A stretch of DNA of 63,901 nucleotides, counting the filler. It is 9 parts of 9 records of this genome, joined end to end, with 100 filler letters (N's around TTAATTAATTAA, not from the genome) between each part and the next. Parts side by side here need not be neighbours in the genome. Positions count along the whole stretch, not along the records: positions 52,961 to 58,518 come from SRR31156797_83397; 8 more parts are not named here. The stretch is one strand, 5' to 3'. Below, in pieces: positions 1-63,901 of the stretch. The translations under genes and the position numbers were made by a program. Position 1 is the first letter of the stretch. Every line of letters begins with the position of its first letter. A model generated the notes under the pieces. The model was not told where the DNA came from and made no database searches. It saw only the letters and a program-made list of their open reading frames with translations.

Positions 1-13
1 GTCATCAATTGTG

Positions 14-256
14 CAAAACGAACCCAATTTGCTGCGTTTTTGGGCTAAGAACAGGGGTTGGGTGGAAGAACGAACCCAATCGAAGCCAATTTGGCAGCAG
101 GCAGCGGAACCCCGAAAGCGGGGACAGGTACAACCCGCTCGGCGGAACGTACCAGTCCCCGGTTTCGGGGGCCAGGCGCGCCAAACAAAGCCAATTTATG
201 GCGTTTTTGGGATGAAAACGAGGATTGCGATGAAAAAAAAAGCCAATCTAAGCCAA
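14..256. repeat. Two degenerate ~80-bp repeat copies (AACGAACCCAAT/AAAGCCAAT motifs) flanking a REP-like hairpin at 110-170
   Basis: 14-92 and 182-256 align (CAAAACGAACCCAATTT..GCGTTTTTGGG..AAGCCAAT vs CAAACAAAGCCAATTT..GCGTTTTTGGG..AAGCCAAT); arms 110-131 and 149-170 pair at 20/22. Confidence 0.7.
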
Positions 257-352
257 TGGGCCTGCGGACGGCGTTGATCGGCGAAATGGGCAAACAATTG
301 TAAGGATCGGGCGGTATATGAGACTAATGCGATAGGAATGAAAGGGTTCATT

Positions 353-1843
353 ATGAGAGCGAAAACGCATTTTCACGCCGGCCGATTTGTGGTGATCATG
401 GCACTGGTGAGCACCGCCATCCTCGTCGCCTGGGGCCAGCAGTCGGAACCACCCAAAACGGACGCGGCAGCCACGACCTCCACCCACGTGATTGACGATT
501 TCTCCACGGCCGGCCGCAAGAGCACACTCGGCGCCAAGTGGGGCTTCCTCACCGACCGAGCCATCGGCGGCACGTCGAAAGGCAAGCTGCAATTCGAGCA
601 GCACGAGAGCCAGAACGCCCTGCACCTGACCGGCACGGTCGCACCGGTCAAGAACGGAGGCTACATCCAGGCGCGCCTGGCCCTGCAACCGAGGGGCAGG
701 AGTTTCGATGCCCGGGGGTTCCAGGGGATTCGGCTGCGCGTCAAGGGCAACGGCCAATCGTATGCGGTCCAATTGCGCACCAAGGATACACGGTTCCCCT
801 GGCAATCCTACGCCGCGACGTTCGCGACGACCGAGCAATGGCAAGACGTTGAATTGCCCTTTACCGAGTTCAAATCGGCCTCCGTTCGGACGACTTTGGA
901 TACCACGAATCTGCGCAGCGTCGGCATCGCGGCTGTCGAGATGGAATCCGACGCCGATGTGTATGTCGCCAATATCGCTTTCTTTCGAGAGGGGCCCATG
1001 TACAACGAACTAACACCTGAGGAAGCGCGGGTGATCCTTCGCAAGGGGACAGAACGGCCGTTTACCGGCAAGTACGACGGCCACTTCGAGGAAGGCGTCT
1101 ACACCTGCAAGCAGTGCGACGCGAAGCTGTATGAATCGTCCTCGAAGTTCAAATCGCACTGCGGCTGGCCCAGCTTCGACGACCAGATTCCCGGTGCCGT
1201 CCAGTGGAAACCCGACGCCGATGGGATGCGCACCGAAATCGTCTGCGCCACCTGCGGCGGGCATCTCGGACACGTCTTCCAGGGCGAACAGCTCACCGCC
1301 AAGAACACGCGCCATTGCGTCAACTCGGTTTCGATGAACTTCATCCCCGCCAACCAGGCCCAGACCGAGCGCGCCATCTTCGCCTCCGGCTGCTTCTGGG
1401 GAACGGAGTACCATCTCCAGCGCGTCCCGGGCGTCATCTCCACCACCGTGGGCTACACGGGCGGACACGTCGAGAACCCGACGTACAAGCAGGTGTGCGC
1501 GAACCGGACGGGACACGCCGAGGCGGTCGAGGTCGTCTACGACCCGACGAAGACCAGCTATGAGAAGCTGGCCCGCCTGTTCTTCGAAACGCATGACTTC
1601 ACGCAACTGAATCGTCAGGGCCCGGATATCGGCACGCAGTACCGTTCGGGCGTCTTCTACCTCAACGACGAACAGAAGGAGACCACGGAAGAACTGGTCA
1701 TGACGCTGCGGGAGAAGGGCTTCGACGTCAAGACGGAGATTACCGCGGCCGGCAAATTCTGGCCCGGCGAGGGCTATCATCAGGACTACTACAACAAGAC
1801 CGGCAAGACCCCCTACTGCCATATCTACCGCCGGATCTTCTGA
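353..1843 (+). CDS. msrAB: Exported CIA30-domain / methionine sulfoxide reductase MsrB-MsrA fusion
   Basis: Signal-like N-terminus; CIA30-like domain (W.FLTDRAIGG.S, NGGYIQ); MsrB (GTERPF, CKQC/CATC, GWPSF, RHCVNS); MsrA (GCFWG, GHAEAV, YHQDY). Start is 338 or 353. Confidence 0.9.
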   Translation: MRAKTHFHAGRFVVIMALVSTAILVAWGQQSEPPKTDAAATTSTHVIDDFSTAGRKSTLGAKWGFLTDRAIGGTSKGKLQFEQHESQNALHLTGTVAPVKNGGYIQARLALQPRGRSFDARGFQGIRLRVKGNGQSYAVQLRTKDTRFPWQSYAATFATTEQWQDVELPFTEFKSASVRTTLDTTNLRSVGIAAVEMESDADVYVANIAFFREGPMYNELTPEEARVILRKGTERPFTGKYDGHFEEGVYTCKQCDAKLYESSSKFKSHCGWPSFDDQIPGAVQWKPDADGMRTEIVCATCGGHLGHVFQGEQLTAKNTRHCVNSVSMNFIPANQAQTERAIFASGCFWGTEYHLQRVPGVISTTVGYTGGHVENPTYKQVCANRTGHAEAVEVVYDPTKTSYEKLARLFFETHDFTQLNRQGPDIGTQYRSGVFYLNDEQKETTEELVMTLREKGFDVKTEITAAGKFWPGEGYHQDYYNKTGKTPYCHIYRRIF

Positions 1844-2011
1844 TCGGGACACATCCGGGGAAATGCCAGGGCCCGGTGCCAGGGATGCTTTTTGGGTTTG
1901 ACCGGTACCGGGTCTCGGGCTAGAATCGCCTCACCATCGATCCTCATGTGAGGATCGTCGTCGCTGTGAACCGCGGATGTCTTTGTGGACTACAAAGTGA
2001 GGTGAAAGATC

Positions 2012-2902
2012 ATGAGAACCAATCGAGACCGTTCCAAACTCTCCCGTCGTGATTTCCTTGTGACCACGACCGCCTCTGTAGCCGCGATAGGCGCACTCGG
2101 AGGCGGCTGCAGCCCCCAAGAAGAGGACGAGGAAGCCGCGGGAGCGAAGGCCCCCCTTCCCGTGGGCGTGCAGCTCTATTCCGTTCGCACCGACTGCGAA
2201 AAGGACCTGCCCGGCACCGTGGCCAAGGTCGCGGAAATGGGCTACGACGGCGTCGAGTTCGCCGGCTATTATGACAATTCGGCAGCGGACCTGCGCAAGC
2301 TGCTGGATGACAACGGCCTGAAGTGCTGCGGCACGCACACCCAGATGCCCACGCTTTCGAAGGAAAACCTACAGGCGACAATCGAATTTAACCAAACCCT
2401 GGGCAACAAATACCTGATCTGTCCGTGGCTCCAGCCCAGCGACGACAATCCGAAGGAGACCTGGCTCAAATACGCCGAGCGCTTCAATGAGGTCGCGGAA
2501 GTGATCAAGCCACTCGGCATGTACGTGGGGTATCACTGTCACGCCCATGACTTCCACGCACTCGATAGCGGTGAGGTGCCCTGGGAGATCCTGTTCGACA
2601 ACACGGCCAGCAACGTCATCATGCAGATCGACACGTGCAACTGCATGGACGGTGGCGGCGACCCGATTGCCTATCTCAAGAAGTATCCGGGCCGCTCCCA
2701 AACCATCCATCTGAAGGAATGGTCGGCGACGAAGAAGGATGCCATCCTAAGCGAGGGCGACGTGCAGTGGGATGAGGTCTTCGCGCTGTGCGAAGGCATT
2801 GGCAAGACCGAATGGTACATCATCGAAGAAGAGAAGGATGCGTACCCGCCGCTCGAAGCGATCGATCTGTGCCTGAAGAACTACAAGAAACTCCGCGCCT
2901 AG
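2012..2902 (+). CDS. Tat-exported sugar-phosphate isomerase/epimerase (xylose isomerase-like TIM barrel)
   Basis: SRRDFL twin-arginine motif; GVQLYSVR, GYDGVEFAG, YHCH, IHLKE, WYIIEEE. Confidence 0.85.
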   Translation: MRTNRDRSKLSRRDFLVTTTASVAAIGALGGGCSPQEEDEEAAGAKAPLPVGVQLYSVRTDCEKDLPGTVAKVAEMGYDGVEFAGYYDNSAADLRKLLDDNGLKCCGTHTQMPTLSKENLQATIEFNQTLGNKYLICPWLQPSDDNPKETWLKYAERFNEVAEVIKPLGMYVGYHCHAHDFHALDSGEVPWEILFDNTASNVIMQIDTCNCMDGGGDPIAYLKKYPGRSQTIHLKEWSATKKDAILSEGDVQWDEVFALCEGIGKTEWYIIEEEKDAYPPLEAIDLCLKNYKKLRA

Positions 2903-2925
2903 CATAGCGGGATAGCGCCATTTGG

Positions 2926-2960
2926 GGCCGGACCGGCGGCATCTTCAGCCCGGTCCGGCC
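2926..2960 (+). terminator. GC-rich hairpin downstream of the isomerase gene
   Basis: GGCCGGACCGG...CCGGTCCGGCC inverted repeat; no clear U-tract. Confidence 0.35.
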
Positions 2961-3094
2961 CGATCTGGCCAGGCAACACTCGACCTGGCCCCCTCCTTAC
3001 GCCCGCTTGTACCTCCGCGTCGCAAAGGCGTCGTCACGACCGTTCCGATCTGATATACTCCAGGGACGAATCACTTTCACAGAGGGTATCTATC

Positions 3095-5866
3095 ATGCAC
3101 ACAAGATCGCTGACCGTCATCGTGGCCGTGCTGGTAATGGCGCAGGCCGTTACGGCCAAGGAAGCGCACTGGATCGAAGGAGAGGATTATACGAGTTCCT
3201 CCTTCAACCGGCACGGCTGGTATCAGAGCACGAATATCGGCAAGGCCCTGCTCTCGCCCGGTCAGCCGGGCGTCTCCGAGGGCGACTGGCACGTCCACTT
3301 CGGTGACAACGAGGCAACGGCAACCTATCGCTTCGAGATCGCCGAGGGCGGGACGTACACCTGGTGGATCAGGCTCAATCCCTTCCGCAATCAGAGCGGT
3401 GGCGGCAATTACAGCTATCGACACAAGTCGGTGCGCGGTTCCTGGTCGTCGTGGGAAGCGCTGGACGTCTCCGAGGCCCGCGATCGCATGATCGACCTGG
3501 TCGACCCGGGGATCGACATTCGCTTCATCGCCTGGTGCCATGGGGGCGCGTTCGCCTTCTCACGCGGAACGTACGAACTGCAAGTGCGCCTCTCGCTGGG
3601 TGCGGGGGATCAAGATAACCACGGCGGGATCGATGTCATGGCGCTGACGAACTTCCCCTGGTCTCCCACCGGGGTGATTCGGCCGCAGACCGACGCGCCG
3701 GACCCTGAGCCTGACGAGTGGTTCACCCTGATGGTCGGGCCCGATCCACTCTCGGCCGACTCGATCATCGACATGAGCGATCTGCTCGACAAACCGGCCG
3801 GCATGCACGGATTCCTGAAATCGGCCGGCAAGGATTTTGCGTTTGCCGATGGCACGCCGGTGCGGTTCTGGGGAATCGGCGCTTCCATGACCGAAACCGT
3901 CGAGGCCCAACAGCGACAGGCGCGTTTCTATGCCAAACACGGCATCAACATGGTGCGCCAGCATCCGGTCGAAAGCGTACTCGGCTCGTTGCAGGGCGGT
4001 CCGCAGCAGCGTCACTTCGACGCCGAGAAACTCGACAAATTCGACCGTTGGTTCAGCATCCTCAAAGAGAACGGTATCTATATGACGTGGTCGATCTTCT
4101 ACCATCACGTGGCGCTGCCCGATCAGGGAATCGATCCCGACCTGTACAACGAACTGCCCAGCCGCGGCGCCGGCAGAGACACCTACGGGATGGCCACCTT
4201 CATCGAAGAATATCAAGACTCCCAGTGGCAGTACGCCCGCCTGTTGCTCAATCATGTCAATCCCTATACGGGACTCGCCTACAAAGACGATCCGGCACTG
4301 GCCCTGGTGGAGGCACGCAATGAGGACAGCGTCTTCTTCCATAACCCGCTGGGCGAGTCGTTCGTTCGGGGCCAGTCCCATCCGCACCACGCCGCTCGGC
4401 TCAAGCAGATGTGGCAGCAGTGGGTCAAGAACCGATATGGCAACGACCAGGCGCTGGCAAGCGCGTGGGGGACGGGTCGGCGCACGACCACGACGCAGAA
4501 CAGTGATGGCTCCGTGCGCAGCCGGCCCGATTCGGTGAACGAAACCAACATGTACATCTACGCGGCCTGGGAGATGGAGGCCGAAGGCCCACACTGGAAC
4601 ACCAATGCCGAGCGGAAACGCATGGGCGATTTCATCCGCTTCCTGGCCGAGATGCAGCGCAGGACCTACGCCACCTACGAGCAGCGTCTGCGCGACTTGG
4701 GCTACGACGCCGTGGTGGTCAGCACGGCCTGGAAGGCGGGCGGATCGGCCGCGTCGGCGGCCAATCTCTGGACCGACGACGCGGGCGACGCCATCGACCG
4801 GCACAACTATTCCGGTGGCGGTGCGGGCGGCCACGGCATCACCACGGGCTCGGTCAGCAACGACACCCATTTGCGCCGGGCCGGGCGCGGGATTCTCTCC
4901 AGCGGCCTGTGGCAGGTGGAGGATAAGCCCTTCATCATGACCGAATGGACACAGAAACCACCCAACCAGTGGAAGGCGGAAATCGCGCCACTGGTGGCGT
5001 TCTATGGCATGGGCTTGCAGGGCTGGGATGGGTCCTATCACTTCGTCGGCTCACGCAGCTACATGGGCAACGGCTGGCCCAGCATGAGTTCCTACGTGAC
5101 CGAGACACCTCACTACATCGGTCAGTTCCCGGCGCTGGCTTGCGCGACCTACCAGGGCCATTTCACCGAGGGTCCGCCGGCCGCAGCGAGACGATTGTCC
5201 ACGGACGCCGCCTTCTCCGGAACGGACGCGCTGGGAGAGACGCAGGGCCGGGAAGGGTACGACGAGAACGACCTGCTCGGTCAGGGCGATACCCCCGTCG
5301 AGGCGCTGGCCGTCGGGCGCGTGACACTCAAGATCGCCGATGGGCAGGTGCCCTCGTACCAACCTTCACTGTCCGATTGGTGGAATCCGCGTTTGCAGGT
5401 GGTGCGCAGCAATACGGGGCAACTCGTCTGGGACTATGCCAAGCAGGTGGTTCTGGTGCAATCGGAAAAGACCCAGGGTGTCATCGGCTTTGCGGCCGGC
5501 CAATCGTACGACCTTCCCGGCGCGATCATCGAAGACGTCGATACGCCCTTTGTCAGTCTGTTGCTAACGCCCCTGGACAATCGCCCCCTGATCGAATCGA
5601 CCCATATCTTGATCACGGCATTGGCCCGCGACAAGCAATATGGCACCGTCTACAATGAAGACGGCACGGAACTGCGCGACACAGGCGGCCCCCCCCTGCT
5701 GCTCGAACCGGTCCAGGCAACGATCGTTCTCAAAGGCGCACCGATCACGTCCGCCCGAGCGGTCGACGTCTACGGCGTGCCGACCGACCGCCAACTCGAA
5801 CGCACCGGCAACACCATCCGCATCGACGGCCGCTATGCAACGTACTACTACGAAGTGAATCGGTAA
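3095..5866 (+). CDS. Secreted clan GH-A glycoside hydrolase (GH5/GH148-like) with an N-terminal beta-sandwich/CBM-like domain
   Basis: Signal peptide; FADGTPVRFWG, GINMVR, HVNPYTGLAYKDDPA, acid/base RNED, nucleophile FIMTEW. Confidence 0.75.
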   Translation: MHTRSLTVIVAVLVMAQAVTAKEAHWIEGEDYTSSSFNRHGWYQSTNIGKALLSPGQPGVSEGDWHVHFGDNEATATYRFEIAEGGTYTWWIRLNPFRNQSGGGNYSYRHKSVRGSWSSWEALDVSEARDRMIDLVDPGIDIRFIAWCHGGAFAFSRGTYELQVRLSLGAGDQDNHGGIDVMALTNFPWSPTGVIRPQTDAPDPEPDEWFTLMVGPDPLSADSIIDMSDLLDKPAGMHGFLKSAGKDFAFADGTPVRFWGIGASMTETVEAQQRQARFYAKHGINMVRQHPVESVLGSLQGGPQQRHFDAEKLDKFDRWFSILKENGIYMTWSIFYHHVALPDQGIDPDLYNELPSRGAGRDTYGMATFIEEYQDSQWQYARLLLNHVNPYTGLAYKDDPALALVEARNEDSVFFHNPLGESFVRGQSHPHHAARLKQMWQQWVKNRYGNDQALASAWGTGRRTTTTQNSDGSVRSRPDSVNETNMYIYAAWEMEAEGPHWNTNAERKRMGDFIRFLAEMQRRTYATYEQRLRDLGYDAVVVSTAWKAGGSAASAANLWTDDAGDAIDRHNYSGGGAGGHGITTGSVSNDTHLRRAGRGILSSGLWQVEDKPFIMTEWTQKPPNQWKAEIAPLVAFYGMGLQGWDGSYHFVGSRSYMGNGWPSMSSYVTETPHYIGQFPALACATYQGHFTEGPPAAARRLSTDAAFSGTDALGETQGREGYDENDLLGQGDTPVEALAVGRVTLKIADGQVPSYQPSLSDWWNPRLQVVRSNTGQLVWDYAKQVVLVQSEKTQGVIGFAAGQSYDLPGAIIEDVDTPFVSLLLTPLDNRPLIESTHILITALARDKQYGTVYNEDGTELRDTGGPPLLLEPVQATIVLKGAPITSARAVDVYGVPTDRQLERTGNTIRIDGRYATYYYEVNR

Positions 5867-5870
5867 CCGA

Positions 5871-8132
5871 TCACGGGGTGTTCGCTTGAGCTAGCGCCGG
5901 CGCAGACGCCTCGGACACCACAACCTTGTCCCAGCCGACAACCCGATAGCGCCGGCCGGTGAATTTGCCGGTTCGCTCGACGCGGCCTGTGCCATTCTGC
6001 CACGAGAGAACTGCCTTGGTGAAGTGCCCCTTTTCGAAATCAAGGCTCACGCCGTCGTCTTCAAACAGGGTAAACGATGCCGGCTTGTCGCCGTACACAC
6101 GTGCCGTGATTTCGAAGACGGTATCGTCTGCGACAAACTCCACCGGCCTGGCTACGGGCAGAATCGTGTTCTCCTTGACAAAGATGGGGACTTGACCCGC
6201 CGACGCCTTGACGCGGTACACGGCCCCTCCGGCATAGCGGACATTCGTGTAGAAATCGATCCAGTCGTTGCCAGCCGGCAGGTGGAGTTCGCGCGAATCG
6301 GCGCTGCCCAGGATGGGTGCGACCAGAATGGCATCGCCGAAGCAATAGGCATCCTCAATGGTGCGCACCCGGGCATCTTCGGGAAACTCAATCGGCAGCG
6401 CCCGTGTCGGAGGCAGACCTTCGTAGCGATAGCGATAGAACGCCGAATAGAAGTAGGGCAACAGGCTCATCCTCAGATTCACCAGTTCGCGCACCTTGGC
6501 GACCACGATTTCCTGCTCGGCTTCAGGCAAGAGGATGTTCTGCTTGTTCTTGGCCTTGTCGAACTGCGCCCAGATCGGGTTCGGCACAAACCACGGATTC
6601 AGGCAGGTCTGTGGTGCGAAGACCGCCATACCGATGCGGCTGAGCAAGTCTTCGAGATTGGGGGCCTCGCGCACTTCCGGCGACCAGAGCAGACCCGCGT
6701 AGGAGGCGTTGAGAAGTTGGCGCAGATACTCGCTCTGCGTGTAGGCGTCACTGTAGAGATTGAACGGCAAGGGCGCCGCCAGTGAGGCCGTCGCACGCAC
6801 ATCGCCCCACGTGCGCATGTTGTGCTGCTTGAATACCGAGTAGATGCTGCGCTGGTAGAGGTATCCGTACAGTTGCGTCATCTGCTCGCCGTCGATGCCC
6901 GAGGGGAAGGTCGAGCAATAGGGATAATTGAACGGGGTGCTGTCGGCGATCGGCTGGCGGTCGCACTCATCGGCCTTGAAGCCGGAAATACCCTTCTGGA
7001 CGAGTTCGACATCATGATATCGGGCGAACACGTCGAAGGCTTCGGGGTCGGCAAAGTCTACGACGAGCCCGCCCCAGACGAGAAAGTCACCGGATCGCTC
7101 CTTCAGCGGATCGAAGAGCGGCGACGTGGGATGAATGTAGGCATGCTCCCACAGATTGAGATGGTACCCCATGCCTTGGAGCCGGTCGACGAATTCCTGG
7201 TGCTTCGGGAACCGGTCGTCCGACCAGACCAGCGAGCACGAATAGGCGTGGGTCTGCCAGCCGGGCTCCAGGCCGATCACATCGCACGGGACATGCTGGC
7301 GGCGCAGCGTCTCGGCCACGTCCATCACCGTCTCATGCGTCCCGGCTGTATAGGTGCGATACTTCAATCCCAGTCCCCACATCGGTGGCACACAGCCACC
7401 ACCCGAGAACAAGTTGTAGCGCTGGACCGCCTCTCGCAATGTCGGACCACCAAAGAGGTAGACGTCCACACCGGGCGCCCCGGGAATATCGAACACCACC
7501 TCGGGCCGACCGGCGGCCTGCTGGGCGGCATACAGGCCGGACACCGATGTCTTCAGATCGCTCCCGTCGGCAGACGGCGAGCGAACCACGGCGGCCTTGG
7601 GCGTCAGGCGGGCCACATGCACGTAGGGAACACGCGCCGTATCGACCCACACCCCATAGCCTTTCGTACTGACGTAGAACGGGACCGGACCATGGCTGGC
7701 CCCGGTCTTGGCGATGACCCCGGCGCAAACAGTCAGTCGCTTGCGGTAGCCCTTCTGACGATAGGCACGTGGGTCGAGGCCGAATCCATAGATCTCGTCT
7801 TCGGGTTCATCGCAGGGAACGTAGACGACCAGTCGGCCCGATAGCCGTTGACAACGGATCGCATCGGTGCCAAAGGGCAACTCTCCCGGTGCGGACAGCC
7901 CATTGATCTCCGCCGTCATCGGTTCGCGTTCGCGAAAAGCGGTGGGGACGAAACGCTCGGGCGTCCCAAAACGGATGCGCCACACGCCGCGGGCCACCTG
8001 CGACACCTGGCCCGGCAAGGGACCGCGACCGCCCTGTGCCCCATTCGACAGTCCCATGAAAACAGATACAACGAATCCGCACACCGCCACACACCAGCTC
8101 AGGCGGCAACCACACCGTTCGGTACGATACAT
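5871..8132 (-). CDS. Glycoside hydrolase family 31
   Basis: PPMWGLG, DVIGLEPGW, GFKADECD nucleophile, LRMSLLPYFY, ILVAP, FEDDG. Confidence 0.88.
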   Translation of the reverse strand: MYRTERCGCRLSWCVAVCGFVVSVFMGLSNGAQGGRGPLPGQVSQVARGVWRIRFGTPERFVPTAFREREPMTAEINGLSAPGELPFGTDAIRCQRLSGRLVVYVPCDEPEDEIYGFGLDPRAYRQKGYRKRLTVCAGVIAKTGASHGPVPFYVSTKGYGVWVDTARVPYVHVARLTPKAAVVRSPSADGSDLKTSVSGLYAAQQAAGRPEVVFDIPGAPGVDVYLFGGPTLREAVQRYNLFSGGGCVPPMWGLGLKYRTYTAGTHETVMDVAETLRRQHVPCDVIGLEPGWQTHAYSCSLVWSDDRFPKHQEFVDRLQGMGYHLNLWEHAYIHPTSPLFDPLKERSGDFLVWGGLVVDFADPEAFDVFARYHDVELVQKGISGFKADECDRQPIADSTPFNYPYCSTFPSGIDGEQMTQLYGYLYQRSIYSVFKQHNMRTWGDVRATASLAAPLPFNLYSDAYTQSEYLRQLLNASYAGLLWSPEVREAPNLEDLLSRIGMAVFAPQTCLNPWFVPNPIWAQFDKAKNKQNILLPEAEQEIVVAKVRELVNLRMSLLPYFYSAFYRYRYEGLPPTRALPIEFPEDARVRTIEDAYCFGDAILVAPILGSADSRELHLPAGNDWIDFYTNVRYAGGAVYRVKASAGQVPIFVKENTILPVARPVEFVADDTVFEITARVYGDKPASFTLFEDDGVSLDFEKGHFTKAVLSWQNGTGRVERTGKFTGRRYRVVGWDKVVVSEASAPALAQANTP

Positions 8133-8164
8133 CTCCAGTCAGCTCCTTGTCCCTATGTCCTGTT

Positions 8165-8417
8165 TCACCCCAGCGACTCGGTCGTCGTCGTCATGTCAGC
8201 CAGATCGACGATGACAACCTCGGCACTGCCCATCCAGTTCCGCGCCGCTCCGGGATTGACGATCAGCGTCTTACCGACCCGCCGGATGTCCTGCTGGTGG
8301 GTATGGCCATAGACCACCAGGTCATATTGGCCACGGCGAACCACCTGCTCAATCCCGTGCGGAACGTGGGTCATGTAGATCGTCCTGTCATCGATTTCGC
8401 CCGTGTAAGTACGATCG
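8165..8417 (-). CDS. YfcE-like metallophosphoesterase, C-terminal part (contig edge)
   Basis: YMTH, YGHTH, NPG motifs. Confidence 0.8.
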
Positions 8418-8517
8418 NNNNNNNNNNNNNNNNNNNNNNNNNNNNNNNNNNNNNNNNNNNNTTAATTAATTAANNNNNNNNNNNNNNNNNNNNNNNNNNN
8501 NNNNNNNNNNNNNNNNN
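8418..8517. other. Artificial contig linker; identical linkers at 15352-15451, 21864-21963, 31523-31622, 36879-36978, 42239-42338, 52861-52960, 58519-58618
   Basis: N44-TTAATTAATTAA-N44 (stops in all six frames); genes are truncated and composition changes across each linker. Confidence 0.98.
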
Positions 8518-8620
8518 CCTTCAATATATAACAATGTCAAAGAACAAAGCGCGAGAGACCGGTAAGTCCCAGCCCCTCGCTGCGGAGGCGGTTTATACGG
8601 GGTCGGCCGGGGGCTGTCAA
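8518..8620 (-). promoter_or_regulatory. rRNA operon promoter and leader with antitermination boxA
   Basis: Minus strand: TTGACA (8620-8615), 17 bp, TATAAA (8597-8592), GC-rich discriminator, boxA TGTTCTTTGACA (8546-8535); the contig breaks here, as expected at a repeated rrn operon. Confidence 0.75.
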
Positions 8621-8960
8621 AAGAAATCTTTCAGTTTTTTTGCACAATCCTCAAATGCCCGGAGTTCCGCCGTTTTTTGCGCCATGATCCGGCCTGTTTG
8701 AACCCTTTCAACGGGCTCTTACCGGCCCCCGCCGCGGCAATGATTCGCACCATGGCGCCGGCGCCGCCGGGCCACAACCTTTTGTTAAGAATTGGTCTCA
8801 TATCTTTGATTCCAAAGGGGAATCCCGTTGAAACAGCTTGACAGCCCCCGACGGCGCCGACATGTTGTGGCAAATTCAAAAAAAGGCCACAGGACCTAGG
8901 GGTGGATTGTAGTAATCGGGACCCACTATTAACGGCAGACGAGACGGATACGAATACCCG

Positions 8961-10319
8961 ATGCTCTTGAGAGGATCCTTGGCCGCCGCGGCCGTGATTG
9001 GTGCCGTCCTGATTGGTGCGGGAACGGCTCCGGCCATTGCCGATACCTTTGAACCGGCACCGCCGGCGGCACGCGGCAAAACCACCCTTCGGATCGCGCC
9101 GCTTTCGCTCGGCTATCCGGCAACCGCCGCCATGCTGCAGACGCGGCCGACCGCGGTTCCCGCCGATGAAACGGCAAATCGGGATTCCTTCCGCTACCGC
9201 CATCCGGTAACGGCGAAAAACGGCGACACCCTGTCCGGTCTTCTTGTCGGCGCCGGGGTCGAGCGCCGCGACGCTGCCGACGCCATCGACGCCATGCGCG
9301 AGGTTTTCGACCCGCGCCGGATAAAGCCCGGCCACGAAGTCACCCTATTGTTCGAACGCCTGGCCAACGAACCCGAACCGGGCCGTTTCATGGGATTTTC
9401 CATGCTGCCCGATTTCCGCCGCGAATTGGCCGTGGCGCGCAACCCGAAGGGCAATTTCGAAGCCCAGGAACTGGAACGCCAGTTGTCCCGGGCGCCGGCG
9501 CGGGCTTCCGGGAAGATCGGCAGCAGCCTGTTCGTCGACGGCGAGAAGGCCGGCGTTCCGGTACCGGTTCTGCTCGAACTGATCCGGGCCTATTCCTGGG
9601 ACGTCGACTTCCAGCGCGACATCTGGCCCGGTGATGCCTTCGAGGTCATGTGGCAGCGGGTCTACGACGATTCCGGCGACCTGGTCCACAACGGCGAAAT
9701 CCTCTACGCCAACCTGACCCTGACCGGCACCACCCATCCGATCTACCGCTTCGAGGTCGAGGACGGGCATTTCGACTATTTCAACGAAAACGGCCAAAGC
9801 GCCCGCAAGGCCCTGATGCGCACGCCGATCGACGGGGCCCGGCTGTCGTCGCGCTACGGCAAGCGCAAGCATCCGATCCTAGGCTATACCAAGATGCACC
9901 GCGGGGTCGATTTCGCCGCCCCCAAGGGCACGCCCATCTATGCCGCCGGCGACGGCCGCATCGAGGTTTCGGGCTGGAATGGGGCCTACGGGCGGTATGT
10001 TCGGATCCGGCACAATTCCGAATATTCCACCGCCTACGGCCACATGAGCCGGATCGACCGTTCGGCCGGCAAGGGCAAGCGGGTGCGCCAGGGACAGGTT
10101 ATCGGCTATGTCGGCAACACCGGGCGTTCGACCGGCGCGCACCTGCATTACGAGATCCTGCGCGGCGGCAAGCAGACCAATCCGTTGAAGGTCCGCATGC
10201 CGTCGGGGCGCAAGCTCAAGGGCGATATGCTGGCCCGCTTCCAGAAGACGCTGGCCGAAATCGATACGGTTTTCGCCGGCCTCACCGACGAAACCGAACT
10301 GGCCGGCACCCGCGATTGA
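8961..10319 (+). CDS. M23 family peptidoglycan DD-endopeptidase (MepM-like)
   Basis: LMRTPIDGARLSS, MHRGVDFAAP, STGAHLHYE. Confidence 0.92.
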   Translation: MLLRGSLAAAAVIGAVLIGAGTAPAIADTFEPAPPAARGKTTLRIAPLSLGYPATAAMLQTRPTAVPADETANRDSFRYRHPVTAKNGDTLSGLLVGAGVERRDAADAIDAMREVFDPRRIKPGHEVTLLFERLANEPEPGRFMGFSMLPDFRRELAVARNPKGNFEAQELERQLSRAPARASGKIGSSLFVDGEKAGVPVPVLLELIRAYSWDVDFQRDIWPGDAFEVMWQRVYDDSGDLVHNGEILYANLTLTGTTHPIYRFEVEDGHFDYFNENGQSARKALMRTPIDGARLSSRYGKRKHPILGYTKMHRGVDFAAPKGTPIYAAGDGRIEVSGWNGAYGRYVRIRHNSEYSTAYGHMSRIDRSAGKGKRVRQGQVIGYVGNTGRSTGAHLHYEILRGGKQTNPLKVRMPSGRKLKGDMLARFQKTLAEIDTVFAGLTDETELAGTRD

Positions 10320-10408
10320 TCGCGGCGGCGTGGCTCCGTTCGGACCGACATCCCTTTCCATACAAAGTCCGGCTGGCGGTTAATGCCGACAGCCCTTAGA
10401 TTGCATCC

Positions 10409-11176
10409 ATGATCCCGTTTCGGACCACCGCACCCGGCGCTCAAATGCCGGTCGTGACAATGATGCTGATCGTCGCCAACATCGCGGTGTTCCTGTATCA
10501 GCTCGGCCTGACGCCTCGGGCCGAAATGGCCTTTACCTATACCTACGCCCTGGTCCCGGCGGTCTACACCAACCCGGATCTGGCCGAACATGCCGGGCTC
10601 AACCCCTACAATCCCTGGCCGCTTCTGACCAACACCTTCATGCACGGCGGCTGGCTGCATCTGATCTTCAACATGTGGACGCTGTGGCTGTTCGGGGTTG
10701 CCGTCGAGGGGCGCATGCGGATTTGGCGCTGTCTCGCCTTCTATTTGTTATGCGGAGTGGCGGGCAGTGCCGGACACCTGCTGTTCAATTGGGATTCCAC
10801 GGTTCCGGCCCTGGGCGCGTCGGGCGCCATCGCCGGCCTGCTCGGCGGCTATGCCCGGCTGTTCCCTGGCGCCCGGGTCTCGCTGGTCCAGCCGATCTTT
10901 ATTTTTCCGGTCATCTTTTCGGTGCCGGCCATCGCCTACACCGCCATCTGGTTCGGGCTTCAGGTCTGGCAGGGCACGGCCTCGGTCGATAGCGCTTCGG
11001 GCGGCGGCGTCGCCTGGTTTGCCCATATCGGCGGCTTCATGGCCGGGCTCGCCCTGGTGCAGGCGCTCGGCGGCCGGCTGTGGAAGGCATCGGCAAGTGG
11101 CCCGAAGGGTCTGGTCGTGCGCCCCGGGCCGTGGAAGCGCAAGGGGCCGCGCGACCGCAAGGGGCCGTGGGAATGA
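10409..11176 (+). CDS. Rhomboid intramembrane serine protease
   Basis: FMHGGWLHLIFNM, GASGA, AHIGG. Confidence 0.93.
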   Translation: MIPFRTTAPGAQMPVVTMMLIVANIAVFLYQLGLTPRAEMAFTYTYALVPAVYTNPDLAEHAGLNPYNPWPLLTNTFMHGGWLHLIFNMWTLWLFGVAVEGRMRIWRCLAFYLLCGVAGSAGHLLFNWDSTVPALGASGAIAGLLGGYARLFPGARVSLVQPIFIFPVIFSVPAIAYTAIWFGLQVWQGTASVDSASGGGVAWFAHIGGFMAGLALVQALGGRLWKASASGPKGLVVRPGPWKRKGPRDRKGPWE

Positions 11177-11934
11177 CCGTCATCTTCGAGGCGTCCGGGC
11201 TTGGCCTCGTCGAACTGGGCGTTGCCTCCCTGGTCGTGCTGATCGCCGGCATCGTGCGCGGCTTCTCCGGCTTCGGCATGTCGGCGATCATCGTCCTGGC
11301 GCTGTCCATGATCGTAGCGCCGGCCCAGGTCGTGCCGGTCGCCATGCTGCTGGAAATCGTCGCCAGCCTGCGCATGCTGCCGGGCTCCTGGCGCGACGTG
11401 AACTGGCGCCTGGCGGCCTGGCTGTTGCTCGGATCCGCCGTCGGCACGCCGATCGGCGCCTGGCTTCTGCTGCATCTGCCGGTGCCCATCATGCGCCTGA
11501 TCCTGTCGGTTTTCGTGCTCATCGTCTGCACCATCCTATGGCGCGGCTTCCGGCTGAGGGGGCACCCGTGCCCACCCTGGGGCTTGGCCGTCGGCGTTTT
11601 TTCGGGAACCGCCAACGGCGCCGCCTCCTTCGGCGGACAGCCGAACGCCTTGTTCCTGCTATCGGCCCCGATCTCGGCGGCTTCGGTCCGCGCCACCCTG
11701 GTCTTCATCGCGCTGATCACCGACATTTACGGTTCCGCCGTCTACAGTCTGACCGGGCTTCTGACCGCCGAGACCCTGTGGCGGGCGGCGCTGTTCCTTC
11801 CTCCCATGGCGGTCGGCATTGCGATCGGCCAAAAGGGCTTCCACACCTCGAAGCCGGAGACCTACCGGCTCGTCGCCATTCTGCTTCTGACCAGCCTCGC
11901 GATCGCCGGTCTGATCCGCACGCTTGTCGGTTAG
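11173..11934 (+). CDS. Sulfite exporter TauE/SafE family membrane protein
   Basis: AGIVRGFSGFG motif, multiple TM helices; ATGA overlap with the rhomboid stop. Confidence 0.85.
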   Translation: MTVIFEASGLGLVELGVASLVVLIAGIVRGFSGFGMSAIIVLALSMIVAPAQVVPVAMLLEIVASLRMLPGSWRDVNWRLAAWLLLGSAVGTPIGAWLLLHLPVPIMRLILSVFVLIVCTILWRGFRLRGHPCPPWGLAVGVFSGTANGAASFGGQPNALFLLSAPISAASVRATLVFIALITDIYGSAVYSLTGLLTAETLWRAALFLPPMAVGIAIGQKGFHTSKPETYRLVAILLLTSLAIAGLIRTLVG

Positions 11935-12021
11935 AAGCCAATGTCTGGATAAAAACCGCAAGCCCGGTCAAGCTTTGATATCCGATTGCTGCGACAACGG
12001 ATGCGAACGGAGGGGACGCCG

Positions 12022-12915
12022 ATGAAACCGACAACGGCAACCGACTACGAACGCCGCATCCTCAAGGTGCTGACCCATATCCAGGCCCATCTCGACGACG
12101 ATCTCGACGTCGAACGGCTGGCCGGCATCGCCAATTTCTCGCCCTATCATTTTCACCGCATCTTTCGCGGCATGGTCGGCGAGACGGTGATCGAACACCT
12201 GCGCCGCCTGCGCCTGGAACGGGCGGCATCGCATCTGCGTTACCGCAAACGGCGGATCACCGACGTTTCGCTGGATGCCGGCTACGACGCGCTGGAAGCT
12301 TTCTGCCGCGCCTTCAAATCCGCCTTCGGCTGTTCTCCTTCGGCCTACCGTTCCGCCGCCAAGCGGCCGCCGCGCGCGATCCGCTCGGGCGTCCACTATG
12401 CGCGGGACGGCCGCATCCGCACCTTCAAACCGGTTAAAGGAGAACATCCCATGGACGTAGCGATCATTGAAAAAGACCCCCAGGCCGTCGCCTTCGTGCG
12501 CCACACCGGCCCGTACGATACGGTCGGCCCTGCCTGGGAACGGCTCTGCTCCTGGGCCGGGCCGAAAGGCCTGATTACCAACCAAACGCCGTTCATCGGT
12601 GTCAGCTACGACGACCCGGACGTCACCGACCCCGACAAGATCCGTTACGATGCCTGTATCGGCATTGCAACGCCGGTCCTGCCCGAGGGTGATGTCGGCG
12701 TGCAGGAATTGCCCGGTGGTACTTTTGCAACCACCGTGTACAAGGGCCCCTATTCCGGCTTGAAGGATTGCTATGACTGGCTGATGGGCACCTGGCTGGC
12801 CGAAAGCGGCTTTGAAGCCGGCGGCTGCCCAACCTACGAGGTTTATCTGAACGCGCCGGACAAGGTCCCGCCCGAAGACCTGCTGACCGAGATCAACCTG
12901 CCGCTCAGCCGCTAA
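12022..12915 (+). CDS. AraC family regulator with C-terminal GyrI-like effector domain
   Basis: FSPYHFHRIF and AFKSAFGCSP HTH motifs; YDDPDVT..IRYDAC; EVYLN. Confidence 0.92.
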   Translation: MKPTTATDYERRILKVLTHIQAHLDDDLDVERLAGIANFSPYHFHRIFRGMVGETVIEHLRRLRLERAASHLRYRKRRITDVSLDAGYDALEAFCRAFKSAFGCSPSAYRSAAKRPPRAIRSGVHYARDGRIRTFKPVKGEHPMDVAIIEKDPQAVAFVRHTGPYDTVGPAWERLCSWAGPKGLITNQTPFIGVSYDDPDVTDPDKIRYDACIGIATPVLPEGDVGVQELPGGTFATTVYKGPYSGLKDCYDWLMGTWLAESGFEAGGCPTYEVYLNAPDKVPPEDLLTEINLPLSR

Positions 12916-13103
12916 TGCTTTAGACCCTTGCATGTTGGGTTTCCCCGGAGGCACCCCTGCCTCCGGGTTGCCGGGCGCAACTGCCCGATGCCTCCGCTTT
13001 TTCATATTTCAACCCTTGATGATGCCCAGTGCTTTTGCCAGGATGTGTGCAATTGCGTGTGCGCACAAACGCCAATGCACGCGAAATTAAATGGGGGGAT
13101 CGA

Positions 13104-13478
13104 ATGATCCGACTTGCCGTTCGCCTACTCCGGATTCTCGGAGGCCTTTTGCTTGTCCTCGTCATCGCCGGCTGTCAGACGACCGCGAACAAATATGCCG
13201 GGTCCGGGCCGCTCAGACTGAGCGCGTCGAAAACCAAGCATTTCCAGAAGTATCTGGACGAACACAATCGCGGCGCCTACGCCATCAGCGAGGACGGCGG
13301 CTGCGCCGTTTTCCGCTATTGTCCGGTATCGAGCTGCTTAGAACGCGACATCGGCTATTTTGCCGTCCAAAGCTGCGAATCCGGCTGCAAATCCACGTGC
13401 AAGCTGCTGGCCAAGGGCAAGACCGTCGTCTGGGACGGCCCGGTCACCGACGCCAACGGCAAGCTGCTGAACCCGTAA
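13104..13478 (+). CDS. Small Cys-rich lipoprotein, paralog 1
   Basis: Lipobox IAGC, six further Cys; clear paralog downstream. Confidence 0.75.
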   Translation: MIRLAVRLLRILGGLLLVLVIAGCQTTANKYAGSGPLRLSASKTKHFQKYLDEHNRGAYAISEDGGCAVFRYCPVSSCLERDIGYFAVQSCESGCKSTCKLLAKGKTVVWDGPVTDANGKLLNP

Positions 13479-13571
13479 GCTGCGCTTGCCCGGCACAACC
13501 CTTTTTGCGAGGATGACGGACCGCGCGTGTATTGGAGAAAAATACTCGCGCAATAAAGCGGGGAGGTTTCC

Positions 13572-13943
13572 ATGACTTCATGCGCCGCAATGGTCGTTCG
13601 CCTGCTCGTCGTCTTTCTTTTCGTTGCCCTGCCGACCGGCTGCGTCATGAACCAGTTCGCGGGCGAAGGTCCGCTTCGGCTTTCCGCCGAGGTCTCCGAG
13701 TTGTACGGCATCTACAGCATCCGGACCAAACCACTCTATTTCCTGGTCACCGACGACGGCCAATGCGCAGCTTACAGCTATTGCACCGACCTCGATAGAA
13801 ACTGCCGCAAAATCACCGTTTCCAAGGAATTCGAGCCCTGCGAATCGGATTGCGGCGCACCCTGCAAGACCCTTGCACGCCACGGCAAGATTGTCTGGAA
13901 AGGCCCGGTCACGCACGCCGATGGCAAGCTGCTGAATCCGTAA
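13572..13943 (+). CDS. Small Cys-rich lipoprotein, paralog 2
   Basis: GGAGG RBS, lipobox-like PTGC, same Cys spacing and GPVT.A.GKLLNP C-terminus. Confidence 0.75.
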   Translation: MTSCAAMVVRLLVVFLFVALPTGCVMNQFAGEGPLRLSAEVSELYGIYSIRTKPLYFLVTDDGQCAAYSYCTDLDRNCRKITVSKEFEPCESDCGAPCKTLARHGKIVWKGPVTHADGKLLNP

Positions 13944-13962
13944 TCGCGGTGCATAACCAATC

Positions 13963-14000
13963 GAAAACCCCCGCCCGGCATCCCGGACGGGGGTTTTTCG
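13963..14000. terminator. Bidirectional rho-independent terminator
   Basis: AAAACCCCCG-CCCGG..CCGG-ACGGGGGTTTTT between convergent genes. Confidence 0.8.
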
Positions 14001-14021
14001 TTAGGGTTTCGATGTGCCGGA

Positions 14022-15351
14022 TCAGGGTGCCGACGAGCCCCCCTTGATGATCAGGCCGTCGTCGCCGGCCGAAACCGTGATGGCTTCGCCGTCCTTGACC
14101 GCGCCTTCCAGGATCAGCCCGGCCAGCGGGTTCTGCAGATATTGCTGGATGACGCGCTTTAGCGGCCGGGCCCCGTAGGCCGGATCGTAGCCCTTGTCGG
14201 CCAGCCAGGATTTGGCCGCTTCGTCCAGCTCCATCTCCATGTGCCGGTCGCCCAACAGTTTGCCAAGCCGGCCCAGTTGGATATCGACAATCCCGTCCAT
14301 GTGATCGCGGCTGAGGCGGTGGAACAGGATGACCTCGTCCAGCCGGTTCAGGAATTCCGGCCGGAAGGCGCCCCGCACCACGTCCATGACTTGGTCGCGG
14401 ACGGCGTCCGAATCCTGCCCGGTCGGCTGGTTGGCCAGCACGTCGCTGCCCAGGTTCGAGGTCAGGATGATCAGGGTATTACGGAAATCGACCGTTCTTC
14501 CCTGCCCGTCGGTCAGGCGGCCGTCGTCCAGAACCTGCAAGAGCACGTTGAAGACGTCCGGATGGGCCTTTTCGACCTCGTCGAACAGAATCACCTGGTA
14601 TGGCCGACGCCTGACGGCTTCGGTCAGCGCGCCGCCTTCGTCGTAACCGACGTAACCCGGCGGCGCCCCGATGAGGCGCGCGACGGCGTGCTTTTCCATG
14701 TATTCCGACATGTCGATGCGGACCATCGCAGTCTCGTCGTCGAACAGGAATTCGGCCAGCGCCTTGGTCAGTTCGGTCTTACCGACACCGGTCGGGCCCA
14801 GGAACAGGAAACTGCCGATCGGGCGGCCGGCGTCTTGCAAACCGGCACGGGCCCGGCGCACGGCGTTCGATACGGCCGTCAGCGCTTCGTCCTGGCCGAT
14901 GACACGGCGGCCGATGTTTTCCTCCATACGCAACAACTTGTCACGTTCGCCTTCCAGCATCTTGTCGACCGGCACGCCGGTCCAACGCGACACCACCGAT
15001 GCGATATGTTCCGGCGTCACCGCCTCTTCCAGCATGCGGTGGCTTTCGGCGCCTTCGGCCTTGGCGATTTTCGCTTCCAGCTTCGGGATCAGGTCGTATT
15101 GCAATTCGCCGACCTTCTCCAGCGAACCCTCGCGCATCGCCTTTTCCACCGCAATACGGGCCTGATCCAATTCCTCCTTCAGGCGGGTCGATCCGGCCAG
15201 GGCCTGCTTTTCGCTTTCCCATTCGGCGGTCAGCGATCCGGCCTTTTTCTCGAAACCGGTCAGTTCCTTCTCCAGTTTCTTGAGGCGTTCTTTCGAGGCC
15301 TCGTCGGGTTCCTTCTTCAGGGCCTCGCGCTCGATCTTCAGCTGGATGATG
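14022..15351 (-). CDS. clpB: Chaperone ClpB, C-terminal part
   Basis: M-domain coiled coil; [36 protein letters not shown]. Confidence 0.96.
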
Positions 15352-15451
15352 NNNNNNNNNNNNNNNNNNNNNNNNNNNNNNNNNNNNNNNNNNNNTTAAT
15401 TAATTAANNNNNNNNNNNNNNNNNNNNNNNNNNNNNNNNNNNNNNNNNNNN

Positions 15452-16392
15452 AGAGTTTTGGAGACGTTGCGGCTGTCGCGGATGTTTCATTCAGTGTGAA
15501 TCGTGGAGAGCTTTTCGGCTTCCTCGGCCCAAATGGAGCAGGGAAGACTACCACCATAAATATGCTGACCGGTTTGGCCAGGCCTGATTCAGGCATTATC
15601 AGGTTTGACCAGATTGAAAGCACGAAGAACCCTAAACTGATACAACACCTCATCGGAGTTGTGCCTGACGAGAGCAATTTGTATCCCGAACTGACCGGCT
15701 TCGAGAACTTATGCTTTTGCGCGGCCATGTACGGACTTAATAAGTCAAGCCGTGAAGATCGCGCCCATAAACTCCTGAAGGAATTCGGCCTGGATCAGGC
15801 CGCCGAACGCAAATTCGGCGGGTATTCCAAAGGCATGAAAAGGAAATTAACCATTGCGGCCGGCATCATCCACCGACCGAAAATACTGTTTCTGGACGAA
15901 CCTACCACCGGTATCGATGTGGACAGCGCCCGCCGCATTCGCGAACGAATCAAACAGCTTAATGACGAGGGATGCACTGTTTTTCTAACCACTCACTATT
16001 TGGAGGAAGCGGAAAGGCTTTGCGACCGTATAGCCTTTATCGTTAAGGGGCGCGTGGTTCAGGTCGGCGCCGTTTCAATGCTCATGAGAGATTTTGAGGA
16101 TCGAAAAATACTTCAGTTTACTCTGAACAAAACAGACGCAAACCTGTGCGAACGGATCGGGAAAACGTTTCCCGGTCTTACGTGCACAATTTTATCAGGC
16201 ACGAACTTGCGCGTGTATTCAGATGAAACAATCGATATCGTCCCTATTGTTCAGTTGTTCAAGGATGAGGCTCTGGAAGTCATGGAAGCCAGAAGAATTC
16301 GCCCCTCATTGGAAGAAGTATTCGTCCAGGTGACAGGATTGGGCGCCGAAGTATTAAAAAATGATAAAGCAGGGCGAGGTAAAGGAAAATGA
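15452..16392 (+). CDS. ABC-2 type exporter ATP-binding protein (5' truncated)
   Basis: GPNGAGKTT, YSKGM, LDEPT. Confidence 0.92.
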
Positions 16393-17123
16393 AAATCTGG
16401 ATAGCATTTTGGAACATCCTCTGGAAAGATATGCGTACATACTACTTGAAGCCGCCCAATGTTAGCTGGGGTTTGATTTTTCCCCTGGCCTGGACAGCAA
16501 TGTTTTTTATAAAATCCGGCGGGGGATTCAGCATTTCCGAAATCCTGCCCGGGGTCGTCTGCATTTCAATTCTCTTTGGTACAACATCCATGCTAGCGGT
16601 TACCGTCACTTTTGAAAGGAAAGGGCGCTCTTTCGAAAGGTTAATGCTGGCGCCGATCCCTCTATCGCTCCTGATGCTGGCCAAGACATCCGGGGCCATC
16701 ATTTTCGGCATGTTCAACGCCCTGGTTCCGTTAATAATGGCTTCTTTCTTTATTGATTTGTCCGGTGTAGTCTGGGCGCCGGCTCTGGCCGCCATTTTTC
16801 TCATTGCCGTAAGCTCAACTTTTCTCGGCCTGTTTATAGCCGTATCCGTGAGCGAAGTTTTCGAGGCTCAGACATTTTCAAATTTTTTTCGGTTTCCAAT
16901 GATATTCCTTTGCGGATTGTTTTTTCCCATCAGCCGGCTGCCGATTTTTCTCAAGGTTGTCTCCTATTTCCTGCCTTTAACCTACGGCGCCGACATTTTG
17001 CACAACACGGTCGCCGGACGGCCTTCCATGTCCTTATGGATCGATTTTTCCGCACTGGTTCTGTTTTGCCTCTTTTTGCTTTTTATGTCGTTGAGAAATG
17101 TAAAGAGAAAATGGATTGTTTAA
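16389..17123 (+). CDS. ABC-2 type permease
   Basis: Six TM segments, ER..GSFERL motif, PLTY; coupled to the ATPase. Confidence 0.88.
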   Translation: MKIWIAFWNILWKDMRTYYLKPPNVSWGLIFPLAWTAMFFIKSGGGFSISEILPGVVCISILFGTTSMLAVTVTFERKGRSFERLMLAPIPLSLLMLAKTSGAIIFGMFNALVPLIMASFFIDLSGVVWAPALAAIFLIAVSSTFLGLFIAVSVSEVFEAQTFSNFFRFPMIFLCGLFFPISRLPIFLKVVSYFLPLTYGADILHNTVAGRPSMSLWIDFSALVLFCLFLLFMSLRNVKRKWIV

Positions 17124-17442
17124 TCTGTTAATAACATCGGCTGCGCTTAAGCATTTCGTCCTTAATAAAAATTGAAAAGGGAGCTGCATAAGCGCGCCTT
17201 AAAAAAAATTCTATCTCGTTTGATTAATTTCAAATCCGCAAATTCATAAAAAAAACAGCATAGGCGAAACATATCAGTGCGCTGTGATTCTAAGGATTAA
17301 TATGATATATAAACTGTATGTTCAGGTTTAGTGCTACGGTTACTCCGGCAAAGGCATCGTCCCTGGTTCCCCGATCCGCTTCTATAAATTTCTTAAGCGC
17401 TGCAAGCAGCGTCAAGGTCAGGATAAAGGGAAAAGTTAACAA

Positions 17443-18480
17443 TTGAATAATTCTCCTGGTATTAAGTCGTTAAGGCGCCTGGTTGGCTCGATTCTATTTA
17501 TCGCGCTAATCGTTTTAAGTTTGCAGCCGGCCCGGGCGAAGGAGCGGAACGAGTATAGTATTGCCACCGTGGCCTGGATGGGGTGGTCTCCGCTTCATGT
17601 CGCCCACGAAAAAGGATTTTGGGCGGATCAGGGAATAGTAGTAAACGTCGTTGATTTTGATAATCCCGTTGTGCTGCTTGAAGCCATCCGCGCGGGCCGC
17701 GTTGATTTTGCCATGGGCATGGTCGGAACCGTGGTGGGCGAATATATGACCGGAAGATCGCCGGTCTGCCTGATCGAAACCAACTGGTCGGACGGCGGCG
17801 ATAAAATAATTATTCAATCGGGCGGCAAGCTGCGGGATTTTATCGGCATGCCGCTTGGCGTTTTCTTAAATCAACCGTCATGCCTCTATTTCCTCGGAAC
17901 ATATCTGGCGACTCAAGGCCTAAATCTCAAAAATTTTCGCATAGTCGAAATCGGCGCCGAAGACCTTTCCGCACAATTTGTTGCCGGTAGAATCCCGGTT
18001 ATTGTCAATTACGACCCCTGGAACCAATCCGCACTTACCAAGGGAAACGGCGTGCTGTTAGCCTCATCATCTGATTATGAAGGATGCATTCCCGAAGGCA
18101 TGTGGACCTATCGTGACACATTGGGAGCCACGCCCCATGATGACATGAAAAAAATCCTGATTGGCTGGGTAAAAGCTGTTGAATGGCTGAATCAACCTGA
18201 AAACCGTGAGGAATTTTTTTCAATTCTAAGGCGTCGCACATTTAAAAACGAAAAGAATATGAAGGACGATGACCTGATACGACTTTGGGATAATGTCCGT
18301 ATTCATCAACCCGCGGAATTATATGAACGAAACCGGCAAGGAGGCGGACTCGACGGCTACTTAAGTGATTTGCGGTTATTTCTAAAAAAAAACGATAGAT
18401 TAAAAAGAAACTACGATAACAGGGATATCTTCGACAATCACCTTATAGTGGAAGTCCTATCGGAATATAATAAAGAATAA
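17443..18480 (+). CDS. NitT/TauT-type periplasmic substrate-binding protein
   Basis: Signal peptide; W.GWSPLHVA.EKG, WSDGGD.I, YDPW. Confidence 0.8.
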   Translation: MNNSPGIKSLRRLVGSILFIALIVLSLQPARAKERNEYSIATVAWMGWSPLHVAHEKGFWADQGIVVNVVDFDNPVVLLEAIRAGRVDFAMGMVGTVVGEYMTGRSPVCLIETNWSDGGDKIIIQSGGKLRDFIGMPLGVFLNQPSCLYFLGTYLATQGLNLKNFRIVEIGAEDLSAQFVAGRIPVIVNYDPWNQSALTKGNGVLLASSSDYEGCIPEGMWTYRDTLGATPHDDMKKILIGWVKAVEWLNQPENREEFFSILRRRTFKNEKNMKDDDLIRLWDNVRIHQPAELYERNRQGGGLDGYLSDLRLFLKKNDRLKRNYDNRDIFDNHLIVEVLSEYNKE

Positions 18481-18545
18481 TTTTAAGGCTGATTTCACTG
18501 GATAACGCTTATGGGCCCAACGATTTATCAGGCCAGGATTGAAAC

Positions 18546-21131
18546 ATGAAAACATTGACCGGCCGCTTTGCACTTGCCTTTTTATGCGTAATTATATTCT
18601 TTATCGCCCAGGGCGGATTCGCTGTTTTTAATCTTTACACCCTGTCCACAGTTCATGAAAATGCTCAACTCACCCAAATGCACTTTAAGGAGTTAAGCGC
18701 CGAACTGGATGCGTTGCGGCTTGTTGTATATAAGCTGCTTGGCACAATGAATCCCGACGAGATGGACAAATATTATCATGAGTATAAACAGCGAATGGAG
18801 GAACTTACCCTTAATCTTGTCGGCGCGGGTCTTGATCCCGGTCTGGTGGAAAAAAACAGGCTGACATACGTTATTCTGATCAACGAGCACTACAATTTTT
18901 CAGTTAAAACAGCTCGGCGGATGATTGAAAATGAATCAAAGAATCATCACGAAAAAATCGTTAAAGAACTAAAAAGCTTAAGCCTTTTGGCCGACGAAAG
19001 GGCAATGTCGGAGGTTAAAAAAGTCCGGCAAAACGGCATGCTTGCCACCATGGTTCTCGGTCTGGCCGCGCTGGCGACAGCTGTTATCTGGGCGATCGTT
19101 CTGTTGCGCACTGTTACCGACCGATCCGAAGCACAGGCCGCTGTTGACAGGGAAAGGAAGAGGCTGCAATTATTACTGGAAAATCTGCCGGGTCTGGTTT
19201 TTCTGCTTCGCCCGGATATGACAGTCCCCTTTGCCAATAAAAAATTTATGGAACTGATGGGCGAGCCCAAATCAAACAGTTATGTCAAGTTATTCGACAA
19301 ACACGAACCTCCATTCGACAAGTCTCTGATCAACCGGGTATTGGAAGACGACTCCGAAGTTGAAAAAGAATGGATCGGCCCGGATGGGCGGACCTATCAA
19401 ATTCACATCTACCCCTTTACGGAAGCAGATGGAATCCGGGTCGCCCTTAATATTGGTTATGACATCACCAGGCGGAAAAATGCAGAGCAGGCCCTCAGAG
19501 AAAGCGAGGCCTTCCACAGGGGTTTGTTTGAAAACTCAGCCATGCCGACATTTCTTCAGAACTTTAAAGCTGCCTTGGCCGCGGTACGCCGGCTAAGAGA
19601 GCAGGGGATAAAAGACCTTAGAAGCTATCTTGAAGAAAACCAGGATGAAATGCAAAGATTATCGGACCTGGTAACCATGACCCGGGTGAATCAGGCCGCC
19701 TTGGATCTATACCAGGCTGAATCCCCGGAAGAAATACTGGGAAGTCTTTCCCGCGTTCTATCCCCGGGAAAGTCCTCTCACTTTGTTGATCAACTCGAAT
19801 TGTTCGAAAAAGGGGGCGTCCTGTATGAAGGAGAAAGCGTTAACCATACCGCCAAGGGCGAAACCATTGATGTAATCATCCGTAAAAATGTTATTTCCAG
19901 CCCTAATAATGATTACTCCCAAGTGTTAGTGACGCTAACGGATGTAACTGAACTCCATAATGCCCACCAGGAAAAGGCCCTGCTGGAATCCCACCTGCAA
20001 CAGGCCCGTAAAATGGAAGCCATCGGAAGGTTGGCCGGCGGCATCTCCCATGATTTTAACAATATTCTTGCAGCCATGCTTGGCTATACCGAATTATTGC
20101 TTTTGGAAGCGCCAAAGGATTCAAAAACAACCGATAATTTAAACCAAATTATGAAAGCCGGCCGACGCGCCAAGGCCCTGGTTATGCAGATTCTTAATTT
20201 CAGCCGCCAGGGCGAGACCGAATTCAAAACCATTAACCTTGCGCCCATAATCAGGGAAGCTTCCAAATTAATCAGATCTATCATACCCACTACTATTGAG
20301 TTGAAAATTAATATCGATAATGAATCGTCGTCGATTAATGGAGATTCCACGCAGATTCATCAAATTCTTATGAACCTGTGCAGCAACGCTGAATTTGCAA
20401 TGAGACGCAAGGGCGGCGTCCTGGAAATCAAATTATCCAACATGGAACTGAACCGGCAAACAGTTCAAAAGACGGGCTTGCCCCCAGGTTTCTATTGTAA
20501 ATTGGTAGTAAAAGACACCGGGCAGGGCATGGATAAAAAAACAATCGAAAGGGCCTTTGATCCGTTTTTCACTACCAAGGACCAGGGCGAAGGAACCGGA
20601 ATGGGCTTGGCCGTCGTTTACGGTATTGTAAAAAAGCACCTGGGCGCCTTGACCGTGGATAGCGCTTTGCATGAAGGATCGACTTTCACAATATTATTAC
20701 CTCTTGTCCCTGACCTAACACGGTACTCGGAAGAGCCGGCCGGCATTGAGGCCCTGGGGGGAAATGAACAAATACTTTTCGTCGATGATGAACCTGTTAT
20801 CGCGGATCTGGGTAAAAAGCTGCTGGAACGTCTTGGATACCGGGTTATAAGCATGACTTCCAGCGTGGACGCTGTCGGTTTTTTCGAGACAAATAACCAG
20901 GACATAGACCTGGTGATGACGGATTACACCATGCCCGGTTTAACCGGGCTTGAAATGGCCGGCAAAATGCTCGAGATTAAACCCGACACTCCAATCATAC
21001 TGTGCACCGGCTTCAGCCACGAATTAAGCGAGGAAACAGCTTTACAGGCAGGCATAAAGCGGTTTCTATTTAAACCCCTCGAAATAAGCCAGACGGCAAG
21101 GACAATAAGGGATGTCCTCGACCGCTCATAA
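18546..21131 (+). CDS. Hybrid sensor histidine kinase/response regulator with PAS domains
   Basis: Two TMs, PAS, GGISHDFNN, FFTTK..GTGMGL, C-terminal REC. Confidence 0.93.
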   Translation: MKTLTGRFALAFLCVIIFFIAQGGFAVFNLYTLSTVHENAQLTQMHFKELSAELDALRLVVYKLLGTMNPDEMDKYYHEYKQRMEELTLNLVGAGLDPGLVEKNRLTYVILINEHYNFSVKTARRMIENESKNHHEKIVKELKSLSLLADERAMSEVKKVRQNGMLATMVLGLAALATAVIWAIVLLRTVTDRSEAQAAVDRERKRLQLLLENLPGLVFLLRPDMTVPFANKKFMELMGEPKSNSYVKLFDKHEPPFDKSLINRVLEDDSEVEKEWIGPDGRTYQIHIYPFTEADGIRVALNIGYDITRRKNAEQALRESEAFHRGLFENSAMPTFLQNFKAALAAVRRLREQGIKDLRSYLEENQDEMQRLSDLVTMTRVNQAALDLYQAESPEEILGSLSRVLSPGKSSHFVDQLELFEKGGVLYEGESVNHTAKGETIDVIIRKNVISSPNNDYSQVLVTLTDVTELHNAHQEKALLESHLQQARKMEAIGRLAGGISHDFNNILAAMLGYTELLLLEAPKDSKTTDNLNQIMKAGRRAKALVMQILNFSRQGETEFKTINLAPIIREASKLIRSIIPTTIELKINIDNESSSINGDSTQIHQILMNLCSNAEFAMRRKGGVLEIKLSNMELNRQTVQKTGLPPGFYCKLVVKDTGQGMDKKTIERAFDPFFTTKDQGEGTGMGLAVVYGIVKKHLGALTVDSALHEGSTFTILLPLVPDLTRYSEEPAGIEALGGNEQILFVDDEPVIADLGKKLLERLGYRVISMTSSVDAVGFFETNNQDIDLVMTDYTMPGLTGLEMAGKMLEIKPDTPIILCTGFSHELSEETALQAGIKRFLFKPLEISQTARTIRDVLDRS

Positions 21132-21588
21132 CAATTAAAATCGAGTTTTTATCTTTTCAACTTCCTTGATTGAATCAATTGATTAGCATACAATTACTGT
21201 GAATCATCAAACGTCGGGAATTGAAGTTGCGTTAATACTTGAGGCTATCCATGGCTTGGTCCGGGAAGTAGGACATCCCTACTCTTAAATAAGGGGTGTC
21301 CCCCATAGCCTTGCCGGGACTTGATATTCTATCATCAAAAGGGCGTATGGTTTTGGATGAATTATAAAAGCGTCGTAATTATGAGAAAAGAAAATGCGCA
21401 AAGGGCGCGGTTTATCTGGTTTTAACCAGGGGGATGGGTGTGTACTGTCCGCCCCGCCTTTTCCAATTCCCGGCAGCCAGCCGGGTGCAATTAAAATTTG
21501 ATTGAAAAAAGGCGCCGAAACAAGCCTGAACGGATGGGTTCGGCCGAAAAACGCAGAGTGATCATCTAATTTAAGGAAGGTAAGCAAC

Positions 21589-21863
21589 ATGGGCGACTAT
21601 ACCGCTGTATTTGAAAAGAGCATTAACGACCCAGCCGGATTTTGGGGGGAACATGCCGGGGCGATTGATTGGTATAAACCCTGGGAACAGGTCATGGATA
21701 GCGAAAACGCCCCATTTTACAAGTGGTTCAAAGGCGGAGTATTGAACACCTGTTATAATGCTGTAGACCGCCATGTTAATGATGGGCGGGCGGATCAACC
21801 TGCGATCATTTATGACAGCCCGGTCGCCGATACCAAGCAGATCATCACTTACAGACAACTTTT
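21589..21863 (+). CDS. prpE: Propionyl-/acetyl-CoA synthetase, N-terminal part
   Basis: SINDPAGFW, WFKGGVLNTCYNAVDRH, AIIYDSPV. Confidence 0.8.
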
Positions 21864-21963
21864 NNNNNNNNNNNNNNNNNNNNNNNNNNNNNNNNNNNNN
21901 NNNNNNNTTAATTAATTAANNNNNNNNNNNNNNNNNNNNNNNNNNNNNNNNNNNNNNNNNNNN

Positions 21964-23052
21964 AATGCAAAATCACTGACGGACAAACGGGACCCTGAAA
22001 CCTTAACGACAGCATACAAACCGATCCTTGCCAAACGCTATCCCCAAATGAAAATCACCAACAACGATAACGGGGTAACCCTTTACGGGGAAAAAGGGCG
22101 ATTGTCCCGCCTGGGTGTCTATATCGTTCACCTGAGCGTACTCTTCTTGCTCATCGGCGGGTTGGTTGGCTCTTTCTTTGGATTCGAGGGTTTCGTCAAC
22201 ATTCCAGAAGGTGAAACCACAGACACCATACGCATTCGAAATACGGGGCAGATTCACCGCCTCGACTTTCAGATCCGGTGTGATGATTTTTCCTTAACCC
22301 TATACGATACCGGAGCCCCGAAGGAATACAGGTCGTCCCTGTCGATTTTGGAAAACGGACATGTGGTAAAACAAAAAGAAATCATTGTAAACGACCCATT
22401 GCGCTATCGGGGAATCAATCTGTTTCAATCCAGCTATGGTGAAATTCCTCCCGATCAGGTTCACCAGACGAAACCACCAATGGCCGCCCCGGCGGAAGAC
22501 TATACCCTCAGTTTTACAAGCAAGGACTCGGGAATGAGCTATACGGTCACGGCAAAAGTGGGGGTTCCCGTGGATATTCCGGAAGGATTAGGGAAATTTG
22601 TTATCATGGCTTTCGAACAAGATGCAGATTTCCGGGGTATGGATGTGGGCGCAGCCTTGAAGGGAATCCTTACGCCACCCGACAGCGAAGCGTTGGAAGT
22701 CCTTTTGCCTTTGAAATTTGCCAACTTCGATAAAATGCGTGGTGGCAACGTCAGTATCACCGTAACCAACCAGCAACATGAAGAATTTTCGCCTAAAACA
22801 ACCATGGAGAAAAAATACTGGACCGGCCTGCAGGTTACAAATGATCCGGGTGTAGGGCTCGTCTATACCGGATTTGTCCTCATGATTGCAGGATGTTTTG
22901 TTGCTTTTTTTCTATCTCACCAACAGGTATGCATCGTCATCGAGCAGTTGAATAAGAATTGCAGGGTGACGGTTGCCGGTGTCGCAAACCGGAATCAGTT
23001 GTCCATGAACAATACGATTGATACGATTTATTCGGCCCTGGCCAAATGTTAA
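21964..23052 (+). CDS. resB: Cytochrome c biogenesis protein ResB/Ccs1 (5' truncated)
   Basis: YIVHLS..L.GG, IIVNDPL.Y.G, TGLQV..DPG. Confidence 0.9.
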   Translation, partial: NAKSLTDKRDPETLTTAYKPILAKRYPQMKITNNDNGVTLYGEKGRLSRLGVYIVHLSVLFLLIGGLVGSFFGFEGFVNIPEGETTDTIRIRNTGQIHRLDFQIRCDDFSLTLYDTGAPKEYRSSLSILENGHVVKQKEIIVNDPLRYRGINLFQSSYGEIPPDQVHQTKPPMAAPAEDYTLSFTSKDSGMSYTVTAKVGVPVDIPEGLGKFVIMAFEQDADFRGMDVGAALKGILTPPDSEALEVLLPLKFANFDKMRGGNVSITVTNQQHEEFSPKTTMEKKYWTGLQVTNDPGVGLVYTGFVLMIAGCFVAFFLSHQQVCIVIEQLNKNCRVTVAGVANRNQLSMNNTIDTIYSALAKC

Positions 23053-23092
23053 CAAAAATCTTGATGACCCCAAAAGGAGATCCCCTTTATCC

Positions 23093-23932
23093 ATGAGCAG
23101 TTCACAGCTACTCTCAATATCGACATTCGTTTATGCCCTTGCTGCATTTTTTTACCTGGCGGCGTTAATCTTTAGAAAACCCCGATTGACCCTTCCTGCA
23201 CGCTGGAGCGTCATAGGGGCAGTGGTGTTTACAACGATCGGCCTGGGATTGCGCTGGATTGAGTCCTACCAAATGGGAATCGGCCATGCCCCTCTTTCCA
23301 ATTTGTACGAATCTTTGGTCTTTTTTGCCTGGACCGCGGGATTGGTCTACCTTTTCATGGAGTTTAAATATAAAAACCCATTGATTGGCGCCTTCGTCAC
23401 TCCCATCGCCTTTTTGGCCATGGCCTACGCCTCCATGTCACCGAATATCAGTGACCGCATCCAACCCCTGGTTCCGGCGCTTAAATCCAACTGGCTCATT
23501 GCCCATGTTGCCACCTGTTTTTTCGGGTACGCAGCATTCGCCATCGCATTCGGGATCAGCATCATGTATTTGATCAAAGATAGGAAACCGGATGGCTCAG
23601 GGGGTATCGTAAGCCACATTCCAAAGTTGCCCGTACTGGACGAACTCACTCACCAGATGGTGCTGTTCGGATTCCTTTTTCTCACTGCGGGAATCATTAC
23701 GGGCGCCGTATGGGCCAACTCTGCCTGGGGAAGCTACTGGTCCTGGGACCCGAAAGAGACATGGTCCTTGATCACCTGGTTCATTTATGCCACGCTACTG
23801 CATGCGCGATTAATGCGGGGCTGGCAGGGAAAATCAATCGCATACCTCTCCATCGTTGGATTTGCCGCCGTGCTGTTCACCTATTTCGGTGTAAACCTGC
23901 TCCCAGGGCTTCACAGCTACGGAAAAGTATAA
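23093..23932 (+). CDS. ccsA: System II cytochrome c synthase (WWD domain)
   Basis: PALKSNWL.AHV, WANSAWGSYWSWDPKETW, GLHSY. Confidence 0.95.
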   Translation: MSSSQLLSISTFVYALAAFFYLAALIFRKPRLTLPARWSVIGAVVFTTIGLGLRWIESYQMGIGHAPLSNLYESLVFFAWTAGLVYLFMEFKYKNPLIGAFVTPIAFLAMAYASMSPNISDRIQPLVPALKSNWLIAHVATCFFGYAAFAIAFGISIMYLIKDRKPDGSGGIVSHIPKLPVLDELTHQMVLFGFLFLTAGIITGAVWANSAWGSYWSWDPKETWSLITWFIYATLLHARLMRGWQGKSIAYLSIVGFAAVLFTYFGVNLLPGLHSYGKV

Positions 23933-23990
23933 AGCAGAAATAGGCAAATCGGTCATTTCTGGATGGACACTATCAAAAGAAAGGTGGGAT

Positions 23991-24449
23991 TTGAGGTTGA
24001 TAACTGACAAGCTGGACAAATCGATACTCAATCGGATTCAGACAAAATTTCCATTGACATCAAAACCGTACGCTACGATTGCCGAAGAACTTGAAACCAC
24101 TGAGGAAGAAGTTTTAACGAGAGTCGCCAGACTGAAAAAAGAAGGAATTATCAGGCGAATCGGCGGAAATTTCGTTCCCAGCAAAGTGGGGTTTGTGAGC
24201 ACACTTTGTACAGCACAGGTCCCTGGTGAGAAAATCGATCTCTTTGCCGAAGCAGTGAGCCGGTATCCCGGCGTCACGCACAACTATATCAGGGAGAATG
24301 CTTTCAACGTTTGGTTCACGTTCATTGCACCGTCCAGGGTAGCAATTCGTAAAAACCTGGCACGAATTTCCGAAAAGACCGGTGTTGAAACAATCTTGAA
24401 CCTGCCGGCAACGCACGTATTTAAAATTAAGGCTAAATTTGACGTATAG
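23991..24449 (+). CDS. ahbA: Siroheme decarboxylase subunit alpha (Lrp/AsnC-like)
   Basis: FPL..PY, GIIRRIG, GVTHNY.R, NVWFT; heme-related context. Confidence 0.85.
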   Translation: MRLITDKLDKSILNRIQTKFPLTSKPYATIAEELETTEEEVLTRVARLKKEGIIRRIGGNFVPSKVGFVSTLCTAQVPGEKIDLFAEAVSRYPGVTHNYIRENAFNVWFTFIAPSRVAIRKNLARISEKTGVETILNLPATHVFKIKAKFDV

Positions 24450-24459
24450 CGAAAAAGGA

Positions 24460-24861
24460 TTATTCGTCGGTAAACACAGATTCGATTTTCGCGGAAAGAT
24501 CCATGACCTGGTAGGGTTTTTGAATAACCGAGGAAGGAGGGGTGTCTCCGAACTGATCGAAAACGTGACTCTCGGAAAGACCAGTAGCGATGATGATGGG
24601 AAGCCGGGGATTTTCGTCGCGCAAATGGCCGAAGGCGGTCCGACCGTCCATGCCCGGCATTGTTAAATCAAGCACAACACATCCGATGGATGATTTAAAA
24701 CGGTGGTATTGCTCAAGAGCCTCTTCACCGCTTTCTGCAATGATGACATCATGTCCCAGTTTTTGCAAAATTGCAGAGCCTACTTGTAGGACCATCTTCT
24801 CGTCATCTACCAAAAGTACTTTGCGGCTTTTGGCCAAGTTCTGATTTGAGTCGCTATTCAT
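24460..24861 (-). CDS. Single-domain response regulator
   Basis: LLVDDE, LDLTMPGMDG, QKPY. Confidence 0.88.
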   Translation of the reverse strand: MNSDSNQNLAKSRKVLLVDDEKMVLQVGSAILQKLGHDVIIAESGEEALEQYHRFKSSIGCVVLDLTMPGMDGRTAFGHLRDENPRLPIIIATGLSESHVFDQFGDTPPSSVIQKPYQVMDLSAKIESVFTDE

Positions 24862-25193
24862 GGTTTCATTCCAGTTTTTCAATTGCTTCGATCTGTTTTC
24901 TATATAGTTTAAACAACAAATAATATCAAACAGAAAAATGTTACCTTTGTAACATTATGATAGAAAATCAAATTCTTATTATGCGGATAGACCATGAAAA
25001 ATCCGGTGGAAATGGCAACTTTCCCGTTCCTTGAGATCGAGGATGAGATGAATTACTCCTACTTTCGCCGGGACTGGGGTTGTCTTCAAGGCACATCAAC
25101 GGCCGCATACTCGACGTTTGTGGCCGTTGATGCAACACAGAAGACGGGTGCAAAAACAAGTCGTTTGGGATAAAAAACAAGGATTCAAGATCC

Positions 25194-25922
25194 TTACCCC
25201 AAATCGATGGGAACCTGCGCGTTCAAACGAATGCTATCAAGATCAATGCTCACATCGTAAGCAAAAAGTTCTACACCGTTTCGCGCAGCCGCCCGGAGTT
25301 TTCTTCCATATTCGGGATCGATTGGATCTGCAGGGGAAAAGGAAGTTGCATCCATACGTTGAATTAAGAAAAACATTGCGCATCGATACCCCTGTTTAAT
25401 AAGGTTCTGTAATTCCACCAAATGCTTTTGGCCTCGAACGGTCACAGCATCGGGGAATGTAGCAATCCCATCGGTAACAAAGGTACAATTTTTCACCTCG
25501 ACAAAGCAGGAACGGCGGTTCGATGAAGATAGAAGAATATCAATCCTCGAATTTTTCCCAGCTTTTACTTCACGTTTCACGGTTTCATAGTCACGTAATT
25601 CGACCACATCACCTGAAGCGATGGCAAGGGCGGTTAGGCGGTTGGGGACCTGGGTATTGACCCCTACCATGGAGGACGGCATGTGAATCAATTCCCAGGT
25701 ATATTTCAGCTTCCGTTTGGGATTATCGTGATAGGACAGGTATACGGGCATGCCGGGTTGGCAGCAGGCTTTCATACTCCCTGAATTGGGACAATGGGCC
25801 GTCACCACCTCTCCGTTTTCCAGCTGCACATCGGCCAGGAACCGTTTGTACCGCCGTATCAGGGTGCCGGATATCAATTCCGGCCAGTGGAGAACTCCTG
25901 TCACCATCGGATCGTCGGACAT
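25194..25922 (-). CDS. sfsA: DNA/RNA nuclease SfsA
   Basis: RYKRFLAD, AHCPNSGSM, FVEVK, FPDAVT.RG.KH. Confidence 0.94.
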   Translation of the reverse strand: MSDDPMVTGVLHWPELISGTLIRRYKRFLADVQLENGEVVTAHCPNSGSMKACCQPGMPVYLSYHDNPKRKLKYTWELIHMPSSMVGVNTQVPNRLTALAIASGDVVELRDYETVKREVKAGKNSRIDILLSSSNRRSCFVEVKNCTFVTDGIATFPDAVTVRGQKHLVELQNLIKQGYRCAMFFLIQRMDATSFSPADPIDPEYGRKLRAAARNGVELFAYDVSIDLDSIRLNAQVPIDLG

Positions 25923-25924
25923 GG

Positions 25925-26425
25925 TTATTTCCTGTTCGGACAATTGCCGGCCCAAGCCCCCCTGCCATGGGCGCCTCCGTGTTCCATAAAAAACCCTTTT
26001 CCGGCATCGGGGCTGATTTTTCGTACCGCAATGATATGCGTCAACAGCTTTTGGTCCAAACTTGCACGCAACTGGGAGATCTCCTCCTGAAGCAGGCTTG
26101 CCTTTTGGACATCAGGGGCCTCTTGACCGATCTCCGCCCACAAAGCTGACCTTTTTTCATCCAGGGCCTCCCGTTCATCTTTTGTCGCCTCCATAAAAGC
26201 GACGCGCTCAGCCTTTAGTTGCTCACGCTGTTCCGGTGTCAGATCGGCAACCGCACCAGTTTTGCCGCATCCGCCGGATTTACCGTAACTGCTGCAGCCG
26301 CCACATCCTTTTCCTGCTTTTGAGCCGGCCATCTCCTTGTACGCATAACCATTTGACACCAAAACGAGGGCTGCGGCGGCAATCAATCCAACAAACAGGT
26401 ATCGTACGCTTATTTTTTTTTTCAT
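25925..26425 (-). CDS. Periplasmic Spy/CpxP/ZraP-family protein
   Basis: Signal peptide, Gly/Cys-rich linker, LTPEQ motif, helical body. Confidence 0.75.
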   Translation of the reverse strand: MKKKISVRYLFVGLIAAAALVLVSNGYAYKEMAGSKAGKGCGGCSSYGKSGGCGKTGAVADLTPEQREQLKAERVAFMEATKDEREALDEKRSALWAEIGQEAPDVQKASLLQEEISQLRASLDQKLLTHIIAVRKISPDAGKGFFMEHGGAHGRGAWAGNCPNRK

Positions 26426-26603
26426 AGCCTCTTTTTCTCCTATCAAAAAGATACACCTGTCAACGTTAACAGAGCAAAGACTCACTCCTCTTCCTCTTGG
26501 GTTGACAGCGGGTCCGTTGCCCGACAATGAGGAATAATATGAATCACAAATTAATTACAAAATCCAGTTTTTCAATGTCGGACAGGCGGGATCGAATTTT
26601 TTT

Positions 26604-28418
26604 GTGAATCGGCTGGGCCTCTCCCCATTAAAGTCTCTCCAGGTTCAACCGATAGCAACTTCGCCGGATCAAAACGAAATGAAATCGGTTGAAGAAAATG
26701 AGAACTGCCCAATGAAGACTGCTTCGTTAACGCCACAGCGATTCAAGAAAGCCAGAACATTTCGGAAACGTTGGGAAAACGGTTTCGACCTGCAAAGGCG
26801 TTGTCGCCTGCTGAAGGCCAAAGAATCCGCCGAGGCAGCAAACAAGGCCAAAAGTCAGTTTCTGGCCGACATGAGCCATGAAATTCGCACTCCGATGAAT
26901 GCAGTCATCGGTTTTACAGATCTGCTATCGGATACAAATCTGACCGAACTGCAAAGCGACTATGTGCGGACCATTCAAGAAAGCGGCATGGCCCTTCTTT
27001 CCATCGTCAATGATATTGTCGATTTGTCAAAAATCGAATCCGGTGAATTCGATTTTGAAACCATCCCTTTCGATCCGGAACTGCTCGCCTATGATGTTTG
27101 CGAATTGATCGCTCCCAAAGCCAGAGATAAACCCGTTGAACTGCTCTGCAGAATCGATGACCTTCTGCCTGCAATGGTACAGGGCGATCCACTCCGCTTT
27201 CGCCAGGTTTTGACCAACCTCCTCGACAATGCTCAAAAGTTCACCGAAAAAGGTGAGATCGAACTTTTCTTGAAAGTGGCGGATCAAACCCAGGATGCCG
27301 TTCAACTCCACGCCTCCGTCAGGGACACGGGCGTTGGCATCCCATCGGAAAAACGCAACATTATTTTCGAACCGTTTCGCCAGTCAGACCTTCAAACGAA
27401 CCGGAGATATGGCGGATCAGGCTTGGGGCTTTCCATCTGCAGGAAAATCGCCAACAAATTTGGCGGTTCGGTATGGGTGGAAGACGGCAACGGCACGGGG
27501 TGCACCTTTCATTTTACCGCCTGGTTGGGACAGTGTGAAATGCTTCCTGCACAGCAACCCAATTCGGTAAAAAGATCAGGGAAACGGGTGCTGGTGGTGG
27601 ATGACAATCGTACCAACCTGGAGATTCTCGATCGAATTTTACGTACAGCGGGTATGGACACCACGATTACCCGTCGAAGTCGCAAAGCCGTTTCAATCCT
27701 CCGGGCAGCCATGCGGGACAACAACCCTTTTCATCTGTGCATTGCGGATATCCGCATGCCGGATCCCGATGGATATGCATTGGCCAGACAGGTCCGACAT
27801 TCCGGGTCCCCGGTATCAACGATTCCATTGATCGCCCTATCCAGTTCTCCCGGTCGGGATGCCCGACACTGCAGAGAAGCGGGGTACAATGGATTTTTAA
27901 ACAAACCGGTAAGGCGAGAAAAATTGCTTCAGATGATTGAACGGGTGTTTCAGAAAAAAGACCGACAATCCGCTGAGTCCTCAGTACCGCCACCCATAAT
28001 CCACACCCAATACTCGGTCAGGGAAGAGCTGAAACATTCGGTCAGGATCCTGCTCGTTGAAGATAACCCTGTCAATCAGAAGCTGACCGAACTCATGCTG
28101 AAAAAAGCCGGCTATGGGGTGACGGTGGCCGGCGATGGCGTTGAAGCCATAAGCCTCTTTACATCCAACCCGGATCATTTCGATCTGATCTTCATGGACA
28201 TTCAAATGCCTGAAATGGATGGCTTGGCGGCTACGAAAAAGATCAGGGAGTACGGGTTTACCCATGTCCCCATCATCGCGATGACCGCACAAGCCATGGC
28301 AAAGGACAGGAAACTGTGCTTGGATACAGGCATGAACGATTACATCACCAAGCCCATCAAACGTGAAGCGGTGTTTGCCATGATCAAAAAGACGATACTC
28401 TCTGGATCCATGTCATGA
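26604..28418 (+). CDS. Cytoplasmic hybrid histidine kinase with two receiver domains (start uncertain)
   Basis: [19 protein letters not shown], two REC domains. Confidence 0.9.
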
Positions 28419-28771
28419 ATCTGAAAGCGCTGGGTGACAGCATCGGTCTGGAGGAGGAAGAATACCTGGAACTCCTGCATCTTTTTCTCGATTCGGGTGC
28501 AACTGAAATCGTAAAAATTAAAAAAGGTCTCGGCACCGGCGATTCCAGGCAAGTATCCCGAAGCGCCCACACCATAAATGGCGCAGCAGGAAACCTCGGG
28601 ATCGTATCCATTCATGAAGTTGCCAAACGAATCGAAAACGCTGCAAAACGGAATCGACTGGATGCCGTTGTCGACGATGTGGATTTTTTGGATGAATCTT
28701 ACCGGCAATTGTCAAAGTGGTGCTCCAATGACCCACACAATAAACCCCTGTCTCTCCCGGTTCATATTTGA
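28415..28771 (+). CDS. Hpt phosphotransfer protein
   Basis: [16 protein letters not shown]-coupled to the kinase. Confidence 0.88.
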
Positions 28772-28783
28772 TATGTCCTGGGA

Positions 28784-29677
28784 ATGATGAATACCGTCAA
28801 TAAAAATCAGAAAGAACTACTTGCCCAGATTCAAAGCGCCATCCAGCAAAACGGGCTTCTCACCGAAGAGATACTTGCTTACATCGATAGCGCACTGTTT
28901 CCACCGGAACCCGACGCGTTGACCGACCTTATCACGGACGAGTCGGATTGCGAACGAGACACGCTTTTGGACCTGGTCTTTTCCCCTGATCAAGCTGTTC
29001 AGGAGAGTCTTGAACCATTGTTGGAATCTTCCGGCTTTTCAACCGCAGACGAGAACCAAGTAGAAAAAGGTCTTCTTCTGACACAGATCCGAACACCGAT
29101 TCGCTTGCCCGGCAATAGAACGCTGGCAACGATCCCGGTTCCCGAAGATATCAAAGTATCCTATCTGAAACGATTGAACATCACCCATCAACTGGATTCC
29201 CGGGTCCGGTCGGCCATTGAAGAGGGTGTGGGAGCGAAAAGATGCCTGGCCGTCAAAGTAAAGATGAGAAATTCGAAGATTCATCCGCGCCCCCGACACC
29301 GTCAATTTCTGTGCAGTTTTTTCGAACGGATGGAGGAGAAGGCCCCCGGATATTTCCAGTGCCTTGACCTGGTCCTTTCTCTGTTGGGTTCGGCTCCCGG
29401 TGAAAAGGATGTCTATGCTTTGCTTGCCGAGCGGAAGCAATCCCTCTTTCGCAGCCTTAAGCAGATCAGTCGGTTCGAAACCTTGCTCAGCCGCTCAAAT
29501 ATGGAGACCCTGATGCTTCAGGGAATTCGAGCGCCCCATGCATCCCGCCAGGAAGTCGTGCGGCAAATGGAACGGGTCGACCGGATCTGTTTTAGCGTAT
29601 TCGGCAAAACCGAAATCATTCCGGAACCGGTGGAAGAGACACTGAAGGGGATGGATGACCTGATGGTGCCACGTTAG
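28784..29677 (+). CDS. Hypothetical protein
   Basis: 297-aa ORF in operon position; no motif recognised. Confidence 0.7.
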   Translation: MMNTVNKNQKELLAQIQSAIQQNGLLTEEILAYIDSALFPPEPDALTDLITDESDCERDTLLDLVFSPDQAVQESLEPLLESSGFSTADENQVEKGLLLTQIRTPIRLPGNRTLATIPVPEDIKVSYLKRLNITHQLDSRVRSAIEEGVGAKRCLAVKVKMRNSKIHPRPRHRQFLCSFFERMEEKAPGYFQCLDLVLSLLGSAPGEKDVYALLAERKQSLFRSLKQISRFETLLSRSNMETLMLQGIRAPHASRQEVVRQMERVDRICFSVFGKTEIIPEPVEETLKGMDDLMVPR

Positions 29678-29711
29678 ACCCATGGGGTTCACGCCAATCG
29701 CGTAAACGTTC

Positions 29712-31340
29712 TTACTCCTCGCCCAGCAGAAGGTAAACACCCGGAAGGATTGTAGGCGCATTGACACGAACGGTTACCGAATCCTCAGCCACCGAGCCTT
29801 CGTCATCCGTTACGCTCAGCACGACGGAATAGACGCCGGAATTGTTGAAAACAACGGATCCGGGATCCTCAACTGTCACAGGCTCCGAAGCACCATCGAA
29901 ATCCCAGTGGTAAGAAAGGGGATGGATGCCTCCGATGACAGAAGCCTCGAAAGGGATGGAGCTCCCCCTCTCAACCGAAAGATTGGCCGACGGCTCGTCG
30001 ATTGTGGCGGCAAAAAGTCGATGTTGAAAGATCCCCGGCCTCAGCGCTGCGTCACCAATAAGAACCATTCCATACCACCATCTTGGCGCGTAGGAAGAAT
30101 AGGATGTCTGCATCGTATTGAACCAGCTGACGAAAGCCGAACCAAAGGTCTCTTCGCCTCCCAAAGCAGAATAAAAAGCCTCATCCTTCCACATTCCACC
30201 GGTCTTGGTAGACCCCCATGCCAGTAGACCGGAGTCATCCGTATTGAAAACCACGGTACCGGCAAGGTACTCCTCGGCGCTGAAATCCGCTCCGGAGCAC
30301 ACGAAAAAGGAGTAAAAAAGGGCGGTTGGATCAATTGACCGATAATCCAGATTATAGACATAACCGGAACTCGATCCGCTGTTGTGATAAAATTTGTGCC
30401 CCTGTGGGTACCCATGCGATCGAATATTCATCATTTCATAGGTTGCCATGAAAGGGTCCATATGGTTGGATTTGTAGTCATCCGCTGTGGTCGCATCGGG
30501 ATCGGAGATCGCGGTAATACGGGTTGATGGATAGATGTTCTGAACGGCGGCCAGGTCACCGGCGATCATATTTTCCCAATCGTCGTCATTGTAGATCAGT
30601 GCAGTGGAGGCCGGCATAAGATTTCCAGTGCGATAGCGATGATTCTTGGAAAAATACGCATTGACAACGGCCGACTCGCTGCCCAATGAAAACAGGTTGT
30701 CCGCCTTTATCCGGCTGACCCACACCTCCAACGTTTTATTGCCCTCCCACGTATCGTATTTGCCATTTCCCGGCTGAACATTCCCGTCACTTTCGATATC
30801 CGACCAGATGCCGTCCATATCCATATAAAACAGGTCACAGGGAAAATCTTCGTACTCGCTTCCACTCCCCCAGTCCTGGTTCAGTTCGGCCAGGACATAC
30901 GGTATGTCTCCCACCATAACAACGCCCACAAGGGATGCCGGTTCGGCGTAAAGCACAGCAAGGTAGGCGCGAAGGTCTTCGGCAGACCCATTGGAATAGA
31001 TATGGGTCGTCACCGTATATCCGGACATCACAAGGTCGGATTCATACCTGCTCACGGAATCCGCAACAGCCGCGATAAGTTCACTGTGTATGACAATGCA
31101 GACCCTTCCCGAATCTTGAAAAAAAGGCTGCAAAGGTTCCTTGGAAGGCGGCTTGGGTTCTTCGTAAATGATCAAAGGCGCAGTGATCTTGACAGATGAA
31201 TGGGGCTTTTTCGGCATTCCCAGAGGGTCCATCCAACGGGTTACGGCGGGCTCTTGCGCCGCGCTGTAACTTTCCGTTACAAATGCAACCATCCATACGA
31301 CCAAAACCGAAAGCCAGATCAAACACCTTCGCACTCTCAT
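29712..31340 (-). CDS. Secreted gingipain-like (C25) cysteine peptidase with PKD domain
   Basis: Signal peptide; MVGDIP, CDLFYMDMDG, VSRI, catalytic-like SHG and FVCS; PKD (YHWDFDG, GVYSVVLSVTDD.G). Confidence 0.7.
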   Translation of the reverse strand: MRVRRCLIWLSVLVVWMVAFVTESYSAAQEPAVTRWMDPLGMPKKPHSSVKITAPLIIYEEPKPPSKEPLQPFFQDSGRVCIVIHSELIAAVADSVSRYESDLVMSGYTVTTHIYSNGSAEDLRAYLAVLYAEPASLVGVVMVGDIPYVLAELNQDWGSGSEYEDFPCDLFYMDMDGIWSDIESDGNVQPGNGKYDTWEGNKTLEVWVSRIKADNLFSLGSESAVVNAYFSKNHRYRTGNLMPASTALIYNDDDWENMIAGDLAAVQNIYPSTRITAISDPDATTADDYKSNHMDPFMATYEMMNIRSHGYPQGHKFYHNSGSSSGYVYNLDYRSIDPTALFYSFFVCSGADFSAEEYLAGTVVFNTDDSGLLAWGSTKTGGMWKDEAFYSALGGEETFGSAFVSWFNTMQTSYSSYAPRWWYGMVLIGDAALRPGIFQHRLFAATIDEPSANLSVERGSSIPFEASVIGGIHPLSYHWDFDGASEPVTVEDPGSVVFNNSGVYSVVLSVTDDEGSVAEDSVTVRVNAPTILPGVYLLLGEE

Positions 31341-31622
31341 GGCCCCTCCGCAAAATTTATTTTCCGGTCAACAGCATCACTCCCGAATGAAAACAATTTT
31401 CCATATAGAGAATTTCCCGAGGAGTCAACAAAGCCTCCCATGGAGACAACAATGATACCGGAGTAAATTCCAGACGCGGATGGCCGGCGGATGGATCGCA
31501 CGCCCCGCTTTGGACCCAATCANNNNNNNNNNNNNNNNNNNNNNNNNNNNNNNNNNNNNNNNNNNNTTAATTAATTAANNNNNNNNNNNNNNNNNNNNNN
31601 NNNNNNNNNNNNNNNNNNNNNN

Positions 31623-32451
31623 CGGAATAGATATCCCAGGGGTGCAGATTTTTTGTTTCGGTCATATGATACAAAAGCGGTACATAACGGTTAAGCGAAC
31701 GCAAGGCCAGCAAAAAGACCATATATCCGATATCGAAGTCCATGCTCTGGACTTCCTTGGGGCTTTTGTATTCCTCAAGTTGGCGGCATCGCGAGGTAAT
31801 CTGATCCCTGATATCCTTCAAGGTGCGCACAATCCAGTCGGAGGCGTCCACGCTCAGGCACGGGGGCGTGAATTTTCTGGACAGGCGGATTTCTTCCCCG
31901 TCCCTTTCAAGTTCGGCAATTGGAATGAGATTGTAATTATCCAGTTTTTCCTGTTCGGTTTCCCAGAAAATCCTCAGAACGTAACTAAGTTGTTTTACCT
32001 GGGCCGCGGGGCCGTCGCCGTGCATGTCCCGAACTTCTTCCGGATCCGCGGTAGTGGCGAACCTGGTATTTATATCGGAAGTTTCATCCAAGGATGGGAC
32101 TACCGTTGCATTGTCTCCAGCCGGGTCCCATTTTCGGAGTCCTAGAAATACGGTGAACGGCTTTTCTCCTTCGAGCCAGGCGTCGTCAAATGATCTGGGT
32201 TTGAGCACGCTGTTGCCGGGAAAAACGGCGTAGGTTCCATCCTGAAAGACGATCTCTCCGTTAAGTATTTCAAAGGATTTGTTGCCGAGCCCGGCCTCCT
32301 GTATTTCCAGGTCGGCCACACCCCAGAAATGGGGCTTGGAATATTTACGAAATGGCTGAAGCAGGGCGTTTTTCTGCAAATCCGCCAATTGCAGGTGCTG
32401 CGGTTGTAAAAAAAGTCCCTGGTGCCAAAAAAGAGGTTTTTCTAAATTCAC
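31623..32451 (-). CDS. tssK: Type VI secretion baseplate subunit TssK, N-terminal part
   Basis: LFWHQGLFLQPQHLQ, FWGV, FTPPCL, HPWDIY. Confidence 0.92.
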
Positions 32452-32453
32452 GA

Positions 32454-33137
32454 TTAACTCCCAACCCGTTTCATTTCCAGCGGACCGAGAAAAACGCCTA
32501 TGTCCAGGCGTCCCGGTATCATAAAAGTATCTTTGAAGATTAAACCCTTTTTTGTGACATTTACGGGTATTTTGAAAAGCAGGGTGGTTTTTTCCGGTTT
32601 CAGATCATAATATCCGGCCACCAGGGCAACATATTGAGCTCCAACCGCCCTGTCCAAAAACACCGTCCTTACTTCCCCCGGTTGCAATATTACCCTTTCG
32701 ACGCCGGATACGCTTTCCCCGAAGCGCTTGCAGCCGAGAAGCTTTACAATGCCTTCCTTGTCCTTGGCCAGATCGTTATAGGCGTTGGGATCGGAAAGCT
32801 GGTAAACGCATAAAACAATTGTATGCGGATTGTCCTTGAACAGGTTTAATTGTGAATCCGCTTTAATCTGTAAAGAAATGGCATTTGAGCCAAAAGTCCA
32901 CTGCACAGCACCGGGTTGGGCGGTTTTTGGAATTTCCGGTTGAGGCAATTCCTTGGGCGGCATCTTTGGAGAAGGCTGGGCCAGTTGCTCGGCGGGTTTT
33001 ACATCCTCCTTTTTTCCGCAGCCGCAGATTAATACGGAAATAAGTACAACAGCCAGGACAACGACCAAGGCTTTCAAGTTCCGCCGGGAAGCTCGAGATA
33101 AGTTAAAAGGGCTAATCAACATATTGAAAAAGTCCAT
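32454..33137 (-). CDS. tssJ: Type VI secretion lipoprotein TssJ
   Basis: Lipobox, ADSQLN, VYQL, LQPG, ALVAGYY; directly upstream of tssK. Confidence 0.88.
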   Translation of the reverse strand: MDFFNMLISPFNLSRASRRNLKALVVVLAVVLISVLICGCGKKEDVKPAEQLAQPSPKMPPKELPQPEIPKTAQPGAVQWTFGSNAISLQIKADSQLNLFKDNPHTIVLCVYQLSDPNAYNDLAKDKEGIVKLLGCKRFGESVSGVERVILQPGEVRTVFLDRAVGAQYVALVAGYYDLKPEKTTLLFKIPVNVTKKGLIFKDTFMIPGRLDIGVFLGPLEMKRVGS

Positions 33138-33331
33138 TCAGGTTTGCCGTAGTAATAAACCCGTTTTCAAACATACAAAATAAGGAAAAAAAACATACGC
33201 CGCTACGGTTTGCATGCGGCGGACGCATTCGCTTTACAACCCGACCGAAAACATAATAATGTCATACAATTAGGGTATAAGTCAAGGAAATAGTAGCCAT
33301 TATTGTACTTTTCGGCGCCTCAAGACCGGAA

Positions 33332-34417
33332 TCAACCATCCTCGAAACCGCTGCTGATGACAACATCCACTCTTCGATTCTTACTACGCCCTTCCCAGGA
33401 TTTGTTGTCCGCGATCGGTCGAGTCTGCCCCAAACCGACGGCCTTAAGCCTTTGGCCGTTGATATTGAATTTATCAATGAGATACTGACGCAGACTGTCC
33501 GCTCTTTGTTGAGACAGCCTTAAGTTGACATCCGCGGAACCCCGCGAATCGGTATGCCCTTCGATAGTTGCTTTTGTTTTAGGGTATTTTTCAAGGAATT
33601 TTGCTGCTTCCGCTATTTTGTCGTAATATTCGGCGGGTATTTCCGAACTGCCTGTTGGAAATTCTATATTCAGGGAAATGGTGACGGCCAGGGGGCAGCC
33701 ATGATCGTCGACATTGAGTCCCTTGGGCGTTTTCATGCATTTATCCACAGCGTCGCACACCCCGTCTCCGTCGCCGTCCAACCTGCTGCCCAGAAAAATT
33801 TCCTCGACCATTGTTTGAAAAGCGTGAGGGTCGTCCAGGACCCTGCCCGCGTCATAGTGCTGTCCGCATTGGCTGGCGCCGGCAACGGCTTTGGCCCGTT
33901 TAAGACCTTCTTCACCAGCGCCGAGTGTTATGGTATAGACGCTCATATCCCCGTATTTCGATTTAAGCTCCTCAATATCGGCTTCGGAGCCCGGTGCGCC
34001 GGGCCAATTAAAATTGGAAACCAGAATTAATGATTTCCGCCCCTGAATGTCCTGCCAGGATGATGCTTTTACCTGGCTGCTCCTGGTATCCTGATTGTCC
34101 TTTTCGGAAGTGGAGACTCGTCCCGGAGATATAAATCCGCTAAGCTTGTTTTCTATTTTTTCTATTGTCCCGCTGCTTCTGTACAGGGTCCCGCGGCCTA
34201 CCATAACCCCCATGACAAAAACCCAGGCGATTATGATGGTAAAAATAATGGTTTTTAACAAAAGACTCAAAAATCCACGGTTGGATGACCGGTCGACGGA
34301 CTTATGACGTTTCCTTTTTGGTTTGGCGACTTCAGCGTCATTTTGGGTATGGTCGGCCCGGACGCCCATTCCGAAGGCGCTGTCCTGGTCGCTTAAGTTG
34401 CTGTTTAATTCGTCCAT
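33332..34417 (-). CDS. Membrane-anchored OmpA-like peptidoglycan-binding protein (TM, partial vWA, DGDGDG Ca-binding repeat, OmpA C-terminal domain)
   Basis: IEGHTDSRG, LSQQRA, NRRV; DGDGDGVCDAVDKC. Confidence 0.85.
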   Translation of the reverse strand: MDELNSNLSDQDSAFGMGVRADHTQNDAEVAKPKRKRHKSVDRSSNRGFLSLLLKTIIFTIIIAWVFVMGVMVGRGTLYRSSGTIEKIENKLSGFISPGRVSTSEKDNQDTRSSQVKASSWQDIQGRKSLILVSNFNWPGAPGSEADIEELKSKYGDMSVYTITLGAGEEGLKRAKAVAGASQCGQHYDAGRVLDDPHAFQTMVEEIFLGSRLDGDGDGVCDAVDKCMKTPKGLNVDDHGCPLAVTISLNIEFPTGSSEIPAEYYDKIAEAAKFLEKYPKTKATIEGHTDSRGSADVNLRLSQQRADSLRQYLIDKFNINGQRLKAVGLGQTRPIADNKSWEGRSKNRRVDVVISSGFEDG

Positions 34418-34643
34418 ATTCTAGAATCTGATCCCAAGGTTTGTGTATTAACAATTATACAGACTAATCATAAAATGCCGTCTTGTGCGGCTATTCGCGG
34501 TTACGGCTGCTTTATGCGTAAGTTTTACAGCCCGTCGCAGCGTTCACCATAGTATAAATCATCGTCATCTAAATTTAACTTGTCCATATAATAACACATT
34601 TTGAGCCGTACTAAAAATATTGTTTTAACTTTAGTCCTTAAGA

Positions 34644-35264
34644 TTATTTTACTTTGTCTTCCGGCTTATCTTTTACATTGTCTTTCGGTTTTTCTTTTTC
34701 CTCGTCGTCCTGTTTTCCCTTGTCTTCCGGCTCTTCTTTTTCCTTGTCGTCCGGTTTTTCTTTGTCCTTTTCCTTTTGTTCATCTTTTTTCTCGGACACT
34801 GGAGTCAGGATGAGTTCGAAGGAATTTTTGCCGTGACCTATTTCCTTTTCCACGTACAACGGCTCATAGCCTTTTTTCCATATTTTGAGGCATATCGATT
34901 GTTTAAAATGGCGGCCGGTCGCTTCCTGTTCCGGTCCGAAGGAAATAACATCCATGTCGCCGAGTCCGATTTTTTTCAGATGCATTTCCCCGCTGACAGC
35001 CCTGTACAATCCAAAGCGGGGATTGTTCCAGTCGCGCACATCAGAACATTTTGCATCGTTTTGGCATTGATCCCCGCTTTTTCCGCATTCAACAGCAATA
35101 TTTACATATGGTATGGACTTAAATGTATTTATGTCCTTAACGCTGACGGTCAGGTCGGGATATTTGCGATCGGCGGCAAAAGAGTGTCCGGGCAACAACA
35201 TTACAAGTAAAAAAGCCACTATAAAGCTTCCGGCCGTGAATATTTTCCTTTCCTTCATGTGCAT
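34644..35264 (-). CDS. Secreted hypothetical protein with K/E/D-rich C-terminal tail
   Basis: Signal peptide (SFA-A), small beta-domain (KKGYEP), charged tail. Confidence 0.7.
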   Translation of the reverse strand: MHMKERKIFTAGSFIVAFLLVMLLPGHSFAADRKYPDLTVSVKDINTFKSIPYVNIAVECGKSGDQCQNDAKCSDVRDWNNPRFGLYRAVSGEMHLKKIGLGDMDVISFGPEQEATGRHFKQSICLKIWKKGYEPLYVEKEIGHGKNSFELILTPVSEKKDEQKEKDKEKPDDKEKEEPEDKGKQDDEEKEKPKDNVKDKPEDKVK

Positions 35265-35279
35265 CTCCGCCTTGGCGCA

Positions 35280-36461
35280 TTAATATTCATAAAACTCATA
35301 CTTATCGTCGCGAACTATTTTTATAAAAACAGGCTTTCCAACAACGTCGCCTCTCTGGTCGAACGAAAAATCTCCGGTAAGGCCCGGCCAGGTTTTTTCT
35401 TCTCTCAAAGCCCGGGCGATTTTATCCGGCACGGTAGTTCCTGCCTTTTTAATGGCGCCGGCCAGGATCTTGACGGCTTCGTACCCCTGCGTAGCGGCAA
35501 TATCCGGCTGCCGTCCGTATTTATCGGCAAAGACGGCGGAAAAAGACTTCATGGCCTGATGCGGATCATTTGGATTGAAAACCGATCCGGCAAAAGTTCC
35601 TTCCGCATCCTTGCCGGCGATTTCAAGGTACTTGGGATGATCCAAACCGTCGCCGCCAATAATGGGAACTTCGATGCCCAACTGGCGGGCGGCCCTGGTG
35701 AATTCGGCGGCCTGCGGTATTAACCCGGCCAGAAATATAGCGTCGAAAGTGTAGATATCCCGCCAAAATTCCAGATCCTGCTTAAAAGTTTCATAATTGC
35801 CAAAGGAATCGTAGCTGATCCTGTCGGGCGTCTCTATGCCCCTTTCCTCGCATTTTCTTTCAAAGGCGTTAGCCAGGCCGCGTCCGTAATCGTTTTGCGA
35901 GTGGTATATCATCACCCTTCTGTAACCCTGCTTATGGCAGAACTTGGCCAATTCCTTGCCGAATATATGATCGTCCGGAATATTTCTGAAAATCCTGGAA
36001 AATCCCTGACGGGTGAGTTTACGGTTGGTTGAGAGGGGGGAAATCATCACCAGGCCGTAGTACTCATAGATAATGGAAGCGGGAATGGAAATATAGGAAT
36101 TGGAATGGCCGATGACGGCGACCATGTCCATGTTTTCAGCGAACCGGTAGGCCGCTTCCATTCCTTCGGCGGCCGATGAACGATCGTCCTGCTTTATTAT
36201 CCTGATTTTACGGTTAAGCACGCCGCCGCCATTGTTGATTTCACTGACGGCCATTTCAATCCCCTGCCACAGGAGATTCCTTTTGGCGCCCCAGGGGGAA
36301 GCGGCCCCGATAATGATGTCTCCAGTTGATTTCTCGGCCCGTCCGGCCCTTTGTTCAATGGGATTTTCTTCTTCCGTACAAGCCCCTAAAAGGAGCGTTG
36401 CAGCCAGGGCCAGGCAGGCCAGGCAACAAAAACCTTTATTTTTAATTAATGATTTTAACAA
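35280..36461 (-). CDS. Branched-chain amino acid (LivJ-type) substrate-binding lipoprotein
   Basis: LGAC lipobox; EINNGGGVL, VIGH..S, DYGRGLA, GLTG.FSFD..GD. Confidence 0.88.
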   Translation of the reverse strand: MLKSLIKNKGFCCLACLALAATLLLGACTEEENPIEQRAGRAEKSTGDIIIGAASPWGAKRNLLWQGIEMAVSEINNGGGVLNRKIRIIKQDDRSSAAEGMEAAYRFAENMDMVAVIGHSNSYISIPASIIYEYYGLVMISPLSTNRKLTRQGFSRIFRNIPDDHIFGKELAKFCHKQGYRRVMIYHSQNDYGRGLANAFERKCEERGIETPDRISYDSFGNYETFKQDLEFWRDIYTFDAIFLAGLIPQAAEFTRAARQLGIEVPIIGGDGLDHPKYLEIAGKDAEGTFAGSVFNPNDPHQAMKSFSAVFADKYGRQPDIAATQGYEAVKILAGAIKKAGTTVPDKIARALREEKTWPGLTGDFSFDQRGDVVGKPVFIKIVRDDKYEFYEY

Positions 36462-36463
36462 AA

Positions 36464-36878
36464 TTACACCATTTGCCGCCCGGCCAGTTCGCGAAAATAC
36501 CCTTCCCGGCTCATGAGTTCTTCATAAGTTCCGGTTTGAACGATACGGCCGTTCTGGAGGACGAAAATCCGGTCGGCATCCTTTATAGTGCTGATTCTGT
36601 GGGCAATGACCACCCTGGTCGCCTTAAGTTTTTCAAGGCTTTGCCGGATGACGGCCTGGGACTTGTTATCAAGCGCGCTTGTAGCTTCATCAAAGAATAG
36701 AATCCTGGGTTTGTTGACAATGGCTGAAGCTATCATCAACCTCTGGCGCTGACCTCCGGAAAGGGCGCCTCCGCGGGGGGTGACGATTGTGTGCATACCC
36801 ATGGGCATTTTTTCAATATCCTTGTCAATTCCAACCATTCGCGCGGCGTCCCAGGCGTCGTCAATAGTCAGGCCGGAC
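36464..36878 (-). CDS. NHLP-bacteriocin-export-type ABC transporter, C-terminal part
   Basis: MPMGMHT, LSGGQRQRLMIA, FFDEATSALDN, TRVVIAHR. Confidence 0.7.
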
Positions 36879-36978
36879 NNNNNNNNNNNNNNNNNNNNNN
36901 NNNNNNNNNNNNNNNNNNNNNNTTAATTAATTAANNNNNNNNNNNNNNNNNNNNNNNNNNNNNNNNNNNNNNNNNNNN

Positions 36979-37018
36979 ATTTGATGGGAATTTTTTCCGT
37001 GTCTATGATTTTTTTCAT
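36979..37018 (-). CDS. Gene start at contig edge, possibly RtcB
   Basis: MKKIIDTEKIPIK resembles RtcB N-termini; only 13 codons visible. Confidence 0.35.
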
Positions 37019-37195
37019 GGGATTTATCACTTAACCCCTTTATCGTTCGCTGGTAACGAACGAAATAAATCAGTAACCTGATGATCAGGACATGTTTTAC
37101 TGTTAGCATAAGTATTAACCGAAAACAAGGACGGAACCGTCCTAAGGGGGGTGAAAAAATCCAACGGACGATGGGACAAGTTCAATTGACGCTTT

Positions 37196-38750
37196 CTATA
37201 CTTTGAACTTGCTTACGATGGTAATCAGCTCGGCGGCCAATTCATTGAGGTTTTCCGCACTCAATTTCACCTGGCCGCTGCCGTTTGATATTTCGCCGGC
37301 TTGTGAATTGACCAGGGTGATATCCTGGGATATTTCGCCCGCCACAACGGCAAATCCTTTGCCTGCCTCTCCGGCACGGGCCGCTTCAATGGTTGCATTC
37401 AAAGCAAGCAGGTTGGTCTGTTCGGAAATATCATTGATCACTTCCGTTACCTTGGTAATGGCAAGGGCGGTTTTGCCAAGCTCCGACATTTTGCCGGAGG
37501 CGCTCCTGGCCTTGTCCACGGCTTCATCTGAAATACGCCTTGCCGTTTCCGTATTTTTGGCGATCTCATCAATGGTGGAAGTCATCTCTTCCGAGGCGGC
37601 CGCCACCATGGTTGTGTTGGTGGAAGATTCCTCCATGGCCGCCGCCACATTGTTGAGGTTGGTGGTCATCTCTTCCGTGGCCGTTGCCACGGCATTGGCC
37701 CGGCCCGCCGTGTTTTCAGCCCCTGAAGACATCTGGGCCGCAATGACCAGAAGCCCGGAGGAGGCGTCATCAAGCATTTTGGCGTCATCCCCGATCTGCC
37801 TGATCAATCCCTGGAGTTTTTCAATAAACGTGTTGAACCAGGTGGCAAGCTGTCCGATTTCATCTTTTGTGTTTACGGGAAGACGCATGGTGAGATCGCC
37901 TTCTCCTTCGGCAATATCCTTCAGGCCCGCAACCGCATTCTTGATGGGGTTGACAATGGTGCCGGACATGAAGAAAATGGCGAACCCGGCCAGCAGTACC
38001 GATATGAACCCGATAAGGATGCAGGAGTAGATGATGTCCCTGGCGTCTTCCAGTACTTTTGCCATGGGAATTTCAACGGAAAAGGACCAGGGAGTATCGG
38101 CATTGCCGATGTAGGTGGGTACAAAAATCCGGTAGATATCTGTTTCCAGGGTTTCAGAGTGGGAGGTCATTGTGAAGCTATTGCCGGATTTTATGGCTTG
38201 TTTCGCTGATCTCAGGAGCTGGGTATCTCCTATGTCCTTGTTTATTTTTCCTTTGTCCGGATATGCCACATATTTTCCCTCGTTGGAAATCAGACTGGCC
38301 AGACCGGTACCATAGGGCCTGATCTTTTTTACCATTTCCGTCAGTTCTTCCAGCACGAGATCGATCCCGATAACACCGATGCATCGGTTGTCATGGATGA
38401 TGGGGACTGCGGCGGTGGTCATCATGATATGAATCGTGGGATCCTCATAGGGTTCGAGCAGGACCTCCTTTTTAAGCTTTTTCGGTAGTGCATAGTATGA
38501 ATTGAGTATGGATTCCTGATACGCTTTCAAGTCCGTGGTCGGCTCGGATACGATGGTGCTTCCTTTCCGGTAGAACCATGGCGCATAGAGGGTTTCAAAG
38601 ATGGTCTCCGGATCCACCATCACCCAGATGCCTGAAAATGGTCATTCTTTTCCACAATCCGCCGTAAAGAGATATCAAGCAGTTCCCGGTCCGGTTGTTT
38701 CCCGGCCATGGCGGCCATAAGCGCCTGGATGACGTGACCGTATTGCCCCA
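37196..38750 (-). pseudogene. Methyl-accepting chemotaxis protein (dCache-HAMP-MA), apparently decayed
   Basis: [27 protein letters not shown] present; frameshift near 38636, TM1 missing, signalling domain shortened. Confidence 0.7.
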
Positions 38751-38916
38751 TGAAGCCGATCATCGTATTTCACCCGTTTTTGGTTGGGAACTGACGAAAA
38801 TTTTAACCATTTCCCCAAGGGATTGTCAATCTCTAATGATGGTTGCGGCAGCAATGGGGCCCGGCTGCAACCGTCCGGTTGAAATGACGCCCCTTTTTTA
38901 CGTGGTCAAAAATGGG

Positions 38917-39807
38917 TCAAGGCTGATTTGCAATGATATCTTCGGATATCTCCATGAATTGCTTCAACAGGGGGGAGCACCATTTCTCAGCGTGCCAGAT
39001 CATGATAACGGATGTTTCAACATCCGGTTCGTCCCACTTCAACCGTACCAGGCGTCTATCGGACAGTTCCTCCCGGACCGATATCTCCGGGCAGACCGTA
39101 ACTCCGATCCCTTTTTTTAAACAGCCGTGCAGGCTGTTCCTGCTTGAAAATTCGAGTATCCTTGGCTTGCTTCCTTGTTCTTCGAGCGACCGCTCGAATG
39201 CCCTTCGATAACTTCAGTCCGTTTTGAGAAACAGAAAGGTTTCGCCGTCCAGGTCCTTCAGGCGGATTTTTTCCCGGTCCGCGAGGGGGTGTGCAGGGCT
39301 TGAAACGAGAATCAGGTGTTCTGTTTTCAGCATCTGAATGTTGACATCCTTAAAATGAATGGCGTCCGTCATCAAGAAAGCCAGATCGATACGGCCGGAA
39401 TTGAGTTCCTCCCTGAGTTGAACGTCCGAGCAGTTGATGAATATCAGTTTCACTTCCGGGTGCTGTTTGTGAAAGCGCTCCACAACCCCGGGCATATATA
39501 TGGTCGCAAGGGTCTCAGGAATACGGACGGTGAGACTGCCCCGGGCATATTCACTGCCCGTGACCTCCGACCGGATTTCCCGGGTCATGTCCTCCATTCG
39601 CCGGGCGTATTCATAGAGCTTCCGGCCCGGGTCCGTGAGGAGCACCCGGCGTCCGATGCGGTCAAAGAGTTTTACCTCAAGGGTTTCTTCAAGTGCCCGT
39701 ATCTGGGCGGATACGGATGACTGGGCCATGAACAGCTGTTCCGCCGTCCTGGTGAAACTCAGGTTGTCCGCCACGGCCCGGAATGTTTTTAACTGGCGCA
39801 ATTCCAT
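38917..39807 (-). CDS. LysR family regulator, 296 aa, with in-frame UGA at codon 198 (candidate selenocysteine)
   Basis: HTH (SFTRTAEQLFMAQSSVS); frame stays open after TGA 39216-39214 (SYRRAFE...GIGVTVCP...WHAEKWCSP) to 38917; SECIS-like hairpin follows. Confidence 0.85.
39181..39198 (-). promoter_or_regulatory. Putative bacterial SECIS element
   Basis: UUCGAGC-GGUC-GCUCGAA stem-loop starting 16 nt after the UGA. Confidence 0.65.
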
Positions 39808-39821
39808 ATTTTTTTCTTCCT

Positions 39822-39836
39822 ATCGTTGTTTCCGAT
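39822..39836. promoter_or_regulatory. LysR-type operator (T-N11-A)
   Basis: ATCG-TTGTTTC-CGAT palindrome just upstream of the lysR start. Confidence 0.6.
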
Positions 39837-39883
39837 GGGTTGCTTCGGTTTTACATGATAAAATACGTTAGGTTTTCAACAAG

Positions 39884-41122
39884 TTACATCGATCTCTCTT
39901 TTTTGTGTGCAGAAATATGCATTTTTCGGTCAGATCCCGTCAATGCATCCTCCAAACCTTCCCGCCCTTCACCTGGAATCCAGTGTCCGTAAATATCGAT
40001 TGTCGTCTGAATCTTGCTGTGACCCAGTTGCCGTTGTATATATGCTGGGCTCGTGTGGGCCATCAACAAAATGGTGGCATAGGTGTGTCTTAGATCATGA
40101 GGGTTTCGGATCCTTAAACCTGCCGCTTTGCATACTTTCATCATCGTTCTCTGGACTTTTATCTGACTTACCGGCCAGGGAGGATCTACTGGGTCAAGAA
40201 ACAAATGATCGATTTCTCCACCATCCCCGTTTAACAAGCTCTCTTTTTTTAAATGTGTCACATAACTCTTGAGCTCTTCCGCCAGAAAATTAGGAAGGTC
40301 CACAAAGCGCTTTTTCCCACGCTTTGGGGTTCCAAATCTGTGTTGCCTGAAGCTTCTACAGACATAATAATTCATTCTATGCAAATCCAAGTACTGGATT
40401 TGCATAGCTAACGTTTCACCCAATCGCATTCCGGTAAATGCCATGACCCGCAAAATAACTGTTTCTCGCCATGAGCAGATATTTGTCGCTGCCTTAAGGA
40501 ACAAATCTCGGTCATTTATATCAAAAGGATCAGCGTCTTTGACGTTACGTTGACCAATTGGTGGAAGGATTTTTTTCATCAAACTAGATGCTGGATTAGA
40601 ATCAATATACTTGTCGTCAATGGCCTCGTTGAAGATTGAGGTCAATATAGTATGTGCTGAATTGACCATTGACGGAGAGCGGGTTTTTAGCAAGGCACGG
40701 AGTCGTTTTTTTACGGTCACCCGGCTTATTCCATCTAAAGCTCCACTAAATTCATCAAACGGCCAGATATGCAAACGGAGAATACCCTCGTACTTCTCAT
40801 ATGTAAGCACATCCCACTGTCCACGATTATTTTCCAACCACTCCTCGCTGTATTCACGGAACATGACGACTGGCTCCTCCGGCTTTGGCTGTTCGAAACC
40901 CTGAGGCAGATCCTCTAATTTTTTTGCAACTACTTCCGCGGCCTTGATGGCCTTTATAAAATTTTCTCGGCCCTCGCCAACGGTCGTGTTGCTTCTCTGT
41001 CCCTTCGCATTAACGAAAATCGTCCATTTTTTACGGGCGTCACATCGGACCTGTACTCCTGTTCTGATCTTGTAAATTTTCCCATGTTTCCCTTCAGTTG
41101 CTTTATATTTGCGCCAAGGCAC
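39884..41122 (-). CDS. int: Prophage tyrosine integrase
   Basis: TGMRLGE, HDLRHTYA, LGHSKIQTTIDIY; AGGAGG RBS before GTG at 41122. Confidence 0.93.
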   Translation of the reverse strand: MPWRKYKATEGKHGKIYKIRTGVQVRCDARKKWTIFVNAKGQRSNTTVGEGRENFIKAIKAAEVVAKKLEDLPQGFEQPKPEEPVVMFREYSEEWLENNRGQWDVLTYEKYEGILRLHIWPFDEFSGALDGISRVTVKKRLRALLKTRSPSMVNSAHTILTSIFNEAIDDKYIDSNPASSLMKKILPPIGQRNVKDADPFDINDRDLFLKAATNICSWRETVILRVMAFTGMRLGETLAMQIQYLDLHRMNYYVCRSFRQHRFGTPKRGKKRFVDLPNFLAEELKSYVTHLKKESLLNGDGGEIDHLFLDPVDPPWPVSQIKVQRTMMKVCKAAGLRIRNPHDLRHTYATILLMAHTSPAYIQRQLGHSKIQTTIDIYGHWIPGEGREGLEDALTGSDRKMHISAHKKERSM

Positions 41123-41189
41123 ATCTACCTCCTTTCGAAACCCAGGCCACATATGCACAGCGCAAGGGTAGGATAATCCCGCTTAAAAC

Positions 41190-41438
41190 TCAACAGGTCA
41201 CGCCAACTTTTTCGAGGGCATCCTTCACCAGGTTTCCAATATCGTCCGGACTGTCAGAGGTGGGAGCTACAACCACCTGCCGAAAATTATCCCTGAACCA
41301 CTTGTCATATTCATCTGGATTAACAAGGATCTTTCGGCCCACCCGGTAATGGGGCATCCCCTTTTTTAAGAATCGCCTCAACGTTCCCACGCAAAATTTT
41401 TTTTCAACGGAAAGTTCTTTTAAATCCATATATTCCAT
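41190..41438 (-). CDS. Excisionase-like HTH protein
   Basis: Small winged HTH (GMPHYRVGRKILV...DKW) directly upstream of the integrase. Confidence 0.8.
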   Translation of the reverse strand: MEYMDLKELSVEKKFCVGTLRRFLKKGMPHYRVGRKILVNPDEYDKWFRDNFRQVVVAPTSDSPDDIGNLVKDALEKVGVTC

Positions 41439-41451
41439 ATCTGTTCCTTTC

Positions 41452-41721
41452 TTAAAACGCTTCCTCGAACAACTCTTTCTGAACTTCATCTTTCTCGTGT
41501 CTCTCATCAAAAACGGCCTGGTCCATGGCCACAATTGCACACATGGCCCTCACTGCATATTGCCCACGTTCAAGTCGGGTGCCGTCAGCGATCAGCAGGG
41601 CCTTGTCCGGATGGTATTCGATCCGGCATGCAAACTCCCTTTCTATCCGCTGAACCGAACCGGGCCCGGTGAACTGGATGGCTTCTACCGGGGCACCGGT
41701 GTCTTTGTTTATGTATTTCAT
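41452..41721 (-). CDS. Small phage hypothetical protein
   Basis: VEAIQFTG motif typical of small phage proteins; tightly packed. Confidence 0.65.
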   Translation of the reverse strand: MKYINKDTGAPVEAIQFTGPGSVQRIEREFACRIEYHPDKALLIADGTRLERGQYAVRAMCAIVAMDQAVFDERHEKDEVQKELFEEAF

Positions 41722-41933
41722 GCCTGGCCGGGACCTTTTCCCATCCGATCCTCTTTACACGGCACCCCACCGGCCCCCTGCAATACATCATCCAGGTACT
41801 CCGGGTGCTGCGTGATCACATGGCAATCGCATATGAGACACCCATCTGTTTGCCGGTAACTACATTCTTCATCGTGGCCTTCCATCGGTACTGATTCGGC
41901 TATTTCCCAGGCCCTTGGAAAATCTATGCTCAT
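41718..41933 (-). CDS. Small phage protein, possible metal-binding (H..EC, C.CDC)
   Basis: Start and stop overlap neighbouring genes. Confidence 0.6.
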   Translation of the reverse strand: MSIDFPRAWEIAESVPMEGHDEECSYRQTDGCLICDCHVITQHPEYLDDVLQGAGGVPCKEDRMGKGPGQA

Positions 41934-42145
41934 TATTCCCTCTGCTCCGTTTCGTCATCTGCAACTTGTAACCTCACATTGACGCCCAGGTATTTAAATT
42001 CAATAGGCTTGGTGTCTTTGCCAGCCAGGGCAGTGAACGACTCTATCAACAATTTGAGGGCAAACACATTCAAGCCTGCATCCAAAATTGTTTGACCGTG
42101 GATCCCGTTCTGAGCGGTGGTTTTTGTGAAATCGTTCTCAGCCAT
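41933..42145 (-). CDS. Small phage hypothetical protein
   Basis: Coupled to the next gene. Confidence 0.55.
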   Translation of the reverse strand: MAENDFTKTTAQNGIHGQTILDAGLNVFALKLLIESFTALAGKDTKPIEFKYLGVNVRLQVADDETEQRE

Positions 42146-42590
42146 GGTTGGGTTTCTCTTTCACGTCGAAAATATTGAAATTATGCCATTTGCGTCCGGT
42201 TTCTTCCGGATCTCCAAATCCATAAGCTTCCCATGGGANNNNNNNNNNNNNNNNNNNNNNNNNNNNNNNNNNNNNNNNNNNNTTAATTAATTAANNNNNN
42301 NNNNNNNNNNNNNNNNNNNNNNNNNNNNNNNNNNNNNNACTTATTAATATACTTGAAGTTGTTCGCCTTCAAGCTCTTCATGCCCCGGTTTGACTTACGT
42401 GAATATGTAACTTAAAGCCGTGTCTTTATTTTTGCAATTGGCTTCACTCCAAAAGCTCTTATCACTATCACAAGCGCGACTACAGAATCTTCGCCATGCT
42501 GTATCCGTAATCCCGTTACGGTCGCCGGAGCGGCAACGAGTTCCCCTAAACCGGACTTTAGAATGATTCTTTCAACGAAAGGAGCTTACC

Positions 42591-42980
42591 ATGTCGGTTA
42601 AGGTATTGATTACAAGGCGTTTTCGGGAAGAACACATAAAGGAGATCACCGCCCGTCTGAATAAATTCCGTGTTTTGGCCATGAATCAGCCGGGTTATAT
42701 TGGCGGGGAGACGCTATTCGGGTACAGCGATTCCCATACGGTTCTGGTTATCAGTTCCTGGGAAACGGTTAATAACTGGCTCACTTGGGTTGAGCATCCC
42801 GGTAGAAAGGCAATGGAAGAGGAACTTCGCGATCTGCTTCTTGCGCCCCCTGAATATGCAATTTTTCTCCATGGGGAAACGCCCCATACCGCTTTACGCG
42901 AGAGGAGAAGATCTAATGCGGCGCCTCAGCAGAGCGCCGGCATTCGCGAGCGCAAAAACCCCATGGTGGGCGAACCGTAA
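42591..42980 (+). CDS. Antibiotic biosynthesis monooxygenase (ABM) family protein
   Basis: AMNQPGYIGGETL, VISSW....W..W. Confidence 0.82.
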   Translation: MSVKVLITRRFREEHIKEITARLNKFRVLAMNQPGYIGGETLFGYSDSHTVLVISSWETVNNWLTWVEHPGRKAMEEELRDLLLAPPEYAIFLHGETPHTALRERRRSNAAPQQSAGIRERKNPMVGEP

Positions 42981-43056
42981 TCAGGAGGCATCGGCGGCCT
43001 ATTCATCTGAATACTAATAATTCTTTTTGTATGAGTGTGTTATTTCGGGAAACCGA

Positions 43057-43563
43057 TTAAGCTTCCGCCTGGAAGCCTTGATGAAAAACAACTTTGCCCT
43101 TTATAACCTCGTCATCAAACGGTAGAGCAAGAAAATTTTCTTGCGGCACGTCGTCATGGATTAAATCGGGGATGTTCCGAAAGCCAAAACGTTTATAGTA
43201 TTCGGGGTCGCCCACCAGGACGCAGCCTTTGCCGCCCATGCTTTTCAATTTGGATAAACCTTCCTTGACAAGCGCCTTGCCAATGCCTTGTCTCTGGAAT
43301 TCCGGCAGAACGGAAACAGGGCCAAGGCCATACCAGTTTCGGCTGCTTTCCGAAATTGTTACAGGCGAAAAAGCGATATGCCCCACCACATGTTCACTTA
43401 TTTCCGCTACCAGGGATAAGGTCAACGCATTGGCATTGCGCAACGCGTTTATTATGAATTGTTCCGTGTTGTTGCTATATGGATGGTTTTCAAAAGCTTT
43501 TTTGGTGATATCCGATATTGTCTCAATTTCAGTCGGTTTTTCGCTTCTTATAATCATAATCAT
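43057..43563 (-). CDS. GNAT N-acetyltransferase (YhbS-like)
   Basis: VGHIAFSPV, LGPVSVLPEFQRQGIG, GDPEYYKRFGF. Confidence 0.92.
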   Translation of the reverse strand: MIMIIRSEKPTEIETISDITKKAFENHPYSNNTEQFIINALRNANALTLSLVAEISEHVVGHIAFSPVTISESSRNWYGLGPVSVLPEFQRQGIGKALVKEGLSKLKSMGGKGCVLVGDPEYYKRFGFRNIPDLIHDDVPQENFLALPFDDEVIKGKVVFHQGFQAEA

Positions 43564-43704
43564 TTCTCCGTGGATAAATTAAACTATCAATATTCACCAA
43601 ATCAAGCCTAAAAGATGGGATTTGAGAGAGGTTGTCAGGTATGGCGTCCCATTTTCCTTCCTTTATCGTCTGCCTGTTATTACTTCAACTATCGCGCCTG
43701 TCAT

Positions 43705-44004
43705 TTACATCCCCCATACCGATTTTACAATCAGACCAAGGACCAAAGCCCCCACTGTCCGCCAAAGCCATATATTCTGGTTCTCCAACTTGGCCGTCCG
43801 CTCGCTGATTGCTGTTATTGTTTCAGGTTTAACTTGAGTCGCTTTCAGGGCTTCGGTTTCCTGTTTCAGTATTTTTAGCGTCTCCGCTCTTTCCGCGCAT
43901 CTGGGAAATCCCACCCCGTTCGATACTTTATCGAAAGCTGCTATAAGGTTGTCCAGTTTGGTGTCGATCTGGATCACTAGTTCGGCCAACTCTTCCGGCG
44001 CCAT
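43705..44004 (-). CDS. Holin-like protein (coiled coil plus C-terminal TM, XhlA-like)
   Basis: Adjacent to the endolysin; ends WLWRTVGALVLGLIV. Confidence 0.6.
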   Translation of the reverse strand: MAPEELAELVIQIDTKLDNLIAAFDKVSNGVGFPRCAERAETLKILKQETEALKATQVKPETITAISERTAKLENQNIWLWRTVGALVLGLIVKSVWGM

Positions 44005-44006
44005 TT

Positions 44007-44381
44007 TTATTCATCCGTCCCCAATTCAAAATGGGGGTAGTCCTTAAAATTCCGCCAGCGGCCGCCCCACCTCAGATCAATCCCCTTTTCCCCGGCGATT
44101 CGCATCATTACATTACCAAGCTCCATAAAGCGTTCTATATTATTCCAGTCTATCGGATAAGGAGCAATGTCAACGGCCCTGCTGGGCAGAAACCTGTGTT
44201 TTGTTTTCGAATAAGGGACCCTGGTTGTTCCCGCGACCAAATATCTTTTATGCTGCGCCCTGGTCCTGTGCCCCTGGAGTACAGAAAAATCATATTCCTT
44301 AATTGCCTCATCCATAATTTCTTGAAGCTTAATATGGCAAGTCGCTTTTGCTCTAAGGCTGCTTTTTCCAAAAACTGGCAA
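44007..44381 (-). CDS. Phage endolysin, M15 L-Ala-D-Glu peptidase
   Basis: GHRT, KH....AVDIAP, WGG.W..FKDYPHFEL; GGAGGG RBS before TTG at 44381. Confidence 0.9.
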   Translation of the reverse strand: MPVFGKSSLRAKATCHIKLQEIMDEAIKEYDFSVLQGHRTRAQHKRYLVAGTTRVPYSKTKHRFLPSRAVDIAPYPIDWNNIERFMELGNVMMRIAGEKGIDLRWGGRWRNFKDYPHFELGTDE

Positions 44382-44451
44382 ATTTCCCTCCAAATGGGAC
44401 AGCCCCTGCGCGGGGCTGTCAATTAGTATTGTTTTTTTAACGGTTTATCGG

Positions 44452-47400
44452 TTAGACGCCTATAGCCCACCAGTTGACATGGCCCGGTTGAAGGACCGTG
44501 AATCCGGAAAGGTCGGTCCCCCAACTCTGAACGTTCATCCATCCATACATTTTGTAATTGTAGCAATCCGGCGAGATCGTCCAGCCATATACGTCAAACC
44601 TCAGATACCAATCTGTAATGTCAGCGCCGACTGTGGGCGTAGAAAAGTTGATCTGCTGGTATCCGCCGGCATAGGTAAACAGCTTTCCGCCGGAAGCTAT
44701 TGAATACCAAGTCCCTCCATATTTGTAATGCAGATAGATCTGAGCATTAATTGAACCGTAAACGTCCCTCCATTCCTCAGCGACATATTTTGTTCCATGT
44801 AAATAGGCTTTAGCCATGTGAGTAATAGTGAGCTTTCTGGCCCCTCCCACCGGGACGGTTTGAACCGAGGTCTGATAGTCTGAAGGCGGATAGACATCCA
44901 GGTGGTCCTCGATAAAACCCGAATAAGACTCACTGCCTGACGCCAGCGTCAAAGCCGCTGCAGGTTTGAACTCCCATTTATTCGTTTCACCGGATTGCAG
45001 TTGAAAATCAGTGATATTAATCCGCAAAGCCTGATCCTGTGCACTATGTGACGCATCGTACGTTCCCATCTCAAACGGGCTTATTATGACCCTCGGTTGG
45101 TTGCGCCAGTACCCGGGTATCTGAACGACCGTGTCGTTTTCGGCCACGCCGTGCTCGAACCGCCTCATGGACGCATAGATTTCATGCTGGGACGATGTTG
45201 GATTCCAATACATAAATTCTATGTCGCCGTTTGTGAGTTTAGCATAGTCAGCGCCGCTTACGCCCCCGTCCGGAGCAACGACAATTGAATCATCCGTACT
45301 GTCAATTATGATATTGTCAGCCCCAACGGTTAACTTGCCGCCCTCTTTCATTTCAATCAGGCCGTCGGATTCAATCGTCAGTTTGCCGCCGGTATTAAGC
45401 GTTATTTCCGATTGGGCATAAATCTTGTCGCCGTTGATCGAACCGTCCACGACCAGGGCGCCGTTGATTCCGACTGTGCTGACGCCGTCGATGGTTCCGA
45501 CGATAAACGGCACGGCCGATTGCGCCGTGTCATTCGGATTGACTACCGCGAATTTGTCGGCCTTGATTATGAATTCGGACTTGGCCCCATAAGCCACAAG
45601 CTGCCAATAGGTTCCGCCGCTTGCATCCGTGGGCGCCACCGACGGCGCCGGGTTTATCAGAATACATTTATAAGCTTCATTGTCGCTTCCCCATACATAA
45701 TCGTCAACTTCATAGGATGTTGAGCCGTCAAAGTCCTGATAGAGCAAAAGCCCGGCCCCGACAATCGTCTCATCCTCCTGAATCTTGACCGTCCACTGGT
45801 TTTCCAGAAGCTCAACTTGACTGGCCGCCCCTTCGGCCGTTGTTATTTTGGTGTTCAGCGCCGTAGTCAGTTGGCCTTCGGAAATGCTGCCGGTTAAAAG
45901 ATTAAGCACCTTAGCCGGATCGTTCAACGGGCTGCACGATACGCCGGCCGTGTCGCTAAACGGGTGCCATTCGCTTATGTTGCCGGCAGTATCGACCGCC
46001 CTGATCCAGTAATAATACGTCGTTTCCTGGTTTAAACCGGCATGAGTAAACTTGGCGCCCTTGGATGCGCCGACTTCCACCGCGGCCGCCCGGTTGTTTG
46101 AGGCGGCCGACCAGATTTCGTAGTAATCGATATCCGGGTCCGGAGGCGCAGTCCACTGGAGCTTGTTGATAAAAGTCTCTCCAGCGGCCGTCAAACCGCT
46201 GGGCGCCATGGGCGGGCTTACCTTGCCCTGCACCAGGACTTCATTGTCCAGCATATGAGACGTAAGCTCAATGCTGTTCGTCCGGTCGTAGTTGGTGTAG
46301 GGCTTGACATGGATCCAATAGGTCGTTCCCGGCTCAACGTTAGCGATCCGATAGAATCCATGACTTACCACCGTACCAGCGTTGGTCCAGCTTACGCCGC
46401 TGTCATTCGAATAAATCACCTCATACCGGACAATCTTGGCCGAGCTGTTCGCCGGCATTTCAACCGGCGCAAACATGACGTCAATATCCGACCGATAGAC
46501 ATTACCCAGGAGTTTCAGCTTTTCCGAAGCGGTAACGTCCGTGACCAGTGGTGGAATTTCATATTCGCCGCGGCCCGGGTTTTCAATCAGGGTCGGATCC
46601 CCGGCCGGCGGGTCCGACAGCGAACCGTCTATTTCATACCTGGCCACAAGCCCCAGGTGGCTGTATTTTGTGTCGACGATTTCAATGCTGTCATCATCGC
46701 CGAATACACTCTCGTTATATTCAGTAGCCGAAATCTCCAGTTGCGTCTTGCTGCTGTTGACTATGGAATTGATCCTGAATGGCTTGGCCTCTTTCGCAAC
46801 CTCGCCGAACACCCATAAATCATACGCTGCAATCCCGGCGTCGACCGTTTCGCCGACATCAATGATATCGCTCGTCACCGTGGCCGTGGCCGTGAAGGTG
46901 TATTTTACAAACACCCCGTCCGATTTCCTGATCCTGAGCGTATATTGTTTTCCAATCTCCATTGGAATCCTTCGGCTCAGCGAAACAGTCTGACCTGACG
47001 TTCCGATCACCCGGCCGCCGAACCCGTATTGCGGAATGTCATGCTGAAAGAGAATCAGGTCGCCGACTTCACACATAAGCGCATCAATCGAGGCGCTGAA
47101 AGTTATCTTCTTCCTCAAGGCCTTGAGTTTCTTGAGCGCGAAAACCAGCTCCCTCTTTGCCCTGGCCTGGTCCGTTATTCCATACAGCTTGATGGTCTTG
47201 GGATTGCTGACCTCATTAATCCTGGCCCTGTCCACCGCCAGTATCTGGGCCCTTTTAAACTCGTTTTCCTCATCGAGTATCTGGACCTCGACCTGGTTCG
47301 GTATTTCATCGTTTCCGATATATGTCTCTTCAAAACTGTCTTCGATTATGTTGCCCATGGAAAACATCTGGACGTAATTGGAATCCGGACGATCGATGAC

Positions 47401-48972
47401 AAAGCGGATCACATCTCCGGACCAATACGGAATCGCCCGGCAGGAATTGGCGATATAATTCACCGCATCAACCGCTTTTGTTTCGGCGTCGAAAACATAA
47501 TTGAATTCATACCGCTTCTGAACCGCATCTTCCATCATCCCGCTCAGGGGATTATGCTTCTTGTACGTGATCTCTTCATCACACCAGTCCGCCAGGTCCT
47601 TCAAGCTGTCCAAATCGACTTTCACATCCGGATACCACCGGGCGATTCCATACCTGGTGTTTGTAATCAGGTCGTATAGAATATTGGCCGGATTGCCGGC
47701 CGCTTCCAGGGTCGTCGCCCCGTTCCGCACATCCGGGATCTTTATCCCGCTCACATCCGCCGTGAATTCTGGCATTGAGCCGGAAAGCTTGTTATTGGCC
47801 TTTATCCTGACCCCGTATAAAGCAGTATACGGGTACCTGAGCGTGGCAAGTTCAACCTCGGCCACCGACTTGAGCAAAGTGGAACAAACAATCTTGGGAT
47901 CGCTTTCATGGTCTCCGGTCGCCCGGTAGACTTTGATCAGGTATTGTTTTTTGGTCGGAAATTCAAGGTAAAAGTCATGTTCCACGGCACTGGTGCTTTT
48001 ACCTTTCACCATATCATACGGCGGGGTGGTCCAGTTTTCCGGGTCGTCAATCGGAGCATACTCGCACCAGATATCGACCGTGAATTCCTGCAATTCCCCC
48101 TGGTCGTTCATCTGGTACAAGGCCGGACTTGTTATTGTCACCCTGGCCGCGTCGCATTCATTATAGGTCTTGTAGATATATTGATTTTCAGCGCCCTGTT
48201 TGACATGTATCTGAGACTGCATCTCATAGTGCCGGACAACCTTGCTGAAATTTTCAATGGGCGACTGGTCCATCTCGCCGGTTCTGCTCCAGATCTGAAT
48301 GTCGTCGCCGTAATAACCCAGTTCCCTGTTCTGAATCCGAATAGAATCGACGTCTATACCGTGAATCGGGCCTTCCGAGACCGCGAAAAGGGCGTTGAGG
48401 TATTTCCGGGCCTGCCTTCCGCTCTGGGCGTCGCCGTCAATATAGGCTTCAATTAGAGCCCCACCCATCTTGTGCTTTTTACCGTAAATCAGGGGGACCA
48501 CATTCCCTTCGCCGACAATGTTCTTGATTCCGCCCCAGGAATAGGTCGGCGACTGGCTCGTTCCGCTGCTCATATCCGGCACATCTGGCATTGTCGGCGT
48601 GAATAACATTCCGACCACGGTCCCGGCCAGCATTGAAATACCCATGCCCATTAGAACCGGGGCTAATGCTGGGGCCAATGACCCGCCTGAAAGGATAATT
48701 CCGGCTGTAAGTAGAGCCGCACCAATGACCCCTGAAAAAATTCCGCCGCTGTCGCCGCCGGTGACATCATTGGCGAAAATGACATCGTCATCCTTGCAGG
48801 GAACAAAATCCCATTCCTTCTTGCCGCCGCTGACGATCGGGACAATGTTTTCCCGACTTTTTCCGTCGCATATCTCCTGCCAATACTCTTCAAGGTTCTG
48901 GGCCTTGTATTCGACCTCAAAAGTCTCCCGATCCTTTTTTTCCAGAATATTTGGTATATATTTAATTATCAT
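44452..48972 (-). CDS. Phage tail tip / host specificity protein J (with gpI-like N-terminus, FN3 domains)
   Basis: VVPLIYG, VSEGPIHG, YPYTAL, NPANILYD, GDLI, YYYWIRAVD.AGN, ADKFAVV. Confidence 0.92.
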   Translation of the reverse strand: MIIKYIPNILEKKDRETFEVEYKAQNLEEYWQEICDGKSRENIVPIVSGGKKEWDFVPCKDDDVIFANDVTGGDSGGIFSGVIGAALLTAGIILSGGSLAPALAPVLMGMGISMLAGTVVGMLFTPTMPDVPDMSSGTSQSPTYSWGGIKNIVGEGNVVPLIYGKKHKMGGALIEAYIDGDAQSGRQARKYLNALFAVSEGPIHGIDVDSIRIQNRELGYYGDDIQIWSRTGEMDQSPIENFSKVVRHYEMQSQIHVKQGAENQYIYKTYNECDAARVTITSPALYQMNDQGELQEFTVDIWCEYAPIDDPENWTTPPYDMVKGKSTSAVEHDFYLEFPTKKQYLIKVYRATGDHESDPKIVCSTLLKSVAEVELATLRYPYTALYGVRIKANNKLSGSMPEFTADVSGIKIPDVRNGATTLEAAGNPANILYDLITNTRYGIARWYPDVKVDLDSLKDLADWCDEEITYKKHNPLSGMMEDAVQKRYEFNYVFDAETKAVDAVNYIANSCRAIPYWSGDVIRFVIDRPDSNYVQMFSMGNIIEDSFEETYIGNDEIPNQVEVQILDEENEFKRAQILAVDRARINEVSNPKTIKLYGITDQARAKRELVFALKKLKALRKKITFSASIDALMCEVGDLILFQHDIPQYGFGGRVIGTSGQTVSLSRRIPMEIGKQYTLRIRKSDGVFVKYTFTATATVTSDIIDVGETVDAGIAAYDLWVFGEVAKEAKPFRINSIVNSSKTQLEISATEYNESVFGDDDSIEIVDTKYSHLGLVARYEIDGSLSDPPAGDPTLIENPGRGEYEIPPLVTDVTASEKLKLLGNVYRSDIDVMFAPVEMPANSSAKIVRYEVIYSNDSGVSWTNAGTVVSHGFYRIANVEPGTTYWIHVKPYTNYDRTNSIELTSHMLDNEVLVQGKVSPPMAPSGLTAAGETFINKLQWTAPPDPDIDYYEIWSAASNNRAAAVEVGASKGAKFTHAGLNQETTYYYWIRAVDTAGNISEWHPFSDTAGVSCSPLNDPAKVLNLLTGSISEGQLTTALNTKITTAEGAASQVELLENQWTVKIQEDETIVGAGLLLYQDFDGSTSYEVDDYVWGSDNEAYKCILINPAPSVAPTDASGGTYWQLVAYGAKSEFIIKADKFAVVNPNDTAQSAVPFIVGTIDGVSTVGINGALVVDGSINGDKIYAQSEITLNTGGKLTIESDGLIEMKEGGKLTVGADNIIIDSTDDSIVVAPDGGVSGADYAKLTNGDIEFMYWNPTSSQHEIYASMRRFEHGVAENDTVVQIPGYWRNQPRVIISPFEMGTYDASHSAQDQALRINITDFQLQSGETNKWEFKPAAALTLASGSESYSGFIEDHLDVYPPSDYQTSVQTVPVGGARKLTITHMAKAYLHGTKYVAEEWRDVYGSINAQIYLHYKYGGTWYSIASGGKLFTYAGGYQQINFSTPTVGADITDWYLRFDVYGWTISPDCYNYKMYGWMNVQSWGTDLSGFTVLQPGHVNWWAIGV

Positions 48973-49367
48973 AACAAATCCTTATGCCGGTAAATCCCGT
49001 GAATTTTTCTTCGCCAGATTGACAGTTTGGAAGTCACGCATCCGTACCCGTCAAGCGTATGGAGAAAACGCCGTCCCAGAACCACGCCGATATGGTTTGG
49101 AACCTCAGATCCGTTCCGGATCAAAACAATGTCGTTAAGCCTTGCCTTTTCAAAGGGTATCCCGGCAAATTCATTGCAGACATTTTCCGCCAGATAATTT
49201 GCCCGACTTACGCCCTCAGGCCCTGTGAACTCGTGTTTATAATCAAGTAAATCTATTTGCAGCTCGGTTTTGTAAAACAGAACGACCAGGCCGTAGCAGT
49301 CGCACCCCTGCCACGACCGGCCGTCCCATTCATACGGCGTCTCTATGTATTTTCTGATATTAAGCAC
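48969..49367 (-). CDS. Tail assembly NlpC/P60 protein (gpK-like)
   Basis: PY.WDGR..GCDCYGLV, NHIGV, FLH. Confidence 0.9.
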   Translation of the reverse strand: MLNIRKYIETPYEWDGRSWQGCDCYGLVVLFYKTELQIDLLDYKHEFTGPEGVSRANYLAENVCNEFAGIPFEKARLNDIVLIRNGSEVPNHIGVVLGRRFLHTLDGYGCVTSKLSIWRRKIHGIYRHKDLL

Positions 49368-49376
49368 TTACTGAAC

Positions 49377-49976
49377 CTAGAAATAAAAAGCCTGGTCCAC
49401 GATGCCCGGCTGCCCTCCGAAGTTGATGGTGTTTCCCTTGTCCTGACAATCCTTCCAGGTCATGCCGCATTCGGCATCCAGCCCGGTGTACTGACAGCCG
49501 TCCGCCTTGAATTTAGACCACTTGCAAAAGTTCCTGGAAAGCTTCCGGCATGGCAGCGACACCAGCAGGAAGTCGAAGCCCAGGGACAGGGTGAAATCCA
49601 CCTGCCCTTTTACGGCCTTGGCCGAGACAACCTTGAATGTAGTTTCAATCGGGTCTGTAACGCCCTCTATAATCTGAATGATTCTGACGGGCTTGCCGAT
49701 AATTTCCAGCGCTTCAATCTGCTGCTGGATGTACCGATCCTCGTCGATGTTCCCGACACTCAGGGTAATCGGGTCGATCTTGCCGTCCTCGCTCATGGTC
49801 ACGCCGCTGTGTTTTATGAGAGCCGAGGTGAAAACATTGCCGTCATAGGCGACATCCTCGCTCCAGTCGGTCCATCGAACCGGGTTTTGCGATTCGGGAT
49901 CGATCTCGTAAAGATAATAGGACTTGACTTCCGGGCTGTGAATGGCCTCTTTAAAAGATGTGCTCAGATCTCTCAT
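49377..49976 (-). CDS. Minor tail protein (gpL-like)
   Basis: C-terminal Cys cluster (CKW..C.Y.G...C......C) and NFGG.PG. Confidence 0.8.
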   Translation of the reverse strand: MRDLSTSFKEAIHSPEVKSYYLYEIDPESQNPVRWTDWSEDVAYDGNVFTSALIKHSGVTMSEDGKIDPITLSVGNIDEDRYIQQQIEALEIIGKPVRIIQIIEGVTDPIETTFKVVSAKAVKGQVDFTLSLGFDFLLVSLPCRKLSRNFCKWSKFKADGCQYTGLDAECGMTWKDCQDKGNTINFGGQPGIVDQAFYF

Positions 49977-50326
49977 ACCGTGGTCACCCCCACTTCCACC
50001 TCGCCTATCCGTCCCTTGGTCAGGCTGTACGGCAAGGCGTCCTCGGTAAACCTCAAAACAACAGGGTCCGGGCCCAACCGTGAATCGGTAAACAACCATT
50101 CCCTGAACGCCCCAAGTTGACTATCGTGAAATTGAAGGAGTTGGAGCAAAAGATTGTTGGACATAAGGTTCCACGTAAAGGTGTATTTTTTCGTGGCGCT
50201 GTGCTGATTGGCGAACCTTTGTTCCGCCTTGCCTTCAAATTTCACAATAGTCGTATTATAGGACTGCTCCCCGCCCGTGATTTTGTCTGGCTTTAAAGCT
50301 GTAGGAAAAGAATCCATTATTTCCAT
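49973..50326 (-). CDS. Distal tail protein (gpM-like)
   Basis: Position after the tape measure; F.G..EQR, FH....GAF motifs. Confidence 0.7.
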   Translation of the reverse strand: MEIMDSFPTALKPDKITGGEQSYNTTIVKFEGKAEQRFANQHSATKKYTFTWNLMSNNLLLQLLQFHDSQLGAFREWLFTDSRLGPDPVVLRFTEDALPYSLTKGRIGEVEVGVTTV

Positions 50327-50332
50327 TCTCCT

Positions 50333-52816
50333 TTACCGGGCATAAGTCCTTATGGTTTTGTTTATTGTTCCGTTTGCGCTTATATCGCTGGCCACGGCGT
50401 CAATAATCGTTTTTCTCAATGCCGGCAGAGCCCTTTCAACCCCGGCCTGGTCGCCGCCATTGATGGCCACGTGCATGTTGACATTCGTTCCGCCGCCCTT
50501 GCCCAGGTATTCCTTCAGGTCCCGGTTAGTGTCGGCGTCAACGACCCGTTCGCCCTTGTCCAAAAGCCATGTGCCTTCCCTCGGAATATCGGTGATGCCG
50601 CCATGGGCCATGCCGCCCAATATAGAGCCTAGTGTAAACGACCCCATAATTGCCGCGCCTTTAAGGGCCGCAATTGCCTTCATCCCATGATTTCCGTGGT
50701 CATCAATTAGGGTCATTATACCGTGATAAGCTGCTCTCATAAGGAATTCGACCGTTTTGGCCGCGGCCATTATTTTTAATTCCAGGCTAAGTTTTTCTAT
50801 TAGTTTTGAAAAATCAAATTCACCGGTTGTGAAATAATCGCTTATAGCACCTGTAAGTACGCTAGATATTGTTCCAGTAAATCCCTGGACAATTTCACCG
50901 TATACACCTATTTCTTCCTGGGATTTTGCCATTTCGGCAGTGTGCTCAGCTTGTCTCTTTTTCGCCCCTTGAAGCTTATCAATGGCGTCGCCAAGTTCTG
51001 GATTCATCGCGATTAAGTCGGCAAATTGTGTTTTCAGGTTTTCAGCTTCCCTGGCATTTATTTTCAGTTGCTTATCCAAGTCGCTCAACCCGCTTATATC
51101 GATATCAAACTCAATATCGTCAATTTCCTTTTTGAAGTCTTTGACTTTATTTTTAGATTCTTCGAGTTGATTTAATTGGACTTGAGCATCTCTAAACGCC
51201 CACAATTGGTCGATAGCAGTTGAGATCTCCGGACGAACAGCAATATATTTCTGCATCTCCTCTTTTGATCTAGCTGCCTCACGTTTATTTCTTTCTTTTG
51301 CAGACAAACCAATTAAGCTGTTTTCAAACTTTATATCTGAAATTTGTTGCTGTAATTGTTTTAATTTATTGGCCGCTCCTTCCGCGATGTCCTCCCCACT
51401 TGTTCCTGAGAACTTTTTGCCAGATACTTTTTTGCCAGGGCCTGTCAACTTGTCTTCAATGTTCTTTATTACTCCATCGATCACACCCGCAGCATTACCA
51501 GCCCCTTTACTATTTGCTTCTTTTTTCAAATCGCTTAAAAGTGCCAGCAGTTTCTTGATGCTTTCACTGTCTTCGCTGCCGGAACCACTTATTAAGGCAG
51601 CTTGTTGCTTTTTCAAGTCTTCAAGTTCCTTCTCTTGCTCAGTTACTCTATCCTTGGCGGCTTTAGATTCTTTTTCTAAATTTTTTGCTGCTTTGTTGAA
51701 ACCATCGATTAAAGGCGTTAACGCCGCTTCCACAGCGCCTTTCCCCCACCAGTCGTTATTATTGAATGCCTCGACAATACTAGTTAACCATTTGCTAATC
51801 CATTTAGCCAGGTCAATAAAAGTTCCTGTTACACGAGTAGAGATGTCGGTCAAAAATTTATTAAGCTCATAAATAGCCTTCTTGTATCCGATCTCAATAT
51901 CAATTTTAATAATATCCAGTGCACTCCAAGCATCCTTTGTTTGCGCAAAAAATGTTATTGCCGTCCGAAAGAATCCAAGGACTTTATTTATGGCCTTGAA
52001 CATTGCATCTGAAAGTGTACCGGCCCAATCTTTAAGCGTTCCGTCCTCTCTATAAGTCTTAAGCAGCCCAAGAACATCCGATATTTTTTTCTTTATTGCT
52101 CCCCAAAGACCTCCTGAATCCACTACATCTAAACGAAATAGCATCCACTGGTCTTTCAACATTCCCACCATGCTCCCCCAATCCTGGGCCAGCATTACCG
52201 TTGAATCCTTGAATTTACGATTGGGATCTTCAAACATGGCCAATAGGATTTGCCTCGTTTCCTCGGCCGAATATTCGACTTCTGACTTGAAGCCAAGCAT
52301 GGAATAGGCGCCATTCTGCTTGAATTTTTCCGCCGAATTCGCGCCGGCGGTATACATGTTGATAATTTCACCGGTTGCGTCTTCTATGGACATATTTGTG
52401 GCCGCGGCAATATCAGCTATGTGGGGCATATACTGCTTGACTTCGGCAACGCCGCCCTTCATGACCGCGGACAAAGCTGTGGCCGAATTCATGACTTTTT
52501 CAAATTCAAAAGGCACCGAGGCGGCGAATTCGGCCATTTCCTGGAACATTCTGCTGCCTTCTTGAGTTGATCCAAGCAGAATATTTAAGGTCGTTTTATA
52601 TTTGTCAGCGATAATTGCTGCTTCCACAAATGGTGCGGTAACAAATGACGCTGCTTTACCCAACGTGCCCAAGCCCGATCCTAAACGGCTAATATTTTCT
52701 TTTAAGCCGGCGGCTTTTTCTTTAACCTTGTCGAACTTCTTAGTAATATTATCCAGCTTCTTGTTAAAATCCGGCAGATTAAAATTAAACGGTATACTCG
52801 AGGATCCTACCGCCAT
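50333..52816 (-). CDS. Tape measure protein
   Basis: FAASVPF tape-measure domain, long helical body, GMAHGGI..IP.EGTWLLDKGERV. Confidence 0.9.
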   Translation of the reverse strand: MAVGSSSIPFNFNLPDFNKKLDNITKKFDKVKEKAAGLKENISRLGSGLGTLGKAASFVTAPFVEAAIIADKYKTTLNILLGSTQEGSRMFQEMAEFAASVPFEFEKVMNSATALSAVMKGGVAEVKQYMPHIADIAAATNMSIEDATGEIINMYTAGANSAEKFKQNGAYSMLGFKSEVEYSAEETRQILLAMFEDPNRKFKDSTVMLAQDWGSMVGMLKDQWMLFRLDVVDSGGLWGAIKKKISDVLGLLKTYREDGTLKDWAGTLSDAMFKAINKVLGFFRTAITFFAQTKDAWSALDIIKIDIEIGYKKAIYELNKFLTDISTRVTGTFIDLAKWISKWLTSIVEAFNNNDWWGKGAVEAALTPLIDGFNKAAKNLEKESKAAKDRVTEQEKELEDLKKQQAALISGSGSEDSESIKKLLALLSDLKKEANSKGAGNAAGVIDGVIKNIEDKLTGPGKKVSGKKFSGTSGEDIAEGAANKLKQLQQQISDIKFENSLIGLSAKERNKREAARSKEEMQKYIAVRPEISTAIDQLWAFRDAQVQLNQLEESKNKVKDFKKEIDDIEFDIDISGLSDLDKQLKINAREAENLKTQFADLIAMNPELGDAIDKLQGAKKRQAEHTAEMAKSQEEIGVYGEIVQGFTGTISSVLTGAISDYFTTGEFDFSKLIEKLSLELKIMAAAKTVEFLMRAAYHGIMTLIDDHGNHGMKAIAALKGAAIMGSFTLGSILGGMAHGGITDIPREGTWLLDKGERVVDADTNRDLKEYLGKGGGTNVNMHVAINGGDQAGVERALPALRKTIIDAVASDISANGTINKTIRTYAR

Positions 52817-52960
52817 GTCTACCCCCCCCCTCTCATCAATAGCATTCTAAGATTATTCATNNNNNNNNNNNNNNNNNNNNNNNNNNNNNNNNNNNNNNNN
52901 NNNNTTAATTAATTAANNNNNNNNNNNNNNNNNNNNNNNNNNNNNNNNNNNNNNNNNNNN

Positions 52961-53271
52961 GTGACCAAGAAGGCTACATGGACTGCAACCATGAGTACCA
53001 CACGTTTGTACAAGAAAAAGCTGGAAATCCTGTGTTGAGCAGGGTGGTCTCAAACCTACGTGACGTGATCTTGCTGCACCGCTATCGCCAAATATACCGT
53101 CCAGGTAGATTTGCAGAGTCAATGGAAGAGCATCGAAGGCTCATCGAGGCGTTTCGAGCTCGTGACGGTGAGCGCGCAGAACGACTCATGCGGGCTCATT
53201 TACAAAAACAGGGTCAGGCGCTCGTTTCTTATTACGCAGAGTTAGGTTTCCAAAAGGTTCAGGACAATTAA
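52961..53271 (+). CDS. GntR family regulator, C-terminal FCD domain
   Basis: N.EYH, AGNPVL, EEH..LIEA...RD...AE..MR.HL. Confidence 0.85.
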
Positions 53272-53336
53272 TGCCTGGAAAAACCACATAACTGAAATAA
53301 GGGCGAATGTCCGGTAGGTGAAAGTGTCCTGAAGGT

Positions 53337-54158
53337 TTAAAAGGGCAAATCATCAAAGTTATCACTTTCACATATACCTTTCTTTTCTTTGATATCAAGT
53401 TGATTTTCGGCAATCAGGTTCATGTATTCATAGACCAACTTTTTGCTGACCTTGGTGACAAAGGCGGTGTCTTCAGGTGTTAAGCCTTTATGCAGGCAAG
53501 CCAGGATTCGTTTATAGTCTTTCACATAACGGGTAATGGCTTCCGGAGAATGATTGGTTTCCCGAGCTGTTTGTTCCACAGATTTACCTTCGACAATGAC
53601 TTTGTAGCAGATCTGTTTTTTATGGGTAATGGAACGGCCCATGTCATGGATTGTGCCTCTGCGAGGAACGAGGGTTTGATGGTCTTTTTCCCATTGCCTG
53701 ACATAGTTCGAGATTGTTGCCGGGCTTAACCGCATCATGGTGGCAACATCAACGCCGTTGAGAACGGCGTTTTGTTCCTTGGCTTGCGTAAAGAGACCTA
53801 CGGCTGCCCGTTGGCGAATGGTTTTTGCTTTTTCTCCTTCGAGATAAGCCTGGATGTCCTCCGGGGCAATCATATCGACAAAGACAGGTTTGAGTCGGGT
53901 CTTTTCGATGGTTTTACCATATGCGGCTTTTTCGTTTTCGTCCACGGCTGGCCACATTACCTGGCCCATCCTCAGGTGGGTGTTGGGCGGATAGAATTGT
54001 TCGACCAATTCCTGGATTTCATTGACGATCACCTGCCGGGTCAGATAGCCGCCCAGTTGCGGGCACTGGTCTTGAAAAAACAATGATAAAGCAGATGCGA
54101 ACGTTTTTTTCTGCAAGGGGCCGAATTGATCGGCAAGCGATGTTTTGCCTGATTTCAT
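53337..54158 (-). CDS. DUF1670-like protein B (intact, 273 aa)
   Basis: GQVMW.AV, VP.RG...D.G...THK, HS....RY; AGGAGG RBS. Confidence 0.85.
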   Translation of the reverse strand: MKSGKTSLADQFGPLQKKTFASALSLFFQDQCPQLGGYLTRQVIVNEIQELVEQFYPPNTHLRMGQVMWPAVDENEKAAYGKTIEKTRLKPVFVDMIAPEDIQAYLEGEKAKTIRQRAAVGLFTQAKEQNAVLNGVDVATMMRLSPATISNYVRQWEKDHQTLVPRRGTIHDMGRSITHKKQICYKVIVEGKSVEQTARETNHSPEAITRYVKDYKRILACLHKGLTPEDTAFVTKVSKKLVYEYMNLIAENQLDIKEKKGICESDNFDDLPF

Positions 54159-55014
54159 GTCGTCCTCCTTTTGGTCGGCCCATGGTTTTTTTAAAATCAA
54201 CGGATTTGTAATAGATCCGTCCACGGGCCTCTATCTCATCGATGCGTTGTCGATATGCCGGATTTTCACAGGCATCAGCATGCAGTCCAAGATAGGTATT
54301 GACCGTGGCCACGGAGACACCGACCACCAAAGCAGTTTTCAGGTTGTTGCGGAATTTGCGCTGGCAATAAACCACTCTGCAAAAAGTATCAATGTAGCGT
54401 TCGACAGCGGTCAACGAATGTTTGATGGCTCTGGCGATTTCAACGGGCTCCTTTTCGGCCAGATACAGGGTAACGGCCTGGACCCGATGGGTTACGCCCG
54501 GTCCGATATCTTTTTGCTGTCCCCGGGTGGGTACACAGATGTTTTGTCTGCGAAGCCTTTGGATATCTCTACGGATCGTCCTTACGTCGGTATCCAGAAT
54601 AACGGCCAGATCTTCCTATGTTAACACAGCGCCCTGATCTTTGGCTTCCACGGTCATCCGCAGGATCTGCTGGCGGCGCTTGTCCGATGGGCCATAGGAT
54701 CTTCGTACCTCGGCATCTTCTAAAGGGTCTATATGGGTAATGACAATCCTTTTGAATTGACAGTGTTTCAGCGGTTTGCCGGCAGGTTCTGAAATGTCGA
54801 CTGCCGTCCAGCCCATCTGTCCGGGGTGGAGCACATTCCCCTCCGCATGGTCGCCAATGGCAAAGACTTCTTTGGCTTTTTCAACGATAATGTCAGACTC
54901 GAAAGGGGAGCAGTTGGTACCATCAGTGATGAGATTGGCAAACATCCGCTCCAATGTTTTAATATCGAGCCGGGCCTCTTGTAACTGTTTTTGGTGAGCA
55001 TAGGTCGGCATCAT
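54019..55014 (-). pseudogene. DUF1670-like protein A with internal TAG at 54616-54618
   Basis: GAVLT*EDLA, frame continues through VPTRGQQKDIGPGVTHR and HSLTAVERY. Confidence 0.8.
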
Positions 55015-55211
55015 AGGCGCAGTATCCTTTCCGAGCAGGCTTGATCTTCTTTCCTTTCTATATCGGCAACACAGGGAAAGAAAATCCAGGATTTTCGCCT
55101 ACCCGACATACGCCCTAATCGGAACATCTATAGGTTTCTAAATCATGGTATTAAACCTTAGATTTTCCAACGGTGCAGATGAACAATAATCTAATTAGCA
55201 AAGGAGGAAAA

Positions 55212-56231
55212 ATGGAATCGAGAAAGCTTTTTGGAATTGGACTAGTTCTTTTTTTTACGATGGGTGTTTTTTTTGTAAGTCCTGGTTCTTTATTAGCCCG
55301 GACACTTACACTAAAAGTTTCTCATCAATTTGCTGCTGGCGATGTACGTGACAACATGGCACGTGTGTTCGGAGACATGGTTTCGGAAAAAACCAATGGG
55401 CAGATCAAATTCAGATACTATCCAGCTAGCTCCCTTTACAAGGCGAAAGAGCAGTGGGATGTTATGCGTAAGGGCGGTCTGGATATGTCGGTTTTTCCTC
55501 TTGACTATGCGTCGGGAAAGGTTCCGCAGTTGTCAATCACCTTGATGCCCTGTTCTGTTGCTAGTATTCAGCAGGGATTGACGTGGAGAGACAAACCTAT
55601 TGGTAAGAAAGTCGAAGGTCTGATGGAACAACATGGTGTGAAAAACCTGGTATGGGCCTGGTTCGACGGCGGAATCGGCAGCAAAATCAAACAGATCAAG
55701 TTGCCCGAAGATGTCAAGGGCACCAAGATGCGCGCAGCCGGAAAAAAATATGAATACATGATGAAAGAAGCCGGCGCCTCTATTACTAGCATGCCGTCGT
55801 CAGAGACTTACCATGCGCTAGCCACAGGTGTTCTGGATACCATGATGACATCTTCAGCCTCTTTCGTTTCCTATCGTCTACACGAAGTTCTCAAGCATAT
55901 CAATGTTCCCCGTGATTATTCTATATGGTTCATGGCAGAGAATCTAGTCATTTCCCAAAAGACCTGGGACCGGTTGACCCCGGAACAACAGAAGATTTTT
56001 TTGGAAGTGGCTGAATGGATGCACGAGAACTGGGTCTACCAGAACTTCAAACACCTGGTCGAAAATCTGGTCGATTCCTACACAAAAGCAAATGTAGACA
56101 TTCACTACATGAACAAGGACGAATTCGATCAATGGCTGTCATTTGCGCAGCAGACTTCCTGGAAACAGTACGCTGAAACGGTTGAGGGCGGCCAGGAACT
56201 CCTGGACCTCGCTCTGGATGCCCTGAAATGA
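55212..56231 (+). CDS. dctP: TRAP transporter substrate-binding protein
   Basis: Signal peptide; PEDVKGTKMR, E.Y.AL.TGVLD. Confidence 0.92.
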   Translation: MESRKLFGIGLVLFFTMGVFFVSPGSLLARTLTLKVSHQFAAGDVRDNMARVFGDMVSEKTNGQIKFRYYPASSLYKAKEQWDVMRKGGLDMSVFPLDYASGKVPQLSITLMPCSVASIQQGLTWRDKPIGKKVEGLMEQHGVKNLVWAWFDGGIGSKIKQIKLPEDVKGTKMRAAGKKYEYMMKEAGASITSMPSSETYHALATGVLDTMMTSSASFVSYRLHEVLKHINVPRDYSIWFMAENLVISQKTWDRLTPEQQKIFLEVAEWMHENWVYQNFKHLVENLVDSYTKANVDIHYMNKDEFDQWLSFAQQTSWKQYAETVEGGQELLDLALDALK

Positions 56232-56387
56232 TTCGCATCACCGGGGGGTGAAGGCGGTGGTCAAAGCTTTGCTGCCGCCGTCACTCCAGGACCTCTTGCG
56301 GTGATCCGGCATGCCGGTAAACAAATCCTTAATTCGCCATCAGGATACGAACACCTGTAAGGTAATCACCATTTATGGGAAAAGACA

Positions 56388-56999
56388 ATGAAAAAAGCTT
56401 TGCGCATAGCGGTATGGATCATTGACGGACTGACCAACATTTCAGGTTGGATCGCGGCGCTGTGCCTGGTTGCGGCTGCGTTAATCGTAACTGAGGCCGT
56501 CATCGTTCGTAAGGTGTGGGGTATTTCCACGATCTGGCAAATCGAGGCATCCGTTTTTTTATTAATGTTTACAGTGTTTGTGGGTGCTCCCTTTGTTCAG
56601 AAAAATGAACATCATCTGAATGTCGATCTTGTAATCATCCACCTGCCACCCCGGACACGGGAGATTACTTTGATCGTCGTTTCGATACTGTCTTGCTTGC
56701 TGGCAATGCTGGTTGCTTGGTATGCTTGGCCGATGTGGTGGGATACCGTTTTGAATAATGAGCATTCCGAATCGCTCTGGGGTCCACCTTTATGGATACC
56801 TTTTTTATTTCTTCCCCTGGGAATGAGCCTGCTATTTCTACAGTACATCGTATATATTTATAAAAAAATTAACGCACTAAAAAAAGGCGAAATTGAAACC
56901 GACGTGGTGCCGGCTGAGCTTGCGGATATCGAACGACCAGATGCTATGGACGATGCAACCCGTCGAAGAACAGCCAGCAAGGAGATCGAAAATGAATGA
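56388..56999 (+). CDS. dctQ: TRAP transporter small permease
   Basis: Four TMs, W..E, HLNVDL. Confidence 0.9.
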   Translation: MKKALRIAVWIIDGLTNISGWIAALCLVAAALIVTEAVIVRKVWGISTIWQIEASVFLLMFTVFVGAPFVQKNEHHLNVDLVIIHLPPRTREITLIVVSILSCLLAMLVAWYAWPMWWDTVLNNEHSESLWGPPLWIPFLFLPLGMSLLFLQYIVYIYKKINALKKGEIETDVVPAELADIERPDAMDDATRRRTASKEIENE

Positions 57000-58335
57000 A
57001 TATGTGCTTGCCTTATTATTGTTTGTAAGTGCATTCGGGCTGCTTATATCGGGCATTCCTATTTGGGCCGGGCTTGCAGGAATATCCGTTTTATTTATCT
57101 TGATCTTTTCGCCCCACTTGCTGGCCTCACTACCGTACGTACTCCACGGTAGCATGGACAGTTTTGCGCTATTGGCAATTCCGCTCTTCATTCTTCTCAG
57201 CGCACCCATTGCCGCGTCCGGTGCCAGCAAAGATCTTTACGAAACACTGCATAAGTGGCTTCATAAAATTCCAGGAGGATTGGGTATCGCCAATATGGTG
57301 GGATGCGGTATCTTCGCCGCTTTATGCGGTTCAAGCCCTGCAACGGCAGCCGCAATTGGAGGCATCGGTATTCCGGAGATGCGCCGAAGAGGTTACTCGC
57401 CGGCGTTGGCGACGGGCTTGATCGCGCATGCCGGAACCTTCGGCATCCTAATTCCGCCCAGTGTGACTATGATCCTGTATGGTGTCGCCACCGAAACCTC
57501 TATCGGAAAATGCTTCATTGCCGGTGTGATACCAGGAATCATATTGGTACTGCTCAGCTGTATTTGGGTTGGATTAGTATTTTTTTACCGTAAATTCGTT
57601 CCGGCCAAGCAAGGATCAATGTATTACATCGATGCCAAACATCAAACTAAGGCAGAAGTTATTCGGTGGGCTGATCGGTTTTATTCTCTAGTAAAAGTTT
57701 TGCCGTTTGTTTTGATTATTATTGGAATCATGGGCTCATTGTACGGTGGATGGGCAACGCCCAGTGAAGCCGGCGGTCTCGGAGCGGTGCTTTCGCTAAT
57801 TTTCGTCATTGGCATCTACCGGGTGTACAAGCCGAAACGCCTATGGGACATTTTCGTCAAAGCACTCAGCGAGAGCAGCATGATTCTAATGATCATGGCC
57901 GCAGCACTTGTTTTTGCCTGGGTCTCATCGGATCTGTATGCCACACAGGCTTTGGGCGAACTTATTTTGAAGCTCCCTTTGGGTAAATGGGGAATCATTT
58001 TTCTCATTAATATTTTACTGCTGATCCTGGGCTGCTTTATTCCACCTGCAGCCGTAATTTTGATGGTCGCCCCACTACTGCTTCCGATCATCCAGGGCTT
58101 GGGCTTCGACCCGATCTGGTTCGCTGTTATTATGACTGTCAACCTGGAAATCGGGCTGGTGACACCTCCTGTTGGCCTCAATCTGTATGTAGTTAAGAAT
58201 ATTGCTCCAGACATTCCTATGTCACATGTTCTGTTGGGGGTAACCCCGTTCATTATAATCGACTGCTTAGTCATCGTACTTCTTTGTCTATTTCCGGAAA
58301 TGGCGTTATGGTTGCCGAATAAAATGATTGGTTAA
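56992..58335 (+). CDS. dctM: TRAP transporter large permease
   Basis: LLAIPLF, GSSPATAA, GILIPPS, VTPPVGLNL. Confidence 0.94.
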   Translation: MNEYVLALLLFVSAFGLLISGIPIWAGLAGISVLFILIFSPHLLASLPYVLHGSMDSFALLAIPLFILLSAPIAASGASKDLYETLHKWLHKIPGGLGIANMVGCGIFAALCGSSPATAAAIGGIGIPEMRRRGYSPALATGLIAHAGTFGILIPPSVTMILYGVATETSIGKCFIAGVIPGIILVLLSCIWVGLVFFYRKFVPAKQGSMYYIDAKHQTKAEVIRWADRFYSLVKVLPFVLIIIGIMGSLYGGWATPSEAGGLGAVLSLIFVIGIYRVYKPKRLWDIFVKALSESSMILMIMAAALVFAWVSSDLYATQALGELILKLPLGKWGIIFLINILLLILGCFIPPAAVILMVAPLLLPIIQGLGFDPIWFAVIMTVNLEIGLVTPPVGLNLYVVKNIAPDIPMSHVLLGVTPFIIIDCLVIVLLCLFPEMALWLPNKMIG

Positions 58336-58337
58336 CT

Positions 58338-58518
58338 ATGGAGGAATCGATGCACCAGAAATCTATCAATGCTTGGATTGAGTATATTTGTTCGAAAAGG
58401 GGTGATAAAAAAGCCATTACGTTCCTGCGTGATGGTATAACTGAAACGGAACTTACATATTCTGAACTCAAAAGAGATGTTTCCCTTTTCGCCGATACAC
58501 TCAAAGACCAAGGGATTT
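58338..58518 (+). CDS. AMP-binding (acyl-CoA synthetase-like) enzyme, N-terminal part
   Basis: K.AI.F....LTYSEL...GI at the contig edge. Confidence 0.6.
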
Positions 58519-58618
58519 NNNNNNNNNNNNNNNNNNNNNNNNNNNNNNNNNNNNNNNNNNNNTTAATTAATTAANNNNNNNNNNNNNNNNNNNNNNNNNN
58601 NNNNNNNNNNNNNNNNNN

Positions 58619-59374
58619 CAGGTCAATATCAGCATAAATGACTCCAGGCTTGTCACTGGCACAGGCAACAATAGTCCCCCAGGGATCAACAACAAGGCTG
58701 TTGCCGTATGCGACAAAGCGGGTTTTCTTACCGATCTGGCCCGCGGAAACGATATAACAGCCATTCTCAATAGCCCGGGTCTGGAGGATGGGTTTCCAAT
58801 GATCCTTACCGGTAGGCATAGTAAAACTGGCAGGAGTGAAGATGACCTGGGCTCCTTCAAGGGCCATCAGGCGGTATATTTCAGGGAAACGGATATCATA
58901 ACAAATGGACATTCCCAGTTTGCCAAGAGCCGTATCAACAGTGGCAATGGAATCTCCGGGATGAATTCTTTCAGATTCATCACAAACAGTTCCGTCAGGA
59001 AGGGTTACGTCAAAGGTATGAAGCTTTCTGTAAGTTGAGATGATCTTACCATCGGGATCGATGATGACAGAAGTATTATAGGCTCTGGTTTCGCCGGGTA
59101 TCTCCTCGGTAAAACTGCCGCTGTGAATATAGACACCATACTCTTTTGCCTTAGCACAGAGGATTTCTGTGGTATAGCCGGGTATAGTCTCTGCTTTCCC
59201 CCCCTCTCCCTGGTTCTCACCCACTAGATTCATGACTTCGGGAAAACTGACCAGCTTTACTCCGGCCGACACCGCTTCATCAATACAGCGGCAGGCTGTA
59301 TTCAGATTCTCCGGTTTGTTGTTCTGAGAATCCATTTGCACTACGGCAACTTTGTATTTTCTAAGTTTTTCCAC
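58619..59374 (-). CDS. Carbon-nitrogen hydrolase (Nit/deaminated glutathione amidase-like), 3' truncated
   Basis: FPE, YRKLH.FD, ICYDIRFPE, RAIEN. Confidence 0.92.
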
Positions 59375-59388
59375 AGTTATTCTATCTC

Positions 59389-60357
59389 CTAATGATTGTT
59401 AATTTCTTCAGCAAAATGACATGCTACATGATGATTCTGAAGAACTTCTTTCAAGATCGGGCTAGTCTCGTGACACAAACTTTTTGCAAAGGGACAGCGG
59501 GAGGCGAATCGGCAACCCGGTTTGGGATCGATCGGAGAAGAGATTTCCCCCTTAAGAAAAGTTCTTTCTTTTCGGGCTCCAAGCTCAGCTACGGGAACTG
59601 CATCAAGAAGTGCTTTACTGTAGGGATGAAGGCAATGCAGAAAAAGATCTTCCGAAGACGCCTGCTCCACCACCGTACCCATATACATGACTATGACATT
59701 ATCTGAAATATGTTTGATAACAGACATATCATGGGCAATAAACATATAGGTCAAATCCATCTCTTCCTGCAGATCCTGCATCAGATTCAGAATTTGGGCT
59801 TGAATCGATACATCAAGAGCCGATACCGGTTCATCACAGACAATAAATTTGGGATTGAGAGAAAGGGCCCTGGCAATACCGATTCGCTGCCGTCGTCCTC
59901 CATCCAATTCATGAGGATATGAGTTGGCTAATCGTTTTGCCAACCCTACAGTTTCCATCAATTTAAATACATTTCCCCAAAGATCCTGACTATTTCTGTG
60001 AACACGATAGTTTATTAAAGGCTCTGCAATTATCTCGCTTACCGACATTCTCGGATTGAGAGATGAGTAGGGATCCTGAAAAATCATCTGCATGTTCTTA
60101 CGATAATCTTTCAGAGCCTTTCCTCTTAGATTAGCATCTTCCTGAAGTACCCCTTCAAAAGTAATTGAGCCTGACGTTGGGACTTGTAAATGAATTATAG
60201 CCCGTCCCAATGTTGACTTACCGCATCCCGATTCCCCCACGACGCCAAGAGTTTTTCCTTTTTCAATAGAAAAAGAGACACCATCAACGGCATGAAGTAT
60301 TCCACCGGCGGTTTTAAAGAACTTTCTCAAATTATGAACTCTTAAGATTTCATTCAT
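59389..60357 (-). CDS. Oligopeptide/dipeptide ABC ATPase (DppF/OppF-like)
   Basis: GESGCGKS, CDEPVSALDVS, GCRFASRC. Confidence 0.93.
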   Translation of the reverse strand: MNEILRVHNLRKFFKTAGGILHAVDGVSFSIEKGKTLGVVGESGCGKSTLGRAIIHLQVPTSGSITFEGVLQEDANLRGKALKDYRKNMQMIFQDPYSSLNPRMSVSEIIAEPLINYRVHRNSQDLWGNVFKLMETVGLAKRLANSYPHELDGGRRQRIGIARALSLNPKFIVCDEPVSALDVSIQAQILNLMQDLQEEMDLTYMFIAHDMSVIKHISDNVIVMYMGTVVEQASSEDLFLHCLHPYSKALLDAVPVAELGARKERTFLKGEISSPIDPKPGCRFASRCPFAKSLCHETSPILKEVLQNHHVACHFAEEINNH

Positions 60358-61340
60358 GATCTGACCTTCCTGCCAACCGATTCGCTGTTCAGGCATTTGA
60401 CAAAGTGTCCCGCTTCAATCTCTCTGACCGGTATCTCGTCGGCCGAACAGGAATCGCTTGCATATTTACAACGAGCAGCAAATTTACATCCTTTAGGAAG
60501 ATTTGCCGGATTCGGAGCCAGACCGGGAATGGGAGTTAACCTGCGAACTGAGTGATTCATATTCGGAATAGAACCGAACAGACCTTCCGTGTAGGGATGG
60601 CAGGTATTATTAAATATATTCTCTACTGTTCCAAACTCTACAATTTCTCCGGCATACATAATTGCCGCCTTCTGACATGTTTCAGCAACGACACCTAGAT
60701 CGTGTGTAATCAGAATCAGAGATGTGTTATTCTCTTCCTTCAATTTGGCAATCAACTCAAGTACCTGTGCCTGAATCGTAACATCCAGAGCAGTTGTCGG
60801 TTCATCGGCAATCAATAATTCGGGAGTGCAGGCAAGGGCGATGGCAATAACTACCCGCTGTTTCATTCCACCGGAAAACTGCTGAGGATAATCCCCAAAG
60901 CGCTCACCTTTAATTCCCACCAACTCCATCATCTCTTTAGCCTTTTCTTCTGCCTCCTGCTTACTGATTTTATTATGCAGGAGAATAACTTCGACAATCT
61001 GGGCACCAACCGTCAATACTGGATTCAGTGCTGTCATGGGATCCTGGAAAATCATTGATATTTTATTTCCGCGATACTCTCTTTTTTTCTGCCCCTGCAT
61101 AAATACAACGCTGTTACCCTCATAGAGAATATCACCGCTGACAATCCTTGCAGTAATATTAGGAAGAAGCTGCATAATAGAAAGGGCCGTAGTTGTTTTT
61201 CCGGCTCCCGTTTCTCCGACCAGCCCCACAGACTCCCCTCTTCCAACGATCAGATCAATTCCGTTAACGGCCTTCACTATCTCTACATCGGTTTCATAGT
61301 GAACCTTCAAGTCCCTTATTTCCAATACTTTGTCAGCCAT
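60354..61340 (-). CDS. Oligopeptide/dipeptide ABC ATPase (DppD/OppD-like)
   Basis: [27 protein letters not shown]. Confidence 0.93.
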
Positions 61341-61349
61341 GGTGGCTCC

Positions 61350-62219
61350 TTAATTTTTTAATTTGGGATCCAGAGTATCCCTTAAACCATCGCCAAAGAG
61401 GTTAAAGGCAAAAACCGCAAACATGATCATCAATCCGGGGAATGTCACCATGAACCAGTGATCTCTCATAAACCCCTGAGCAGAATTCAACATGGACCCC
61501 CATTCGGGGGTGGGAGGAGTAATTCCCAGGCCTACAAATGATAACCCCGCAATGGAGAGAATCGCCGTAGCCACGCTCATGGTAGCCTGCACTATTATCG
61601 GCGCCATACAGTTGGGGAGAATATGCTTGACAATTATCTTAAGATCCGACGTGCCTATGGAACGGGCGGCTTCTATGTATTCCTTCCCCTTCTCCGACAT
61701 AACCGACGCCCTGACTATTCTCGAATAACCGGGAATGGCGCTTATCCCTATGGCTATTGTCAGATTCAGCATTCCGTTTCCGAGGGCTGTAATAATAGCC
61801 ATCATTAAAAGGATGGCGGGGATGGCAAGCATAATATCGATCAGCCTCATGAGAATGTTATCAACATGGTTACCGTAAAACCCAGCCAGAGCGCCGAGAA
61901 TTATCCCGACAAAACAGGATATAACGATGGCGAGAACACCGATTCCCAATGAGATCCTGGCTCCATAAATAACACGGCTCAGGATATCTCTGCCATAATT
62001 ATCTGTTCCGAAAGGATGCTCCAGGCTGGGTGAAAGAAAGGCGTTTCCCAGACTCTGCTTTTCATAGGAGTAGGGAGCTAACTGCTCAGGAAATATGGTA
62101 GCTATGACCAGAAGAAGAATAAAAAACAAACTGACCACTGCAGCCTTGTTTCTCATAAAACGGCGAACAATCTCTTTTACCTGACTTTTCTTCTTTATAC
62201 GGATTCCCTGTTCACTCAT
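61350..62219 (-). CDS. Peptide ABC permease (DppC-like)
   Basis: HPFGTD..GRD, EYIEAARSIG, GDGLRD. Confidence 0.93.
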   Translation of the reverse strand: MSEQGIRIKKKSQVKEIVRRFMRNKAAVVSLFFILLLVIATIFPEQLAPYSYEKQSLGNAFLSPSLEHPFGTDNYGRDILSRVIYGARISLGIGVLAIVISCFVGIILGALAGFYGNHVDNILMRLIDIMLAIPAILLMMAIITALGNGMLNLTIAIGISAIPGYSRIVRASVMSEKGKEYIEAARSIGTSDLKIIVKHILPNCMAPIIVQATMSVATAILSIAGLSFVGLGITPPTPEWGSMLNSAQGFMRDHWFMVTFPGLMIMFAVFAFNLFGDGLRDTLDPKLKN

Positions 62220-63186
62220 TTCGATCTCCCAGAAGCTTCTTCATTCTTGTATGTTTACTGGTGTATTCCACTCTGATCTTTGGATCAACGTAAGCATAGA
62301 GGATATCCACAACCAGATTAACAACACACATGACTATGGCAATAAAAAGAACGCCCCCCTGAACAAGGGGGATATTTTTGACCTTGATGGCATCAACCAT
62401 CAATTTACCAATACCGGCAATGGAAAAAATAGACTCTGTAAGAACGGCTCCTCCCAGAAGCTTCCCGAAATTAAGACCGATTACGGTGATGATGGGAATA
62501 AGAGCATTCTTAAGAGCATGTACCCAGATAACGATCAGTTCGGTCTGTCCTTTGGAACGGGCTGTTCTTATATAGTCCTGCCGAATCACTTCCAGCATGC
62601 TGGACCGTGTCATACGCATAATATTGGCTGCCGAACTGGTTCCTATGGTTATGGCGGGAAGAACCCAATGGATGGGAGTACTGAATCCCGAGGGAGGGAA
62701 CCAACGCAATCCGACGGAAAAGACAATTATCATCATCATACCCTGCCAGAAATTCGGAAGAGAGACTCCTATCAATGATGCGGCGGTTGCTACATTATCA
62801 AATATGGAATACTGTCGGGTTGCAGAAATAATACCGCCCAGGATTCCGATTAAACTGGCCAGAATGACGCTCAGGCCCGCAAGTTTAAAAGTCGTAGGAA
62901 AGCGGGAGAGAATTTCTTCTGTTACGGACATTTTCGTTGTATACGAAGTACCGAGATCACCTCTCAAAATAACATTTCCCATGTACGAGATATACTGCTG
63001 GAAATAGGAACCATTCAGTCCATGCTCTTCGTAAAAAAGAGCAAAGTCTTCCGGAGTTGCGAGATCACCGAGGATGATGGACGCAGGGTCTCCCGGAGTG
63101 AAAAACATTATGGAGAAAATGACAATGGTAACTCCGAATAAAACCGGAATCATCATGGCTAATCTCTTGAGAATAAAATATGCCAT
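62212..63186 (-). CDS. Peptide ABC permease (DppB/NikB-like)
   Basis: PGDPA, GDLGTS, DYIRTARSKG, HALKNA. Confidence 0.93.
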   Translation of the reverse strand: MAYFILKRLAMMIPVLFGVTIVIFSIMFFTPGDPASIILGDLATPEDFALFYEEHGLNGSYFQQYISYMGNVILRGDLGTSYTTKMSVTEEILSRFPTTFKLAGLSVILASLIGILGGIISATRQYSIFDNVATAASLIGVSLPNFWQGMMMIIVFSVGLRWFPPSGFSTPIHWVLPAITIGTSSAANIMRMTRSSMLEVIRQDYIRTARSKGQTELIVIWVHALKNALIPIITVIGLNFGKLLGGAVLTESIFSIAGIGKLMVDAIKVKNIPLVQGGVLFIAIVMCVVNLVVDILYAYVDPKIRVEYTSKHTRMKKLLGDRNE

Positions 63187-63303
63187 AAAGACGGCTCCTT
63201 ACCACGAGGAATATAGCTGTCGGAGAAAACCGACTCAGAGTTCTCTCCGACCTGTCCAGCATCTCTGGAAATAATTATCCCCGGGATGCTAAAGAATAAT
63301 AAA

Positions 63304-63901
63304 TCAATCGTAAACTACCATACTGTTAAAATTGATCTGCTGCAGAGGGTCTGAAACAAATCCTTCGATCTTGTCGCTCACACCGAAAACGACGGGCGTT
63401 TCAAGCAAAGGTACGGTAAAACGGATGTCATACAGATACTCCTGAAGAGCATGATAAGCCTCGGACCTTTTTTGGGGATCAAGAATGGTCTTGCAGTAGG
63501 CCAGCTGCTCATCAATATAGTCATCATTAGGAGTAATCCTGCCGCCGAAGACGGAATCATAAATAATCAGGATATTGGAAGGTTCATTGGCATTACCTGC
63601 CCTCAGGCCAATCTGAAAGGGGTGCCCCTGATTCTGGTAAACAGATCGGGAGCCGATAATTATCTCTGTCTCAACACCGATTTCCTGCCACATAGCCTGA
63701 AGAGCTTCGGCAACCATCTTATCGAACGTACGGTCCTCACAGTTAAATAGCAGCTTCAGCCCACCGTCTGCATACCCGGCTTCGGCCATATACTCTTTGG
63801 CTTTATCCAGATCGTAAGGCATGAAATTATCTATTTCCAGAAATGCATAAACGTTATGGGGATACATACCCATAGCCATAAGGGCATTTCCTCCATAAAT
63901 A
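63304..63901 (-). CDS. Family 5 ABC substrate-binding protein, C-terminal part
   Basis: YDLDKAKEYMAEAGY, AEALQAMWQEIGV, DP.KR...Y. Confidence 0.85.
   Translation of the reverse strand, partial: IYGGNALMAMGMYPHNVYAFLEIDNFMPYDLDKAKEYMAEAGYADGGLKLLFNCEDRTFDKMVAEALQAMWQEIGVETEIIIGSRSVYQNQGHPFQIGLRAGNANEPSNILIIYDSVFGGRITPNDDYIDEQLAYCKTILDPQKRSEAYHALQEYLYDIRFTVPLLETPVVFGVSDKIEGFVSDPLQQINFNSMVVYD

Follow-up and report, generated by a model that had tools for sequence, protein, structure and literature searches.

The window, by which is meant the whole 63,901-nucleotide stretch of DNA that was analysed (filler included), contains on its minus strand a gene that most likely encodes a full-length LysR-type DNA-binding regulator (LTTR), in which an apparent premature stop would specify selenocysteine (Sec) within the sensing pocket. 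On comparison with its relatives it is highly probable that this is one gene, that its product is a 296-residue LysR-type regulator and that this product is a selenoprotein. The best explanation overall, a Sec-containing LysR regulator, can be put forward with good confidence. The reading given in the earlier note holds, and the refuting conditions that it set, checked in related genomes and public contigs, all came out on the side of Sec.

Gene and protein domains

The open reading frame starts with an ATG at position 39807 and extends for 197 codons before it meets a TGA at 39216-39214, as the earlier note had described. Past this triplet the same frame continues for 98 more sense codons up to a terminal TGA at 38919-38917, to give a coding sequence at 38920..39807 (minus strand) and a protein of 296 amino acids when UGA codon 198 is read as Sec. 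The residue context at the in-frame TGA is FLKTD-U-SYRRAFE. The normal-length LysR proposed earlier is therefore recovered, with a Pfam domain that spans the TGA.

The N-terminal region forms a winged helix-turn-helix DNA-binding domain (residues 3-62, 39622..39801, minus strand; PF00126 HTH_1, E 1.1e-21), which is followed by a LysR effector-binding domain (residues 88-287, 38947..39546, minus strand; PF03466, E 3.6e-45, profile positions 4-203 of 209). The Pfam LysR_substrate match to this second domain runs across the TGA, so that in annotation the UGA codon interrupts the domain, and the distal 98 amino acids searched alone match positions 115-203 of the same profile (E 1.5e-15). An AlphaFold2 model gives a confident full-length LTTR fold (pLDDT 88.3) with the distal part included, and places the helices of the helix-turn-helix at residues 3-15, 18-24 and 29-43. 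Foldseek with this model returned full-length LTTR structures, with E values down to 7.6e-28, and CcmR, ACIAD0746, CysB, OxyR and BenM are among the matches. The features that define an LTTR, namely the HTH_1 and LysR_substrate domains, a length of about 300 amino acids and the LTTR fold, are all found in the 296-residue protein.

Conservation of the in-frame TGA

A set of 80 related loci was compared, of which 32 have TGA and 48 have Cys at column 198. The 32 TGA-form loci, each from a different species-level genome, together with the window gene make up a set of 33 genes, and in 33/33 of these the codon at this column (39214..39216, minus strand, in the window) is TGA and never TAA or TAG. 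The carriers of the 32 other TGA-form genes belong to the Desulfobacterales, Desulfovibrionaceae, Desulfocapsaceae and SAR324. The terminal stops of TGA-form genes are TAA in 18 cases, TAG in 5 and TGA in 9.

At column 198 the 48 remaining loci have cysteine, as do all 16 database homologues, full-length or partial, that reach across it, the contexts being TDC(S/R)YR or TDCGY, which bears out the suggestion that related LysRs carry a (G)CSYR motif in which the UGA replaces Cys. The Cys codon is TGC in 19 and TGT in 4 of the 23 Cys-form loci that were counted. In an alignment of 71 sequences residue 198 (Cys or Sec) and Y200 are invariant and C126 is nearly so, with all 39 Cys forms in the alignment having Cys at column 198. 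A quick IQ-TREE tree nests the Cys forms in the same clade as the Sec forms. The search for TGA or Cys homologues at this column thus returned both, and the gene displays a conserved in-frame UGA, a conserved open frame beyond it and Cys homologues at the UGA column, as looked for in a selenoprotein.

Over the 33 genes the ratio of non-synonymous to synonymous polymorphism (pN/pS) comes to 0.31 before the TGA and 0.44 after it, and between the window gene and that of L001, the locus of the nearest genome, the values are 0.11 and 0.15. Judged by these ratios, purifying selection acts on the distal 98 codons. No restart codon after the TGA is conserved, since the first candidate start lies anywhere from 5 to 58 codons downstream across the 33 genes. 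A separately translated C-terminal half, as would be made from a split gene, was considered and rejected, the possible starts being unconserved and, in the window gene, the first of them being 58 codons away.

Among the best 120 database matches, 104 are confined to the first 66% of the protein; most of these are exactly 197 amino acids in length, with 68-93% identity. These 104 entries are proteins cut at UGA codon 198. It had been anticipated that standard gene callers would split the gene in two; they instead truncate it to 197 amino acids, because the distal part is without a usable start.

An assembly error does not account for the TGA at 39216-39214. From the likely source run, an independent public contig shows the identical sequence across the triplet, and a relative of about 91% identity from another study has no listed difference over positions 39178 to 39219. 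The concern that the site might be TGC or TGT is met by the public contigs, which read TGA.

The SECIS-like hairpin

A SECIS-like hairpin is found at 39181..39198 (minus strand), where positions 39198-39192 pair with 39187-39181 to form a 7-bp stem capped by an apical GGUC loop at 39191-39188. The spacer between the TGA and the hairpin is 15 nt (39199-39213), and the perfect stem starts at the 16th nucleotide, in agreement with the stem, loop and distance first noticed in the sequence.

In every one of the 33 genes the hairpin is gapless and sits at the same distance from the TGA, starting 16 nt on. Over this set 98.7% of stem cells are paired, against 31-48% in slid controls, and an RNAalifold consensus predicts the same 7-bp stem. 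Double compensatory changes are seen in 2 of the 7 pairs, 18 one-sided changes keep the pairing, and the apical loop is GGUC in 30/33 genes. The codons of the hairpin specify a conserved peptide as well, FERSLE, and part of the nucleotide conservation is, on this alignment, driven by the protein. Protein conservation as the whole cause is nevertheless disfavoured by a synonymous-site test and its Cys-form control: in the TGA forms the synonymous-pair difference is 0.155 over the hairpin codons versus 0.585 gene-wide, the second lowest of 323 windows, whereas in the Cys forms the corresponding values are 0.565 and 0.601.

A single-sequence fold of 76 nt compared with shuffles gives a z of -0.35, such that the hairpin is not significant alone; it is the comparative evidence, from alignment of the 33 genes, that puts it far beyond chance. 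The hairpin conservation that was to be checked is hence borne out in position, covariation and suppressed synonymous change, and a selected stem-loop with a conserved apical loop, as sought in a selenoprotein gene, follows shortly after the UGA. Rfam returned nothing at gathering threshold in the window, and a permissive scan of 39100-39260 gave only a chance-level match to Rothia-sucC (E 8). The SECIS of selD in four related genomes (G002-G005) likewise follows a 15-nt spacer and has a loop that opens with GG. In the K-12 record of E. coli fdhF the UGA is codon 140 and the SECIS apical loop is GGUC, just as the earlier note had stated.

The selenocysteine decoding machinery

Five genomes that carry the TGA form were searched for the Sec machinery, and tRNA-Sec, SelA, SelB and SelD were all above cut-off in 5/5. 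The SelD of each of these genomes itself has one in-frame TGA and is Sec-containing. The window contains no tRNA, tRNA-Sec or sel gene, and the case for Sec decoding in its organism would rest on relatives, the nearest being the L001 genome, with a LysR of 86% identity. More than 500 kb separate the LysR gene from selA, selB, selD and tRNA-Sec in G004, a complete genome, and no sel gene is found among the recurrent neighbours within 5.5 kb of the regulator over the 33 loci.

A second selenoprotein gene was also sought in the window. Of 55 frame segments with one internal TGA, eight were run through Pfam; four of these have a domain that ends before the TGA and four have no match, and no convincing candidate emerged.

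Position of the probable selenocysteine within the regulator

A profile alignment pairs U198 with H198 of OxyR, directly before the peroxide-sensing Cys199. It had been proposed that the UGA lies in about the same loop as Cys199; the region is indeed the same, but the residue is one earlier. The alignment also pairs T99, D128 and R201 of the LysR with T100, T129 and R201 of OxyR. According to the available portion of one study (PMC7231847), the peroxide pocket of PaOxyR is formed by T100, T129, H198 and C199, and the same text describes a DFT calculation in which a Sec variant of the OxyR pocket was modelled. The model of the LysR suggests that the Sec caps the N-terminus of a helix (199-210) within the cleft where the regulatory domain would bind its effector. 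The protein does not have the cysteines that characterise OxyR, as the C199 and C208 columns hold Ser199 and Leu208, and it scores 111 bits with the NCBIfam OxyR model NF008361 against a cut-off of 329.

The divergent partner gene and the putative operator

The gene for the regulator is usually accompanied by a divergent partner. Of the 31 Sec-form loci that could be assessed, 24 have a PF09719 (C_GCAxxG_C_C) protein as this partner, and four more (L012, L013, L017 and L030) have a CMD-family CxxU selenoprotein in which the CxxU spans its own TGA. Most of the Sec-form partners (24/31 assessable) carry Cys and not Sec. The same kind of partner is present in 16 of the 48 Cys-form loci, and neighbours other than the redox partner recur in five or fewer of the 33 loci. 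At L001 a TehB-like methyltransferase sits between the regulator and the partner.

An alignment of the 130 nt upstream of 32 genes reveals conserved ATCG-N7-CGAT boxes in the shared promoter region, within the pattern ATCG..TC.AACGATTTAT....CGAT.......ATCG.......CGAT. On this alignment, boxes of the T-N11-A type, as looked for in the divergent promoter region of an LTTR, appear upstream of 31 related genes. In the window the proximal box, a putative operator of this LTTR type, is found at 39822..39836 (minus strand), just upstream of the ribosome-binding site.

Of the conserved array the window keeps only the proximal box intact, and homology to L001 ends at 39848. The partner gene and the distal operator boxes are missing, with an integrase-bearing segment in their place, and a tblastn search of the window for the usual partner gave weak matches only (best E 0.008 at 5045-5260). 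The window's gene and hairpin are intact and, on the sequence comparisons, under purifying selection. The likely target of the regulator, as suggested by gene order, is the small thiol/selenol redox protein that is its usual divergent neighbour, the redox role of both partner families being an annotation only ('putative redox-active').

Proposed mechanism and alternative explanations

The mechanism envisaged is that UGA198 would be decoded as Sec by SelB and Sec-tRNA, recruited by the intragenic 7-bp hairpin with its GGUC loop 16 nt after the UGA, and that Sec would thereby replace the ancestral, invariant Cys at position 198. Oxidation or another covalent modification of the selenol may then switch a tetramer bound at the ATCG-N7-CGAT boxes; the selenol could become a selenenic acid, join a neighbouring Cys (C126, for instance) in a selenenyl-sulfide, or take up a per- or polysulfide adduct. 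What this switch would regulate is the divergent small redox protein, mostly C_GCAxxG_C_C but in some genomes an AhpD/CMD-type CxxU selenoprotein. That the selenol is the sensor residue, and that its modification switches the DNA-bound regulator, is held at even odds. We infer that redox state, a metal or selenium is what is sensed, in keeping with the original suggestion, and the neighbouring genes favour redox.

Selenium may alternatively act through its supply. Any Sec-UGA ties synthesis to selenium by virtue of SelB-dependent decoding, and the full-length regulator might be made only when Sec-tRNA is available, with a 197-residue fragment (the DNA-binding domain and half of the regulatory one) or nothing made otherwise and the regulon tracking selenium status, as HrsM/LysR_Se does by other means. 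Such a switch is compatible with a chemical role of the selenol and may add to it. Some of the partners, the CMD CxxU proteins of L012, L013, L017 and L030, are themselves selenoproteins and would suit such control, but 24 of the 31 assessable partners carry Cys instead. Likewise, LysR_Sec_metab, at 158 bits, ranks in the top three of the named NCBIfam families, yet in G004 the gene is over 500 kb distant from selA, selB, selD and tRNA-Sec. The accessible parts of two papers tabulate PF09719 as a selenoprotein family (PMC9312934) and describe selenium-responsive LysR regulators (PMC5322559). Against this, Cys is invariant in the 39 Cys forms and the same kind of partner occurs in 16/48 Cys-form loci, which indicates that the chemical role of residue 198 predates the UGA. 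As the main explanation, control by selenium supply is considered unlikely.

A ligand sensor is also conceivable, in which the selenolate of the cleft coordinates a soft metal or metalloid (Hg, As, Cu or Cd) or reacts with sulfide, polysulfide or selenide. The OxyR pocket alignment places position 198 in the classical LTTR effector cleft, and the hosts are, by their record names, sulfide-rich sulfate reducers. The available text of a 2026 review (PMC13188914) links several predicted selenoproteins of the transport type to resistance against metals or metalloids, and the TehB-like methyltransferase of L001 would be in keeping with such a role. However, the genes conserved next to the regulator include neither a transporter nor a metal-resistance gene, non-partner neighbours recurring in at most 5/33 loci, and the conserved partners are thiol/selenol proteins rather than efflux or reductase systems. 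This reading is regarded as quite doubtful.

Read-through of the UGA without Sec, by a near-cognate Trp or Cys or under a reassigned code, is very improbable. Leaky read-through of UGA does exist in bacteria, but no direct sign of it turned up here, and a position-fixed hairpin with selD-like geometry and the full Sec machinery in 5/5 genomes fit SelB-dependent decoding. Moreover, Sec and Cys are paired at one invariant column, which is a recognised selenoprotein signature. The code is not reassigned, because TGA is also the terminal stop in 9/32 of the same genes. Finally, the idea of a true stop, with a decaying pseudogene or a deliberately short 197-residue regulator and an untranslated frame downstream, is scarcely credible, for although gene callers and GenBank annotate 197-residue proteins and the hairpin is not significant on one sequence (z -0.35), the column is fixed and always TGA in 33/33 species-level genomes, the 98 codons are open in all, the distal codons complete a domain and are under purifying selection, and the Cys forms are nested in the clade.

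The preferred account of a selenol-bearing LysR can be extended to a joint reading. The protein would represent the first natural Sec-sensing transcription factor, a widespread family of Desulfobacterota (at least 32 species-level genomes and about 100 database clusters), in which selenium supply gates the full-length regulator whilst the selenol, in an OxyR-like pocket, reports oxidants or reactive sulfur/selenium species faster than Cys and controls a Sec/Cys redox-defence module in strict anaerobes. This combined scheme is tentative and falls somewhat short of an even chance.

Significance

To our knowledge, prokaryotic selenoproteins are almost all redox enzymes, enzymes of selenium metabolism or proteins associated with transport. 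With a DNA-binding regulator that has Sec in the sensing pocket, selenium biology would reach transcriptional signalling. As Sec and Cys forms occur in one clade, the family offers a direct test of what is gained with Sec, be it rate, reversibility or resistance to over-oxidation. The roughly 100 database entries of 197 amino acids are truncated annotations that a family model marking the Sec position would mend, and the finding also opens a way into the unknown C_GCAxxG_C_C proteins and supplies a defined operator motif for work on sulfate reducers.

This kind of selenoprotein was found in none of the papers searched, within the text of each that was available, and the databases record the truncated protein. 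The selenoprotein family tables of reviews from 2022 and 2026 (PMC9312934, PMC13188914), in their accessible portions, list neither a LysR nor any other DNA-binding regulator. Nor does a Sec-containing LysR appear in the available portions of the literature searched, including PMC9312934, PMC13188914, PMC8318568 and PMC1976440, a scope that leaves aside supplementary selenoprotein tables and subscription-only papers, either of which could hold an earlier mention. No NCBIfam model claims the 296-residue LysR.

Comparison with known systems

The two partner families, C_GCAxxG_C_C (PF09719/TIGR01909) and AhpD/CMD (PF02627), both have known Sec members and are conserved alongside the regulator. 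They are its presumed targets and not its kin, and neither adjoins the window gene.

The regulator LysR_Se/HrsM, represented by NF040786 ('selenium metabolism-associated LysR family transcriptional regulator', LysR_Sec_metab), is likewise a LysR tied to selenium biology, and in the genomes tested the present protein occurs in Sec-decoding organisms only. In contrast, LysR_Se/HrsM is described, in the accessible text of Lin et al. 2015 (PMC5322559), as sensing selenium status and not as containing Sec. The window protein reaches 158 bits against the NF040786 cut-off of 250, with L034 at 131 and P0018 at 139, and the gene does not adjoin selA, selB or selD, either within 5.5 kb at the 33 loci or in G004.

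OxyR shares with the regulator its fold and domain order, a reactive chalcogen residue that starts the same cleft helix, aligned pocket residues and a divergent pairing with a small redox gene. The two differ in that the reactive residue of the LysR lies one column earlier (at H198 and not C199) and is Sec rather than Cys, with Leu in place of the partner Cys at the C208 column, and in that the hosts are anaerobic sulfate reducers.

The selenoprotein genes fdhF and selD resemble the LysR gene in that an in-frame UGA stands where homologues have Cys and is soon followed by a hairpin with a G-rich loop, the GGUC loop being shared with fdhF and the 15-nt spacer with the selD of G002-G005. Unlike their products, the LysR is a predicted DNA-binding regulator and not an oxidoreductase, a transporter or an enzyme of selenium metabolism.

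Reading frame and domains

The gene lies on the minus strand, where a reading frame runs for 197 codons from an ATG at 39807 to a TGA at 39216–39214, beyond which it stays open for a further 98 sense codons before a terminal TGA at 38919–38917. Read-through gives a protein of 296 amino acids with the TGA in the context FLKTD-U-SYRRAFE, and across all 33 TGA-form genes (the window gene and 32 related loci) the read-through lengths are 291–315 amino acids. A Pfam HTH_1 domain occupies residues 3–62 (E 1.1e-21) and a LysR_substrate domain spans the TGA at residues 88–287, covering profile positions 4–203 of 209 (E 3.6e-45); searched alone, the distal 98 residues match positions 115–203 of the same Pfam profile (E 1.5e-15). 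The AlphaFold2 model, built with a 71-row alignment, shows the whole chain as one LysR-type regulator (LTTR) with a mean pLDDT of 88.3 and a pTM of 0.74, and Foldseek matches it to full-length LTTR structures that include CcmR, ACIAD0746, CysB, OxyR and BenM. The frame, its TGA, the open continuation and a following 7-bp stem with a GGUC loop had all been described in an earlier note, and every element is found where it had been placed.

Over 38700–39900 the sequence recurs unchanged in an independently assembled contig of the likely source run, and a contig of another study, about 91% identical, has no listed difference over 39178–39219, the segment that holds the hairpin, the spacer and the TGA. 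Public contigs of two origins therefore keep TGA at this codon, with neither TGC nor TGT in its place, and the codon does not stem from an error in sequencing. Several further contigs of that source run agree with the window only at 38952–39008, 39178–39226 and 39703–39732, with 3–10 differences; these three short pieces include the TGA-hairpin segment, and the contigs may represent further paralogues or relatives of the regulator in the same sample.

Nor is the distal piece a separate gene, since a conserved restart codon was sought after the TGA in the 33 genes and none was found; the distance from the TGA to the first ATG, GTG or TTG ranges over 5–58 codons in the set and is 58 in the window. 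Over the 33 genes, mean pN/pS is 0.31 before the TGA and 0.44 after it, and between the window gene and L001, its nearest relative, the values are 0.11 and 0.15. From these sequence comparisons the distal part is predicted to be translated.

The hairpin downstream of the TGA

Fifteen nucleotides beyond the TGA, positions 39198–39192 of the minus strand pair with 39187–39181 in a perfect 7-bp stem, closed by a GGUC loop at 39191–39188. As a single sequence the hairpin does not fold better than shuffles (z −0.35), so its meaning rests on comparison. A 63-nt alignment around the TGA runs without gaps through 33/33 genes, and hence the 15-nt spacer is fixed. Pairing holds in 98.7% of the stem's 231 cells (33 genes by 7 pairs), with double compensatory changes at two of the seven pairs (4 cells), one-sided changes that retain pairing in 18 cells, and 3 unpaired cells, all at the basal pair. 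When the 3' arm was slid by 1–3 columns as a control, pairing fell to 31–48%. The covariation score was reached by none of 500 column shuffles, and an unguided RNAalifold prediction gives the same stem. Thirty of the 33 genes have GGUC as the loop, with GGUU, AGUU and AGGU found once each.

Because the stem codons also encode F-E-R-S-L-E, synonymous change was measured over the six hairpin codons, as the share of codons that differ where two sequences have the same residue. In the TGA forms the synonymous difference is 0.155 over the hairpin against 0.585 gene-wide, with only one of 323 sliding windows lower, whereas in the Cys forms the values are 0.565 and 0.601 (rank 72 of 323). Such suppression in the TGA forms, set beside a near gene-wide level in the Cys forms, points to a nucleotide constraint only where the TGA exists. 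The hairpin is thus conserved, and appears to be an RNA element that goes with the TGA.

Distribution of the TGA and cysteine forms

Among the best 120 hits of a protein-collection search, 104 cover no more than the first 66% of the query; the majority of these are exactly 197 amino acids long, with 68–93% identity and a terminal ...KTD, and they stem from many independent assemblies. When one genome per prokaryotic species was scanned, 80 related loci emerged, and column 198 is an in-frame stop in 32 of them (L001–L030, L033 and L034). This stop is TGA in every case, so that the TGA is far from unique to the window. The carriers include Desulfobacteraceae, Desulfosarcinaceae, Desulfocapsaceae, Desulfovibrionaceae and one SAR324 bin, among others. 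The terminal stops of 32 TGA-form genes are TAA in 18, TAG in 5 and TGA in 9, and one gene leaves its contig. The proposal that UGA replaces a cysteine is borne out by the remaining 48 loci, all of which have Cys at column 198, and by all 16 longer hits among the best 120, which read TDCSYRK or TDCRYRK; in the 23 Cys-form loci aligned by codon, the cysteine codon is TGC 19 times and TGT 4 times.

In a tree of 71 sequences, from a quick maximum-likelihood run, one fully supported clade holds all 32 Sec forms together with 10 Cys forms, and its sister clade of 29 sequences has Cys throughout. The Sec and Cys labels need four changes on this tree, at least two of them forced by strongly supported branches. 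The pattern looks like the usual exchange of Sec and Cys at a functional residue, with a direction that is not readable from the midpoint root.

Selenocysteine machinery

No tRNA genes, Rfam matches or sel genes were found within the 63,901-nt window. All four Sec components are present in each of the five TGA-form genomes examined (those of L001, L005, L011, L034 and L029), with tRNA-Sec at 72–80 bits (gathering score 47), SelB at 364–380 (cut-off 242), SelA at 605–628 (cut-off 268) and SelD at 330–375 (cut-off 125), the last with one in-frame TGA in each genome. G002, a related Desulfobacterota genome, has a second tRNA-Sec-like gene (51.5 bits, barely above the cut-off) with another selB-like gene (301 bits) immediately behind it at G002:C8:755709-757727, in addition to a canonical tRNA-Sec and selB elsewhere; this may be a duplicated or variant Sec-decoding pair.

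The TGA/Cys column, the hairpin and the Sec machinery in 5/5 relatives support the overall reading of the gene as a selenocysteine-containing LysR, and selenocysteine at codon 198 is very probable.

Divergent partner and predicted operator

At 24 of 31 assessable Sec-form loci (L007, which starts too near its contig end, was left out) the divergent upstream gene encodes a protein of 144–178 amino acids of the Pfam family C_GCAxxG_C_C, a 'putative redox-active protein' (E-values 1e-19 to 2e-30). The gap between the end of this partner and the regulator start is 102–195 bp in 22 of the 24, the exceptions being L029 (17 bp) and L001 (1.9 kb, where about 115 bp is usual). In L001 the two genes are separated by a TehB-like SAM methyltransferase and by a 4HBT thioesterase (L001:4220-5416). 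The same arrangement occurs in 16/48 Cys-form loci. Small unclassified proteins take the divergent position in L008, L011 and L018.

In four further loci the divergent gene encodes a CMD/AhpD-family protein of 86–96 amino acids (minus strand; L012:5627-5884, L013:5602-5862, L017:5602-5859 and L030:5615-5902). Each has its own TGA within a G-C-Y-P-U motif, which marks these partners as predicted CxxU selenoproteins, and here a selenoprotein regulator would be paired with a putative selenoprotein target. Three of the four neighbouring LysRs have U-NYPK after the Sec, not U-SYRR.

An array of ATCG-N7-CGAT boxes is conserved in the shared promoter region of all 31 related genes aligned, with about three boxes, ~130 nt upstream of the LysR starts (L001–L034). 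We take this to be the T-N11-A type of LTTR operator, and the array offers a ready motif for binding studies.

In the window, homology with L001 is limited to 39848–38713. Beyond 39848 the usual upstream region has given way to the 3' end of a gene for a tyrosine integrase (39884–41158, minus strand, 424 aa, PF00589), with 76 nt between this end and the LysR start; next comes a 116-aa ORF without a Pfam match (to 41540). Together these (39884–41540) occupy the site held in related genomes by the divergent partner and distal boxes, both of which are missing from the window, and this suggests insertion of a mobile element or a rearrangement at the regulator's promoter. The proximal box (39822–39836) is retained, and the LysR gene itself is intact and constrained, as judged by pN/pS against L001. 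Directly downstream is a methyl-accepting chemotaxis protein gene (37196–38623, minus strand; dCache, HAMP and MCPsignal), a relative of which, 57% identical over 231 aa, lies farther off in L001. A run of N at ~58574–58620 of the window (X in translation) marks a scaffold gap.

Residue 198 and the likely signal

In the AlphaFold2 model residue 198 is at a helix N-cap, between strand 190–194 and helix 199–210. Neither C/U198 nor Y200 varies among the 71 sequences, and C126 and C229 are nearly invariant. Profile alignment to the OxyR of the annotated E. coli K-12 record gives a probability of 99.9 and no gaps over residues 160–218; it pairs U198 with His198, S199 with Cys199, R201 with Arg201, T99 with Thr100 and D128 with Thr129. 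Thr100, Thr129, His198 and Cys199 are described as forming the peroxide pocket in OxyR of P. aeruginosa (PMC7231847), so the Sec would sit within the pocket, right next to the peroxidatic Cys column. The earlier note had put the site in about the same loop as Cys199, which holds to within one residue, the Sec falling one residue earlier, in the His198 column.

The regulator would bind the ATCG-N7-CGAT boxes and control a small thiol or selenol redox protein. A switch that follows selenium supply and the sensing of a ligand or metal(loid) are rival functions; the redox-protein partner and the OxyR-like pocket position favour a putative sensor of redox state or reactive species. Selenol-based redox sensing in particular is given an even chance.

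Comparison with known systems

Its two domains, its fold and its type of operator place the protein in the LTTR superfamily, and no NCBIfam model reaches its cut-off on it. OxyR membership is rejected, with a model score of 111 against a cut-off of 329 and neither OxyR Cys column being Cys, the Cys208 column holding Leu. The LysR_Se/LysR_Sec_metab family is likewise rejected (158 bits against 250), and no sel gene lies near the regulator; LysR_Se/HrsM is a regulator of selenium-related genes, not described as a selenoprotein in the parts of the sources consulted (PMC5322559; PMC9312934). Term searches of the 2022 and 2026 selenoprotein reviews, in text and family tables alike, brought up no LysR or other DNA-binding regulator, the sole regulatory entry there being the FmdB zinc-ribbon family. 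No Sec-containing LysR was found in the searchable open literature; an earlier listing may exist in supplementary selenoprotein lists or subscription papers.

The gene shows all the sequence-level features of a bacterial selenoprotein gene, and would be a SECIS-type selenoprotein gene with a transcription regulator as its product. Its hairpin resembles the SECIS of selD in four related genomes, taken as a positive control, which follows a Sec-UGA with the same 15-nt spacer and has a stem with a GG-initiated loop, and it shares the apical GGUC of E. coli fdhF (UGA at codon 140), a likeness pointed out in the earlier note and found in the fdhF gene itself.

Follow-up and report, generated by a model that had tools for sequence, protein, structure and literature searches.

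A defective copy of an insertion sequence, from a family that we have not found described, lies in the 63,901-nucleotide window (the whole stretch of DNA analysed here). The 1.83-kb element is mobile. It has defined ends, occurs in several contexts and is known from a site both empty and filled, and only DUF1670 genes, which are its putative mobility genes, lie inside it. An initial annotation had suggested a new mobile family with the DUF1670 pair as its only genes, and the element is indeed a real one. In the explanation that we prefer, with a probability of roughly 0.5, the DUF1670 pair acts as the recombinase, and the element would leave in a joined-end form that is exchanged with its target at a TT core. 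A literature search returned no paper on DUF1670 (PF07900, IPR012871), and none of the papers listed for a comparable insertion sequence family was relevant, judged by title and opening of the abstract.

Ends and boundaries of the element

The window consists of several contigs joined by paired 44-N spacers, and the locus is confined to positions 52961-58518. The element occupies 53297-55122 (Table 1), with bounds set from copies elsewhere and from an empty site. The initial annotation had described 23-bp inverted repeats identical at 20 of 23 positions, and these hold up: no comparable pair (span 1500-2200 nt) was present in any of 20 shuffles of the 5.6-kb contig. The repeats do not delimit the unit of 1815 bp that had been drawn between them, however. 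They are subterminal: 4 conserved bases lie beyond one and 7 beyond the other, and the two ends of the element are unequal. The end of a GntR-type FCD-domain gene lies on one side and the dctPQM TRAP operon on the other, the setting described at the outset.

Table 1. Features of the DUF1670 element in the window (coordinates are window positions)
Feature	Position	Strand	Description
Flanking dinucleotide, right end	53295..53296	.	AA on + strand, TT in gene orientation; target or crossover dinucleotide
Right end (RE)	53297..53323	-	Outer TTAT (gene orientation, 53297-53300) and 23-nt inverted repeat (53301-53323)
orfB	53337..54158	-	273 aa, intact, DUF1670; own ATG preceded by GGAGG
Slippery homopolymer run	54186..54192	-	A7 on minus strand; A8 in closest intact copies
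orfA, DUF1670 pseudogene in window copy	54155..55014	-	In-frame TAG and frameshift at run
Untranslated leader, left end to orfA	55015..55092	-	Imperfect hairpin, arms 55040-55054 / 55075-55089
Left end (LE)	55093..55122	-	23-nt inverted repeat (55093-55115) and outer CCGATTA (gene orientation, 55116-55122)
Flanking dinucleotide, left end	55123..55124	.	AA on + strand, TT in gene orientation

The terminal sequence, including TTA (TAA), is conserved in copies from many phyla, and the ends as a whole are conserved across loci. The TAA beside each repeat had been read as a target duplication, but it belongs to this conserved terminal sequence and is absent from the empty site. What adjoins the element is an invariant TT (gene orientation), found at 67/67 left ends and 82/82 right ends, none of which shows AA. 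The counts cover those ends that could be recognised in 161 loci; the others were cut off or too divergent.

No Rfam model matched 52961-55400 at E<=1, and no structured RNA was found there. A promoter and terminator scan gave 2 promoter-like sites against 2.5 expected. An end-like match at 49202-49218, on another contig, was taken as chance (3 matches against 0.38 expected; 2 of 100 shuffles reach 3). Short solo end fragments are present in MAG G002.

The element is mobile

Run X2, which comes from another study and a related strain, covers both flanks of the window site with zero depth over 53333-55006. Its empty site reads ..AACTG-CA-CATCT.., with 53294 joined to 55124/55125, where ..GAAA-TAA-TCGG.. 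had been predicted. With neither the TAA duplication nor the predicted empty site supported, the analogy to PIF/Harbinger and IS5-group elements drawn in the initial annotation is unsupported as well. At the window site, the insertion adds the length of the element plus 2 nt.

Further copies also exist. In run X1, the source sample, at least two further contigs with other flanks join at 53294/53295, and MAG G002 holds four copies that are 98.998-99.577% identical and have unrelated flanks. An uninterrupted relative of the Desulfosarcina variabilis site reads CAAA-TT-TGA, compared with CAAA-TT[..]TT-TGA when filled, and uninterrupted paralogues of two G002 right flanks have TT at the join. The other two of the five uninterrupted comparisons lack TT at the join (TG in run X2, TA in a paralogue of a G002 left flank); both are diverged sequences.

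The two flanks of any one G002 copy are not contiguous in their paralogues, the flanks themselves being repeats, so that genome offers no clean before-and-after pair. In Pontiella, the element is nested in another insertion sequence within a 3380-bp block that is missing as a whole from the close relative G043, which leaves no clean junction. A search of 25 relatives each of Desulfobulbus rhabdoformis (G077) and Desulfoprunum benzoelyticum (G078) gave no usable empty site, the flanks being too diverged. Among all loci collected, an RE-TT-LE joined form appears only in L227 and L237, in both of which it belongs to the compound left end native to one subfamily and is not a circle. The four runs were compared as contigs rather than raw reads, so the lack of joined-end joints among them does not speak to circles.

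Two paralogous genes and a conserved slippery run

Two co-oriented, overlapping ORFs on the minus strand, orfA and orfB, fill the element. Both lie above the Pfam gathering threshold for DUF1670 (PF07900; 25 bits), at 156.8 bits for orfA read through with X (E 6.8e-46) and 181.5 bits for orfB (E 2e-53), in agreement with the family call first made by eye. Their mutual homology, also noted then, amounts to 31% identity over 194 aa (E 6e-20). Over 97 pairs, 20 residues are conserved in both paralogues, among them K18, Q66, K82, D101, R121, R167, D172, H179, H203, R210 and Y211.

The window copy is defective. Its orfB is 89% identical to the D. variabilis copy, and its orfA, correctly recognised as broken in the initial annotation, has an in-frame TAG at 54616-54618 where D. 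variabilis has CAG (Gln), together with a 1-nt deletion in the homopolymer run (A7 against A8 in the alignment with L001, L004 and L005).

The order is the same in all full copies of the five genomes searched, with orfA upstream of orfB. A run of A>=7, or of A>=3 G>=4, is present within 80 nt before orfB in 119/119 loci, against a background of 27 such runs in 89,250 nt. Relative to orfA, orfB is in frame -1 in 109 of these loci, fused in frame in 2 and in the other frame in 8; of the 109 loci in frame -1, 73 have a canonical X XXY YYZ heptamer. A slippery run before an orfB in frame -1 implies an OrfAB fusion, as in IS1 and IS3, predicted to be made through the run by -1 frameshifting or transcriptional slippage. 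Natural 2x and 3x DUF1670 fusions exist and contain no other domain. Together with the conserved frameshift site joining orfA to orfB, they argue for the earlier idea that the two proteins may work as a heterodimer.

Predicted protein structures

The AlphaFold2 model of OrfB has a pLDDT of 89.8. Both DUF1670 proteins are predicted to be all-helical and built of two or three HTH modules, and the models match only DNA-binding domains in fold; the fold searches returned no transposase or recombinase, nor any integrase or topoisomerase chain. Foldseek against the PDB gave no match at E<=1e-3. The sole PDB profile match was to 8vd6, a designed HTH-like repeat protein (E 2.4e-7), and arose because residues 183-243 hold HTH-like repeats; the profile search with orfA gave nothing below E 0.09. 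Among named ESM Atlas clusters that lack PF07900 the best score was 0.81, for HTH-only clusters.

In line with the initial annotation, no DDE, HUH or serine-recombinase family reached threshold in Pfam or NCBIfam, and none of the NCBIfam transposase models matched the DUF1670 proteins. For ISDol1, from the ISfinder orphan groups (ISNCY), the digIS paper describes the building of a catalytic-domain model.

The predicted OrfA-OrfB complex scored 0.50 against 0.14 for the best control; this mark of 0.50 is met by 51/78 solved complexes and 2/108 mismatched pairs, but it is met at a score of 0.60 or under by only 5/78 solved complexes and by all 4 mismatches (of 180) that pass. At least 56% of contacts agree between runs, with partner pLDDT of at least 67. 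The prediction thus weakly favors an OrfA-OrfB pairing.

An arginine, a lysine, a histidine and an invariant tyrosine are conserved in both paralogues, in an order that differs from the active site of tyrosine recombinases and type IB topoisomerases. The invariant residues may read DNA rather than form an active site, given that the ends, too, are conserved across phyla.

Distribution

Genome matches span many bacterial phyla and methanogen and ANME archaea of several orders. The family is abundant, with 1295 representative clusters at 50% identity. A relative is encoded in 518 stretches of JGI metagenome contigs. Among the matches listed, the longest contig is at most 3 kb for 109/120 homologues, a pattern that marks collapsed repeats. 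A single copy is found in four of five genomes, cultured or with long contigs, that were checked, and likewise in D. variabilis. A tblastn search of a plasmid collection with orfB gave no match.

Target preference and proposed mechanism

The flanks are biased toward A at -2 (84%), T at -1 (68%) and T at +5 (76%; 63 left and 78 right unique flanks). The preferred target is A-T-[TT]-N4-T, and the biased bases are those of the element's own joined ends. This resemblance between target and joined ends suggests that a circular form of the element recombines with the target at a core of two nucleotides, TT.

We propose the following sequence of events. OrfA and OrfB would be made separately, as their conserved sequences suggest, and -1 ribosomal frameshifting or transcriptional slippage on the run before orfB would add an OrfA-OrfB fusion. 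The multi-HTH DUF1670 proteins would bind the conserved end boxes and act as the recombinase themselves. The element would leave as a joined-end form, ..TTAT-TT-CCGATTA.., which would recombine in one fixed orientation with look-alike targets of the form A-T-TT-N4-T. Strand exchange would take place at the 2-nt TT core, an exchange that leaves TT on both sides of the insert. The window copy would have inserted in this way between the GntR-type regulator gene and the TRAP transporter operon, and to move again it would now need proteins supplied by other copies within its population.

A broader proposal, which we advance tentatively and at slightly less than even odds, is that DUF1670 adds a sixth class to the DDE, DEDD, HUH, serine and tyrosine classes of transposase. 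It would be an all-helical, multi-HTH recombinase working as an OrfA/OrfB hetero-oligomer or frameshift fusion through end joining and TT-core exchange, with an active site of the invariant tyrosine, Y211 (orfB) or Y207 (orfA), and conserved His, Arg and Lys residues, and would have spread across Bacteria and Archaea with its mobility unrecognised.

A less likely but serious alternative is that the DUF1670 proteins only recognise the ends and regulate, while cutting and joining are done by a host recombinase, a topoisomerase or an unlinked mobile-element gene. The element would then be autonomous in targeting but not in chemistry, like elements that exploit host Xer recombinases. The all-helical models with two or three HTH modules and matches only to DNA-binding domains fit such a division of labor, as do the regulator labels that the proteins carry in source annotations, and the invariant residues could merely track the invariant end boxes. 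However, the DUF1670 pair is the only constant cargo across many bacterial phyla and several archaeal orders, so the helper would have to be near-universal, and no copy contains a second conserved gene. A frameshift-fusion layout typifies transposases and not regulators, and K18, Q66, K82 and D101, which are conserved in both paralogues, lie outside the HTH modules.

It is improbable, in our judgment, that DUF1670 is instead a transposase making a staggered 2-bp cut, in cut-and-paste or copy-out fashion, with TT as a true target-site duplication and orientation set by an asymmetric OrfA/OrfB complex on the unequal ends. Uninterrupted sites do have a single TT, and filled ones a TT at either edge of the insert, the gain of element plus 2 nt at the window site has the expected length, and two paralogues with two unequal ends could supply the asymmetry. 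Against this stand the presence of TT, and never AA, at every recognised end and the bias at -2, -1 and +5; a bias that copies the joined ends is expected for recombination of two like sites, not for staggered cutting. Neither an RNase-H-like nor another nuclease fold was found in the fold searches.

The defects of the window copy and the solo end fragments in G002 might suggest that the element derives from a known DDE insertion sequence with the same ends, as its passenger or as a non-autonomous form, but this is very improbable: all transposase families fall below cut-off in Pfam and NCBIfam (the best NCBIfam model, IS630, reaches 18.4 bits against a cut-off of 100, over the HTH segment of residues 137-168 only), the full copies examined carry DUF1670 genes only and none pairs the same ends with a DDE gene, and whole-locus searches of G002 find the ends only on DUF1670 copies and short remnants.

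Comparison with known insertion sequences

The classification of insertion sequences follows the enzyme responsible for their movement, and to our knowledge only a handful of such enzyme classes are known. IS607 is moved by a serine recombinase with an N-terminal HTH and no DDE domain, and has the same dinucleotide (GG) at both junctions and the target. The DUF1670 element likewise has one dinucleotide at both junctions and the target and encodes HTH proteins without a DDE domain, and its insertion logic fits a joined-end form recombining with a loosely defined target. It differs in its core, which is TT where IS607 has GG; a resolvase-type serine catalytic domain was not detected, and the broad orfB alignment contains no invariant serine. 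Inverted repeats are clear in the DUF1670 element, which also has a frameshift site and a pair of paralogous genes.

IS110 and IS1111 use DEDD (RuvC-like) 'bridge' recombinases and an orientation-specific 2-nt core, and the inverted repeats of IS1111 are subterminal. The DUF1670 element shares a 2-nt core common to donor junction and target, orientation specificity and, with the IS1111 subgroup, subterminal inverted repeats. However, neither a DEDD nor a Tnp domain was detected in its proteins (Pfam, NCBIfam), and, with no structured RNA found, its target is apparently read by proteins and resembles its own junction.

IS1 and IS3 produce OrfA, OrfB and a frameshifted OrfAB transposase whose OrfB has a DDE (rve-type) domain, and have flanking repeats of 3-4 or 8-9 nt whose sequence varies. 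The overlapping ORFs with orfB in frame -1, the A-rich slippery heptamer (A AAA AAG and similar) at the overlap and the natural fusions all recall this arrangement. In the DUF1670 element, however, OrfB is a paralogue of OrfA rather than a DDE protein, and the flanking repeat is 2 nt and invariant.

IS630/Tc1-mariner elements have a DDE/D transposase and duplicate a TA target on both sides. The size and the invariant target dinucleotide on both sides are similar, but TT is non-palindromic and always in one orientation, no DDE/D domain is present, and the ends are unequal. PIF/Harbinger and some IS5-group elements have GGGC ends and 3-bp TAA/TTA duplications. The DUF1670 ends also begin GGGC with TAA beside them; here, however, the TAA is part of the element, and there is no DDE_Tnp_4-like domain.

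Significance

Source annotations name the proteins 'CsgD family regulator', 'predicted transcriptional regulator' or 'DUF1670 domain-containing protein', and with such labels the insertions are invisible to genome annotation. At the window locus, a dead insertion sequence copy stands between a GntR-type regulator gene and a TRAP operon, in a place where a related strain has no insertion. Hosts of the family range from sulfate reducers to ANME archaea. Should the DUF1670 pair not be the recombinase, this widespread element depends on a universal helper; if it is, the pair would be a compact inserter of DNA, made of protein alone and specific for orientation, with a new fold.

The DUF1670 insertion sequence and its genes

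The element is a genuine insertion sequence with corrected boundaries, and the present copy is defective. Its family is widespread and appears to be undescribed. The window consists of separate contigs strung together across eight pairs of 44-N runs (8418–58618), each join consisting of 44 N, 12 bases and 44 N. Genes across these spacers are unlinked to the locus, including a long ORF on the neighbouring contig that by eye resembles a phage tail tape-measure protein.

The initial annotation described two mutually homologous ORFs between inverted repeats, and these features hold. The repeat arms are identical at 20 of 23 positions, and no repeat pair of equal quality at a span of 1.5–2.2 kb arose in 20 shuffles of the contig. 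The flanks are, as proposed, the end of a GntR-type (FCD domain) gene on one side and a dctP-dctQ-dctM TRAP operon on the other. The by-eye assignment to DUF1670 was borne out by Pfam (E values of 6.8e-46 for orfA and 2e-53 for orfB), and the two genes are paralogous (31% identity over 194 residues, E 6e-20). Besides DUF1670, the Pfam search of orfA and orfB gave weak HTH-family matches only and no transposase or recombinase family; no NCBIfam model came close to its cut-off (IS630 scored 18.4 bits against 100, in an HTH segment).

Positions of the features in the window
Feature	Position	Strand	Remarks
Contig piece holding the locus	52961-58518		
Insertion sequence	53297-55122		1826 bp
Inverted repeat arms	53301-53323 and 55093-55115		
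orfB	54158 to 53337	-	273 aa, intact
orfA	from 55014	-	in-frame TAG at 54616-54618
Flanking AA (TT in gene orientation)	53295-53296 and 55123-55124		just outside the unit
Long ORF, neighbouring contig	50333-52816	-	827 aa

The ends of the element

The complete Desulfosarcina variabilis chromosome holds the best relative, as its only copy, with 83% identity across the unit and 89% in orfB. Aligned with the window copy, this relative still matches for 6 bases past the repeat on one side and for 9 on the other. The match likewise continues in eight more close copies and, more loosely, in copies of other bacterial phyla and of archaea (ANME-1, ANME-2 and Methanothrix). In gene orientation (the minus strand of the window) the left end, upstream of orfA, reads TT-CCGATTA-GGGCR.. 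and the right end, beyond orfB, ..YGCCC-TTAT-TT. Because the match continues past the repeats in so many copies, the TAA on each side, previously taken for a target duplication, is conserved sequence of the element itself. Four copies in one metagenome-assembled genome (G002), 98.998–99.577% identical and with unrelated flanks, have their limits exactly at the outer bases. The repeats of the initial annotation are real, and its 1815-bp extent is replaced by the longer unit in the table.

Two observations concern isolated end sequences. A palindrome of ~38 nt, built from two facing left-end boxes, stands alone at several sites (L169–L173, in Pontiella and relatives, and L017 5006–5046), and in the Pontiella subfamily it also makes up the outermost part of the left end. 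It may represent a miniature derivative or a footprint, or else a site preferred as a target. A 50-nt solo left-end fragment (L147, G002:C9, about 14713–14762) lies inside an apparent, partly missing IS4/IS5-type transposase gene.

A probable single TT at the target

The survey covered 161 loci that match orfB, and its patterns leave the two outer bases free at each end. Left ends were recognised in 67 loci and right ends in 82, the remainder being cut by contig ends or too divergent. The free dinucleotide is TT in 67/67 left ends and 82/82 right ends, and never AA; all 51 loci with both ends recognised have TT on both sides.

In the sequencing run X2, which belongs to another study, contigs cover both flanks deeply and have zero depth over 53333–55006. 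Two of their ends cross the site as ..CACATAACTG-C-ACATCTATAGG.., which is an empty site in a related strain with flanks diverged by a few per cent. It has two bases at the join, as expected, but these are TG in gene orientation. The D. variabilis site reads CAAA-TT[element]TT-TGA and its uninterrupted relative in G058 CAAA-TT-TGA; uninterrupted paralogues of two G002 right flanks both have TT at the join, and a paralogue of a G002 left flank has TA. From these five comparisons, all between diverged sequences, in which the first base is T in 5/5 and the pair TT in 3/5, we conclude that the target would carry a single TT and the inserted element one TT on each side.

The bases past the TT vary between near-identical copies and so are target sequence. 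They are biased among 63 left and 78 right unique flanks (position −2, A in 84%, C and G in 0%; −1, T in 68%; +5, T in 76%), against an overall flank composition of 30% A and 34% T. The biased bases match the element's own ends if these are joined (..TTAT-TT-CCGAT..). At the G058 site homologous to the D. variabilis insertion we also saw a different insert of ~135 nt (L159, G058:C116, about 7174–7312), bracketed by an 11-nt direct repeat, which may be another small mobile element at the same AT-rich spot.

A conserved slippery run precedes orfB

The orfA of D. variabilis encodes 286 aa, and its stop codon shares the sequence ATGA with the start of orfB. In 119/119 loci the 80 nt upstream of the orfB ATG contain a run of A≥7 or A≥3 G≥4; elsewhere in these elements there are 27 such runs in 89,250 nt. 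Compared with the long ORF upstream, orfB lies in frame −1 in 109 of the 119 loci and in the third frame in 8, while 2 loci have an in-frame fusion. At 73 of the 109 frame −1 loci the orfA frame contains a canonical X XXY YYZ heptamer (A AAA AAG, 39; A AAA AAA, 22; A AAA AAC, 8; A AAA AAT, 4), and the other 36 may rely on transcriptional slippage. Natural single polypeptides contain two DUF1670 units (532 and 544 aa) or three (about 940 aa) and no other domain; in two G002 copies orfA and orfB are fused via a change in run length. From this layout we predict three products, OrfA, OrfB and an OrfAB fusion. IS1 and IS3 likewise produce OrfA, OrfB and a frameshifted OrfAB, and the predicted expression logic of the element is like theirs.

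The run is A7 in the window copy and A8 in its closest relatives, which places the window copy in the third-frame class. Judged by its sequence, orfA of this copy is a pseudogene, through run shortening and the TAG. At 54193 the window has A and a Logan contig of run X1 has T, giving a run boundary of T4A7 against T3A8 (minus strand) at the same length; the difference may come from another copy in the sample. The G002 copies L015/L087 and L023/L092 are ~99% identical to L016/L084 and differ in slippery-run length or nearby; two of these copies read orfA and orfB as one 579-aa frame, which resembles an on/off or fused/unfused switch.

Structure and conservation of the DUF1670 proteins

The AlphaFold2 model of orfB (88 sequences) is of high confidence (pLDDT 89.8, pTM 0.77) and has three N-terminal helices, a beta hairpin (66–73, 89–95) and further helices in two or three HTH-like modules. 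Foldseek gave no match to the PDB at E ≤ 1e-3. At the available sensitivity the model has no apparent likeness to DDE, HUH, serine or tyrosine enzymes, which is no proof of a new fold. A predicted OrfA+OrfB complex scored 0.50 (best control 0.14), with at least 56% of contacts agreeing between runs and partner pLDDT of at least 67; the score mark is reached by 51/78 solved complexes and 2/108 mismatches, whereas at 0.60 or under only 5 of these 78 complexes reach it, along with every one of the 4 mismatches that pass (of 180). The prediction thus lends weak support to a putative OrfA–OrfB complex.

In 97 OrfA/OrfB pairs the two paralogues share 20 conserved positions. Among these are residues outside the HTH modules (K18, Q66, K82 in the hairpin turn, D101) and residues inside or between them (R121, R167, D172, H179, H203, S204, R210, Y211, Y245); H179 and Y211 alone stay invariant when 88 orfB sequences are aligned broadly. 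The set looks like an active site. It could instead consist of base-reading residues, since the end boxes are also conserved across domains of life.

Distribution and mobility

The family comprises 1295 representative clusters at E ≤ 1e-3, 730 at E ≤ 1e-10 and 145 at E ≤ 1e-30. Relatives are encoded in 518 stretches of JGI metagenome contigs and in 89 stretches of species-representative genomes from, by record title, many phyla and several archaeal orders. The longest contig is at most 3 kb for 109 of the 120 orfB homologues listed, mostly 1.8–2.2 kb, and most metagenome loci of the family are likewise on short contigs; multicopy repeats assemble in this way. The empty site in X2 is evidence of movement, and so are two further X1 contigs that join other flanking sequence to the element at 53294/53295, X1 being possibly the source sample and hence not independent. 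The single copy number in D. variabilis and in 4/5 further genomes checked counts against high activity.

In a 3380-bp block of Pontiella sulfatireligans (L017, 4978–8357) the DUF1670 element lies within another insertion sequence, 28 nt in from the end of the latter, which has ~8 copies in the related genome G051; the close relative G043 is without the whole block. Two called proteins (P0188, 450 aa; P0165, 400 aa) consist of a DUF1670 part attached to a UvrD-helicase part or to a DnaG-type zinc ribbon, and are probably gene calls reading from an interrupted host gene into the inserted element.

Mechanism and relation to known elements

The two ends of the element are defined and unequal, and TT stands on either side in a single orientation; its targets resemble its own junction, its only genes are those for DUF1670 proteins, and its slippery site is conserved. 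We give about an even chance to conservative recombination of the element junction with the target, in which DUF1670 proteins would bind the ends, the ends would be joined into a circular or synapsed form, and strand exchange with the target would take place at a 2-nt core, TT. In the main competing explanation, which we regard as less likely, the role of the DUF1670 proteins is limited to targeting and regulation, and the chemistry falls to an unlinked enzyme. The all-HTH architecture favours it; the spread of the family over Bacteria and Archaea with no other constant gene speaks against it. A true 2-bp duplication made by an asymmetric OrfA/OrfB complex seems improbable: with staggered cuts, a symmetric transposase should yield AA as often as TT, and a preference for targets copying the element's own junction is not expected. 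The TT-only ends and junction-like targets led us to rank recombination of junction with target above it. It is very unlikely that the unit derives from a known DDE element as a passenger, as no copy with these ends has another gene in the material examined.

An earlier analogy to PIF/Harbinger and IS5 elements falls, because the TAA duplication on which it was founded does not exist. IS607 and IS110/IS1111 insert in a specific orientation at a short shared core, and IS1111 has subterminal repeats, as does the DUF1670 element; these are the systems that its probable insertion logic most resembles. Pfam and NCBIfam searches detected none of the protein domains that define IS607, IS110/IS1111 and IS1/IS3. 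For the ISNCY/ISDol1 orphan group, the digIS paper reports the construction of a catalytic-domain model. Literature searches found no mention of DUF1670, PF07900 or IPR012871, and a broader search gave no relevant result, though an earlier entry under another name may exist; a family member is named 'DUF1670 domain-containing protein' at NCBI. If the DUF1670 pair is the transposase, the enzyme would fall in no known class.
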